A stretch of DNA of 38,038 nucleotides, taken from positions 1 through 38,038 of the IMG/VR virus record IMGVR_UViG_3300047678_000357. One strand, written 5' to 3'. Position 1 is the first letter of the stretch. Each line of letters starts with the position of its first letter. Origin of the DNA: a virus. This document shows positions 1 to 38,038 of this stretch, in pieces. The translations under genes were made by a program, and so were the position numbers. Below the pieces are notes generated by a model that ran no database searches, was not told where the DNA came from, and was given only the letters and a program-made list of their open reading frames with translations.

Positions 1-32
1 ATGCAGGTCGTCATCGCAGAACTTGTCAACAT
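1..32. repeat. Terminal direct repeat, left copy (identical to 38007..38038)
   Basis: The first 32 nt (atgcaggtcgtcatcgcagaacttgtcaacat) recur exactly as the last 32 nt. An ORF starting at 37911 reads through the repeat, so this is most simply the assembly overlap of a circular or circularly permuted genome (unique length 38006 bp). Confidence 0.9.
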
Positions 33-78
33 TATAAGACTAGCAAACGGTCTCCAAGTTGGAGGTCTCGAAAAATAA
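1..78 (+). CDS. 3' part of a junction-spanning small ORF (continues from 37911..38006); hypothetical protein
   Basis: Position 1 is in frame with ATG 37911. Reading continues MQVVIAELVNIIRLANGLQVGGLEK to a stop at 76..78, giving 57 aa in the joined ORF. Confidence 0.5.
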   Translation: MQVVIAELVNIIRLANGLQVGGLEK

Positions 79-82
79 AACC

Positions 83-349
83 ATGGAAAAACACACAATA
101 ACATACTTCATAGTAGAGATAGGCGGTGCCGACTTCTACTTCGAAAAATTGCAAGACGCATCAGACTTCTTCGCAAAGCTCGTCAGTTCAACTGGGGAGA
201 AAATCGGTAGACTCGGATATGGAGATAATGCGTACTATTACAAAGAAGGAAAACACACACCAAAAATGTCTCAAGAGACAATGGATGTGTACCAAACAAA
301 AAAAGCAGCAGAGTTCGCAAAACACGAATCTGGAGACAAAGAGGACTAG
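83..349 (+). CDS. Hypothetical protein (88 aa)
   Basis: ATG 83 lies in the A-rich context used genome-wide (aaaataaaaccATG), 4 nt after the previous stop. The track ORF 59..349 starts at TTG. No motif recognised. Confidence 0.55.
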   Translation: MEKHTITYFIVEIGGADFYFEKLQDASDFFAKLVSSTGEKIGRLGYGDNAYYYKEGKHTPKMSQETMDVYQTKKAAEFAKHESGDKED

Positions 350-386
350 TTATCCACTAACACAAATAGCGTCAGCTCGGTATAAT
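350..386 (+). promoter_or_regulatory. Early promoter with upstream TTATCCACT box
   Basis: Box TTATCCACT at 350..358. GCGTCAGCTCGG is fused to TATAAT at 381..386 (box-to-(-10) distance 31). The downstream leader CATTACAAGTTAAC is shared with the promoters at 5234 and 6193. Confidence 0.65.
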
Positions 387-414
387 GTATTCATTACAAG
401 TTAACATTAAAAAA

Positions 415-1128
415 ATGACAGGAACAAATGAAGCAAAAGTAGGTGATCTAGTAAAAAGTGGAGTGGCCAAAATAGCACCAAAAGTGCGAACGATAAACAT
501 GGAGGCTCAACCAAATATATACGGTAAAATAATGAATATCCAACAGGACATTCACACCGTGATAAAGAGTGGATTCAATGACCACTTCAAGTACAAGTTC
601 GCGAAGGAGCGAGATGTGATCGCGGAGGTAAAACCTCTACTCGGTCGCGAGGGTATCGCAATCACCCACTCAGTGCTCAAAGAGGAGGAGATAGAGCACG
701 GTACAACATCGACTGGAGCAAAGAAGTTCCTAACAAAGCTCACAATCAAGTTTCGACTCACAAACGTGAAGGACGTGACAGACTTCATAGAGGCCGATGC
801 AATCGGATCAGGACAGGACGGTGAGGACAAGGGTGTGCCAAAGGCATACACAATGGCACTCAAATACTTCCTCTCAAAGATGTTCCTCATCGAGACTGGA
901 GATGATGCTGAGAACTACAAGAAGGACAGCAAGGGTGGCAAAAACGCACCAGCCAACACCGAGGATAAGTTCTCGACCGCGATGACCATGATCAAGGGTA
1001 GCCGAAACATCGATGGACTCGAGGAGTACGTCGAGAACATGGAGAAGTCGAAAAACTTCACAGCCGCGCAAAAGAATCAACTCAAGAAAGCTGTCAAAAA
1101 TCGAGTGGACGAGATAAGCTCAAAGTAA
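415..1128 (+). CDS. erf: ERF-family single-strand annealing recombinase
   Basis: Contains HFKYKFAKERDVIAEVKPLLGREGIAI and GEDKGVPKAYTMALKYFLSKMFLIETGDD, which resemble ERF-family core blocks. Start set at ATG 415, downstream of the promoter at 381. Confidence 0.7.
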   Translation: MTGTNEAKVGDLVKSGVAKIAPKVRTINMEAQPNIYGKIMNIQQDIHTVIKSGFNDHFKYKFAKERDVIAEVKPLLGREGIAITHSVLKEEEIEHGTTSTGAKKFLTKLTIKFRLTNVKDVTDFIEADAIGSGQDGEDKGVPKAYTMALKYFLSKMFLIETGDDAENYKKDSKGGKNAPANTEDKFSTAMTMIKGSRNIDGLEEYVENMEKSKNFTAAQKNQLKKAVKNRVDEISSK

Positions 1129-1745
1129 TGAAAAAGAAAAAGCTACTAAACCCACGAGGATATCTGAGCTGGACTCAAGTCGACATGTGGCTCCGAAGCC
1201 CAGTCACCTACGCCAGACGATACTTCGATAATGAGGCAGGGTTCGAGAATGATGCAATGAGGTTCGGTAAAGTGACCTCAGATGCTCTAGAACACGATAG
1301 AGCGAACGGAGATGACATCATGCAGGCCGTAATATCGCTCCTGCCAGCCTACGATAAGCCAGAAAACGAGATTAAGGCTCCACTGGACACTCCATACGGA
1401 GAAGTCATTATGCTGGGCAAATTGGACACTTGGAAGCCTCTGGCGTTCCGAGAGTACAAAACTGGCATAGTCCCATGGACTCAAGGCAAAGCTGAAAAGC
1501 ACAAGCAAATCCTCCACTACGCTACGCTCATGTTCCTCACAGAGAAGGTGGTGCCAAAGGCTCACCTCGACTGGATACAGACACGGCGCAATGAAGACAC
1601 AGGAGAAATAGAGTTCACAGGTCACATTCAAGCATTCGAGGTCAAAGTCACCCTTCAGATGATCGTGCAATACATGGCACTCGTCAGCCGAGTGGCAAAA
1701 GAAATCGATACAGAGTATCGAAAAAGATTAAAAGCACTAACATAA
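1128..1745 (+). CDS. PD-(D/E)XK-type nuclease (recombination exonuclease partner of Erf)
   Basis: GKLD ... FREYKTG gives a D-x(n)-E-x-K arrangement. TAATG overlap with the erf stop. Position is typical of an annealase/exonuclease pair. Confidence 0.5.
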   Translation: MKKKKLLNPRGYLSWTQVDMWLRSPVTYARRYFDNEAGFENDAMRFGKVTSDALEHDRANGDDIMQAVISLLPAYDKPENEIKAPLDTPYGEVIMLGKLDTWKPLAFREYKTGIVPWTQGKAEKHKQILHYATLMFLTEKVVPKAHLDWIQTRRNEDTGEIEFTGHIQAFEVKVTLQMIVQYMALVSRVAKEIDTEYRKRLKALT

Positions 1746-1749
1746 AATC

Positions 1750-1941
1750 ATGAGAAAAACTGTTGTAAAAATAGTAATATCCTCAGGATCAGAATGGCAA
1801 AAGCAATGCGTAGAGGAATTAATCAATGCAACGCTTATGGTCACAAAAAATCATTTCGAGGGTAAACATAAAGCAAACAAGTTCGAGTACTCTATCTCCG
1901 ATGAGTATAAAACAGGAGATTTTAACAAGAATAAAAAATAA
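1750..1941 (+). CDS. Hypothetical protein (63 aa)
   Basis: ATG in an aaaatcATG context, same strand, fills the gap between neighbouring genes. No motif recognised. Confidence 0.5.
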   Translation: MRKTVVKIVISSGSEWQKQCVEELINATLMVTKNHFEGKHKANKFEYSISDEYKTGDFNKNKK

Positions 1942-1945
1942 AATC

Positions 1946-2248
1946 ATGACAGATCAAAAAGAAAAGGTATTCCCAGCAGGTTTAGTATACAAACTCCCCC
2001 ATCCAAACGCTCCACAATGGGTCAAGGCAAATCTATCCTTCAAGGTGGATGAGTTCATCGCATGGCTCAAGACCTACAATAACGATGGATGGGTCAATGT
2101 CGATGTAAAAGAGAGCAAAGGAGGCAAAGTATACTGCGAATTAAGCACATACAAGCGTGAACAACCAAAAGCAGACGGCTATGAACGTCACCCTGATGAG
2201 GTAGTCGACTCAGGAGAGGAAATAAACGCCGAAGATATTCCATACTAA
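1946..2248 (+). CDS. Small protein with an SSB-like acidic C-terminal tip (possible ssDNA-binding protein)
   Basis: Start moved to ATG 1946 (aaaatcATG), in frame with track ORF 1826..2248. The C-terminus DSGEEINAEDIPY resembles the bacterial SSB tail ending DDDIPF. Sits inside the recombination module. Confidence 0.35.
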   Translation: MTDQKEKVFPAGLVYKLPHPNAPQWVKANLSFKVDEFIAWLKTYNNDGWVNVDVKESKGGKVYCELSTYKREQPKADGYERHPDEVVDSGEEINAEDIPY

Positions 2249-2253
2249 ATGGG

Positions 2254-2300
2254 TTATGCACAGGCACGAGTTAGACATCAAGGCGTCAGCTCGCTATAAT
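2254..2300 (+). promoter_or_regulatory. Promoter with upstream TTATGCACA box
   Basis: Box at 2254..2262. -35-like TTAGAC at 2271..2276. GCGTCAGCTCGC is fused to TATAAT at 2295..2300 (distance 41). ATG 2310 lies only 9 nt after the -10. Confidence 0.6.
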
Positions 2301-2309
2301 GAACATAAC

Positions 2310-3035
2310 ATGGCACAAAAACGTATGATCGATAAAAAGATATCAGTATCCGAACAGGTGTCGAATCTTAGCATACCAGCTCAACTCCTCTACACATGGG
2401 GAATGCCACACGCTGACGACATCGGACTCCTCCACTACTCACCACGGACGCTCAAAGCGACTCTAGTGCCTATGTGGGACATAACACTCGATGACTTCAC
2501 TAAACTCACAAACGAGATAATCAAACAAAAACTCTGGGAAGTGTATGAGTATAAGGATCAGAAGTTCTACAAGATACTAAACTTCACCCGGTACCAGACT
2601 CTCAAGCGCGATAGACAGCCTCAAACCATCCTAAATGTCGACTACTCCAAGGACGCTAAAGACACTTGGAAAAATTTGGAAAACATTGGTTTCCAATTGG
2701 AAAACATTGTCCACCAAATGGAATCTGAAGGGAAGGGAAGTGAAGTGAATAGAAGAGAAGTGAAGAGAAGTGAATATACCCCACTATTTGAGGAGTTCTG
2801 GAAACTCTATCCAAAGAAAGTAGGAAAACCAAAATCAATGGAACTCTGGAGTAACCTCTCCAAAGACGACATGCAGAAAGCCATAGCGGACATTCCGAAA
2901 CGCAAGGCTGACCGCAAGTGGATCGGTGGCTTCATCAAAGACCCAGAGCGGTACATAAAAAACAAGCAATGGGAGGATGACATCATCGAGGATAAACCAA
3001 AGGTCGAAGAAATCAAGAAAACACACAAAATATAA
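2310..3035 (+). CDS. Putative replication initiator/organizer protein
   Basis: The C-terminal block FEEFWKLYPKKVGKPKS...WIGGFIKDPERYIKNKQWEDD resembles the EFWxxYPKK module common in phage replication proteins. The inter-domain linker is encoded by an iteron-like repeat array (2666..2777). Confidence 0.4.
   Translation: MAQKRMIDKKISVSEQVSNLSIPAQLLYTWGMPHADDIGLLHYSPRTLKATLVPMWDITLDDFTKLTNEIIKQKLWEVYEYKDQKFYKILNFTRYQTLKRDRQPQTILNVDYSKDAKDTWKNLENIGFQLENIVHQMESEGKGSEVNRREVKRSEYTPLFEEFWKLYPKKVGKPKSMELWSNLSKDDMQKAIADIPKRKADRKWIGGFIKDPERYIKNKQWEDDIIEDKPKVEEIKKTHKI
2666..2716. repeat. Iteron-like array of five ~10-bp phased units (candidate origin)
   Basis: Units start at 2666, 2676, 2686, 2697 and 2707: TTGGAAAAAT, TTGGAAAACA, TTGGTTTCCAA, TTGGAAAACA, TTGTCCACCA. 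The 13-mer TTGGAAAACATTG occurs at 2676 and 2697. A perfect 14-nt palindrome TTTCCAATTGGAAA lies at 2690..2703. Confidence 0.6.
2727..2777. repeat. Purine-rich tract with four AAGTGAA repeats
   Basis: AAGTGAA occurs at 2738, 2743, 2758 and 2768. Tandem GAGAAGTGAA(G/T) at 2755..2775. The + strand is strongly purine-biased here, directly after the iterons. Confidence 0.55.
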
Positions 3036-3328
3036 TGGCACGAGTAAAAATCAGAGGAAGAAAGGATGCGATCGAGATTGAGGACTCTCGCGCACGACAA
3101 ATCAAAGTCCTCCGCTTCGGACGACCAGACGGCACAGGTAAAGCGGACCCACACGATGACCTCGACCTCGGTGACGACTGGGCAGGAATGCTCGGACAAG
3201 TCGACTGGATAGAGCTCGACAGAGTGGTGAAGCCAAGCCAGACCAAAGCGGTGCAAGTGAATGCGACAAGAACAGTCAAAATAGTCCCAATTGACTACAC
3301 ATTACAAGAGGGAGAATCATTAATCTAA
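3035..3328 (+). CDS. Hypothetical protein (97 aa)
   Basis: TAATG overlap with the upstream stop. No motif recognised. Confidence 0.55.
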   Translation: MARVKIRGRKDAIEIEDSRARQIKVLRFGRPDGTGKADPHDDLDLGDDWAGMLGQVDWIELDRVVKPSQTKAVQVNATRTVKIVPIDYTLQEGESLI

Positions 3329-3329
3329 A

Positions 3330-3575
3330 ATGGAAACAAAACCAAAAATGCCGGATATCGGCACACAATACCGAAAGGTACTCGATAAGCTCCTCGAGGT
3401 GAACGGAGCATGGGTCAACAAGCAGGTATTCATCCGAGAGATGTACCTTACCCAAGCAGGCATGGTCATCTGGAACCTTGAGAATAAGTTCCACTGGCCG
3501 ATCGAACATAGTGACTTCACAGACGAGTTCGGGTTCAAAAGTTATAGGATAACGCCGTCAGGCACACTCTTCTAA
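3330..3575 (+). CDS. Hypothetical protein (81 aa), possibly winged-helix-like
   Basis: ATG 1 nt after the previous stop. The size and the pattern KVLDKLLEVNGAWVNKQVFIREMYLTQAGMVIWNLE are compatible with a small DNA-binding fold. This is weak. Confidence 0.4.
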   Translation: METKPKMPDIGTQYRKVLDKLLEVNGAWVNKQVFIREMYLTQAGMVIWNLENKFHWPIEHSDFTDEFGFKSYRITPSGTLF

Positions 3576-3576
3576 T

Positions 3577-3798
3577 ATGAAACCAGAAAAAATAATTGTC
3601 AGAGTCAATGAAGATGATCCAAAAGCAAATTGGCCGATACGCCTCGACATCAATGAGGCACGATCAATGCTCGCGAAAGTCTACAAAAAGCCAGAACGGT
3701 CGATAAAATCAATCATGAATGGGAATGTGGTAAAGACCAAGTACGGAAAGTATATGCATATAAAAATATTCGAAAAATCATACAAAACAGAAACATGA
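3577..3798 (+). CDS. Hypothetical protein (73 aa)
   Basis: Tightly packed; ATGA overlap with the following methyltransferase gene. Confidence 0.5.
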   Translation: MKPEKIIVRVNEDDPKANWPIRLDINEARSMLAKVYKKPERSIKSIMNGNVVKTKYGKYMHIKIFEKSYKTET

Positions 3799-4787
3799 AA
3801 TACTTATCATTATTCAGCGGAATCGGAGGATTTGAACTCGGTATACAACAAGCACATGAAATATATAATCTGGGGAGGACTACAAGTACATCAGACACCA
3901 CGAATGGACGACATCAGTCCGTGTTTGACGACAGCAATGGGGATGGGGGGAGGTCAAATCCCGATTGTATTGGATTTAGCGAAATTGACAAATATGCAAC
4001 GCAAGTTTATCAACAACATTTTCCCAACCACAAAAACTATGGAGACATTACAAAAATTAACGCAGAAGAACTCCCCAACTTCGATATCCTCGTTGGTGGA
4101 TTTCCTTGTCAAGCATTTTCAATCGCAGGGTTACGACGGGGCTTTGAGGAAGCTCGGGGAACCCTCTTCTTTGACATTGCGAGAATACTGTCAGCGAAAC
4201 AGCCTAGATTATTCCTCCTTGAGAAGGTTAAAGGATTGCTCAGTCACGATGATGGACGCACTTTTAGGACCATTATCTCCACGCTTGATGAGCTGGGGTA
4301 TGACCTGCAATGGCAAGTGCTTAACAGCAAGAATCACGGAGTCCCCCAGAATAGAGAAAGAGTGTACATTGCAGGACATCTTAGAGGAACACCCAGACCC
4401 GAAGTATTTCCTATCGGATCAGGCGATCAAGAATATATTCGAGAAGCAGACGAGCAAAGGAGCGCTTCTACACTTACTGGACGGTCAGCAGGTGGACAAA
4501 ACAGACGAGGAAACTACATAATCCACAACGTGTATGGAGGCTTCGGAGAAGGAGTGAGAAAGTTCACAGACTACTCTCCCACCATACGAACTGCAGCAGG
4601 AGGTGGACATATACCTGCGGTGGTCGATGGAATGAAAGTAAGAAGACTCACACCAGTCGAGTGCGAACGCCTTCAAAGTTTCCCAGACGGTTGGACAGAA
4701 GGAGTCAGCGACACTCAACGTTACAAAATGCTTGGAAATGCAGTGACAACAAATGTGATCAGAGACATCATGATAAAACTACTATAG
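3795..4787 (+). CDS. DNA (cytosine-5)-methyltransferase
   Basis: Motif I is FSGIGGFELG, motif IV is GGFPCQAFSIAG, motif VI is LLEKVKGL (ENV-like), motif VIII is QNRERVYIAG. Also SPTIRTAAGGGHIP, RRLTPVECERLQSFPDGWT, and motif X GNAVTTNV. A ~36-aa insertion lies between motif I and IGFSEIDKYA. Confidence 0.85.
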   Translation: MKYLSLFSGIGGFELGIQQAHEIYNLGRTTSTSDTTNGRHQSVFDDSNGDGGRSNPDCIGFSEIDKYATQVYQQHFPNHKNYGDITKINAEELPNFDILVGGFPCQAFSIAGLRRGFEEARGTLFFDIARILSAKQPRLFLLEKVKGLLSHDDGRTFRTIISTLDELGYDLQWQVLNSKNHGVPQNRERVYIAGHLRGTPRPEVFPIGSGDQEYIREADEQRSASTLTGRSAGGQNRRGNYIIHNVYGGFGEGVRKFTDYSPTIRTAAGGGHIPAVVDGMKVRRLTPVECERLQSFPDGWTEGVSDTQRYKMLGNAVTTNVIRDIMIKLL

Positions 4788-4834
4788 TAGTCGAGTGACA
4801 TAGAAAAGGCATTTACTATATCAATCAAACAACA

Positions 4835-5278
4835 ATGAAAGCAACATCAGCAATAGCAAAAGGAAAAAAACTCGAAGACCACGTGGCAGAGCAAATACGC
4901 TCCAAAGGTATAGACCCCCGGGCGTATCGTTCTCATGGATCAGGAAACACAAATACCGAAAAAGGTGATATTTGGACGTCTATGATGATACTCGGTCAAA
5001 ATGTCGGAATCGAGTGTAAAAACCATAAAACATTCGCAATACCAGAGTGGTGGAGACAAACACGCAAACTCGAAAGTCTTGGCCGTGAGCCAGTGCTGGT
5101 GTTCAAAGAAAATCATGCACCAATGGGAGACACATTGTGTGTGATATATCTCGATACGCTGCTTGAGATGGTCAAAGAGGTAAAAGAGCTCAGAGATAAA
5201 CTATCTACTGGACAAAGGATTGATGAGCTTGGGTTGTCCACAGCCTCGCCATTGACTAGTAGCGACAGCTCGCTATAA
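4835..5278 (+). CDS. Putative PD-(D/E)XK Holliday-junction-resolvase-like nuclease
   Basis: GKKLEDHVAEQIRSKG ... GDIW ... GIECKNHK gives a G-x3-E / D / E-x-K arrangement reminiscent of Hjc-type resolvases. Confidence 0.35.
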   Translation: MKATSAIAKGKKLEDHVAEQIRSKGIDPRAYRSHGSGNTNTEKGDIWTSMMILGQNVGIECKNHKTFAIPEWWRQTRKLESLGREPVLVFKENHAPMGDTLCVIYLDTLLEMVKEVKELRDKLSTGQRIDELGLSTASPLTSSDSSL

Positions 5279-5279
5279 T
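5234..5279 (+). promoter_or_regulatory. Early promoter with upstream TTGTCCACA box (inside the 3' end of the preceding gene)
   Basis: Box at 5234..5242. -35 TTGACT at 5252..5257, then a 16-nt spacer containing GCGACAGCTCGC, then TATAAT at 5274..5279 (distance 40). Leader TTATTACAAGTTAAC follows. Confidence 0.7.
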
Positions 5280-5306
5280 GTAGTTATTACAAGTTAACGT
5301 AACAAT

Positions 5307-5840
5307 ATGTTCAAAGAAAAAACAATTGAAAAGCGAAAAGAATCAGTGGCAAAGACGTCAGCGTACATCACTCGCACTGAGAGCTTTGCTGCTAAAATCA
5401 AGAAGGTCGGTTACAACAACAGTCTGGTAGTACTGAGTCAAAGGTGGTATCACAATCAGCTCAACAAGTTCAAAGACGGAGAAATGGTGACCCTAGAAGT
5501 CCACAACCGTAAAGCAAAACGAACGGAGCAACAAAATCGATACTACTGGGGAGTGTACCTTCCACTCATTGCAGCAGAAAAAGGTGAAGGTGACCTCGAT
5601 GCCCTCCACGAACTATTCAAAGGAAAGTTCTTGACCAAAGAAATCAAGGAAGTGCTCGGTGAAAAAGTGAGACTCAAAAAAAGCACCACAGACATGGGAG
5701 TCGGAGAGTTCTGTGAGTACGTCATGAACATTGAGAACCTCACACAAGTCACAGCACCTCCAACGGAAAACTACGACCTCGCTCCTCTTCGTGGTGATAT
5801 CCACAGCGAGCCGTCGCAATCTGACGACAGTCTGCTATAA
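5307..5840 (+). CDS. NinB/Orf-like recombination-associated protein
   Basis: KRTEQQNRYYWGVYLPLIAAEKGEGDLDALHELFKGKFL resembles the QNxxxW block of NinB/HNHc_6-type phage proteins. Assignment is tentative. Confidence 0.4.
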   Translation: MFKEKTIEKRKESVAKTSAYITRTESFAAKIKKVGYNNSLVVLSQRWYHNQLNKFKDGEMVTLEVHNRKAKRTEQQNRYYWGVYLPLIAAEKGEGDLDALHELFKGKFLTKEIKEVLGEKVRLKKSTTDMGVGEFCEYVMNIENLTQVTAPPTENYDLAPLRGDIHSEPSQSDDSLL

Positions 5841-5841
5841 T
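5797..5841 (+). promoter_or_regulatory. Promoter with upstream ATATCCACA box (inside the 3' end of the preceding gene)
   Basis: Box at 5797..5805. GACGACAGTCTGC is fused to TATAAT at 5836..5841 (distance 39). It is followed by a 175-nt non-coding stretch. Confidence 0.55.
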
Positions 5842-5853
5842 AAAATGATAGTG

Positions 5854-5999
5854 TCCTGCAAGCTGGGGATGTGCTGAGTTAGCTGCTCATAAACGGACCA
5901 CTTTAAGTCGGTGACGATAGGTGCGCATTCAGGAATCACATGGTGGATGACAGGGAATGTTGATCCGAACCAAACCCGACCCGTCTTCAGTTTGCAGGA
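5854..5999 (+). ncRNA. Candidate structured RNA or structured 5' leader (~146 nt), family unknown
   Basis: 5854..5868 (tcctgcaagctgggg) pairs with 5985..5999 (cttcagtttgcagga) as 12 Watson-Crick plus 3 G:U pairs, so the helix is only intact on the + strand RNA. Further helices: ACGG 5893/CCGT 5981, GTCGG 5907/CCGAC 5976, GGTGGAT 5942/ATCC-ga-ACC 5963. It starts ~13 nt after the -10 at 5836. Confidence 0.45.
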
Positions 6000-6016
6000 T
6001 GGTATCAAACAAATCT

Positions 6017-6193
6017 ATGAAAACACAAAAAACAAAAAGCAGAATATCTAAGGCAGAGCGCGAAGCCTACGCAATCGTAGGTAAGAAGGGCGGTCTAGCT
6101 ATTGCAAAGAAACTCGGCAAGAAAGGCATGAGTGCACTCGGCAAGGCTGGAGCAGCAAAGCGATGGCCTAAGAAAAAGACAAAAGTATCCTGA
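6017..6193 (+). CDS. Small, highly basic Lys/Gly/Ala-rich protein (58 aa)
   Basis: Start set at ATG 6017 (MKTQKTKSRISKAEREAYAIVGKKGGLAIAKKLGKKGMSALGKAGAAKRWPKKKTKVS), in frame with track ORF 5957..6193. KGG-type repeats. Confidence 0.5.
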   Translation: MKTQKTKSRISKAEREAYAIVGKKGGLAIAKKLGKKGMSALGKAGAAKRWPKKKTKVS

Positions 6194-6238
6194 TATCCAC
6201 AGGGTGCTCTTGTGGTATAGGCGAGCTGACGCTATAAT
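6193..6238 (+). promoter_or_regulatory. Promoter of the chaperonin operon with upstream ATATCCACA box
   Basis: Box at 6193..6201 with an inverted partial copy TGTGGTATA at 6211..6219. GCGAGCTGACGC is fused to TATAAT at 6233..6238 (distance 40). Leader TTATTACTAAGTTAATC follows. Confidence 0.65.
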
Positions 6239-6269
6239 ATAATTATTACTAAGTTAATCATTCATTCAC

Positions 6270-6527
6270 ATGGAAGATACAAAAATAGCAGAGGAAGCAG
6301 CAAAAGAATTACAAGGTCGTGTAGAAGAGTTCAATAAGGAACTCATCCCATTACTCGGAAAGTACGAACTTGGTCTTGGAGCAAGTGCATTCATGAACCC
6401 AAACGGTACAATCGGAGCTCGACCAATCATGTTCGATGCACGAAAAACAGAAGGTGAGAAGACAGAAGCTCCAGTAGAGGAGACTAACACAAAGGAGACA
6501 GAAGCTCCTGCATTATCAGAAGCGTAA
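6270..6527 (+). CDS. Hypothetical protein (85 aa)
   Basis: First ORF after the promoter at 6233. No motif recognised. Confidence 0.55.
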   Translation: MEDTKIAEEAAKELQGRVEEFNKELIPLLGKYELGLGASAFMNPNGTIGARPIMFDARKTEGEKTEAPVEETNTKETEAPALSEA

Positions 6528-6531
6528 AACT

Positions 6532-6780
6532 ATGATCCCTGTACTACTCGGATACATCGCTGGATTAGTGACTGCGGTAATCATCGCGTTGCTACTCGCC
6601 TACTTCAAATCCCCTCTTCAGAGGGTTTTGAAGGTAGCTGAAGAAAAGATAGCGTCTGCCGGTCCAAGACCAAAAGGCTACATATTCGAGGGTGATGATG
6701 AAGTCATCGAAGCGAGAAAGGAAATCATCGCCAAGAACTCCGAGCAGGGAAAGTCAACGCCATTAAGTGAACTACCATAA
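6532..6780 (+). CDS. Small membrane-anchored protein (82 aa)
   Basis: N-terminal hydrophobic helix MIPVLLGYIAGLVTAVIIALLLAYF followed by a charged tail. Confidence 0.55.
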   Translation: MIPVLLGYIAGLVTAVIIALLLAYFKSPLQRVLKVAEEKIASAGPRPKGYIFEGDDEVIEARKEIIAKNSEQGKSTPLSELP

Positions 6781-6782
6781 AT

Positions 6783-7064
6783 ATGAAAATACAACCTCGA
6801 GGAAAAAACATCCTCATCGAAAAGGATAAGCCATCAAGTAAAGAAAGTGAGTATGGCATCGTTACTCCTGACTCAGTAGAGGAGGAGCAAAAAGCGTTCG
6901 GTACAGTCGTAGCAGTAGGACCAGACATCAAAGACATCAAAAAAGGTGACCGAGTAGTGTATGGAGCATACGCAGGTGAGCAAATACAGATCGAAGAAAA
7001 GGGCAAAAAACACGAGTATCGACTGGTCGAAGATCAAGATGTAATCGCGTTCATACAAAAATGA
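6783..7064 (+). CDS. groES: Co-chaperonin GroES/Hsp10 homologue
   Basis: MKIQPRGKNILIEK...SEYGIVTPDS...FGTVVAVGPD...KKGDRVVYGAYAGEQI...VEDQDVIAFI aligns block-for-block with bacterial GroES (IxPLxDRVLV, GIVLP, GxVxAVG, GDxVxFxxYxG, DILAxI). Confidence 0.85.
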   Translation: MKIQPRGKNILIEKDKPSSKESEYGIVTPDSVEEEQKAFGTVVAVGPDIKDIKKGDRVVYGAYAGEQIQIEEKGKKHEYRLVEDQDVIAFIQK

Positions 7065-7309
7065 AACGATACGGATGTAGATACGGACAACCACACGACC
7101 TCGTCCCAACCGCAGAAAGCCCAACTGTTAAATGGGAAGTCTGTCGAATCTGTAACAAGAAGTTCCGTTGGAATAAGGGCTCTAAAAAAAGGATAGACAA
7201 TGTCCGATATCTCGAAGCTCACGCCCGGAACTATGCACAACAAGGCGGTGCAACAAAAAGGCTCTTTATGAAGCTCTACGAGCCAGAGCGATGTATCATA
7301 AAACTATGA
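7061..7309 (+). CDS. Small Cys-containing basic protein between groES and groEL (82 aa)
   Basis: ATGA overlaps at both ends (7061..7064 and 7306..7309). Contains the CRIC pair (WEVCRICNKKF) plus two further Cys residues. Function unknown. Confidence 0.55.
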   Translation: MKRYGCRYGQPHDLVPTAESPTVKWEVCRICNKKFRWNKGSKKRIDNVRYLEAHARNYAQQGGATKRLFMKLYEPERCIIKL

Positions 7310-8853
7310 ATGAAATAACAATCACAACAAAAGACCCATTCGATATAATCCAACGAGCAGTCGTGAAGGCTGTGGACTTGGTAAAACCGACATACGGTCC
7401 AGCAAGCAACAAGGTGATCATCTCAAAATTGACTCACCAATTAGTGGTAGATGACGGTGTGCAAATCATGCGCGACCTCGAGCTAAAAGACCCGAGTGAA
7501 CATGCAGTACTCAAAGTCATCCGAGAAGTAGCTATAAAGACCAACGATCGTGCAGGTGACGGTACAACTGGCTCAATGATTATGCTCGGAGCAATCGTGG
7601 GAGAAGTGGCAACATTTCACCGACGTGATGGACACAAAATTGAGAGAGAACTCAAAAAAGGTCTACTCGAGGCAACAGAACAACTCCGCGCACAGGCAAA
7701 GCCAGTGAAGACTCTTGAAGAACTCAAGAAGGTCGCACGCATCTCATTCGACAACGAGGAGGTGTCAACTCTTATCGCGGATACTTGGTTCAAAGTCGGA
7801 AAGGAAGGAGTCGTCACAGTAGACTCAGGCCCGACAATGAAAACAACCTCTGAACTCTCAGAAGGTATCAAACTCGCGAACGGATACATCAGCCCTCTCA
7901 TGGTCAACAACCCAGAGAGAATGGAGGCTGTACTCGAGAAGCCACTCATCCTCATCACTGACTACCGACTCACAGAAGGCTCAGACATCATTGAACTTCT
8001 CAATCTCATGGCAAAGGCTGGCAAAGGCAAACTCCTTGTTATCGCGGAGAATGTAGAACAAAGTGCACTCTCAACCCTCATCATCAACCAAGCTCACCTC
8101 ATCAATCCAATGACAGGTAAGCCCGGAGTGATGCAGTCCATCGCAGTGGTAGGTCCCGGATCAGACAACTCAACAACTCTCGAAGACATTGCCCTTCTTA
8201 CAGGAGCAACTGTATTCAGTCAGAGCAAAGGAAACCGACTCCAGAATGCGAAAATCGAAGACCTCGGACAAGCAGACCGTGTCATTGCACGCCGAGATGG
8301 TTCAGTCATCATCGGACCAAAGGGCAAGAAGGACGTGATCAAGAAAGCAATCGCTGAACTCACATCAGCACTTGAAGCGGCAGAGCGACAAAGTGACAAA
8401 GACAAAATACAAAAAAGACTCGCATTCTTCGCAAACAAGATAGCAGTCATTCGAGTAGGTGCTCCGACAGATCAGGAACAGCGCGCACTCCGATACAAGA
8501 TTGAAGACTCAATCAACGCGGTCAAGGCAGCATTCAAAGGCGGTGTCGTATGTGGAGGTGGACTCGCACTCTCACGAATCACAACATCAAGCCCTATACT
8601 CAACAACGCGCTCAAAGCTCCAGCAAAACAACTCGTTGATAACATGGGAGGTATAGAACTTGAGCGACCACTCAAGTCAGACGAAGCATGCAATGTCATT
8701 ACAGGAAAAATAGGCAAGTTCATGGACGTGGGAGTCATTGACCCTGTCGACGTTCTGATTGCCGGAGTAGAAAGTGCCGTATCAGTGGCATCTCTCCTCG
8801 TAACTACATCGGGAATGATTGTGGAAAAGCCACGACATCTTCCCAACCAATAA
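7306..8853 (+). CDS. groEL: Group I chaperonin GroEL/Cpn60 homologue (515 aa, no GGM tail)
   Basis: RAGDGTTGSMIMLGAIV (canonical AGDGTTTATVLA), GGVVCGGGLAL (canonical VPGGGVAL), GVIDPVDVLIAGVESAVSVASLLVTTSGMIVEKP (canonical GIIDPTKVTRSALQ...). Start set at ATG 7306, overlapping the upstream stop. Confidence 0.85.
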   Translation: MNEITITTKDPFDIIQRAVVKAVDLVKPTYGPASNKVIISKLTHQLVVDDGVQIMRDLELKDPSEHAVLKVIREVAIKTNDRAGDGTTGSMIMLGAIVGEVATFHRRDGHKIERELKKGLLEATEQLRAQAKPVKTLEELKKVARISFDNEEVSTLIADTWFKVGKEGVVTVDSGPTMKTTSELSEGIKLANGYISPLMVNNPERMEAVLEKPLILITDYRLTEGSDIIELLNLMAKAGKGKLLVIAENVEQSALSTLIINQAHLINPMTGKPGVMQSIAVVGPGSDNSTTLEDIALLTGATVFSQSKGNRLQNAKIEDLGQADRVIARRDGSVIIGPKGKKDVIKKAIAELTSALEAAERQSDKDKIQKRLAFFANKIAVIRVGAPTDQEQRALRYKIEDSINAVKAAFKGGVVCGGGLALSRITTSSPILNNALKAPAKQLVDNMGGIELERPLKSDEACNVITGKIGKFMDVGVIDPVDVLIAGVESAVSVASLLVTTSGMIVEKPRHLPNQ

Positions 8854-8854
8854 C

Positions 8855-9034
8855 ATGGGAGAAAAAGCAGGAATGAGTACAGCAACAGTCATTCAGATCG
8901 TCTTCATCATCCTCAAGCTAGTCGGAGTCATCCACTGGTCTTGGTGGTGGGTACTTTCACCAATGTGGATCAGCCTACTGTTGGCTCTGATAATCATCGG
9001 ACTGGTAGTCGTAGCACTCAAGGTTCAGGAGTAG
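8855..9034 (+). CDS. Small integral membrane protein (59 aa)
   Basis: Start set at ATG 8855, 2 nt after the groEL stop. VIQIVFIILKLVGVIHWSWWWVLSPMWISLLLALIIIGLVVV gives two hydrophobic helices. Confidence 0.55.
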   Translation: MGEKAGMSTATVIQIVFIILKLVGVIHWSWWWVLSPMWISLLLALIIIGLVVVALKVQE

Positions 9035-9036
9035 AG

Positions 9037-9083
9037 TTATCCACTCCCGACAGCTCGCTATCTTTCCGAGAGTGTTGTACAAT
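9037..9083 (+). promoter_or_regulatory. Promoter with TTATCCACT box; probable leaderless start
   Basis: Box at 9037..9045. GACAGCTCGCTAT at 9049..9061. TG-TACAAT with the hexamer at 9078..9083 (distance 41). Exactly 6 nt separate the -10 from ATG 9090. Confidence 0.55.
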
Positions 9084-9089
9084 GTACTC

Positions 9090-9863
9090 ATGAACATATT
9101 CAACACATTGAAGGGAATCATAGGAGCAATATCACTGGTAGTTCTGAGCCTATTCGGCACAGGAGTAACGCCACAAGCTCCACAAATCACAGCTATCGCG
9201 ACAACAACCGATGCTGTGGTTCAGCAAGCAATAAGCGAAGCCACTACAACAACCAAAGACGATGTCGCACAGGCATACGAACTTGGCAAGTCAGTAGGTA
9301 GGCTTCAGGAGAAGGTACAGTCATTGCCAACCTCTCCGAAAGTCATTGTCAACCCAATTGTAAACCCCAATCCTATGCAAGAAAATACAAACCAAACACC
9401 ATCAGTCACAGCAGGAGCTCCATCACAACCAGCTCCAAGTGTGACAGCCCCATCAAGCACACCAGCACCAACGAGTGCTCCAGTAGAGACTCAAACTCCA
9501 ACAGCTCCAGTGTCACTCGCACACATTGAAATCGTCAGCCCATTCCCAAGTAAAGGACTCGGACGAGAATACAAGGCATCTCCAGAGATAATCGATGAGA
9601 GAAACTATATCGAACTCGGAGCAATCGTATACGGAGATGATGGAAAGCCAATGGATAACACAATCGTCTTCATCACAGCAACCGATCAGGCTCAAAACAA
9701 GACTGAGAAGGGAACTGGGGATGTGATGAACATCTGGGTCAACGGTGACCGAAGACAAGTACCGGTATACAGCTTCCACTATGAGTTCAAGACTCCCGGC
9801 GACCACAAGGTAGTCTTCACAGCAAACGGCATGTTCCAAGAAGTCACACTGATAGTAAAGTAA
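9090..9863 (+). CDS. Secreted or membrane-anchored protein with a Pro/Thr/Ala-rich linker
   Basis: Start set at ATG 9090 (MNIFNTLKGIIGAISLVVLSLFG signal/anchor). Linker PSVTAGAPSQPAPSVTAPSSTPAPTSAPVETQTPTAP. Beta-rich C-terminal domain. Confidence 0.6.
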   Translation: MNIFNTLKGIIGAISLVVLSLFGTGVTPQAPQITAIATTTDAVVQQAISEATTTTKDDVAQAYELGKSVGRLQEKVQSLPTSPKVIVNPIVNPNPMQENTNQTPSVTAGAPSQPAPSVTAPSSTPAPTSAPVETQTPTAPVSLAHIEIVSPFPSKGLGREYKASPEIIDERNYIELGAIVYGDDGKPMDNTIVFITATDQAQNKTEKGTGDVMNIWVNGDRRQVPVYSFHYEFKTPGDHKVVFTANGMFQEVTLIVK

Positions 9864-9866
9864 TCC

Positions 9867-10046
9867 ATGAGCACACAGGCACAAAAAGAAAGATTGGCAG
9901 AGCAAAGGGAAAAGCAAAAGTGCGCGATACACGACCACTGTGAAGCCAACAAAATCCAAGTAGATTATGTAAATGACTTTCAATGGAGACTCAAAAAAAG
10001 TTCTTCTACATACCAAAAAAGACTTGGGGGATGTATGATCGGATAG
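9867..10046 (+). CDS. Possible small ORF (59 aa)
   Basis: ATG 3 nt after the previous stop. It is below the 60-aa track cutoff, hand-translated as MSTQAQKERLAEQREKQKCAIHDHCEANKIQ.... No motif recognised. Confidence 0.35.
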   Translation: MSTQAQKERLAEQREKQKCAIHDHCEANKIQVDYVNDFQWRLKKSSSTYQKRLGGCMIG

Positions 10047-10051
10047 AAGAC

Positions 10052-10098
10052 TTATGCAACAAATACATCAAAACAACGGGGATCTAGTGACGTAGATT
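10052..10098 (+). promoter_or_regulatory. Weak candidate promoter (box-like TTATGCAAC + TAGATT)
   Basis: TTATGCAAC at 10052..10060 and TAGATT at 10093..10098, at the family-typical distance of 41. Both elements are degenerate. Confidence 0.3.
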
Positions 10099-10143
10099 AT
10101 CGCACCTAGTCAGGGTGACCGTGGTACAGGCTCTGAGTACCGA

Positions 10144-10248
10144 ATGACGATTGGCGGAGTGGCTTATCGCAGAGTATGAAAACTTGGAACTCGTCCTTGC
10201 CTCATCCAAGAGAGGTGGGGACCGCAGGTTCAAATCCTGCATCGTCAT
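10144..10248 (+). ncRNA. tRNA-like element with a non-canonical anticodon domain
   Basis: 8-bp closing helix ATGACGAT 10144..10151 / ATCGTCAT 10241..10248. D-arm-like GCGG-AGTGGCTTA-TCGC at 10154..10170. Canonical T-arm GCAGG-TTCAAAT-CCTGC at 10224..10240. The 52 nt in between form GAGT-(13-nt loop)-ACTC plus a long hairpin GTCC..GCCTC-ATCCAAGA-GAGGT..GGAC. No encoded CCA. Confidence 0.4.
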
Positions 10249-10263
10249 TAAACATTAAAAGCC

Positions 10264-10992
10264 ATGCAAATCGAACAACGCCCATTAACATCGATACAGC
10301 CTTACGGTAAAAATGCCAAGAAGCATCCGTCAAAGCAAATAAACCAGATCGCGGACAGCATCCGCGAGTTCGGTTTTAATCAGCCTATCGTAGTAGATAA
10401 GGCTGGAGTCATCATTGTGGGCCACGGACGATATGCAGCTGCGCACCTCGTAGGTATGGACGAAGTGCCAGTGCTCGAGATAGACATCGATGATGAGAAA
10501 GCGAAAGCCTACCGACTCGCCGACAACAAACTCAATGAATCAGAGTGGGACATGGAGCTCGTGATATCAGAGCTCAAGACACTCTCCCTTCCAACAGTCG
10601 ACCTCACAGGCTTCGAGCGCCGACTAGTACTCAAGACAAACATCAATGACGATGACGTGCCAAAGTGGGCAAAGGCAGAGAAGATGGCCGAGAAGGAAGG
10701 GCGGACAACTATCTGGACAATGAAGCGCGCACCAGTGCAGGACTACGTCCACCCAACACAGAAGCCAGTGGAGCTCGTGATGTACGCAATCCACAACAGC
10801 TCAAAGGTCGATGACATCGTGCTTGACCCATTCCTAGGCTCTGGCTCTGTACTCATAGCATGCGAGAAGACCAATCGTATCTGCTACGGAATGGAGCTCG
10901 ACCCACAATTCGCTGATGTGATCGTCGAGAGATACTGTCAGTTCATGGGCACAAGAAACATTAAAAAGAACGGAGAATCAATAATCTGGTAA
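10264..10992 (+). CDS. ParB-like nuclease domain fused to a truncated N6/N4 DNA-methylase C-terminal half (no DPPY motif)
   Basis: ParB-like N-terminus (PYGKNAKKHPSKQINQIADSIREFGFNQPIVVD...GHGRYAAA). C-terminal HPTQKPVELV and VLDPFLGSGS SAM-binding blocks. The expected (D/S)PPY catalytic block is absent and the protein is only 242 aa. Confidence 0.65.
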   Translation: MQIEQRPLTSIQPYGKNAKKHPSKQINQIADSIREFGFNQPIVVDKAGVIIVGHGRYAAAHLVGMDEVPVLEIDIDDEKAKAYRLADNKLNESEWDMELVISELKTLSLPTVDLTGFERRLVLKTNINDDDVPKWAKAEKMAEKEGRTTIWTMKRAPVQDYVHPTQKPVELVMYAIHNSSKVDDIVLDPFLGSGSVLIACEKTNRICYGMELDPQFADVIVERYCQFMGTRNIKKNGESIIW

Positions 10993-10997
10993 AATAT

Positions 10998-11270
10998 ATG
11001 AAAATAGTACTAACAGCATTCAATAAGAAAATGTGGAGCAAGCCAATGGATGTGCCTGACAACACAAGCCCCGACTTCTATCTACCTATGCCAATGGACG
11101 TGCTCGCACACAATCCAAAGACAGAGGCTCTAGATACCATATCAACTATAGCCAAGAGAGGGCACTGGCGTCGTACAAGGAAGTCATACTTCCTTAAAGA
11201 CCTCGGAGTAGAGCCAGCAGAAGGAGAGGACCAGTTCGCATACGAATATTGCCTCGTAGATATATCATAA
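10998..11270 (+). CDS. Hypothetical protein (90 aa)
   Basis: Tightly packed + strand ORF. No motif recognised. Confidence 0.5.
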   Translation: MKIVLTAFNKKMWSKPMDVPDNTSPDFYLPMPMDVLAHNPKTEALDTISTIAKRGHWRRTRKSYFLKDLGVEPAEGEDQFAYEYCLVDIS

Positions 11271-11272
11271 CC

Positions 11273-11719
11273 ATGGGACGAAAAACTAACCACAAAAAGC
11301 GATACGAGAACGTTGGTCGACCGACCAAAATGACACCTGACGTACTCGGAAAATTAGAGGACGCATTTATGAACGCCTTCACAGACGAAATGGCGTGTCT
11401 TTACGCGGGTATTCACATAGATACGCTGTATGCATATTGCCAAGAGAATCCAGCATTTTCCGATAGAAAAGAGACTCTCAAGATGACACCAGACTTGAGG
11501 GCTCAACAGACCATTATCAAGGACATCGACAATGTAGGCGGTGCACGATACTGGGCAGAGCATCGCATGGCTCAGTTCATGCCAACAACCAAGGTCATCG
11601 TGGGCGGAACACTCAAGACAGAGGACGTCACAACGAGTGAAATCCTCAGAGAAGTCACAAAGAAATATGAGGACGAAATCAAGCAAAGTATTATCAAAAA
11701 CATTAAGACTAAAAAATAA
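11273..11719 (+). CDS. terS: Terminase small subunit
   Basis: Start set at ATG 11273. N-terminal HTH block GRPTKMTPDVLGKLEDAFMNAFTDEMACLYAGIHIDTLYAYCQENPAFSD is typical of small terminases. Located upstream of the large terminase. Confidence 0.6.
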   Translation: MGRKTNHKKRYENVGRPTKMTPDVLGKLEDAFMNAFTDEMACLYAGIHIDTLYAYCQENPAFSDRKETLKMTPDLRAQQTIIKDIDNVGGARYWAEHRMAQFMPTTKVIVGGTLKTEDVTTSEILREVTKKYEDEIKQSIIKNIKTKK

Positions 11720-11720
11720 C

Positions 11721-11909
11721 ATGGCAAAAGAAACAAAAAATGTGACCCAGAGTGGACACACAGACGCGAGAACATTTACCTACTCGCGCAACAACACAAA
11801 CCTATCCTTCACACTCCGCACTGATATCAAGCAGGAGCTTAAGGACTTTCTAGAACTGCTCAAGAATGCCGTAGTCGAGGTCGAGGCAGTCATAACAGAT
11901 AAGAAATGA
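11721..11909 (+). CDS. Hypothetical protein (62 aa)
   Basis: Start set at ATG 11721 (aaaaaataacATG), in frame with track ORF 11541..11909. ATGA overlap with the next gene. Confidence 0.5.
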   Translation: MAKETKNVTQSGHTDARTFTYSRNNTNLSFTLRTDIKQELKDFLELLKNAVVEVEAVITDKK

Positions 11910-12466
11910 AAATCCTACACGAAAATCCACCAGAGTGGATCATGACTGGCTGTCTCAATCAGTTCAGAGTGAACCTAGACCACACCTTCTGGACATACGG
12001 TGATATCATATACAACCCGGGCAAAGGAACTATCCCCGACCACATCATTGCTCACGAGGAGACTCACATGCGACAACAGGAGGCATATGTAAAACGCCCA
12101 GAAGGAGAATGTATCGGTATAGAGATGAAATGTGAAGCGCATCAAGATCAATGGTTCGAGCACAAATTACCAGACGGAACTGAATGTGCAGGTCCGGGAG
12201 AGCCACTAGAGCGTGGAAAAGATGCATGGTGGGAGGAGTACCTAGCAAACCCACGCTTCCGAATGGAACAGGAGGCACAGGCATACGGAGAGCAATACAA
12301 GTTCTTCTGCAAATATCGCAAGGACAGAAACGAGCGGTCACGCTTCCTCAACTCAATCTGTGACTTGTTCTCTGGACCACTCTATCAGCTCGCTCTCACT
12401 AAATCGCAGGCAAGAGCAATGATTCAAGTACTCAGTGGAGAAAAGACACTCAAACAGGTCTCATAA
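11906..12466 (+). CDS. HExxH-motif protein (putative metallopeptidase-like)
   Basis: DHIIAHEETHMRQQE contains an HExxH zinc-binding signature. Otherwise unassigned. Confidence 0.35.
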   Translation: MKILHENPPEWIMTGCLNQFRVNLDHTFWTYGDIIYNPGKGTIPDHIIAHEETHMRQQEAYVKRPEGECIGIEMKCEAHQDQWFEHKLPDGTECAGPGEPLERGKDAWWEEYLANPRFRMEQEAQAYGEQYKFFCKYRKDRNERSRFLNSICDLFSGPLYQLALTKSQARAMIQVLSGEKTLKQVS

Positions 12467-12487
12467 AACAACTAAGATATAACAAAT

Positions 12488-12694
12488 ATGATATGCACAC
12501 ACACATTCATTAAGGTAGGAGAAATAAGTAAACCACGACCAAGCCCGGTGCCGACAATGATCGGTGTCCCGGGAGCAGAAGTCGTCTGCGTTCACTGTGG
12601 ACAAGTTCGTAAGGTATGGGCTGACGGTAAAGTCGAAATCGTCGTCAGAAGTAGTGGTCATATAGACGAAAATATTGATGTCAAAACTAGCTGA
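12488..12694 (+). CDS. Hypothetical small Cys-containing protein (68 aa)
   Basis: VVCVHCGQV gives a CxxC pair. Overlaps the terminase start by 17 nt. Confidence 0.4.
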   Translation: MICTHTFIKVGEISKPRPSPVPTMIGVPGAEVVCVHCGQVRKVWADGKVEIVVRSSGHIDENIDVKTS

Positions 12695-14357
12695 GAAGTC
12701 CATCCACGCATGGCTGATAGACAACGAGATCAAGAATGAAAAAGGTGACCTCATCACTTTCGATGAGCACCTGTTCTTGTATGACATCTATCGGGACCAG
12801 AGCCCCAAGCTCGTAGTAATGAAGGCCGCGCAAGTCGGTCTTTCAACGTTGGAGGTACTCAAGAATATCTATGATGCCAAGCACCACAAAATGGACATCA
12901 TCTATACCCTGCCGACCAACGATGACGTGCGAACATTCGTGTCAGGAAAGGTGAACCGTATCATCTCAAACAACCCAGTCCTGCAAGGCTATACGGCCGA
13001 CCAAGACTCAATCGAGCAGAAGATGATAGGAGGGCAATCAATGCTCTACTTCCGAGGTACATGGGACAAACGTAAAGCGACAATGGTCACTGCCGACCGC
13101 CTCGTGCACGATGAGAAGGACTCAAGCAAGCAAGACGTCATTGCTGACTATCAAGCGCGTATGCAACACTCGAAGTTCGGACAGACACACGTGTTCAGTC
13201 ACCCGAGTGTGGCAAAGAAAGGCGTACACCAAGAATGGCTACAGTCAGATCAACGAGAGTTCTTCATCACCTGCCCACACTGCAAGAAGATGCAGTACCT
13301 CGAATGGAACCTCGAAGACGACAGACGAATGAGTGTTGATATCGAGCGCAAAGAGTTCATTTGCAAAGCATGCAAGGGAATACTCTCTGCAACTGACCGA
13401 TCAATCGGTGAGTGGATACCAAAGAAGTTCGTAGTCCAACCAGAGTGGCGCGGATACCACGTATCCCTACTCATGGCTCCATACCAAACAGCTTCACAAA
13501 TAGTCAAGAAATATCAGGAAGTGCTGGACGGAGAGCAGACAATGGACTTCTTCTATAACAAAATCCTCGGGCTACCATACGCAGGAGGTGGCAACGTCGT
13601 GACTGAAGATATGATACTCGGTGCAGTCACAGGCGAGATGAATAATCACAAAGGACGAATGGTCATCGGAGTGGACACAGGTATCGCACTGCGATATGTC
13701 ATCGGCAACAAGGAGGGACTCATGGGCTTCGGAGAAATGAAAGACTACAGCCCGGACGCTACCAATAAGCTCCTCCTCAACCAGACACTCGAATACTTCC
13801 TCGTGAAGTTCCCCAACTCAATCATGGTTATTGACCAAGGTGGAGATATCATCGGATCACGAAAGCTCAGGCAGAAATACCCGGGCAGAGTGTTCCTCTG
13901 TCACTACGCCGCCGACCGCAAGACAATGCAACTCATCCGCTGGGGTGAGAAGGATGAATCAGGCAATGTGCTGGTGGACCGAAACCGCATGATGCAACTC
14001 GTCATAGATGAGGTCAAAGATAGGCGCTGGAAGCTCTTTAATGGCACGAAAGGCGAGTGGCACGACTACTGGCTCCACTGGTCGCACATCTATCGCGTGT
14101 GGGTCGAGGATATGCTCGGAATACCACGATACAAGTGGCTTCGAGATGGGCGTGATGACTGGGTGCATGCAACAATCTACTGGCGAGTCGGAGTCGACCG
14201 ATTCGGGACTGGTGGAGCTGTGTTCGGCGCAGAGAGCGAGGCAGAACCAAACAGCTACATGATGAATGCCAATGGAACGGTGACATTTAACCCCGAGGAA
14301 CTCTTCAAGCTCACTGAAGGGCTCGGACAAACAGACGATGATGACGAATGGAGATAA
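12678..14357 (+). CDS. terL: Terminase large subunit (GpA-like)
   Basis: Walker-A-like VMKAAQVGLST. Walker-B-like RLVHDEKD. Zinc-ribbon-like CPHCKKMQYLEW...FICKACKG insert characteristic of GpA-type terminases. Start set at ATG 12678 (the track starts at TTG 12675). Confidence 0.75.
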   Translation: MSKLAEKSIHAWLIDNEIKNEKGDLITFDEHLFLYDIYRDQSPKLVVMKAAQVGLSTLEVLKNIYDAKHHKMDIIYTLPTNDDVRTFVSGKVNRIISNNPVLQGYTADQDSIEQKMIGGQSMLYFRGTWDKRKATMVTADRLVHDEKDSSKQDVIADYQARMQHSKFGQTHVFSHPSVAKKGVHQEWLQSDQREFFITCPHCKKMQYLEWNLEDDRRMSVDIERKEFICKACKGILSATDRSIGEWIPKKFVVQPEWRGYHVSLLMAPYQTASQIVKKYQEVLDGEQTMDFFYNKILGLPYAGGGNVVTEDMILGAVTGEMNNHKGRMVIGVDTGIALRYVIGNKEGLMGFGEMKDYSPDATNKLLLNQTLEYFLVKFPNSIMVIDQGGDIIGSRKLRQKYPGRVFLCHYAADRKTMQLIRWGEKDESGNVLVDRNRMMQLVIDEVKDRRWKLFNGTKGEWHDYWLHWSHIYRVWVEDMLGIPRYKWLRDGRDDWVHATIYWRVGVDRFGTGGAVFGAESEAEPNSYMMNANGTVTFNPEELFKLTEGLGQTDDDDEWR

Positions 14358-14589
14358 AAAAATAATCCCGGGAGAAGTCATGCAAATACCGCTCGATGAG
14401 TGGGTTCTTGACATACTCGCAAAGCAAAAGGAAATGCTCCGTGCAATGAATAATGGTAATGTATTCGACTGCCAACATGGAAAGATCACAATCAACATGC
14501 ATGAGGGGCATGTACAAACAATAATGGTTGAGAATAGGACTTATCAACACGTATCTTCTAGTAGTAAACTTCCAAGAGTGTTACCCTAA
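14338..14589 (+). CDS. Hypothetical protein (83 aa; start uncertain)
   Basis: Overlaps the terL end by 20 nt. An alternative ATG lies at 14380. No motif recognised. Confidence 0.4.
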   Translation: MMTNGDKKIIPGEVMQIPLDEWVLDILAKQKEMLRAMNNGNVFDCQHGKITINMHEGHVQTIMVENRTYQHVSSSSKLPRVLP

Positions 14590-14604
14590 AATAGGAGGAA
14601 AAAG

Positions 14605-14778
14605 ATGCAACACTACTGTCATGTGTGTCATCTCCACGTCTCACTGCACGACCCAGAGCGTGTGGTAATTGAAGTCTATGTCTACCACGGTAGCTGTCTC
14701 AAACGCAGAGAGCGAGAGACACAACAGCAACAAGCGGTGGTGCAGAACTTCCGCTTTACTCACAGTATGGTCTGTTAA
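14605..14778 (+). CDS. Small CxxC protein (57 aa) with the only canonical Shine-Dalgarno site I found in the genome
   Basis: AGGAGG at 14593..14598, 6 nt before ATG 14605. Hand translation MQHYCHVCHLHVSLHDPERVVIEVYVYHGSCLKRRERETQQQQAVVQNFRFTHSMVC. Below the track cutoff. Confidence 0.5.
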   Translation: MQHYCHVCHLHVSLHDPERVVIEVYVYHGSCLKRRERETQQQQAVVQNFRFTHSMVC

Positions 14779-14818
14779 GGGAGGTGTATAAGACGCATAG
14801 ACAAGAGGAAGTGCTAAG

Positions 14819-14841
14819 GGGGAGACATCTCCCCTTTTATT
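14819..14841 (+). terminator. Rho-independent terminator
   Basis: GGGGAG-ACAT-CTCCCC stem-loop at 14819..14834 followed by TTTTATT. Confidence 0.75.
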
Positions 14842-14887
14842 GTCCACAGTTGACATACTTGTACCACTCATGTAGCAGTGTTACACT
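14840..14887 (+). promoter_or_regulatory. Structural-gene promoter with TTGTCCACA box
   Basis: Box at 14840..14848, overlapping the terminator T-tract. TTGACA at 14850..14855 and TTGTAC at 14859..14864. TG-n-TACACT with the hexamer at 14882..14887 (17-nt spacer from TTGTAC; box distance 42). Confidence 0.55.
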
Positions 14888-15020
14888 AGATATGCGAAGG
14901 AAGCTAACCATTCGCAGTTCTCACATTTTCATACTAGCACGACCCTACCGGCTTACCCGGCGGCCGCCACGAAATCCACGTGACGGCCATTTTCGTACAA
15001 AAACTTAACCAATCAAAACC

Positions 15021-17069
15021 ATGTCTGTAAAATCATTCCTAGTAGATGCCTTCTATTCACTCTCAGCCAACGTCAACAAACGCCGTGGTGATTCTCCTGC
15101 CGCAGAAACTGCTGAAGGTGTCATCGGTGCACGATTGCCAGAGCTTGAGCTAGACCTCGATGATCAGAAACTGGTAGACCTCTCAAATACATGGGAGCGC
15201 AACTGGAATGACTCAGACGTCAAATCAAAATGGGAAGCGATGGGCGATGAAAACGAGCGCTACTGGGTAGGTGACCACTACAACCGACCAGAACTCGACA
15301 AATCTCGTGCTATCAAAGATAACGCCATATTCGAAGGACTCGAAACCTACCTCCCACAAGTAACACGCCGAAACCCAGAGGCTATGGTCTCTTTGGCATC
15401 AGGTATAGAGCAAACACAGCCAAATCAGGACTACGCACACGCACTCCAGCTCGAACTCGGGGAACTTGCGGATACACTGAAACTACGCCTCAAACTCAAA
15501 GGTGCTGCACGACACTGGTCAATCCGAGGAGTCGGAGCACTCAAGTTCGGATGGGACTTGGACAATGACACACCAGCAATCAAGAACATTCGACCTCCAA
15601 AGCTGATTCTTGACCCAGAGGCAACGACTGACGAAGACGGATACACAGGCGAGCGAATCGGTGAACACCGAAAGCTACCAGCGTGGAAAATCGTGGCTCT
15701 CATAGAAAAAGACCCAAAGTCAAAGGACAGTGTTGACTACATCACAAACGAACTCGCTCATGGAGACATGGCGACTGAAATCGGCTTCATCGAATGGTGG
15801 ACTGCTGACTATATGTTCTGGAAACTCAACAGTAAGGTGCTTCTCAAGCGCAAGAACCCACACTGGAACTACGATGTAGAGGCTCCTGTAGCCCCACAGC
15901 AAGAGAACCAGCTACCACAAGCAGAAACACCTGCCCAAGCACCAGAAGCAACGCCAGAGCTCCCACAGGGTGCACCAGCACTGCCACAGCTCACTCCTGA
16001 ACAGCAAGCACCACAGCCAGCTCAAAATACGAAAGGTATAAACCACTTCAAGACTCGCAAGATGCCATACTTGATCCTTTCAGTGTTCAATCTTGGCAAA
16101 CAGCCAGTCGATGTCACAACAAACATCAGCCAGAACCTCTCAAACCAAGACCTGATCAACAAGCGCATCAAGCAGATCGATAAGAACGCCGACACAGCAA
16201 ACAACGGAATGGTCGTGTCTCTTGAGCGTGCCGGACTCACAAAAGACCAAGCGTCAGGTGTAACAAAAGCACTCCGAAACGGAGGTGTAGTCGCAATCCC
16301 TACTGGTGCACCACAGGAAGCGATATACAAGCCACCAATGTCAGAGCTTCCACAGTACGTCTACAACCAACTTGTTGATACACGCAACCGCGTGCGCGAT
16401 ATCTGGGGTACTCGAGGCTCAAGTCCAGCAGGTACAACCGCAGAAAAAACAGTACGAGGCAAGATTATCAGCCAAGGACAAGATACTGACCGAATCGGAG
16501 GTGGAATTAGTGAATACCTCGAGCAACTCGGTGATGATGCCTACAATTGGATCGTACAGCTTCTCTATGTGTACGATGACCGCTTCGTAGAGCAATGGGC
16601 AAACGGACTCGTACCTCCAAAGGTGAAAGTGTCAGTCAAAGAAGGTTCACTCCTTCCAAAGGACTCAACCACAATCGCTAACCAAGCAATCTCACTCGCA
16701 GAGGCAGGAAAAATGGCGATGATAGACATGTACAAGCGCCTCGACTATCCGAATCCAGAGGAACTCGCGGCAAACGTATGGCTCGAAGTCAACGCACCAG
16801 ATGTCCTCTTCGCAAATGACCCTCGCATCAAGCAAGTTATGGAGATGAAGGCACAGCAAGCTCAAGCGGCCGCAGGTGGCGAGAAAAAGGCACCGAGTGA
16901 GTCAATCTCATTCAAAGACCTTCCACCAGAAGGCAAGGCACAGATGGCAAAGCAGGCAGGTATTGACCTCCACCCGGAGGCAATAGCGGCTCACGATGAG
17001 CATAGCAAGCCAGCTCAGCCAGTGATACCCGGACAAGAAAACCCTATTATTAACCCACCACAACCATGA
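15021..17069 (+). CDS. Portal protein (with a Pro/Gln/Ala-rich insertion)
   Basis: At 682 aa this is the first large ORF after the terminase and is followed by scaffold and capsid genes. The call rests on size and synteny, with no motif match. Confidence 0.55.
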   Translation: MSVKSFLVDAFYSLSANVNKRRGDSPAAETAEGVIGARLPELELDLDDQKLVDLSNTWERNWNDSDVKSKWEAMGDENERYWVGDHYNRPELDKSRAIKDNAIFEGLETYLPQVTRRNPEAMVSLASGIEQTQPNQDYAHALQLELGELADTLKLRLKLKGAARHWSIRGVGALKFGWDLDNDTPAIKNIRPPKLILDPEATTDEDGYTGERIGEHRKLPAWKIVALIEKDPKSKDSVDYITNELAHGDMATEIGFIEWWTADYMFWKLNSKVLLKRKNPHWNYDVEAPVAPQQENQLPQAETPAQAPEATPELPQGAPALPQLTPEQQAPQPAQNTKGINHFKTRKMPYLILSVFNLGKQPVDVTTNISQNLSNQDLINKRIKQIDKNADTANNGMVVSLERAGLTKDQASGVTKALRNGGVVAIPTGAPQEAIYKPPMSELPQYVYNQLVDTRNRVRDIWGTRGSSPAGTTAEKTVRGKIISQGQDTDRIGGGISEYLEQLGDDAYNWIVQLLYVYDDRFVEQWANGLVPPKVKVSVKEGSLLPKDSTTIANQAISLAEAGKMAMIDMYKRLDYPNPEELAANVWLEVNAPDVLFANDPRIKQVMEMKAQQAQAAAGGEKKAPSESISFKDLPPEGKAQMAKQAGIDLHPEAIAAHDEHSKPAQPVIPGQENPIINPPQP

Positions 17070-17350
17070 GAAAAATAAAACCAAAAGTAGAAAAGTACAG
17101 TTCGGGACCAATGGTCAAGGACACAAAGTCCAAACCGATATACCCTACTTTCCGAATGGACTTGGAGTTCCTGCCAGAAGCCAAGGACTGGAAGGTCGGA
17201 CAAAGCTATGAGATCACCATGAATGTAAAAATGATTGGTCTCTCACAGAGTCGGTACGACAACAGTGCAGAGTTTGAAATCAGAGAAGTTGAGACTGCCG
17301 ATGCCGAGGAGTCTGAAGACGAAGGTGATAGTGAAGAAGTGGAAAAATAA
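17066..17350 (+). CDS. Hypothetical protein with an acidic C-terminal tail (94 aa)
   Basis: ATGA overlap with the portal stop. C-terminus ETADAEESEDEGDSEEVEK. Confidence 0.5.
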   Translation: MRKIKPKVEKYSSGPMVKDTKSKPIYPTFRMDLEFLPEAKDWKVGQSYEITMNVKMIGLSQSRYDNSAEFEIREVETADAEESEDEGDSEEVEK

Positions 17351-17364
17351 ACATTACAAGTAAC

Positions 17365-17400
17365 TTATCCACAGCATGTCTCGTTCTGGGCATGTACAAA
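17365..17400 (+). promoter_or_regulatory. Candidate late promoter with a perfect TTATCCACA box
   Basis: Box at 17365..17373. TG-TACAAA at 17393..17400 (distance 30). The -10 is weak. Confidence 0.4.
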
Positions 17401-17424
17401 ATAAATCAGATCGCATAAAATACA

Positions 17425-18216
17425 ATGGAAGAAAACAACTTTGCAGCAGGCTTTCAGAGAGAAGGTGAAATAACTTTCCCTACCGAAACCAACAGCGATG
17501 AAACCGCTGCCGACTCGCAATCGGAGAAAGGAACAGAAACGGACACCCAATCATCTGAGGGGGATAATACTCAGACAGAAGAAGACAAGCTACCGTTTCA
17601 TAAGAATCCTCGATGGACTCAACGCGAAACTGAGTGGAACCAACGGTTCAACGATCAGGAAAAGCGACATCAGGATGATCTCAAATCAATAAGGGAGGAG
17701 TTCAAAGAAGCCCGAAAGGACAACGCTGAACAAACTAAAATCCCTTCTTGGTTCGGTGGGACACAAGAGCAATGGGATGCATATCGTGCAGACCGTGACG
17801 CTGAACTTATCGCAGCCGAGGACCGCGCTGAAAAGCGAGCAATCGACAAGATTAAGAACGAGCGTGGAAGCGAAGACAAAGCAGTGAAAGATGCAACAGA
17901 ATACCTCCATTCGGAAGTAGATGCCATCCAAGCTGACAAAGTCCTCAACCCAACAGGCGCCAAAATTGACGCAGAGAAGCTCTTGAAAATCGTGTTAGAT
18001 AATCAACTTATCGACACGAAAGGCAGATGGAACTACCGAGCAGGATTCAAAATCATGAACGGTACGCAAGCAACTGCTCCAGCTCCAAAGCCAAAAACCG
18101 AGGAGAAGAAAGCAATCGCAGACGCCTCTACTTCCAACAAGGGTGCAGCAGGTGGAAACGACAGCAAGCCATCCATTGCCACATCACAGTCATTCAAAAA
18201 CAATCGACCGTGGTAA
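17425..18216 (+). CDS. Putative scaffolding protein
   Basis: 263 aa, highly charged (E/K/D/R-rich helical segments) with an acidic N-terminus. Lies between the portal and the major capsid gene. Confidence 0.5.
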   Translation: MEENNFAAGFQREGEITFPTETNSDETAADSQSEKGTETDTQSSEGDNTQTEEDKLPFHKNPRWTQRETEWNQRFNDQEKRHQDDLKSIREEFKEARKDNAEQTKIPSWFGGTQEQWDAYRADRDAELIAAEDRAEKRAIDKIKNERGSEDKAVKDATEYLHSEVDAIQADKVLNPTGAKIDAEKLLKIVLDNQLIDTKGRWNYRAGFKIMNGTQATAPAPKPKTEEKKAIADASTSNKGAAGGNDSKPSIATSQSFKNNRPW

Positions 18217-18244
18217 AACTATTATTCACTAGCATTATAAAATC

Positions 18245-19261
18245 ATGACAGAATTATACGGACAACGAGTCCAGACAACAGTTCAGACAAAGTACCTTCC
18301 TTTCGTGGTTGATACTATCTTGAACTCAAACGTTCTCTTCCAGAGAATGGTTCGTGGGTCAAAGAAATGGGGTGGTCGAACACTCCGCGTACCAGTTAAA
18401 GTGTCAAAGAACACTACTGGTACTTCGTTCGCAGGTTTCGATACATTTTCAACCGCAGCAACAAACAACCGACAGTTCATGGAGTTCACTCCATCGTTCT
18501 ATCAGATCACTTGTGCGCTACCGGGTGACGAATTGTCAGTAGCCGACAGTGAGGACAAAGTACTTGACCTCATGAAACTTACTATTCAATCAGATACTGA
18601 AGACATGGCCGATGACCTCGGAACAATCTTCTACGCTGACGGAACTGGTAACGCTAACAAAGACCCATTGGGACTTTCAGCACTTGTTGACGATGGAACA
18701 TCAGTATCAACTATTGGTGGTCTTTCTCGATCAATTTACACTACTCTTAAGTCAACAGTTACCGCACAGGCAACATTGACTCTTGCAGCAGTGGACACAT
18801 TGTGGATCAACGTTACTTCAGGTGCGCAGAAGCCAACAGCTATCTACACAACTGAGGCAATCTACAATTACTACGGACAACTACTTCGACCACAGGAACG
18901 CATCACAAAGGATGTGGGCTTGATGAAAGGCATGACAGGTGGAACAGGCTTCACAGCTTTGAACTACAATGGCAAGCCAATCTTGATGGACGAGAAGTGT
19001 ACTGCACAGACATTCCAAATGATCAACGAAGACTATATGGACTTCTACGCACTTCCATACAAGTTCGCAAAGCCAGTGGCTTACAAGTCACAAATTGAGG
19101 GTAACGATTACGATGCCCCAATCGGTCTTGGTTTCTCTTGGTCTGACTGGATTATCCCTGCTAACTCTGCGTCAGTTGTTGGACACATCTACTTCGGTGG
19201 ACAGTTCATCACAACTAACCCAAAGCGACACGGAAAATTGACTACAGTCGCAGGTATCTAA
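18245..19261 (+). CDS. Major capsid protein
   Basis: 338 aa, immediately after the scaffold gene. A beta-rich sequence with no low-complexity regions. Size and position fit an HK97-fold/P22-type coat protein. Confidence 0.6.
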   Translation: MTELYGQRVQTTVQTKYLPFVVDTILNSNVLFQRMVRGSKKWGGRTLRVPVKVSKNTTGTSFAGFDTFSTAATNNRQFMEFTPSFYQITCALPGDELSVADSEDKVLDLMKLTIQSDTEDMADDLGTIFYADGTGNANKDPLGLSALVDDGTSVSTIGGLSRSIYTTLKSTVTAQATLTLAAVDTLWINVTSGAQKPTAIYTTEAIYNYYGQLLRPQERITKDVGLMKGMTGGTGFTALNYNGKPILMDEKCTAQTFQMINEDYMDFYALPYKFAKPVAYKSQIEGNDYDAPIGLGFSWSDWIIPANSASVVGHIYFGGQFITTNPKRHGKLTTVAGI

Positions 19262-19273
19262 GCCGTGGTGTTA

Positions 19274-19289
19274 AAACATTATTAACTTA
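19274..19289 (+). promoter_or_regulatory. Conserved leader 16-mer AAACATTATTAACTTA (copy 1)
   Basis: Identical 16-mer at 30342..30357. It ends 13 nt before ATG 19303 and contains TTAACTTA. Confidence 0.5.
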
Positions 19290-19302
19290 ATCTAAAATCA
19301 CC

Positions 19303-19695
19303 ATGACTAGATATCAAGCAGATTACGATCCAGCAATGGACGGTGCGACAAAGATTGGATACACCAAGGGTGGTTCAACTGTCACACAGATCACTTCACG
19401 TGCAACTGGTGTAACGATCAACAAACTCTGTGGTTCAATCACTACAGATACAACATCGCTCGCAGCAGAAGCATCAGCAGTATTTGTGGTCACAAACAGC
19501 TTCGTAGAAATTGGTGACGTAGTGGTTCTAGCAGTTCGTTCTGGACAGGTAGCACTCAACACTCAGTGTTCAGTGACAGCAGTCGCAGCCGGATCGTTCA
19601 GTATCACAGTCGTCAACAACAACGTAGCGGCGGGTACAGCAGAAACTGGAGCGTTGATAATCAACTTCGCAGTCATCAAAGCTGTCACAGCTTAG
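19303..19695 (+). CDS. Virion-associated beta-rich protein (130 aa), possible decoration protein
   Basis: Directly downstream of the capsid gene, with the conserved leader. Ala/Thr/Val-rich beta pattern. Confidence 0.4.
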   Translation: MTRYQADYDPAMDGATKIGYTKGGSTVTQITSRATGVTINKLCGSITTDTTSLAAEASAVFVVTNSFVEIGDVVVLAVRSGQVALNTQCSVTAVAAGSFSITVVNNNVAAGTAETGALIINFAVIKAVTA

Positions 19696-19725
19696 TAGTA
19701 ATTATTCAATAACACTTTAATCATC

Positions 19726-20466
19726 ATGACAAACGCAACTCAACTCACAGGATTTCCTACAATCGTTGGACAAGGTATTTTCGAGGAATCGACTACACCT
19801 TTGCACGTAGTAGGTTCCTATGTAGAAACAGCTGAAGGTCGTGGCTTCCGATACGCAAAGATCGGCGCAGTCGCAACCGTAGCTGGTAAGGTGTACCAAG
19901 GCGTGGCTCTCGATGCAACGAACCTCCAGCCATCTGGCGGTCTCGGTGTATCAGCAGCACAGGCTATTGGAGACACATCAGTAACAATCTCTACTTCAAC
20001 TACAGTCGCAGCGAACCTTCTCGCAGGTGGATATCTTTCAGTAGATGTCACTCCGGGACAAGGTTACCTTTACAAAATCCGAAGTAACACAGTAACAGCT
20101 GGTGCTACTGGACTTGTAATCACACTCGACGATCCACTTATCGTGGCTCTTACGACATCTTCAAAGGTGATCGTAGCTCAGCACCCTTATAACGGTGTTG
20201 TGATCGAACCGGGTACACCAACCGCAGCAATCGCAGGAGTAGCACATCGTGTTACGACAGCAGGTTCATACGGATGGCTTCAGACTCGTGGAGCGGCTTC
20301 AGTGCTCTTCACAGGTACAGGTGTAGCAGGTAAGGCCGTAGGTTCCCTCTCAGGAGGTACTTCTGGTTCTACAGCTCCATGTATCGCGGCAACCAACATC
20401 ATTGGTTACCACATGGCGACAGGTATCACAGGCGAATACGCTTTGATATTCTTGACCCTTGGTTAG
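19726..20466 (+). CDS. Virion structural protein (246 aa)
   Basis: Gly/Ala/Thr/Val-rich beta protein in the head-gene cluster. No specific motif. Confidence 0.45.
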   Translation: MTNATQLTGFPTIVGQGIFEESTTPLHVVGSYVETAEGRGFRYAKIGAVATVAGKVYQGVALDATNLQPSGGLGVSAAQAIGDTSVTISTSTTVAANLLAGGYLSVDVTPGQGYLYKIRSNTVTAGATGLVITLDDPLIVALTTSSKVIVAQHPYNGVVIEPGTPTAAIAGVAHRVTTAGSYGWLQTRGAASVLFTGTGVAGKAVGSLSGGTSGSTAPCIAATNIIGYHMATGITGEYALIFLTLG

Positions 20467-20473
20467 ACCCTTG

Positions 20474-20522
20474 TGGGCTCACTCTGGTACCGACATCAAT
20501 GTCGCTACCAGCGATGAGCTCA
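20474..20522 (+). other. Long imperfect hairpin without a T-tract (attenuator or RNA-processing candidate)
   Basis: TGGGCTCA 20474..20481 pairs with TGAGCTCA 20515..20522 (one G:U). The inner part is CTGGTA-c-CGACA-tcaa-TGTCG-c-TACCAG at 20484..20511. Confidence 0.45.
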
Positions 20523-20550
20523 TAACTTTATCAACTCATAATTCATTATC

Positions 20551-20835
20551 ATGGAAAAACTATGTAACGAAGGACACGTAATCGACAACGGTCGCGAGAC
20601 ATGCTCACGATGCGGTGGCCGAGCGGTCAACGAAGTTAAGACAGAACCTGAGGTACTCTTCGATGGCGAAAGCTCATCAGAAGTTGAAAAAAAAAGCGAA
20701 GAAGTTTCTTTGGAAACTTCAGAGATTTCTTCAGAAAATATTCCAGTAGAAACTGAGCCAGTCGCTCCAACAGAGCCATCTGAACCAGTAGAAACTGAAG
20801 TACCAGCAGAAGTCACCCCAGAGGCGACAATCTAG
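20551..20835 (+). CDS. Zn-ribbon protein with an acidic Pro/Glu-rich tail (94 aa)
   Basis: CNEGHVIDNGRETCSRCGG gives a Cys4-like ribbon. Tail EPVAPTEPSEPVETEVPAEVTPEA. Confidence 0.5.
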   Translation: MEKLCNEGHVIDNGRETCSRCGGRAVNEVKTEPEVLFDGESSSEVEKKSEEVSLETSEISSENIPVETEPVAPTEPSEPVETEVPAEVTPEATI

Positions 20836-20893
20836 TTCACAAAGTAGTGCTATCAATAAGCCGACCTCACTACGCCGGCAACCAAATAAATCA

Positions 20894-21340
20894 ATGACAA
20901 ACGCAACATTCCACAACTTTAGCTCAACACCATTCACAGGATACTGGAACGGAAAGCCAAAGACATTTAAGCCCGGAGAGAAAGTATACATGCCAGCTTA
21001 TCTCGCAGAACATTTCGCAAAGCACCTGACAAATCGACATCTTATTGAAAACAAAATGGAGGTATATACCTCACCAAAAAACCCGGGACAAGTTCCTCAG
21101 TTCATGGATGTATTCAAGAAGGCATTCATCCCAGATGCACCAAATACTGGTAACGAAGTAGATGACGAGATCGCAAAGGCAAGCGAACCCTCAATGGATA
21201 TAGTGGTGGAAAAACCACAGCGAACAGATCAGGGACCAGCGGCCGCTCTTGCGGAACAAACTGGTCCGGGATCAGAACCTCAAATTATCAGTGTACCGGG
21301 GGACGATGATGAATCATTTGACCTACCGGCTAATCAATAA
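20894..21340 (+). CDS. Hypothetical protein (148 aa)
   Basis: + strand ORF in the structural region. No motif recognised. Confidence 0.55.
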   Translation: MTNATFHNFSSTPFTGYWNGKPKTFKPGEKVYMPAYLAEHFAKHLTNRHLIENKMEVYTSPKNPGQVPQFMDVFKKAFIPDAPNTGNEVDDEIAKASEPSMDIVVEKPQRTDQGPAAALAEQTGPGSEPQIISVPGDDDESFDLPANQ

Positions 21341-21345
21341 ACACC

Positions 21346-21663
21346 ATGTCACATGCAGCACTAGAATCAGGTCTAAGATCAGTTGCCACAGCAACAAACG
21401 CAACCAGTGCAGTCGCGACTATCACTGGTGTTGCAGGAAAAAAGATATTTATTGCCGCAGTTTCTGGAACATCAGATAAAGCCTCTGCAAAACTACTAGT
21501 TAAGGATGGTACAACTGTCATATGGCAAGATCGTGTAAGTAACACTTGCGGAAACTTCTACGACTTCGATGGATATCTAGTCGGAAGTGTCGGAGCAAAC
21601 GTATCAGTAACAGTTGATGGCACAGCAGAATGCGATGCCAACATCGTAGCTTTCATCCTATAA
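21346..21663 (+). CDS. Small beta-sandwich-like protein (105 aa), paralogous to the C-terminus of the 22395 product
   Basis: KIFIAAVSGTSDKASAKLLVKDGTTVIW ... VSVTVDGTAECDANIVAFI parallels DLYGLIIANSSATVCSVTIKDATAGTT ... SASVSSIEITALF. Confidence 0.5.
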   Translation: MSHAALESGLRSVATATNATSAVATITGVAGKKIFIAAVSGTSDKASAKLLVKDGTTVIWQDRVSNTCGNFYDFDGYLVGSVGANVSVTVDGTAECDANIVAFIL

Positions 21664-21668
21664 AAACC

Positions 21669-22388
21669 ATGATGCAACTCCTAACTCCAGAGACAGTCAA
21701 GAATGACACATCGAGACAGGAGCAGGAACAACGCTCTAGAGTTAGAGACTTGTCTATGGAAGAAGAAAGATTGGTAAAAAGTGTGAACCTCCTTCGTGAA
21801 GAAGAAAAGGCAGAGAAAAAACGAATTGATGAGGAGCTGGAAGTAAATCAGGCCACACTCGCAACTCGAAAAACAATGCTCGTCCGTGAAGTAGAAGCAC
21901 TCGAGGCTCGAAAAGCAGAGTCACTCAAGCCAGCCAGAGAAATCGAGGAGCGTGCCAACAAGATTCTTGCAGAGAATGAGGAGAAATCCAAAGTCCTCGA
22001 CACACGTCTATCCGAAGTCGCAACGATGAAGGAAAATGTGCTCGTCCAACTCGAGAAAATTGATGACAAAAAGCAACTCCTCGCCGAAGCTGATGAAGCA
22101 CTTCTCATACGAGAAAAAGGCATCACCGCTGGTGAAGCAGAGGTTAAACGTTCAGCAAACGAAGTCGCCGACAAGTGGCTTCAATATCACGGAGCAGTGA
22201 TAGAGCTCAATAATCGAGAGCATACACTGGTTTCACGTGAAAATGCTGTGACAGTCGCTACAGAGGCTAATACGGTATTCAAACTCACACTTGAGGCAAA
22301 AGAAAAAGACCTTGCAGAACGAGAGCGAGCACTCAACGACAAGTATCAAACATTTATTAGTGCCCAAAAAGAAATGGGAAAAATATAA
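21669..22388 (+). CDS. Coiled-coil protein (239 aa)
   Basis: Start set at ATG 21669. Long E/K/R/L-rich heptad-like segments. Confidence 0.55.
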   Translation: MMQLLTPETVKNDTSRQEQEQRSRVRDLSMEEERLVKSVNLLREEEKAEKKRIDEELEVNQATLATRKTMLVREVEALEARKAESLKPAREIEERANKILAENEEKSKVLDTRLSEVATMKENVLVQLEKIDDKKQLLAEADEALLIREKGITAGEAEVKRSANEVADKWLQYHGAVIELNNREHTLVSRENAVTVATEANTVFKLTLEAKEKDLAERERALNDKYQTFISAQKEMGKI

Positions 22389-22394
22389 AAAATC

Positions 22395-23915
22395 ATGGCA
22401 ACAGAACGTAACCCAAACTCAGTCCCAGTATTGATCGCCAAAAGTAATGCTGGCGACAATGCTGATGTGATTATATGGGGTGACCCAGCTACTCATCGAC
22501 TTCTTGTAAATGCGAGTGTTACGGTCGGTGCTGTGTCTGGTAGTAAGACAAATAATAATGCTGCACCCGGATCTGATAACATAGGAGCTTTTGTTGGAGT
22601 TGCAACTGCATCTGCTCCTTCTTACACAGAAGGAAACCTCGTGGCACTTTCAACAGACTTGGCAGGAGCACTTCGTGTTACAGGTTCTCTATCGATTGGT
22701 GGTACTACAGATAACTCGGCATATACTGCTGGGTCTTCTTCTGGTACACCATCATTCGGTTTTTACCACGCAACAATAGATACAGTCACTGACGGACGTG
22801 CAGCTTCAATCGCGATCACATCAAAAAGAGCACAACACGTAGCTCTTCATGATGTGGCAGGAAATGCATTGCTTGGTCAAAAAACTACAGCAAACTCTAT
22901 TCCAGTAGCTCTCGCATCTGATGCAACACTTCCAGTGACAAACGCTGGAACATTTGTAGTGCAAGCAACACTCGCGGCTGAAACTACTAAAGTTATCGGT
23001 ACAATAAACATTGCGGCTGCACAAACAATCGCAACTGTCACAGCCGTCACAGGCATCACAAATGCCCTACCAGCCGGTACTAACCTGCTTGGAAAGGTGG
23101 GAATTGACCAGACTACCCCGGGAACGACAAATGCCGTCTCCTTGGCCCAAATTGGAGCAAATACCACCCTTACAGGTAATGGTGTAACAGGTACGGGGTC
23201 ACTTCGAGTAACTATTGCATCAGATAACACGGCGTTCACTGTAAATGCTGCACAATCAGGTACGTGGAACATCGGAACTGTTACCACAGTATCGACCGTA
23301 ACAGCAGTCACAACTGTTTCTACAGTAACAAACCTTGCTCAGATGAATGGTGCTGCACTTCTCATGGGTAATGGTGTCACAGGAACAGGTGCACAACGAG
23401 TCACATTGTCCTCAGACAACACAGGAATAGCAAACTGGGGCCATGGTGCCATTGGTGCTGCTGTACCTGCTGGAGCGACGTATAAAGGGCTTATAGCAAA
23501 GACAGCAAACCCATCTGCAGCAACAGATGGAAACATGGTTGGAGCATTGGCAGATAAACTTGGAAAACAAGTTGTTGTTGGTTCAATTCGAGACCTTAAG
23601 GTGGTACAGAAAACTACAATTACAGCGTCAACATCTGAAACAACTATTGGAACAGCAGTTGCCTCGACATTCTTGGATCTTTATGGACTCATCATTGCAA
23701 ATAGTTCAGCAACTGTTTGCAGTGTGACAATTAAAGATGCAACAGCAGGTACTACTCGAGCAATATTTACAGTACCAGCTGGAGATACTCGAGGGTTCAT
23801 GCTTCCTGAATCAGGAGGGCTTGTGCAGGCAACAGTAAACAATAACTGGACTGCCACATGTTCTGCATCAGTATCAAGTATAGAAATTACAGCATTATTC
23901 GTTAAAAATATATAA
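22395..23915 (+). CDS. Tail fibre/spike-like structural protein with internal repeats
   Basis: 506 aa, Ala/Thr/Gly/Val-rich. GNGVTGTG(S/A)xRVTxxSDNT is repeated at 23175..23231 and 23367..23423. Also a TVTTVSTVTAVTTVSTVT run. Confidence 0.5.
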   Translation: MATERNPNSVPVLIAKSNAGDNADVIIWGDPATHRLLVNASVTVGAVSGSKTNNNAAPGSDNIGAFVGVATASAPSYTEGNLVALSTDLAGALRVTGSLSIGGTTDNSAYTAGSSSGTPSFGFYHATIDTVTDGRAASIAITSKRAQHVALHDVAGNALLGQKTTANSIPVALASDATLPVTNAGTFVVQATLAAETTKVIGTINIAAAQTIATVTAVTGITNALPAGTNLLGKVGIDQTTPGTTNAVSLAQIGANTTLTGNGVTGTGSLRVTIASDNTAFTVNAAQSGTWNIGTVTTVSTVTAVTTVSTVTNLAQMNGAALLMGNGVTGTGAQRVTLSSDNTGIANWGHGAIGAAVPAGATYKGLIAKTANPSAATDGNMVGALADKLGKQVVVGSIRDLKVVQKTTITASTSETTIGTAVASTFLDLYGLIIANSSATVCSVTIKDATAGTTRAIFTVPAGDTRGFMLPESGGLVQATVNNNWTATCSASVSSIEITALFVKNI

Positions 23916-23919
23916 AAAC

Positions 23920-24420
23920 ATGGCACGATATCGTATATACAATGGCCCAATGCCAACAACCGCTGCACAAGCAGTTGTTACCACTGGAACAGCAATCAAA
24001 ACACTTCTTCAATTAAAACCATTTAACCAATGCAAAATAAACGCATGGGGTGTTTCATTTGATGGAAGTGCAGCAGCAACTCCAATTAAGTGTGAATTAC
24101 TTGAAACTGGAACAGTCTTTGGAACTGTAACGGCTTCTGCTGATGCAGATTGTATTAAATTAGACGGAACAGATCAGGCAGTTGCTTCTGTTGCTGGATT
24201 GACTCTCGGTACATCTGCAACAGGTTACACATGTACTTCTGAGGGTTCAATTACAACAGTTAGAATGTTTGATGCTCAATTAGTTGCTCCTACAAATCAG
24301 TACATTTATCAATTTCCTTTAGGGCAAGAACCTGTATTGGTAATTGGTAATGCTACTCGTGTTCGAGTAACAGCAGGTGCAGCAGTGAACGCATATGCTT
24401 GGATAGAAATAACAATATAA
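23920..24420 (+). CDS. Hypothetical structural protein (166 aa)
   Basis: Beta-rich. First gene of the low-GC segment. Confidence 0.5.
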   Translation: MARYRIYNGPMPTTAAQAVVTTGTAIKTLLQLKPFNQCKINAWGVSFDGSAAATPIKCELLETGTVFGTVTASADADCIKLDGTDQAVASVAGLTLGTSATGYTCTSEGSITTVRMFDAQLVAPTNQYIYQFPLGQEPVLVIGNATRVRVTAGAAVNAYAWIEITI

Positions 24421-24424
24421 ATCT

Positions 24425-24847
24425 ATGTACACAGCAAAAATTGTAGAAAAAATAGAAAATCAATATGGAGGTGTTGATATAACAGTGCTATTCACAAATG
24501 GTACTGAAAAAGAAATACGTCATATATTTTCTGGGATTACTTCAAAAGATGATTTAAAGAAAAAAATATCTCAACAGATAGAGTTTTATACTCTTTCAGA
24601 TGGGTTAAAACAAGATATTTCTGTAGATGAAGTTGTTGATTTAACAAAAAAAGAAGTGATTGTTGAAAAAGCAAAAGAAATCACTGATGACCAAAAAAAG
24701 AGAGATGTATATGTTCAACTAGCTATTCGTCAAGATGCTTTTAAAAAAGATATTGCACGAGGAGTTATTGACTCGACATATCCAGAATATGTTGACGTGT
24801 GTTCAAAATTAAAAGCTAAATATAAACCAGAATACTCTGGGCTATAA
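24425..24847 (+). CDS. Hypothetical protein (140 aa), very AT-rich gene
   Basis: Lys/Glu/Asp-rich. Hand count for 24421..24480 is 16 G+C in 60 nt. Confidence 0.5.
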   Translation: MYTAKIVEKIENQYGGVDITVLFTNGTEKEIRHIFSGITSKDDLKKKISQQIEFYTLSDGLKQDISVDEVVDLTKKEVIVEKAKEITDDQKKRDVYVQLAIRQDAFKKDIARGVIDSTYPEYVDVCSKLKAKYKPEYSGL

Positions 24848-24850
24848 AAT

Positions 24851-25978
24851 ATGGCTTTCTCATATTATCGAACAATTACAATAGATAAAACAAAAGTTCC
24901 GAATACAAATCAGACTAATTTTCCTGTGCTTGTTAGTGGAACTTATACGTATCTAAAAACTGTCGGTAATGGTGGTAGTGTACAAAATGCTAATGGGTAT
25001 GATGTTGGTTTCTATTCTGACTCAGCACTTACTACAAAACTAAAATGGCAAACCCAAAAATATACTGCTTCAACGGGTGAAGTAGTTTATTGGGTTAAAG
25101 TTCCTACTGTATCAACATCGGTGGATACAGTAATTTACATGGCTTATGGTGATGCTTCAATTTCCACAGACCAATCTGATTCTACAAACGTATGGGATAC
25201 CAACTTTCAAGCTGTGTATCATATGGATGAAAGTTCACTTGGCACTGGTGGTGCAACAGTTTCTGATAGTACTTCAAATGCAAGAAATATGGTCACTGCT
25301 GTATCTGGTACTGGAGATGTACAACCAGCTACTGGTAAAATAGGGGGTGGTATTGCCATAACAGGTTCAAATCAATATCAAGGTGGGTATATAACTAATT
25401 CATCAAACTCGGGGCTTGGTTCGGGTACAAGTTTAACAGTGGAATGTTGGGTATCATTTCCTTCCTCACGTTCATATGATGCAGGGTATAACTTCTTTGT
25501 ACAACGTACTACCTCATATCCATATTACACAGCTGGGTTACGTGTAGACTCTACTAATAATGGAGTAGCTGGTTCTTTTGACGATAACAGTGGTAATCAT
25601 TACACAACAACAAGAGCTGCAGTTTCATTAAATACTTTATACTATGTAGTTACTACATATGATGGGTCTACTGTTAAAACCTATTTAAATGGTGCTTTAG
25701 CATACTCTACTTCTGCATCATTTAGTATTGGAGCTGATGCTCCTTTCTATGTTGGTTATTCTCCAGCAGAAGGTTTTCGATATACAGAAATGACAATTGA
25801 TGAATTAAGGCTATCTAATAGTACACGTGATGTTAATTGGATAACAACTGGATACAATAATCAAAACTCACCGTCTACGTTTTACACAGTGGGGAGTGAA
25901 GTTGTTGTCGGTGCTTCATTTATTGCAAAAGTTTTCAGATTTGTTAGACAGGCAGTTAATCGTGCTTCAACTTACTAA
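24851..25978 (+). CDS. DUF2341-like + LamG/concanavalin-like domain protein (probable receptor-binding protein)
   Basis: N-terminus YYRTITIDKTKVPNTNQTNFPVLV...VYWVKVP...IYMAYGD is DUF2341-like. VWDTNFQAVYHMDE ... DELRLSNSTRDVNWITTGYNNQ is LamG-like. Confidence 0.55.
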   Translation: MAFSYYRTITIDKTKVPNTNQTNFPVLVSGTYTYLKTVGNGGSVQNANGYDVGFYSDSALTTKLKWQTQKYTASTGEVVYWVKVPTVSTSVDTVIYMAYGDASISTDQSDSTNVWDTNFQAVYHMDESSLGTGGATVSDSTSNARNMVTAVSGTGDVQPATGKIGGGIAITGSNQYQGGYITNSSNSGLGSGTSLTVECWVSFPSSRSYDAGYNFFVQRTTSYPYYTAGLRVDSTNNGVAGSFDDNSGNHYTTTRAAVSLNTLYYVVTTYDGSTVKTYLNGALAYSTSASFSIGADAPFYVGYSPAEGFRYTEMTIDELRLSNSTRDVNWITTGYNNQNSPSTFYTVGSEVVVGASFIAKVFRFVRQAVNRASTY

Positions 25979-25984
25979 AAATAT

Positions 25985-26881
25985 ATGGCAAGATTTGGAA
26001 GAACATTTCCCATAAAAGCACATATAACAAGATTCAGAATCTTGAGTACTTCACTTTCACTAAAAGTATTAGTTATAGGCGGAGGAGGAGGTGGTGCAGG
26101 ATTAGGTGGTAATCTTACTGGAGCTGGAGGAGGTGGTGCAGGGGGTTACCAATATGATGCAACTCATTCTGTGAGTGTAGGAGCATATTCTGTCACTGTT
26201 GGTACTGGTGGTGCAGGAGGTAGTAACGCTCAAGGTGGTCATGGTAATGATAGTATTTTTGATACAATAACAGCAACTGGCGGAGGAGCGGGACAATATG
26301 GTAATAATACTTCGCCATCCATTGATGGTGGCTCAGGCGGTGGAGGTTCTAATACTAATGCTGGAGGTGCTGGTTCTCAAGGTAGTAATGGTGGACAAGG
26401 TAATTTAGCTGGACTTGCTGGTGGTGGAGGAGGAGGAGCATCTGCAGTCGGTGGTGATGGTACCGTTGGTGGATTGGGTGGTAATGGTGGTAATGGTACA
26501 GCCAATTCTATAACAGGTTCATCTGTAACTTATGCTGGTGGTGGGGGCGGTGGTTCAAATGGTACAGGTGGCACAGGGGGTACAGGTGGGGGAGCAAATG
26601 GGGGTTCATCTGGTGCTTCAGGAGGGTCTGGGACAGCAAATACAGGTGGTGGTGGAGGAGGAGGAGGAGCAAATGGTGTCGGAGTTGGTGGTTCTGGAGG
26701 GTCAGGTGTTGTTATTCTAAGTTATATCACTGCTAACTATTCAGGGTATACTGTAACAGGTGGAACAATTACAACAGATGGAGCAAATACGGTTCATAAG
26801 TTTACTACAAGCGGAACATTCACAATATCAGTAAATAGTCTGGTTTCAAGTGTAAGTACATGGCTAATGATGGGAATATAA
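25985..26881 (+). CDS. Glycine-rich domain protein (tail fibre-associated type)
   Basis: VLVIGGGGGGAGLGG...GGGGAGG followed by long GGxGG/GxGG runs. C-terminal non-repetitive beta domain. Confidence 0.55.
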   Translation: MARFGRTFPIKAHITRFRILSTSLSLKVLVIGGGGGGAGLGGNLTGAGGGGAGGYQYDATHSVSVGAYSVTVGTGGAGGSNAQGGHGNDSIFDTITATGGGAGQYGNNTSPSIDGGSGGGGSNTNAGGAGSQGSNGGQGNLAGLAGGGGGGASAVGGDGTVGGLGGNGGNGTANSITGSSVTYAGGGGGGSNGTGGTGGTGGGANGGSSGASGGSGTANTGGGGGGGGANGVGVGGSGGSGVVILSYITANYSGYTVTGGTITTDGANTVHKFTTSGTFTISVNSLVSSVSTWLMMGI

Positions 26882-26889
26882 AAATCACT

Positions 26890-27174
26890 ATGGAAAACTA
26901 TAAAGAACAAAGTTTAATAAAATCAGTACTCACTTCAGAAGTGAAGTTTGTAATTGGTGTAGTTACGATTGCTCTCGGAGTTGTTGCTCCTTACTATGGA
27001 ATACGCCAAGACATTGCATTGATTAAAAATGACGTGTCAAATATAAACGCAAATCATGAAGTTCACATACAAGATATTCAACAAAATATCAAGGATTTAC
27101 AAGTGACAGTCGTTACACAAAATGCAGAAATAATTGATCTACAAAAGCAAATCATCTCAATGTCGAGAAAATAA
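26890..27174 (+). CDS. Membrane-anchored coiled-coil protein (94 aa)
   Basis: Start set at ATG 26890. TM helix FVIGVVTIALGVVAPYYGI, then a heptad-like segment. Confidence 0.5.
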   Translation: MENYKEQSLIKSVLTSEVKFVIGVVTIALGVVAPYYGIRQDIALIKNDVSNINANHEVHIQDIQQNIKDLQVTVVTQNAEIIDLQKQIISMSRK

Positions 27175-27178
27175 ACAT

Positions 27179-28870
27179 ATGAACCCACAAAACTCACAAC
27201 TTATCATCAAAGACTGGCCAAAAGGTGTGGCAGACTCTCCACACCTTGGATTGGCTATGCTTAAAAACTTGGAGATTGACACATATCCGGGAGCTGTGCG
27301 TGTGGGTAAAAAGCCGATCACAGCATTTCATACAGCACTCTCTCAAACATTCACCGCAGACTCCTCAACTGATATCATGACAATATCAGGGGGTACAATG
27401 CCGATCACAGGAACAGCAGTCACGGTCAGTAACTCTGGTGGTGCTTTACCAACTGGTCTTTCTGCGGCGACAAACTATTTCATAATAAAATTGTCATCGA
27501 CAACATTCAAACTGGCAACAACACGAGCGAACGCGAACGCTTCAACGGCAATCGATATCACATCAAACGGTAGTGGTACAAATACGGTCGCAACCGTAGA
27601 CCCGGGAACAATCAATCACTTTGCAAATGATCCTCGAACAAATACTAGATTTGCAATTGATTCAAATGGTAGAGTTTGGTACAAATCATCATCTATTTAT
27701 CTACTTCTCGATGGAAACACTTTAACAAACGCAGCAGGACAAGGTCTCGCTATATTCCGAACATCAGATGGAAATGCGACATATCTATTCGTGTATCGAA
27801 ATGCCGTCATCGATGTCATCAACGTATTCGGAACATCAAATCTTGAGACACCAGTATGGAGTACTGCTTGGAAGTCTATGAACTCAGGTGCAGGATCAGG
27901 AAATAGCCACCACTCAATCGTTGGGCAAGATAACATAATATATTTTACAGACGACCGATATATTGGATCAATTCAGGAAAAGCCCGGAAGTGTATTCGAC
28001 CCAGCAACAGCTGGGACATATACATACAACAATCAAGCACTATCTCTTCCGCTTGGGGCTCTCACATACTGGCTGGAGCAACTTGGAATCAATCTCCTTG
28101 TGAGTGTATCGAATGATAGCTACGTATACCCTTGGGACCGATCAAGTATCTCATATGGGCTACCTCTTCCAGTCGCAGAGTTCGGTATCAACAAGATGAA
28201 AAACATTGGAAATATTGTATACATTTTGGCCGGAACTCACGGAAATATTTACTGGACACAGGGTACATACGTAAAGGTATTCAAAACAATCCCTGTCTAT
28301 CTTACATACAACACAACAACACCAGCATCCAACCCACTTTCATGGGGTGGTATTGCGGCAGTACTCGGAAAACTCATTGTGGGTGTTGGCGCAACTTCTG
28401 GAGAAAGTGGAGTCTATATGGTCGACTCAAACGGAGTATTGACCATCGACAACTATCCATCAACAGGACAGGCAAAAGTAACGGCATTGTACGCACTCAA
28501 TGAGTTCTATGACATGGGCTACGCTGGAGGTGCAGACACAATGGACACGAGTCGATATAGCAACTATGAAGCCGTGTTGCAAAGTGCTCTCTACCGAGTC
28601 GGTACAAAAACATTAAAGACAAAGTACTCTCAATGTGAAATCCAAATCGCGAGTCCAGTTTCTGGCACAGTGAAAGTCAGCTGGCGCCGAAATGAGACTG
28701 GTTCGTGGACTGCGATTAACAATGAGTCAGGTACAGCAACAACATTCACAACAGACACCAATAACACATCGTACCAAGTCGATTGTGGTCTTATTGATAT
28801 TGAAAACATCCAGATTAAAGTCGAACTGGCTGGAAACCTTGACCTTATGGAGGTGCGAATTAACCCATAA
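27179..28870 (+). CDS. Large virion/tail structural protein (563 aa)
   Basis: Start set at ATG 27179. Beta-rich; recurring W/Y-containing strands suggest a propeller-like fold. Function is inferred from position only. Confidence 0.45.
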   Translation: MNPQNSQLIIKDWPKGVADSPHLGLAMLKNLEIDTYPGAVRVGKKPITAFHTALSQTFTADSSTDIMTISGGTMPITGTAVTVSNSGGALPTGLSAATNYFIIKLSSTTFKLATTRANANASTAIDITSNGSGTNTVATVDPGTINHFANDPRTNTRFAIDSNGRVWYKSSSIYLLLDGNTLTNAAGQGLAIFRTSDGNATYLFVYRNAVIDVINVFGTSNLETPVWSTAWKSMNSGAGSGNSHHSIVGQDNIIYFTDDRYIGSIQEKPGSVFDPATAGTYTYNNQALSLPLGALTYWLEQLGINLLVSVSNDSYVYPWDRSSISYGLPLPVAEFGINKMKNIGNIVYILAGTHGNIYWTQGTYVKVFKTIPVYLTYNTTTPASNPLSWGGIAAVLGKLIVGVGATSGESGVYMVDSNGVLTIDNYPSTGQAKVTALYALNEFYDMGYAGGADTMDTSRYSNYEAVLQSALYRVGTKTLKTKYSQCEIQIASPVSGTVKVSWRRNETGSWTAINNESGTATTFTTDTNNTSYQVDCGLIDIENIQIKVELAGNLDLMEVRINP

Positions 28871-28875
28871 ATACC

Positions 28876-29388
28876 ATGGATAATCAAGATATACAAAACC
28901 AAATAGATGCACTCGTCAGTCGAGTCAAAGTCGTCGAGGATCAGGTGCAAACTCCGAGCCATTATCACAATGGCTTTGATTCCAACCAGATCGCATTTAA
29001 CGATATATACCAGAAGAAACTGTATATCCGTCACACACTCACCGGGCTCACAGCAACAACAGGTTCAAATTACGGAGTATTCTTCATCACACCAGTCAAA
29101 TGCCTTGTAACAGGCATCAGGGAGGTCCACGAGACAGCTGGAACCGATGCAGGTGCTGTGACTCTTAACATTGAGAAACTGATAAGCGGTGTCGCACCAG
29201 ACTCAGGGTCAACACTTCTCTCAACAGACTTTAGTCTCAAGGCAACTGCAAATGTGGTACAGACTGGAACTCTCGTAACAACTTCATCGACAAGAACTCT
29301 GGCAATCGGTGATCGACTCTGTTTGAAAGATGCTGGAACTCTGACACTGGTCGCTGGGGTAACAGTGCATATCGAATTAACTTATTAA
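28876..29388 (+). CDS. Hypothetical structural protein (170 aa)
   Basis: + strand ORF in the tail region. No motif recognised. Confidence 0.5.
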   Translation: MDNQDIQNQIDALVSRVKVVEDQVQTPSHYHNGFDSNQIAFNDIYQKKLYIRHTLTGLTATTGSNYGVFFITPVKCLVTGIREVHETAGTDAGAVTLNIEKLISGVAPDSGSTLLSTDFSLKATANVVQTGTLVTTSSTRTLAIGDRLCLKDAGTLTLVAGVTVHIELTY

Positions 29389-29404
29389 ATGATAAAATAA
29401 AACC

Positions 29405-30343
29405 ATGGCAAAATCATATACACAAGGTAGAAATCTATATGGGGTCTGGAGCAAAAACCCAGACACAAGCAATCTCGCTTACGGAGATCAGATGGCGAAT
29501 GACGACTATCGTCATTTGTGTGCCTTGAAAGATTGGCCATTTCTAGAAAGAAGCCGAACTCTCTTGACAACAGCTCTTACGCAAGCAACGACACTTCCAT
29601 ACGACTGTGACCTCGTTCGAGAAGTCTCAGTCATTCCAACTGGATCAACAATTCGATACACACCAAGGGAATGTACAAACAGCGCACAATGGGACATGCT
29701 CAACCTCACACCGTACAAATCTGATATTCCAGAGTGGTACTTCGTGTTCGCTGGACAACTATTGCTCTGGCCAACTCCTGTCAATACAGGAAACACAATC
29801 TATATTCGACAAAGAAGTCGAGTAATTGACCTCTCAGTCGTAGACTACACAACAGGAAACATCAGCGCTATTGCAAACGGTGCAACCGCAGTCACAGGAT
29901 CAGGAACCACTTGGACATCACAAATGGTTGGTCGATCAATTCGTATCACAATGACCGATACCGCAGGTACTGGAGATGGTCTCTGGTACGAAATCGCTGG
30001 TGTCTCAAGTGCAACCGCACTGACACTTACACGAGCATACGGAGGCACTACCATTGCGGCAGGCTCCGCAGCGTACACGATTGGTCAGATGCCTCTATTA
30101 CCAGAAGCATTCCATGACTTGCCGTGGCAATGGGCAGCAGGAACTTATTGGCAAAAAGAGTCCGATAAGGAACGTGCCGATGCATTCCTCGGTGCTCACG
30201 GTATGCCTCCAACAGGAGGTAGATCGGGAACCGGACGTGTTGCAGAGCTTATCTCAGGATACAGTTCGCAGTCGACAAACATGGTCATCGATAACGGACT
30301 AGAGCAAGCAGAAATAAATCCGAATCTTGTAATCAGTTTATAA
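29405..30343 (+). CDS. Hypothetical virion protein (312 aa)
   Basis: + strand ORF. A possible adaptor or neck protein by position only. Confidence 0.45.
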   Translation: MAKSYTQGRNLYGVWSKNPDTSNLAYGDQMANDDYRHLCALKDWPFLERSRTLLTTALTQATTLPYDCDLVREVSVIPTGSTIRYTPRECTNSAQWDMLNLTPYKSDIPEWYFVFAGQLLLWPTPVNTGNTIYIRQRSRVIDLSVVDYTTGNISAIANGATAVTGSGTTWTSQMVGRSIRITMTDTAGTGDGLWYEIAGVSSATALTLTRAYGGTTIAAGSAAYTIGQMPLLPEAFHDLPWQWAAGTYWQKESDKERADAFLGAHGMPPTGGRSGTGRVAELISGYSSQSTNMVIDNGLEQAEINPNLVISL

Positions 30344-30357
30344 ACATTATTAACTTA
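30342..30357 (+). promoter_or_regulatory. Conserved leader 16-mer AAACATTATTAACTTA (copy 2)
   Basis: Identical to 19274..19289. It ends 11 nt before ATG 30369. Confidence 0.5.
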
Positions 30358-30368
30358 TCAAAAATATC

Positions 30369-32297
30369 ATGCCTCCAGTACCATCACTTTCCACAGCGTT
30401 CTCAAATCTCTTCAAGGCATCCGCGCCTTCGCTCGGAGCTATGAGTATGTCAACGCCAGCAACCGCGAAACCAATCGCGAGCATCGTTCCACAGGCGAAA
30501 CCTGTTGCACCAGTGCTCAGCACACCAGCTGTCCCATCACTGACATCGGGAAGTTTTGGTATGCAAACTTCAACTCCAGCGACCCTCGGAGTAAAGGCAA
30601 ACTTTGGTGCTAGTACACCATCGATTCCAAGTCTCTCACTCTTTGGAGGCACATCAACTGCAACTCCAAACTCTTCAGTACCGAAAGTAACGACACCAGC
30701 AGTGCCACAGACTCAGGCAAAACAACCTCAATACTTCACCACTCCATCAGGATTGGTCATTGACCCTGCGACTGGAAGTGTAGTGGGTGGATCACAAAAT
30801 AACCAACCAGTACAATCGAGTGCTCTTCCAACACCTCAGACACAAGATCTATCTGCAAACACTGGTGGTGTGACTCTCGGTGACAACACTGGAAACTCTG
30901 GTGCCGCATTTAATTACTCAGCGAGTGCAGGTGGCCCAGCTCTTCCATCCATCGGAGGCGGAACAACCTCATACGATCCACGTATCACAAGTTCAGCCGC
31001 AGAAGATGCATATAAGAAATATCAGGACTCACTCACAATGAGCCCCGAAGAAATAGACGCACAAACAAAACTGAATGCACTCAATGCTTCAGCAGCTCAG
31101 GCATACTCAAACACTGAAGGTCAGGCAATCCCTCTCGAGTTCATAACTGGACAGAAGGCAGCACTTCAACGATCACAGGCAGCTCTTTCAGTACCTCTTG
31201 AATCACAGCTCTCACTCGCGCAAGCAAAACGGCAAATGGCGATGACATCAAGTAAAGCTGCGCTTGAACGTGAACAAGCAAAAGTAGATGCATCACGAGA
31301 GGTATCAAAACCTATCAGTCTCGCATCAGGAGCAAGCCTTGTTGACCCAAAAACTGGGAAAGTGATATCTACAAATACTGCAAAAATTGATACAGAAAGT
31401 AACCCAGACCGTTTGTTGACAATAACTGAGGCTAAAACCCTTGGTGTACCATTCGGTACGACAGCAGCGCAAGCATTTGGTGTAACTCCAGGAAAATCAG
31501 TCGGACAATCTGATACATCAAAAAGCATTTCATCAGTAATTGATCAACTTCTAGCTACTGACACAAAGGCAATAAGTGGTATTCCAAGCATAACATCGTT
31601 TATACCTGGCACAGATGCACAGAAAACAAAAAATCTGTATAACCAGCTTAAAGGGATGCTATCTTTGGAAAACAGAACACAGCTTAAAGGTAGTGGTGCA
31701 ATCTCTGACTTTGAAGCAAAGATACTAGAAAAAGCAGCAAGTTCACTTGGAACAAATCTATCGGACAAAGATTTTGTTGAAACACTTAATCAATTGAAAA
31801 AAGATTTATCATCAAACGATACATCAACAACAAATCTTGAACCAGATGAAGTTCAGTATCTAAAAACAAAAGGGTACTCAGATGCTCAAATACAAGCATA
31901 TCAAGCGTCTTTCAGTAAGGTTGGAAATACCACAGCTTCCACAGTCTCGATACCCAAAAGTTCGAGATTGGCTTCGGTAAACAACAACCCGGGAAACCTT
32001 AGATTTGCAAATCAGACAGGAGCAACATTGGGAGAAGGAGGATTTGCAAAGTTCAGTACACCAGAAGATGGAGCAAAAGCATTGGAGAATCAAATTAAAC
32101 TCGATGCATCACGAAATCTAACACTCTCACAGTTTGTATCAAAATATGCTCCCCCATCAGAAAATGACACAGTAGCGTATCTCAACTATCTCATAAGCGC
32201 CACTGGAGCAGAAGCAGGTACACCAATTAGCCAAATCAGTACGTCAACACTGGTAAGGGCGGTCGCAAAAAAAGAAAGTAACACAAAAATAACATGA
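30369..32297 (+). CDS. Virion protein with a long Ser/Thr/Pro/Ala-rich N-terminal half and a conserved NNPGNLR C-terminal domain
   Basis: 642 aa. About 200 aa of low-complexity N-terminus. C-terminal VNNNPGNLRFANQTGATLGEGGFAKFSTPEDGAKAL...YAPPSENDT is a block I recognise from phage virion proteins but cannot name. Confidence 0.45.
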   Translation: MPPVPSLSTAFSNLFKASAPSLGAMSMSTPATAKPIASIVPQAKPVAPVLSTPAVPSLTSGSFGMQTSTPATLGVKANFGASTPSIPSLSLFGGTSTATPNSSVPKVTTPAVPQTQAKQPQYFTTPSGLVIDPATGSVVGGSQNNQPVQSSALPTPQTQDLSANTGGVTLGDNTGNSGAAFNYSASAGGPALPSIGGGTTSYDPRITSSAAEDAYKKYQDSLTMSPEEIDAQTKLNALNASAAQAYSNTEGQAIPLEFITGQKAALQRSQAALSVPLESQLSLAQAKRQMAMTSSKAALEREQAKVDASREVSKPISLASGASLVDPKTGKVISTNTAKIDTESNPDRLLTITEAKTLGVPFGTTAAQAFGVTPGKSVGQSDTSKSISSVIDQLLATDTKAISGIPSITSFIPGTDAQKTKNLYNQLKGMLSLENRTQLKGSGAISDFEAKILEKAASSLGTNLSDKDFVETLNQLKKDLSSNDTSTTNLEPDEVQYLKTKGYSDAQIQAYQASFSKVGNTTASTVSIPKSSRLASVNNNPGNLRFANQTGATLGEGGFAKFSTPEDGAKALENQIKLDASRNLTLSQFVSKYAPPSENDTVAYLNYLISATGAEAGTPISQISTSTLVRAVAKKESNTKIT

Positions 32298-34690
32298 ACC
32301 CGAACCAACTCATTGCAAATGACTTAGCACAGTATCGAAGCACAAAAGCTCCGACTACTGGATCACCTGACCTCAATAGTATTGATGCTGATTTGCAGTC
32401 CTACAGGTCTTCAAAAGGTGCTACAGCTCCTGCAACTGGTCTAACTCCACCTTTCAAGTTTGATGTCCCAGCAACAGATCAAGACCGTCAGAATAAAATC
32501 ACAGGATACAATGCCGATGCCGCAGCTGCAAAATCAGAGTCAGACAAGGCAAACTCATTCGGTGGTTTCATATCAAACTTTGGCAAGGCAATCGTATCAA
32601 ATCTAGCTGGCTCAGAAGTCGGTCTCGGCAAGACGATCGGCGAGACTATTGCTGCACCAGAGGTCACAAAAGAGCTCACTGAAGCAAACCAAATCAGATC
32701 AGATACTCAAGTGACCCTACTCAAAAGAATCAGGGAAAACAAAGCACTTGGAAAAGACACTACTCGCCTCGAGCAGACATACAACTCGGTATACGGTGAA
32801 CCAGACAAAACTCCAACTGTATCGGACATTGTTCCTTCAATCAATAAGACAACAGGACAGGTGGCAGGAGAACTTGGGGGCACAGCTCTCGATATTCTCA
32901 GTGCAGGAACTTATGGAAAAACTGCGACAGCTGGCATGAAGACAGGAGAACTCGCAGCTAAAAACATAGGCATGAAAGCGGCCGCAACAATCGCCTCTCC
33001 AGAGCTTGGAAAAGTCGCAGAACAGACAGCGCAAAAAGCGACTGGAGCATTCACAAAGAAGGGTGCAATCAGTATCGCGAAAGGTGCTGGTGTTGGGTAC
33101 GCACAAGACGTGACCCAAGGACTTCAGGGAAATCGTGGAGAAAATAGAACTGGAGCAGGTGCCTTCATCCCGGGAATGGGTACTGCGATTGGTGGTGGTA
33201 TTCCAGCTATCACTGAAGGTGTTCAATCTGCAAAAAATGCATTCAGTCAGGAAGGAAAAGCAGAGAGCATCGTCAATCAACGCAAAAAAGAACTCGGAGT
33301 ACTCGATGACTACGCGAGCGTCTCAAAGCGTGTCCAAAAAGCAAAGGACAAGGGTATCGATGTAAAAGACATTGTGGCCAACACAGACCTACTCCACGGA
33401 GCAGTCGATAAGAACGGTGTAATCAGTACAAAGGGCGAAGGAAACGCAGTCGATCAACTCCAGCAGTTCATTCAACCGCAAGAAGATGTGATCAGTAAAA
33501 ACCTCAAAAATGAAGGTGTATCACTCCCTGCTTCAGTCGTTCAGAAAAAGCTCGAATACGAGGTCAATCAAAGCGGTCTCAAGGGCGGAGCAAAAATACG
33601 TGCACTTAATGAGGTAGAGCAAGATATGAAGGGCTACATGCTCGATGCAAACAAAGATGGCACAATCCCCCTCTCAGTTATTCACGATGCAAAGGTAGAC
33701 AAATATTCAAACATCAACTTCATGACTGAAGCAGAGAAACAGAAGTCGGCAAAAGCGATCGCCCGGGGACTCAAACAGCTCGTAGAAAACAACACCAAGT
33801 CGGTGGATGTGAAGAAGCTCAACTCTGAGCTTTCACAACACTACGCTGTACTCGATTATTTGAACTCCCTTGATGGTAAGCGCGTAGAAGGAGGCCGACT
33901 CGGTAAATACTTCGCAAAGACGGTCGGAGCCATCGTAGGAGGTCATTTTGGGCCACTAGGCTCTATCGTAGGAGCAGAAACAGCAGGCGCAATCAAAGGC
34001 AACTCAATGGCTAGTACATTTGGTGGAAAAATAGGCAGAAATCTTGAACAGTCGGAAGCTATGAAAGCAGCAATTGCTAGTGGTAACACAACAAAACTTC
34101 CAGTAAAAAGTATGCCATCAGAATACACCAACGAGCTACCAACCATTCCATTTGGACAAACACCAAAACTAAAGGTGTCGGATTTGCCTATGGCTGAGGG
34201 TGCGCCGAAAGTGTTTTCACCAGAGATTAAACCATCGGCATTCGCAAAAAAAGGAGTGGGCGAAATCCCTAAAGAACTATCAAAAACATCAGTCGAAAAT
34301 GCCTATGGAAAGTTGAATAGTTACAAAGGAGCAATAGGAACAGACCTTGAGAAGTTCGGTAAAAATCTCATATCTGACTCTCAAAGTAACCCTGCATGGA
34401 AAACTATATCTGCAAAATCACAGGATGCTCTAAGTGGTGAGAAATATCTTTACAGATATGGCGATTCAAATGGAATATCTTACACGACAAAACCAGATAA
34501 ATACTTCCAAAAAGGTGATCAGAAACTGACAAAGATACCAATCACAAAAGATGTACTTAACCGAGTAGTGTACTACGATGGAGCAGATTTGAGTGATGTT
34601 CCACATATGAACTTCAAGACAATTATCAACAGTGGAGAAAAAGAGGTCATCTTGGCACCGAAAAAAAGTAACTTCGGAAAAAATAGCTAG
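32294..34690 (+). CDS. Large internal-virion / tape-measure-like protein (798 aa)
   Basis: ATGA overlap with the upstream gene. Ala/Gly/Lys-rich with hydrophobic Gly-zipper segments (IVGGHFGPLGSIVGAETAGAIKG). Confidence 0.4.
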   Translation: MNPNQLIANDLAQYRSTKAPTTGSPDLNSIDADLQSYRSSKGATAPATGLTPPFKFDVPATDQDRQNKITGYNADAAAAKSESDKANSFGGFISNFGKAIVSNLAGSEVGLGKTIGETIAAPEVTKELTEANQIRSDTQVTLLKRIRENKALGKDTTRLEQTYNSVYGEPDKTPTVSDIVPSINKTTGQVAGELGGTALDILSAGTYGKTATAGMKTGELAAKNIGMKAAATIASPELGKVAEQTAQKATGAFTKKGAISIAKGAGVGYAQDVTQGLQGNRGENRTGAGAFIPGMGTAIGGGIPAITEGVQSAKNAFSQEGKAESIVNQRKKELGVLDDYASVSKRVQKAKDKGIDVKDIVANTDLLHGAVDKNGVISTKGEGNAVDQLQQFIQPQEDVISKNLKNEGVSLPASVVQKKLEYEVNQSGLKGGAKIRALNEVEQDMKGYMLDANKDGTIPLSVIHDAKVDKYSNINFMTEAEKQKSAKAIARGLKQLVENNTKSVDVKKLNSELSQHYAVLDYLNSLDGKRVEGGRLGKYFAKTVGAIVGGHFGPLGSIVGAETAGAIKGNSMASTFGGKIGRNLEQSEAMKAAIASGNTTKLPVKSMPSEYTNELPTIPFGQTPKLKVSDLPMAEGAPKVFSPEIKPSAFAKKGVGEIPKELSKTSVENAYGKLNSYKGAIGTDLEKFGKNLISDSQSNPAWKTISAKSQDALSGEKYLYRYGDSNGISYTTKPDKYFQKGDQKLTKIPITKDVLNRVVYYDGADLSDVPHMNFKTIINSGEKEVILAPKKSNFGKNS

Positions 34691-34788
34691 TTAAAGAGCT
34701 TTCCACAACGGAAAAGTAACCAAATAAATGTGATTATACCAGTGATAATTTGAGGCATATAACATATTCTCTCACATATCACGTCGGG

Positions 34789-34845
34789 TCGCTATCGACT
34801 TATCCACAATCATAGCGAGCGAAAACATTATAAACTTGATACAAT
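34789..34845 (+). promoter_or_regulatory. Lysis-cassette promoter: perfect TTATCCACA box inside an inverted repeat, extended -10, leaderless start
   Basis: TCGCTAT at 34789..34795 and ATAGCGA at 34812..34818 flank the box at 34800..34808. TG-a-TACAAT with the hexamer at 34840..34845 (distance 40). Exactly 6 nt separate the -10 from ATG 34852. Confidence 0.6.
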
Positions 34846-34851
34846 AAAACC

Positions 34852-35961
34852 ATGACAAACACAACCCTCGTATTAGCAACAGGAGCTCATCGCTCACCAG
34901 TCGACCCACGAGACTGGACACTGGCATCAGTCGGCGCACCAACAAGCTACCCAGCAAGTAGAAAACTCGATACAGATTGGATGATAGCCTCAATGCAAGG
35001 CAAGATAGGGTGCTGTGTGGGCTGTAGTGGAGAGGAAATGGTCAGACAGATAATATTCCTCACAACAGGCAAAAAGTGCAATCCCGGGACTCCTGACGAG
35101 CTCTCATGGCGCTTTGTGTACGCATTGGCAAAGTGTATGGACGGAGTACAAGACCAAGGCACGTATCCTTCACTCGTAGCAAAAATCATACGAAACTATG
35201 GAGTTCCTCTCGCAAAATACTGTAAAAATGATGTGACTCTTGATCACGAGACTTTCGTATACGGTAGAAACATCAATGCCATCCTAAAGGAAGCATTTGA
35301 TGATGCAAAAACTCGAAAATCAGGTGCAGACTTTGCACAGTCAGTAAGTGAAGAAGGTATCAAAAAAGCAATCAACTACGCCGCTGACAACAAGGGTGGA
35401 GTGATGATACTCCGACAAGTCGGAAACACATACTGGGTAGCACCTGACGGAACAGTCACATGGGACCCAAAGAAAATCTTACCGATTGCTCCCCCACACG
35501 AAATAACTTCTGGCCACGAGGAGTTCCTAACCGGATACGACTATGAGCCAGAAACTGGACGAATGCGAATCTACTGGCTCAACCATTGGAGTCCTAAATG
35601 GGCAGACAATGGTCGTGCTTGGGAGTACGCAGACGTATGGATGCCCTACATCGTAGAACTGCGTGTAGTGGTGACATCAGTGCCAGTCGTAGACAACTTC
35701 AAGTACCACTTCTCAAAGTCACTCAAACGAGGTGACAAAGGACCAGATGTGGTCGCTCTTCAACATGTCCTAAAACTCGAGCAATGCTTCCCAGAGGGGC
35801 AGAGTTTCACAGGAAACTTCGGAGACATAACATTCGCTGGAGTAGTCGCACTACAGCAAAAATATGCTTCCGAAATACTCGCACCAGTGGGTCTAACTCA
35901 TGGGTCCGGGTTTGTCGGAGCATCCACTCTCAAGTGGCTTAATAGCAAATATTCAAACTAA
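34852..35961 (+). CDS. Endolysin: papain-like (C1-type) cysteine peptidase + PG_binding_1-like domain
   Basis: Q/C block MQGKIGCCVGCSG, His block ITSGHEEFLTGYD and Asn/Trp block YWLNHWSPKWADNGRAW are in papain order. C-terminal LKRGDKGPDVVALQHVLK...FGDITFAGVVALQQKY is a peptidoglycan-binding repeat. Confidence 0.6.
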   Translation: MTNTTLVLATGAHRSPVDPRDWTLASVGAPTSYPASRKLDTDWMIASMQGKIGCCVGCSGEEMVRQIIFLTTGKKCNPGTPDELSWRFVYALAKCMDGVQDQGTYPSLVAKIIRNYGVPLAKYCKNDVTLDHETFVYGRNINAILKEAFDDAKTRKSGADFAQSVSEEGIKKAINYAADNKGGVMILRQVGNTYWVAPDGTVTWDPKKILPIAPPHEITSGHEEFLTGYDYEPETGRMRIYWLNHWSPKWADNGRAWEYADVWMPYIVELRVVVTSVPVVDNFKYHFSKSLKRGDKGPDVVALQHVLKLEQCFPEGQSFTGNFGDITFAGVVALQQKYASEILAPVGLTHGSGFVGASTLKWLNSKYSN

Positions 35962-35965
35962 AACC

Positions 35966-36184
35966 ATGAATCCAACACTTAAAAAATACCTGATCAGTTC
36001 AGGAATCACGTTCGCAACAGCATTCTTCGGAATGCTCGCATTGGAGCTTAAGTCAGGGATACCTGACGGCTTCACAGTAGCCTTTGTGTTCAGTCTCGTC
36101 AGTGTCGCTGCACGAGCAGGTGTGAAAGCAGTCATCGAATGGATGGCTGTTACATTCCAAAGCACAAAAGACGTGCAGGGATAA
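35966..36184 (+). CDS. Holin-like two-TM protein (72 aa)
   Basis: Start set at ATG 35966. Helices ISSGITFATAFFGMLALEL and FTVAFVFSLVSVAARAGV. Adjacent to the endolysin. Confidence 0.45.
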   Translation: MNPTLKKYLISSGITFATAFFGMLALELKSGIPDGFTVAFVFSLVSVAARAGVKAVIEWMAVTFQSTKDVQG

Positions 36185-36212
36185 ACGCCTGCTGAGGCGA
36201 AACTCAGCGACT

Positions 36213-36662
36213 ATGAAAAAAACAATAATCATTTCAGTGGTAGTGGCAATACTTGCGATAGCAATATTACTGGCACTCCCAGCAAAAGCAGACACAGAAA
36301 GTAAGTCAGCAGACGTTCCCATACATGTTCAAACTGACTTGGAACGTAGACAGGAACTCTGGATCAATGCTCTCGAATGGTGCGAAAGTCGTGGTGTCAT
36401 ATCAGCCGTCAATCCAAAAGACCGCGATAACACTCCGAGCTATTACAGCTTCCAGTTCAAACCGAGTACATTCAGAATGTTTGGAGAGAAATACGAGATC
36501 ATACCAGAAGGCAAAACCGACACTCAGATCATGGAACTCATGAAGGACCACGACCTGCAGCGCGACATCGTCCGAAGAATGATTAACGATAAAAACGTAA
36601 ATCTCAAAACACAATTCCCTGACTGTATCAAGAACAAAATTGGTATGCCACCGATGAAATAG
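36213..36662 (+). CDS. Signal-anchored lysozyme/SLT-like protein
   Basis: Anchor KKTIIISVVVAILAIAILLALPAKA. WINALEWCESRG...YYSFQF resembles the catalytic Glu-Ser block of lytic transglycosylases. Confidence 0.4.
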   Translation: MKKTIIISVVVAILAIAILLALPAKADTESKSADVPIHVQTDLERRQELWINALEWCESRGVISAVNPKDRDNTPSYYSFQFKPSTFRMFGEKYEIIPEGKTDTQIMELMKDHDLQRDIVRRMINDKNVNLKTQFPDCIKNKIGMPPMK

Positions 36663-36695
36663 ACCCTTCTGCCACGTGTATACTGGGCACACGAG

Positions 36696-36716
36696 AACGT
36701 CCGAAAGGGCGTTTTT
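36696..36716 (+). terminator. Rho-independent terminator
   Basis: AACGTCC-GAAA-GGGCGTT stem-loop (one U:G) followed by a T-run at 36712..36716. Confidence 0.7.
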
Positions 36717-36718
36717 AG

Positions 36719-36765
36719 TTGTCCACAGTTATCCACTTGCAACAATGGCGACAGCTCGCTATACT
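36719..36765 (+). promoter_or_regulatory. Promoter with tandem boxes TTGTCCACA + TTATCCACT
   Basis: Boxes at 36719..36727 and 36729..36737, 10 bp apart. -35 TTGCAA at 36737..36742, then a 17-nt spacer with GCGACAGCTCGC, then TATACT at 36760..36765. Confidence 0.65.
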
Positions 36766-36807
36766 ATACATACAAAGGTCGAACATTATAAACACAAAAA
36801 AACAACA

Positions 36808-37014
36808 ATGCAAAAAATAATCGCAACATCAAGTCTCATCATAGGAATAGCAATACTTGGATGGGCTACAGTCAACGCAATGAACTCAAACGAGGTGGTA
36901 GAGTGCAATCAGTGGCAGTCACAAGCATCAGAGTACAGTGGGTTCTATCTTACACACTGGCAAGCAGATCAATGCAAGGCTCACAACATTATCATTAACG
37001 CGCCAATCAAATAA
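36808..37014 (+). CDS. Small membrane/secreted protein (68 aa)
   Basis: Start set at ATG 36808, downstream of the promoter at 36760. Hydrophobic N-terminus IIATSSLIIGIAILGWATVNA. Confidence 0.5.
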   Translation: MQKIIATSSLIIGIAILGWATVNAMNSNEVVECNQWQSQASEYSGFYLTHWQADQCKAHNIIINAPIK

Positions 37015-37015
37015 C

Positions 37016-37309
37016 ATGGACGATGAAACTATTTTATCTAAAGGCGGTACTGAAGAAGATATAAGTCAGTATGCAAAACAAAACGGAGCAGATCTAGACG
37101 AACAAGACGAAATCCAAGAGGACACAACCTCAATGGAAGAAAAGCTAGAGGCTCTCGATGAAGAAGAAGTCTGTGAACTATGCGGAGGGACTGGAGAGGT
37201 GACAACCTCAGAGCAAGTCTACCCGGGCGAGCCTCACATGGCAGATATCGGGACCAGAAAGTGCATATGCCAATTAAAAGAGGAGTCGGATATGGATGAC
37301 GACTCATAA
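37016..37309 (+). CDS. Acidic protein with one DnaJ-type CxxCxGxG zinc-finger unit (97 aa)
   Basis: Start set at ATG 37016. CELCGGTG followed by RKCIC. Flanks are very Asp/Glu-rich. Confidence 0.5.
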   Translation: MDDETILSKGGTEEDISQYAKQNGADLDEQDEIQEDTTSMEEKLEALDEEEVCELCGGTGEVTTSEQVYPGEPHMADIGTRKCICQLKEESDMDDDS

Positions 37310-37320
37310 CCAAAAAAACA

Positions 37321-37911
37321 ATGACAGACCTAGAACCAAAAGAAATCTCGCTGGTGAAAACACAAGCGACAAAAGCATACAACGCAGCGCAGGAACTGAC
37401 GATCACAACTCCTGAAGAAATGGTTATCGCGACAGACCACCTCTCAAAAATGAAGACAGTCGCAAAGATGATCAAGGAACGAAAGGAAGCAATCACGAAA
37501 CCATTAAACGAAGCCCTATCAAGCGCGCGAGATCTATTCAAGCCAATCGAATCGAATCTCGCAGATGCGGAAGCACTGGTAAAAAGAAAAATGCTCGACT
37601 ACAACGACAAGGTAGAACGAGAGCAGGCAGAAAAGCAGGCAAAGATTGCAAAGTCCCTCGAGGACGGAAAAATATCAGAGAAGACCGCCATCAAGAAAAT
37701 GGAGGCTGTCCCTGAAGTACAAAACAGCGTGCAGGGCAAGGTTGGCGCCGTCAGCACAAAACTTATCAAGAAGTACAGAGTGGTGGATGAGTCGAAGCTA
37801 CCACGTGAGTTCCTGATGCCAGACATGGGCAAGATCACAGAGGCCCTCAAGGCAGGACAGACAGTCGCAGGAGCCGAGATGTACGAGGAGAAAATAATCT
37901 CAGCACGATAA
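37321..37911 (+). CDS. Coiled-coil early protein (196 aa)
   Basis: Helical K/E-rich core. C-terminal KKYRVVDESKLPREFLMPDMGKITEALKAGQTVAGAEM is reminiscent of Gp157/DUF1351-type phage proteins (weak). Confidence 0.35.
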   Translation: MTDLEPKEISLVKTQATKAYNAAQELTITTPEEMVIATDHLSKMKTVAKMIKERKEAITKPLNEALSSARDLFKPIESNLADAEALVKRKMLDYNDKVEREQAEKQAKIAKSLEDGKISEKTAIKKMEAVPEVQNSVQGKVGAVSTKLIKKYRVVDESKLPREFLMPDMGKITEALKAGQTVAGAEMYEEKIISAR

Positions 37912-38038
37912 TGAACCCACGAGAAAAATTGATACTCGAATCAGCACTCAAAGCTCTCGAGAATCTACAAATCATACGAAGTGACGATTACGAGATATCA
38001 CACTCAATGCAGGTCGTCATCGCAGAACTTGTCAACAT
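37911..38038 (+). CDS. 5' part of the junction-spanning small ORF (continues at 33..78)
   Basis: TAATG overlap with the upstream stop. MNPREKLILESALKALENLQIIRSDDYEISHS then runs into the terminal repeat in frame. Confidence 0.5.
   Translation, partial: MNPREKLILESALKALENLQIIRSDDYEISHSMQVVIAELVN
38007..38038. repeat. Terminal direct repeat, right copy
   Basis: Identical to 1..32. Confidence 0.9.

Follow-up and report, generated by a model that had tools for sequence, protein, structure and literature searches.

DnaA-box-like words upstream of the proposed promoters of an uncultivated, chaperonin-encoding phage and its relatives

Results

Genome organisation and search for relatives

The window (the whole stretch of 38,038 nucleotides analysed here) repeats its first 32 bases at its end, positions 1-32 being identical to 38007-38038, and because of this recurrence we treat it as a closed circular assembly; it is a complete, circularly closed phage genome of 38,006 bp with 45% GC. 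All credible genes are carried on the + strand, including:

415-1128, + strand, Erf
within the open-reading frame 2256-3035, + strand, replication initiator with internal iterons
7291-8853, + strand, GroEL

Also recognisable are a C5 methylase, RusA-like and NinB-like genes, GroES, a ParB-methylase fusion, the small and large terminase subunits and a tail/injection protein with a lysozyme-like domain. Comparison of ~40 window proteins with Pfam, PHROG and NCBIfam returned no sigma factor, RNA polymerase, repressor or helix-turn-helix (HTH) family, and tRNA and Rfam scans of the window were negative. Shine-Dalgarno sequences are absent before the start codons, where A-rich words such as AAAACCATG are found instead; a recurrent motif, AAACATTATWAAC / ATTACAAGTTAAC, also precedes start codons.

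Among GenBank phages, megablast gave no match for half of the genome, and tblastn with TerL and GroEL gave distant matches only, without a close relative. In IMG/VR, Erf and the 798-aa tail protein retrieved no relatives, and an exact search with the promoter word GACAGCTCGCTATAAT retrieved unrelated chance matches only (L008-L016; L numbers are our labels for loci). Relatives were obtained by IMG/VR searches with TerL and GroEL (L001-L007, L018/L019), by a metagenome scan with a GroEL alignment (39 further loci) and by homologue look-ups of a small conserved protein (L059-L062). Together they form a previously undescribed family of chaperonin-encoding phages, with longest contigs of ~34-42 kb and a GC content of 35-60%. 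Many come from groundwater metagenomes, for example the 0.1-µm Hainich fractions, and one was binned in a Parcubacteria MAG, which is weak evidence on the host.

Enrichment of a DnaA-box-like word in regulatory zones

An earlier note on the window, made from its letters alone, had listed eleven + strand copies of a 9-bp DnaA-box-like word (the box, hereafter named by its first position), and every one of them was recovered where it had been placed. A weaker word at 10052, TTATGCAAC, is likewise present, yet nothing beyond the word itself supports its proposed link to a promoter. The degenerate pattern TTRTSCACW has 10 matches on both strands compared with 3.74 ± 1.76 in dinucleotide shuffles, none of 100 shuffles reaching 10, and nine of the ten lie on the + strand, the sole - strand copy (12596) being intragenic. 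Allowing up to one mismatch, TTATCCACA occurs 21 times in the window against 9.1 expected, and 11 of the 16 + strand matches are intergenic or within the last ~50 nt of a gene, DNA that makes up ~12% of the genome.

This degenerate pattern was defined by the earlier reader after the sites had been seen, a point in favour of chance or a compositional artefact. We ran a word-blind test in which the counts of all 6- to 8-mers in coding DNA were set against those in regulatory zones, defined as intergenic DNA together with the final 50 nt of each gene (12% of the genome). The top 7-mer in the window was TATCCAC (seven regulatory copies, none coding) and the top 8-mer was TTATCCAC (five and none). 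In the relatives alone (~268-324 kb), TTATCCAC was the best non-AT-rich 8-mer, with 22 regulatory versus three coding copies (p ~1e-14); word-blind statistics thus hold in the window and in independent relatives, which is evidence against a chance origin.

In 362 kb of family DNA, exact TTATCCACA occurs 24 times in regulatory zones of the + strand and twice in + strand coding DNA, with three regulatory and three coding copies on the - strand. The single orientation of the boxes holds in the window. Several intergenic - strand copies in the relatives (L038 382 and 1615; L034 2090 and 2879) stand before divergent - strand promoter-like sites, and box orientation is therefore fixed relative to transcription.

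Position of the boxes at gene boundaries

The boxes of the window, and a hairpin adjoining one of them, are as follows (dyad B is described below):

350-358, + strand, box TTATCCACT, 31 bp before TATAAT (381-386), heading the Erf operon
2254-2262, + strand, box TTATGCACA, 41 bp before TATAAT (2295-2300), with a -35 TAGACA at 2272
5234-5242, + strand, box TTGTCCACA, at the 3' end of the RusA-like gene, with a -35 TTGACT at 5252 and TATAAT at 5274-5279 (40 bp)
5797-5805, + strand, box ATATCCACA, at the 3' end of the NinB-like gene, with TATAAT at 5836-5841 (39 bp)
6193-6201, + strand, box ATATCCACA, with a -35 TTGTGG at 6210 and TATAAT at 6233-6238 (40 bp)
9037-9045, + strand, box TTATCCACT, with dyad B at +2 and then TATCTT (9059-9064, 22 bp)
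14816-14836, + strand, intrinsic-terminator-like hairpin and T-run ending the packaging operon, directly before box 14840
14840-14848, + strand, box TTGTCCACA, abutting TTGACA (14850) upstream of the portal gene, -10 uncertain
17365-17373, + strand, box TTATCCACA, before the long block of structural genes (from 17425), promoter hexamers weak
34800-34808, + strand, box TTATCCACA, within the 161-nt gap that precedes the lysis cassette
36719-36727, + strand, box TTGTCCACA, distal tandem copy, 41 bp before the -10 TATACT (36760-36765)
36729-36737, + strand, box TTATCCACT, proximal tandem copy, abutting the -35 TTGCAA (36737-36742), -10 31 bp on

Eight gene boundaries carry positionally orthologous boxes in relatives whose flanking DNA has diverged and whose proteins are 45-80% identical. 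Box 350, which begins immediately past the TAG stop of the 59-349 open-reading frame, has its orthologue at L059 1949 with an identical 31-bp spacing. Box 2254 heads the replication-initiator operon, at the boundary after an SSB-like gene and before rep, and recurs at L019 2496, L059 3603 (51 bp), L062 3359 and L061 3358. Box 5234, in the 3' end of the RusA-like gene, corresponds to L007 1299/L031 5901, L059 6307, L062 7302 and L061 6884. Similarly, at the end of the NinB-like gene, box 5797, whose promoter is followed by a conserved ~115-nt leader, corresponds to L019 8189, L059 8431, L062 8746 and L061 8766. Box 6193 heads the chaperonin cassette (GroES, a zinc-finger protein and GroEL; orthologues at L006 841, L059 8804, L062 9125 and L061 9122), whilst box 9037 stands at the boundary after GroEL and has a second -10-like hexamer, TACAAT, at 9078-9083 (41 bp), a double arrangement which recurs at L059 11996, L062 12096 and L061 11978. 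For the later units, box 14840 has orthologues at L006 10318, L059 18648, L062 18652, L038 14833 and L063 11183, and box 17365 has positional orthologues before the scaffold/capsid block at L038 16855 and L063 13330. Box 34800 sits in the loop of an inverted repeat, TCGCTAT/ATAGCGA. Box 36719 directly follows a terminator-like hairpin ending the lysis genes, with its orthologue at L062 394.

The AT-rich box word persists in relatives with 56-60% GC. The box is a family trait: it is retained at orthologous boundaries, although the flanks, the spacers and the Rep iterons have diverged. The iterons, sites for a phage protein that lie inside the initiator gene, differ in every relative. In the window this gene holds the iterons, a purine-rich tract (2650-2775) and, at 2707, the word TTGTCCACC, which has two mismatches to the box; the earlier note had linked this word to the iteron array, a link that finds no counterpart in the origins of L059, L061, L062 or L019.

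The earlier proposal that a box precedes essentially every promoter stands for the window, where each of the ~10 proposed transcription units is headed by one. It does not extend fully to the relatives, in which many of the units are headed by a box but some strong promoter-like sites are boxless; some of these carry forms with one or two mismatches (TTATCAACA, TTATCCCCA, TTGTCCCCT) at the same offset.

Spacing of the box to the promoter

Re-measurement reproduced both distance classes (box start to -10 start) of the earlier note: 31 bp for boxes 350 and 36729 and 30 bp for box 17365, and 39-42 bp for boxes 2254, 5234, 5797, 6193, 9037, 14840, 34800 and 36719. The 10-bp tandem at 36719/36729 is also real. 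The -10 is unambiguous only at seven early promoters, where TATAAT-like hexamers abut a GCGACAGCTCGC element, whilst the -10 hexamers assigned to boxes 14840, 17365 and 34800 are weak guesses, and the promoter linkage of these three is less secure as a consequence.

Across the family, in 28 boxes with a good sigma-70-like promoter within 80 nt, the -10 lies at +40/41 in 13 and the -35 at +17 to +19 in 12, and the -35 score peaks at +17/18 from the box start. Offsets for the 64 + strand boxes with a decent -10 cluster at 39-41 (28 boxes), 30-31 (six), 22 (three) and 51-52 (two), so the helical phasing claimed for the window holds family-wide (Rayleigh p ~2e-4 for a 10-bp period). For example, the distance from box to -10 at the rep promoter is 41 bp in the window and 51 bp in L059, a shift of exactly 10 bp. 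Same-orientation tandems spaced at 10-12 bp occur in the window (36719/36729), in L024 (6796-6830) and in L039 (2105/2116). The usual position of the box is ~-53 to -45, just upstream of the -35; ~-43 to -35 is less common, and a shift by one turn towards or away from the promoter is rare. The box lies upstream of a -35/-10 pair, on one helical face. As the earlier note had proposed, the box therefore behaves as an upstream factor site, a separate -35 starting 17-19 (or 8-10) bp past the box start; on account of this -35 and of the spacing we rejected the box as the -35 itself. A role at the RNA level was also rejected, since the spacing is tied to the -10 and not to the stop codon. Spacing by whole turns is what would be expected if a protein bound at the site has to face RNA polymerase.

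The same measurements bear on a roadblock or insulator, in which a bound box at an operon end would halt or slow read-through polymerase and leave the next promoter unoccluded. DnaA-box complexes are reported to block transcribing polymerase in an orientation-dependent manner, and boxes very often stand right after the upstream stop codon (350 in the window; L059 1949, 6307, 8804 and 11996; L038 and L063) or, at 14840 and 36719, right after terminator-like hairpins, whilst most unit boundaries have no intrinsic terminator. However, the distance from box to stop codon varies from -44 (intragenic) to +14, and the tight tie of 39-41 bp to the -10 with its whole-turn shifts describes a promoter-facing, not a gene-end, relation. 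We consider the roadblock improbable as the main function.

A second element in the early promoters

The earlier reader had missed a 12-bp block, GCGACAGCTCGC, that directly precedes TATAAT in seven early promoters. The block, here dyad B, has the ends GCGA-N4-TCGC and fills the spacer between -35 and -10. Its copies, given without strand, are:

369-380, dyad B GCGTCAGCTCGG
2283-2294, dyad B GCGTCAGCTCGC
5262-5273, dyad B GCGACAGCTCGC
5806-5817, dyad B GCGAGCCGTCGC, abutting box 5797
5824-5835, degenerate second copy of dyad B ACGACAGTCTGC, adjoining the -10
6221-6232, dyad B GCGAGCTGACGC, inverted orientation
9047-9058, dyad B CCGACAGCTCGC
36748-36759, dyad B GCGACAGCTCGC

Its orientation varies, the copy at 6221 being inverted and the relatives having both GCGACGGCTCGC and GCGAGCCGTCGC. 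The gap between box and dyad B is 1-2, 10 or 19-20 bp, and these gaps account for the helical classes seen by the earlier reader. Dyad B looks like the operator of a separate dimeric repressor, probably phage-encoded.

As several promoters share dyad B and a leader, they could be paralogous copies, and the boxes could then reflect functionless shared ancestry of duplicated promoter cassettes. Against this, the sequences between box and dyad B are unrelated among the window promoters, and orthologous boxes survive amid diverged flanks. With the word-blind statistics, we regard this explanation, together with chance or a compositional artefact, as effectively refuted. That the boxes exist, are enriched, share one orientation, keep their spacing and are conserved is therefore shown, and the case is stronger than was visible to the earlier reader.

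Resemblance to the DnaA box

The family consensus is aG-TTATCCACA, the 9-mer of which is exactly the canonical DnaA box. One of its variants, TTGTCCACA, is the Streptomyces-type box consensus. A chance match of an unrelated protein to precisely this 9-mer has a probability of ~1e-5, and a DnaA-type recognition helix is for this reason by far the likeliest reader of the site.

In E. coli the DnaA-box consensus is TTWTNCACA (Schaper and Messer), with C preferred over A and G, and these over T, at position 5 (PMC5835720). Measured against this consensus, three of the 11 window boxes fit (17365, 34800 and 2254) and the other eight are one base off (9T in three, 3G in three and 1A in two). Across the family, a position table that admitted sites with as many as two mismatches was too noisy for use. 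The single-base variants that occur mainly in regulatory zones are 9T (13 copies), 3G (7), 5G (5), 5A (2), 1A (4) and 1C (3), whilst no such enrichment is seen for substitutions at positions 4 and 8 or for most of those at position 6. Position 5 agrees with a DnaA box, the regulatory counts being C 24, G 5, A 2 and T 1, each at least as high as the + strand coding count. Positions 3 and 9 disagree with the E. coli consensus, in that 3T is never seen in regulatory zones, whereas 3G is used seven times and 9T 13 times. Overall, a DnaA-type identity of the box is plausible.

The earlier note had suggested host DnaA, or a phage protein with the same specificity, as the binder. A search of all six-frame open-reading frames for DnaA domain IV (tblastn, HMM and phmmer, with approximate E. 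coli and B. subtilis queries) found none in the window and a match in L038 only, so the second half of this suggestion gains support from a sub-lineage of the family rather than from the window itself. L038 (14092-14427) and L063 (10001-10342) encode proteins of 111-113 aa with the motif FGKDHTTI(I/L)YHC(R/Q)K, which match Pfam Bac_DnaA_C (E 2.6e-6, below the Pfam cut-off) as well as HTH_38; a big protein collection contains just four clusters of this kind. Their gene is located between TerL and portal and ends in a stop codon that directly adjoins a box. Such a free-standing HTH, resembling the DnaA C-terminus, supports the DnaA-type nature of the sites.

Candidate binders encoded by the phage

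The 3330-3575 product, put forward in the earlier note as a possible binder, is without a homologue in the relatives and finds no sequence match in the PDB; lacking homologues it cannot explain a family-wide site, and we rejected it as the family-wide binder. A second candidate is the 7061-7309 product (82 aa, pI 10, zinc-finger-like), encoded between GroES and GroEL, which is the only small basic protein conserved throughout the family. It is present in every relative at 50-77% identity, with invariant C6, H12, C28, C31 and H54 and basic residues. Its AF2 model (pLDDT 84) matched no solved fold, Foldseek returning nothing at E < 0.6. The product is a possible box binder.

It is the best candidate for a reading in which a phage-encoded, family-wide protein uses the box as its own activator or late-gene switch, and the likeness to DnaA is coincidence or mimicry. 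Its presence in every relative, the invariant Cys/His and basic residues, the pI and a confident model without a solved-fold match are all compatible with such a protein, as are the variant spectrum of the box (9T common, 3T absent), which is not exactly DnaA-like, and the DnaA-type HTH that one sub-lineage encodes for itself. However, an arbitrary 9-bp specificity would coincide with TTATCCACA only at the low probability given above, and boxes stand at the first early promoter too, at a stage when no phage protein has yet been made. As sites for a phage protein, the Rep iterons diverge while the box does not, and no HTH or DnaA-like domain was detectable in the window. We therefore think a phage-encoded reader unlikely.

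Discussion

With moderate confidence, we propose that the 9-mers are genuine DnaA-box-type cis-regulatory sites which modulate sigma-70-type promoters, host DnaA being the most likely binder. We infer the binder from the sequence of its putative site; because the site heads every unit, including the first, a host protein is the simplest candidate. Host DnaA would bind the box via its C-terminal helix-turn-helix, as a monomer or as a short same-orientation array, and, held on a fixed helical face upstream of the -35, could touch RNA polymerase and modulate initiation. Phage transcription may in this way be coupled to the DnaA pool and its nucleotide state, and hence to host replication and growth state, whilst at the early promoters dyad B in the spacer would provide a separate, probably phage-encoded, repression. 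Points that count against host DnaA as the reader are that 9T falls outside the E. coli consensus, that 3T is unused and that some promoter-like sites in relatives are boxless. The sign of regulation is a guess; we lean towards stimulation, above all at the late promoters, which are weak. DnaA boxes located at promoters are repressing sites in the case of mioC and dnaA and activating sites for other genes (PMC5835720, PMC8203912), and for promoter-close boxes the effect is often repression rather than activation (PMC5835720). It is possible, though we hold it as somewhat doubtful, that the whole family of uncultivated groundwater phages uses host DnaA as a common transcription factor for all its transcription units and that one sub-lineage has captured a free-standing DnaA DNA-binding domain for the same sites.

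The eleven good boxes of each 38-kb genome, whose total rises with phage copy number, might also act as a sponge, replicating phage DNA titrating host DnaA and shutting down initiation at the host chromosome, with promoter position secondary. Titration of the datA and mioC type is well documented (PMC5835720), and T5-like phages keep DnaA-box clusters for which a non-replicative role has been proposed (10.1101/866236). Titration, however, needs neither fixed orientation, nor helical spacing to the -35/-10, nor one placing per unit, and as a primary function we consider it very improbable. Both titration and a roadblock are compatible with DnaA binding, but they explain the geometry less well than modulation of the promoter by host DnaA.

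The stereotyped box upstream of each proposed unit suggests, without proving, that expression is tied to the host replication initiator. DnaA is known as a replication initiator that only occasionally serves as a transcription factor. If true, phages would here have a new means of sensing the physiology of the host, or of hijacking or titrating its initiator, and the arrangement would offer a simple model of communication between DnaA and RNA polymerase from a defined position. In any case the sites are easy to recognise and can help to map promoters and operons across a large family of uncultivated phages; should DnaA be the binder, they also bear on the reading of DnaA-box-like words in other phages, for example T5.

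Comparison with known systems

The earlier reader knew of no such architecture, and our literature searches likewise found no phage with boxes at every promoter. A comparable promoter-specific phage word is the T4 MotA box, also of 9 bp and used with a host sigma-70 -10, which replaces the -35 at ~-30 and needs the phage proteins MotA and AsiA. Here, by contrast, the -35 is kept, the box stands further upstream at positions that fall into whole-turn classes, and a comparison of ~40 window proteins with Pfam, PHROG and NCBIfam revealed no MotA/AsiA-like gene. The DnaA boxes beside iterons at plasmid and phage origins resemble the window in that its initiator gene holds iterons and TTGTCCACC; the conserved boxes, however, are at promoters and not at the origin.

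In lambda, the DnaA boxes lie downstream of the promoter. The lambda pR promoter is alike in being a phage promoter, which depends on host DnaA, an established transcription factor that stimulates it by a proposed contact with the RNA polymerase beta subunit (PMC8203912), but it is a single replication-linked promoter, unlike the stereotyped upstream site per unit seen here. The injection-stop region of T5-like phages shares the words TTATCCACA, TTATGCACA, TTATCAACA and TTATCCCCA (the last two termed DnaA* boxes), likewise in a phage family and outside replication origins (10.1101/866236). There, eight boxes form pairs 3 bp apart within inverted repeats of an untranslated terminal region, with a proposed role in DNA injection and no link to promoters (10.1101/866236), whereas the window has single boxes (and one 10-bp tandem) at promoters in a circularly closed genome.

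There is a further likeness to bacterial DnaA operators (E. coli dnaA, mioC and nrdAB; B. subtilis sda; C. crescentus gcrA/ftsZ/mipZ; S. meliloti nurR), where an asymmetric 9-bp TTATNCACA, as a single site or a short same-orientation array, stands near a sigma-70-type promoter and DnaA activates or represses according to its location and nucleotide state (PMC8203912, PMC5835720). The sites described here differ in being phage-borne, with DnaA as the putative binder, in having a stereotyped position and orientation at each proposed unit, and in extending across a virus family.

Putative regulatory elements of promoters and leaders

A 12-bp dyad, GCGA-N4-TCGC (GCGACAGCTCGC), occupies the spacer between the -35 and -10 elements in all seven early promoters of the window (those with TATAAT-like -10 hexamers), is found in both orientations and looks like an operator for a putative dimeric repressor. 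Closer relatives keep the dyad as GCGACGGCTCGC/GCGAGCCGTCGC.

Spacer dyad and start-codon motif, copies in the window
GCGA-N4-TCGC dyad, both orientations: 369-380, 2283-2294, 5262-5273, 5806-5817, 5824-5835, 6221-6232, 9047-9058, 36748-36759
AAACATTATWAAC / ATTACAAGTTAAC motif: 393-405, 5286-5298, 6243-6257, 17348-17364, 18220-18244, 19273-19290, 30340-30358, 34826-34841, 36783-36795

The second motif recurs 10-20 nt upstream of start codons that lack a Shine-Dalgarno sequence (AAAACCATG-type starts), and could be a translation-initiation enhancer or else a late promoter element that does without the DnaA-type box. Downstream of promoter 5797 (named by the start of its box), the stretch at 5842-5956 is a long leader, or possibly a small RNA, and precedes the gene of a very basic 78-aa protein. 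The block GGTGAC(G/A)(A/C)(T/A)AGG(T/G)G inside it is kept in three related metagenomic phage loci (L059, L061 and L062), and the hairpins of the leader show a few compensatory changes.

Genome form and probable replication region

The first 32 bases of the window (1-32) are repeated at its end (38007-38038), so the assembled contig closes into a circle and is a complete genome of 38,006 bp. Within the initiator gene, 2650-2775 holds direct and inverted TTGGAAAACA iterons followed by a purine-rich GAAGNGAAG tract, an arrangement that appears origin-like; the corresponding regions of relatives share this layout with wholly different iterons. The gene at 1826-2248 sits at the SSB position, after the recombination gene erf, and probably encodes the phage SSB. 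Its 140-aa product found no match in Pfam or PHROG, but its C-terminus reads ...AEDIPY and resembles the acidic tip seen in SSB proteins.

Gene content of the window and its relatives

Across the family, the chaperonin cassette (6270-8853) encodes an acidic 85-aa protein, a membrane protein, GroES, an 82-aa Cys/His protein and GroEL. The zinc-finger-like Cys/His protein (7061-7309) is as conserved as GroEL, and its confident structure model found no neighbour in the PDB. A 217-nt gap contains, at ~10143-10260, a tRNA-like 3' part with a GCAGGTTCAAATCCTGC T-arm, in which TGACGAT...ATCGTCA may form the acceptor stem; neither ARAGORN nor Rfam (gathering and E-value modes) returned a match. Further along, densely packed GGAGGAGGAG / CTGGTGGTG repeats at 25985-26881 indicate a structural protein that is repetitive and rich in glycine.

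The window differs from L061 and L062 in lacking their tRNA-repair pair, an RNA ligase and a polynucleotide kinase-phosphatase (L061 4138-6421, L062 5125-6931), and also a protein of the Acb2/Tad1-hairpin family that L061 encodes (11779-11976) and that is a candidate anti-defence sponge. Between TerL and portal, a sub-lineage of relatives encodes a free-standing DnaA-C-terminal-like HTH protein (L038 14092-14427, L063 10001-10342), and the next promoter after this gene in L063 lies between two boxes, one upstream and the other, in inverted orientation, across the -10/+1 region.

What the first reader, a model, noticed from the sequence alone, without database searches (positions are those of the whole stretch)
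6783..8853. Phage-encoded GroES - Zn-ribbon ORF - GroEL operon with ATGA translational coupling
The genome encodes both a clear Hsp10/GroES homologue (6783..7064) and a full-length group I chaperonin (7306..8853). The chaperonin has GDGTT and GGG nucleotide-site motifs but no C-terminal GGM repeats.

The two are separated by an 82-aa basic Cys-containing ORF. Its start overlaps the groES stop and its stop overlaps the groEL start, both as ATGA.

Phage co-chaperonins are common and a few large phages encode GroEL-like proteins. A complete GroES+GroEL pair with an obligatorily co-translated third component in a 38-kb genome is unusual. The small protein could be a substrate adaptor, a lid modifier or an inhibitor of the host chaperonin.

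The operon has its own box-containing promoter (6193..6238) and two upstream small genes, one of them membrane-anchored.
Basis: partly seen in the sequence, partly recalled or inferred. Interest (0 to 1): 0.7.

Follow-up and report, generated by a model that had tools for sequence, protein, structure and literature searches.

The report
Phage GroES/GroEL operon with embedded zinc protein
A 38-kb uncultured phage carries a real GroES/GroEL protein-folding pair with a conserved small zinc-type gene wedged between them, but related phages keep that small gene without any chaperonin, so it looks like an older phage gene and not a third chaperonin subunit.

Summary
6783..7064 is a Cpn10/GroES homologue, 7306..8853 is a full-length group I chaperonin, and 7061..7309 is a real, strongly conserved 82-aa basic Cys/His protein. 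It overlaps both neighbours as ATGA.

All three genes lie in a six-gene operon (6270..9034) behind a promoter-like site at 6193..6238.

The "obligatory co-translated third component" reading is only partly supported. In the window's own clade the order GroES-ORF82-GroEL is universal (56 of 56 loci chosen by GroEL alone). The overlaps are not: both junctions overlap in 5 of those loci, and extra ORFs are often inserted.

ORF82 belongs to a broad, unannotated family (206 cluster representatives). I found it only in this uncultured 38-41 kb phage lineage, usually just upstream of the terminase genes.

Sister phages show GroES-ORF82 with no GroEL, GroEL after TerL, GroEL-GroES-ORF82, or ORF82 with no chaperonin nearby. 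The GroELs fall into four clades that are as far from each other as from E. coli GroEL.

Most likely ORF82 is an ancestral backbone gene around which chaperonin genes were inserted. Viral GroES>GroEL operons are already described. ORF82's function is unknown, and its confidently predicted fold has no match.

The parts
6193..6238 (+). Promoter-like site of the operon: box ATATCCACA (6193-6201), then TATAAT (6233-6238)
   Evidence: The same box-plus-(GCGACAGCTCGC)TATAAT layout recurs at 350, 5234, 5797 and 36719, with the box alone at 9037. The box is enriched: 21 hits with at most 1 mismatch against 9.1 +/- 2.7 expected. The generic sigma-70 scan did not call it. Sequence pattern only.
6270..6527 (+). 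ORF85, an acidic 85-aa protein of unknown function; first gene of the operon
   Evidence: ORF found; pI 4.5. No Pfam, PHROG or NCBIfam hit. Homologues sit in the same position in relatives, including phages without chaperonins.
6532..6780 (+). TM82, an 82-aa protein with one N-terminal membrane helix
   Evidence: Hydrophobic N-terminus MIPVLLGYIAGLVTAVIIALLLAYF. Conserved upstream of groES. In chaperonin-less relatives (L010, L011, L013, L015) it lies directly upstream of the ORF82 homologue.
6783..7064 (+). groES-like co-chaperonin, 93 aa, lacking the roof hairpin
   Evidence: Pfam Cpn10 7.9e-16; PHROG 3188; PDB Cpn10/Cpn20 hits. Mobile loop reads YGIVTP. The roof hairpin is deleted relative to my recalled E. 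coli GroES sequence, as in all GroES of this lineage. Below every NCBIfam GroES cut-off.
7061..7309 (+). ORF82, a basic 82-aa Cys/His protein of an unannotated family
   Evidence: 41 close homologues. Invariant C28, C31, F35, R36, W37, K39, R44, N47, Y50, L51, H54, R56, Q60, G63, T65, I80. Profile search finds 206 cluster representatives. AF2 pLDDT 91. No Foldseek, Pfam, PHROG, NCBIfam or PDB-sequence match.
7306..8853 (+). groEL-like group I chaperonin, 515 aa, no GGM tail
   Evidence: Pfam Cpn60_TCP1; PHROG 5725 1e-99; NF009487 371 bits against 352. Full-length alignment to solved GroELs with GDGTT and the ...EDxxxA... catalytic Asp context conserved, plus a 9-residue apical insertion. Only about 33-35% identical to bacterial or other phage GroELs.
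8855..9034 (+). 59-aa two-helix membrane ORF; last gene before the next promoter box at 9037
   Evidence: ORF found (ATG at 8855, 1 nt after the groEL stop). A 75-nt stretch (8897-8971) is 82.7% identical to a membrane-protein gene of Arthrobacter phage Atuin. The next box, TTATCCACT, is at 9037.

Best explanation
The window is a complete 38-kb genome of an uncultured tailed phage. One promoter-like site (6193-6238) precedes a six-gene operon: ORF85, TM82, GroES, ORF82, GroEL and a small membrane ORF.

GroES (roofless, mobile loop intact) and GroEL (ATP site and hydrophobic apical residues intact, no GGM tail) most likely form a phage-specified group I chaperonin. Its probable job is folding phage late proteins such as the capsid protein (inferred by analogy with T4 gp31 and GroEL).

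ORF82 is not a chaperonin-specific subunit. It is an ancestral backbone gene of this phage lineage. It normally sits with TM82 and ORF85 just upstream of the terminase genes, and chaperonin genes were inserted around it. groES went in upstream of ORF82. groEL was acquired at least four separate times, or diverged very anciently, at different positions.

In the window's clade groEL landed directly downstream of ORF82. That produces the sandwich and, in some members, ATGA overlaps of the kind seen at other junctions of this compact genome.

ORF82 itself is a small basic protein with a probable single zinc site, (C6 or H10)/(H or C)12/C28/C31, followed by a helical motif GR[IV]DN..YL..H.R[DN][FY].Q. 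Its most likely role is nucleic-acid binding linked to late gene expression or DNA packaging. That last step is inference from charge, zinc site and gene position. It is not shown.
For: Chaperonin assignments.

Operon and promoter. No + strand terminator-like site falls between 6270 and 9034.

Complete genome: a 32-nt terminal direct repeat.

ORF82 family breadth: 206 representatives. The core motif is conserved across 85 diverse members.

Context in 58 IMG/VR loci chosen only by the ORF82 DNA motif:
- All but one of the loci where TerL or the major capsid protein could be scored show TerL 41-79% or capsid protein 43-50% identical to the window's.
- ES-82-EL in the window's clade.
- ES-82-TerS/TerL with no GroEL (8 loci).
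- ES-82-TerL-EL (L023, L024, L066).
- EL-ES-82 (L018, L051, and L225-L227).
- ES-EL-x-82 (L012).
- ORF82 with no GroES or GroEL in the available sequence (L007/L009, L010, L011, L013, L015, L016, L017, L036, L050). In four of these TM82 is directly upstream of ORF82 and TerS/TerL is downstream.

GroEL clades are 25-34% identical to each other, about the same as to my recalled E. coli GroEL sequence, except L012's at 46%.

Junction overlaps vary within the clade. ATGA overlaps occur at 5 junctions genome-wide. ORF82 has pI 10.0.
Against: Within the window's clade ORF82 is always between groES and groEL (56 of 56).

Across the wider lineage groES lies directly upstream of ORF82 in most loci, even where groEL is absent or elsewhere. 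That could reflect a functional GroES-ORF82 link and not only inherited gene order.

The chaperonin-less loci are partial contigs covering 1.4-4 kb upstream and 4-11 kb downstream. A chaperonin gene elsewhere in those genomes is not excluded.

No evidence of DNA or RNA binding was obtained. The fold has no match, with best Foldseek E values of 0.46 (PDB) and 0.058 (BFVD). The TTATCCACA box is not conserved in relatives that keep ORF82, so no target site can be proposed.
Confidence: 0.6

Rival explanations
1. ORF82 is a dedicated cofactor of the phage co-chaperonin. It acts with the roofless GroES and either phage or host GroEL, for example as a substrate adaptor for the capsid protein or as a lid or cycle modifier. 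The gene order is kept so that the proteins are made together.
For: ORF82 lies between groES and groEL in 56 of 56 clade members chosen by GroEL alone. groES is directly upstream of ORF82, from a 31-nt overlap to a 25-nt gap, in at least five different arrangements, including phages with no GroEL nearby. A GroEL>GroES operon followed by a conserved unknown ORF was already noted in viromes (PMC5649160). I could not check whether that ORF is ORF82. Every GroES in this lineage lacks the roof hairpin.
Against: About nine distinct loci have an ORF82 homologue with neither GroES nor GroEL in the available flanks, with TM82 abutting ORF82. Phage GroES-GroEL pairs outside the lineage have no ORF82 (L132, L134-L137; phi38:1). 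None of 50,697 GenBank phage records encodes it. Extra ORFs are often inserted on either side. High pI and a zinc site fit nucleic-acid binding better than any known co-chaperone. All these phages are related, so gene order may be inherited and not selected.
Confidence: 0.2
2. ORF82 is a degenerate His-Me (HNH-like) zinc-finger nuclease, or a DNA-binding accessory factor of the gpA-type terminase, comparable to the HNH proteins next to terminases in cos phages.
For: Outside the window's clade it lies 200-2000 nt upstream of TerS/TerL. In L013 it lies between a TerS-like ORF and TerL. The model has a beta-beta-alpha core after a CxxC. E26, N47 and H54 are nearly invariant across the family and D/N57 is conserved.
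Against: There is no His at the end of the first beta strand, where the HNH general base sits. No Pfam HNH hit in any of 85 members. No Foldseek match to HNH or His-Me structures. In the window it is 5.4 kb from TerL, with groEL and a ParB-methyltransferase gene in between.
Confidence: 0.1
3. ORF82 is a late-gene transcription regulator: a small zinc-finger activator or antiterminator in the manner of P2 Ogr or lambda Q, placed at the early-late boundary.
For: It is the last conserved gene before the packaging and structural module. It is small and basic with a probable zinc site. The genome has a repeated promoter box that some factor must read.
Against: No similarity to Ogr/Delta or Q families. 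The box is not conserved in relatives, whereas ORF82 is. In the window's clade groEL overlaps the ORF82 stop, so no late promoter can lie between them.
Confidence: 0.1

Closest known systems
Virioplankton GroES>GroEL and GroEL>GroES operons (Marine et al. 2017, ISME J, PMC5649160)
   Same: Uncultured phage contigs that carry both a Cpn10 and a group I Cpn60 far from bacterial GroELs. Some of their viral GroES genes lack the roof hairpin and have altered mobile loops. Both gene orders occur, and a conserved unknown ORF follows the GroEL>GroES operons.
   Different: That paper describes no conserved Cys/His gene between groES and groEL. I could not test whether its contigs belong to this lineage.
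Cellulophaga phage phi38:1 (NC_021796): gp007 Cpn10 - gp006 - gp005 GroEL
   Same: A cultured phage with GroES, a roughly 90-aa ORF, then GroEL, tightly packed (noted in PMC5649160).
   Different: gp006 has no Cys and is unrelated to ORF82 (hhalign probability 0.1%). The phage is 72.5 kb. Its GroEL is only 29% identical to the window's.
Bacterial groESL operon (E. coli GroES/GroEL)
   Same: Same gene order and same two families. GDGTT, the catalytic Asp context, the hydrophobic apical residues and a G-I-V-x mobile loop are all conserved.
   Different: An extra gene lies between the two. GroES lacks the roof hairpin. GroEL has no GGM tail, carries a 9-residue apical insertion, is about 35% identical, and scores below the TIGR02348 equivalog cut-off.
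T4 gp31 / RB49 CocO (phage co-chaperonins) and phage EL gp146 / OBP gp246 / AR9 gp228 (phage GroEL-like chaperonins)
   Same: Phage-encoded replacements for one half of the chaperonin system. gp31 and CocO also lack the roof hairpin (as summarised in PMC5649160). The GroEL-like proteins of the large phages are described in PMC7185714 and PMC9598537, listed; I did not read these two papers in full.
   Different: Each of those phages encodes only one partner, and the EL/OBP/AR9 phages have very large genomes. Here both partners sit in a 38-kb genome.

Membership tests
Cpn10 / GroES co-chaperonin | Full-length match to the Cpn10 profile above the curated threshold | tested here: met
   Pfam PF00166, 58.3 bits against 21.1, profile positions 1-92 of 93; PHROG 3188.
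Cpn10 / GroES co-chaperonin | Mobile loop with Gly followed by a hydrophobic tripeptide that binds GroEL | tested here: met
   The window's Y-G-I-V-T-P aligns with E. coli G-G-I-V-L-T; the third position is polar (using my recalled E. coli sequence; alignments).
Cpn10 / GroES co-chaperonin | Roof beta-hairpin closing the dome | tested here: not met
   The roof hairpin is deleted relative to E. coli GroES, in the window and in every lineage GroES. The same deletion is known in T4 gp31, CocO and some virome GroES clusters (PMC5649160).
Cpn10 / GroES co-chaperonin | NCBIfam GroES equivalog or subfamily cut-off | tested here: not met
   Best hit NF001537, 56.6 bits against a cut-off of 109.
Cpn10 / GroES co-chaperonin | Heptamer that caps GroEL | not testable with these tools
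   Needs multimer prediction or biochemistry.
Group I chaperonin Cpn60 / GroEL | Full-length Cpn60 profile match above the curated threshold | tested here: met
   Pfam PF00118, 116 bits against 34.3. NF009487, 371.1 against 352. PDB GroELs, E 1e-82, over residues 11-509.
Group I chaperonin Cpn60 / GroEL | NCBIfam TIGR02348 GroEL equivalog cut-off | tested here: not met
   345.4 bits against 582.1; a divergent clade.
Group I chaperonin Cpn60 / GroEL | Nucleotide-site motifs (GDGTT, catalytic Asp, GGG) | tested here: met
   AGDGTTG, YKIEDSINA aligned to ARVEDALHA, and GGVVCGGG.
Group I chaperonin Cpn60 / GroEL | Hydrophobic apical residues for substrate and GroES binding | tested here: met
   GYISPLM, IIELL and ALSTLII align with GYLSPYF, LLPIL and ALATLVV of the reference GroEL. 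Mapping to E. coli residue numbers rests on my own knowledge.
Group I chaperonin Cpn60 / GroEL | C-terminal GGM repeat tail | tested here: not met
   The protein ends ...IVEKPRHLPNQ.
Group I chaperonin Cpn60 / GroEL | Ring assembly (single or double heptamer) and ATP-driven folding | not testable with these tools
   Needs biochemistry or cryo-EM.
   Only one CxxC (C28, C31). The other pair is C6 or H10 with H or C at position 12.
   No Pfam hit. Only weak, partial signals: bL31, E 0.5-0.7, and 30-46-residue matches to small phage zinc proteins, best E 0.058. The AF2 model has three strands around the Cys/His site.
   Needs metal analysis.
phi38:1-type GroES - short ORF - GroEL | Intervening ORF homologous to phi38:1 gp006 | tested here: not met
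   hhalign probability 0.1%.
HNH / His-Me finger nuclease | Catalytic His at the end of the first strand; HNH profile or fold match | tested here: not met
   No such His in the alignment. No Pfam HNH hit in 85 members. No Foldseek match.

The most novel reading that the evidence does not exclude
ORF82 defines a new class of small zinc-binding partner of roofless phage co-chaperonins. It would be made next to GroES and act on the GroES-GroEL complex, with either host or phage GroEL, for instance by delivering the capsid protein or by altering the open dome. The chaperonin-less homologues, which are longer and carry a C-terminal helical extension, would then be a diverged or ancestral form with another partner.
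Probability: 0.13. Interest if true: 0.75.

Novelty: new member of a known kind. Interest (0 to 1): 0.4.

Why it matters
Phage-encoded GroES/GroEL pairs are known from viromes but have not been studied biochemically. This window is a complete, compact example from a large uncultured lineage. That lineage has at least 537 IMG/VR contigs and no cultured relative; the best TerL identity in GenBank phages is below 29%.

The lineage appears to have gained GroEL several times at different positions next to a fixed GroES-ORF82 core. That makes it a natural experiment on why small phages need their own chaperonin.

ORF82 is a confidently folded protein family with no annotation. It marks the lineage and is a reasonable target for structural or functional work. 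If it did act on the chaperonin it would be a new kind of cofactor, but present evidence favours an unrelated backbone role.

Tried and rejected
- Foldseek of two AF2 models of ORF82 (pLDDT 87 and 91) against PDB and BFVD gave nothing below E 0.05.
- Pfam, PHROGs and NCBIfam scans of ORF82, and a Pfam scan of 85 family members, gave no family.
- A PDB sequence search with the family profile gave only bL31 at E 0.5.
- tblastn of ORF82 against 50,697 GenBank phage records found nothing credible.
- The phi38:1 intervening ORF is not homologous to ORF82.
- The search for related loci with the broad ORF82 alignments failed for lack of a conserved stretch. I used back-translated DNA motifs instead.
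- My first script for intergenic distances missed many GroES genes because of a start-refinement bug. It was corrected. A few GroES genes (L014, L066, L012) are still missed by that script but were seen.
- Selecting relatives by TerL returned only the 80 closest, all from the window's own clade, so it gave no unbiased presence/absence table for the wider lineage.
- Rfam found no RNA family anywhere in the window.
- I considered the TTATCCACA box as a possible ORF82 target. It is not conserved in relatives, so I dropped the idea.
Full report
**Observation.** The ORF map and the sequence confirm three abutting + strand genes: 6783..7064 (93 aa), 7061..7309 (82 aa) and 7306..8853 (515 aa). Both junctions are ATGA overlaps.

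The first gene matches Pfam Cpn10 over its whole length (E 7.9e-16, above the gathering score). It also matches PHROG 3188, co-chaperonin GroES.

The third gene matches Cpn60_TCP1 and PHROG 5725, groEL, at 1e-99. It passes the NCBIfam GroEL subfamily model NF009487 (371 bits against 352) but not the TIGR02348 equivalog (345 against 582). It aligns from residue 11 to 509 with solved GroELs at E 1e-82.

GDGTT, the EDxxxA catalytic Asp context, GGG and the hydrophobic apical positions are kept. There is a 9-residue apical insertion and no GGM tail. Identity to any bacterial or GenBank-phage GroEL is only about 31-35%.

The GroES has a G-I-V-T mobile loop and lacks the roof hairpin.

**The window as a whole.** All genes are on the + strand. 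Annotated genes include Erf, a replication initiator, a methyltransferase, RusA, NinB, a ParB-methyltransferase, a gpA-type TerL (12675..14357), the major capsid protein (18245..19261) and tail genes.

The first 32 bases repeat at the end. The window is therefore a complete, circularly assembled phage genome of about 38.0 kb.

No GenBank phage has a TerL more than 29% identical. At least 537 IMG/VR contigs encode a TerL relative.

**The operon.** An ATATCCACA box (6193-6201) followed by TATAAT (6233-6238) belongs to a repeated promoter-like layout. That layout is TTATCCACA, then 22 or about 30 nt, then TATAAT, with GCGACAGCTCGC directly before the TATAAT at the best-conserved sites. It is seen at 350, 5234, 5797, 6193 and 36719, with the box alone at 9037. 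The box is enriched genome-wide: 21 hits against 9.1 +/- 2.7 expected.

The generic sigma-70 scan did not flag the site, so this rests on pattern alone.

Between this site and the next box at 9037 lie six tightly packed genes. They are ORF85, membrane-anchored TM82, GroES, ORF82, GroEL and a 59-aa membrane ORF. No + strand terminator-like site was found between them.

**ORF82 is a real gene of an unannotated family.**
- Forty-one homologues at 54-98% identity share invariant C28, C31, F35, R36, W37, K39, R44, N47, Y50, L51, H54, R56, Q60, G63, T65 and I80.
- A profile search of 1.84 billion representatives finds 206 clusters at E of 0.001 or better, 64-160 aa long.
- The core is (C6 or H10), (H or C)12, C28xxC31, then GR[IV]DN..YL..H.R[DN][FY].Q.
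- That is one CxxC plus a Cys/His pair, a plausible single zinc site but not a classic two-knuckle ribbon.
- The protein is basic, pI 10.0.
- AF2 gives a confident model (pLDDT 87, then 91 with the deeper alignment). It has three strands around the Cys/His site followed by helices.
- Foldseek finds nothing significant in PDB or BFVD.
- Pfam, PHROGs, NCBIfam and PDB sequence searches are also empty.
- No GenBank phage record encodes it.

**Is it a third chaperonin component? Two samplings bear on this.**

(a) I selected IMG/VR loci by clade-specific GroEL alone (alignment A4). Fifty-six loci have at least 650 nt upstream of groEL, and all 56 have an ORF82 homologue between groES and groEL. The script found 55, and L090 was confirmed by eye.

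The coupling, however, is not conserved.
- ORF82 to groEL: a 4-nt overlap in 22 loci, a gap of 25 nt or less in 17, and more than 100 nt in 15 (an extra ORF in L002 and L006).
- groES to ORF82: a 4-nt overlap in 12, another overlap or a gap of 25 nt or less in 24, and more than 100 nt in 17.
- Both junctions overlap by 4 nt in only 5 loci.
- ATGA overlaps occur at three other junctions in this genome.

(b) I selected loci only by a back-translated ORF82 motif. This gave 58 IMG/VR loci, of which 56 contain a family member by HMM. All but one of the loci where TerL or the capsid protein could be scored belong to the same phage lineage, with TerL 41-79% or capsid protein 43-50% identical to the window's. 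The arrangements differ:
- GroES-ORF82-GroEL, the window's clade.
- GroES-ORF82-TerS/TerL with no GroEL nearby (8 loci).
- GroES-ORF82-TerL-GroEL (L023, L024, L066).
- GroEL-GroES-ORF82 (L018, L051; also L225-L227).
- GroES-GroEL-x-ORF82 (L012).
- About nine distinct loci with neither chaperonin gene in the available sequence.

In four of the chaperonin-less loci (L010, L011, L013, L015) the TM82 homologue abuts ORF82 and TerS/TerL follows.

The GroELs of the four positional classes are 25-34% identical to each other. That is no closer than to E. coli GroEL, and L012's is 46% identical to E. coli (the E. coli sequence is from my memory).

**Reading of the two samplings.** The simplest reading is that ORF85-TM82-ORF82 is an ancestral cassette at the early-late boundary. 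groES was inserted upstream of ORF82. groEL was gained repeatedly, or diverged very anciently, at different spots.

There are two caveats. The chaperonin-less loci are partial contigs. And the persistent GroES-ORF82 adjacency could still be functional.

**Comparison with known systems.** Marine et al. 2017 (PMC5649160) reported that 133 of 337 virome GroEL contigs also carry GroES. Both gene orders occur. Some of the viral GroES lack the roof hairpin, and a conserved unknown ORF follows the GroEL>GroES operons.

They also noted GroES - short ORF - GroEL in Cellulophaga phage phi38:1 and related contigs. I checked phi38:1. The arrangement is there, but its 90-aa gp006 has no Cys and is unrelated to ORF82.

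The chaperonin pair is therefore a new member of a known kind. ORF82 is an undescribed family whose link to chaperonins is positional.

**Function of ORF82.**
- Shown: it is conserved, has a probable zinc site, is basic, has a fold with no match, is restricted to this lineage in the collections I searched, and usually sits just upstream of the packaging genes.
- Inferred: it binds nucleic acid and acts in late expression or packaging.
- Rivals: a GroES-linked cofactor, a degenerate His-Me nuclease working with terminase, or a late-gene regulator. None could be tested further with the tools available.

**Host hint.** Seventeen GTDB genome contigs encode a TerL relative. Seven of them sit in Patescibacteria (CPR) MAGs, including 36.8-kb and 40.4-kb contigs. 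Binning of phage contigs is unreliable, so this is only a lead.

Noticed in passing
window 1-32 and 38007-38038: An exact 32-nt terminal direct repeat. The window is therefore a complete, circularly assembled phage genome of about 38,006 bp.
   Followed up: partly
window 350, 5234, 5797, 6193, 9037, 14840, 17365, 34800, 36719/36729: A box identical or near-identical to the DnaA-box consensus TTATCCACA precedes most operons. It is enriched: 21 hits against 9.1 +/- 2.7 expected. At five sites it is followed 22 or about 30 nt later by TATAAT or TATACT, preceded at the best-conserved sites by GCGACAGCTCGC. It may be a phage promoter or regulator site, or a host DnaA target. It is not conserved in related loci.
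   Followed up: partly
window 10145-10247: A tRNA-like element in a 400-nt intergenic region. It has a 7-bp acceptor stem, a perfect T arm (GCAGG-TTCAAAT-CCTGC), an 11-bp long variable arm and an aberrant anticodon arm. MFE is -38 kcal/mol. ARAGORN and Rfam do not call it. It could be a degenerate or unusual class II tRNA, or an att-site remnant.
   Followed up: partly
window 8897-8971: A 75-nt stretch inside the small membrane ORF after groEL is 82.7% identical at DNA level to a membrane-protein gene of Arthrobacter phage Atuin. This was the only nucleotide hit of the 6200-9000 region to GenBank phages.
   Followed up: no
L012, L018/L051, L023/L024/L066 versus the window: Related phages carry four GroEL clades, 25-34% identical to each other, at four different positions relative to GroES-ORF82. 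L012's is 46% identical to E. coli GroEL. This suggests repeated GroEL acquisition by a lineage that already had GroES.
   Followed up: partly
L217, L219, L221, L224, L226, L227, L231 (GTDB genome contigs): Seven of the 17 GTDB contigs that encode a TerL relative are binned in Patescibacteria/CPR MAGs (Parcubacteria, Jorgensenbacteria, Nealsonbacteria, Saccharibacteria). Two of them are phage-genome-sized at 36.8 and 40.4 kb. A possible host clue, or a binning artefact.
   Followed up: no
L007, L011, L013, L015 (ORF82 homologues): ORF82 homologues in several chaperonin-less phages are longer (121-139 aa), most with a K/E-rich C-terminal helical extension. Those next to GroES are 64-90 aa, except L012's at 107 aa. 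In L016 an ORF that looks like an M15 peptidase (by eye only) follows the ORF82 homologue.
   Followed up: no
window, many gene starts (e.g. 22395, 23920, 24851, 25985): Start codons are usually preceded by A-rich leaders (TAAAAnnATG) with no obvious Shine-Dalgarno sequence. This may say something about the host's translation initiation.
   Followed up: no
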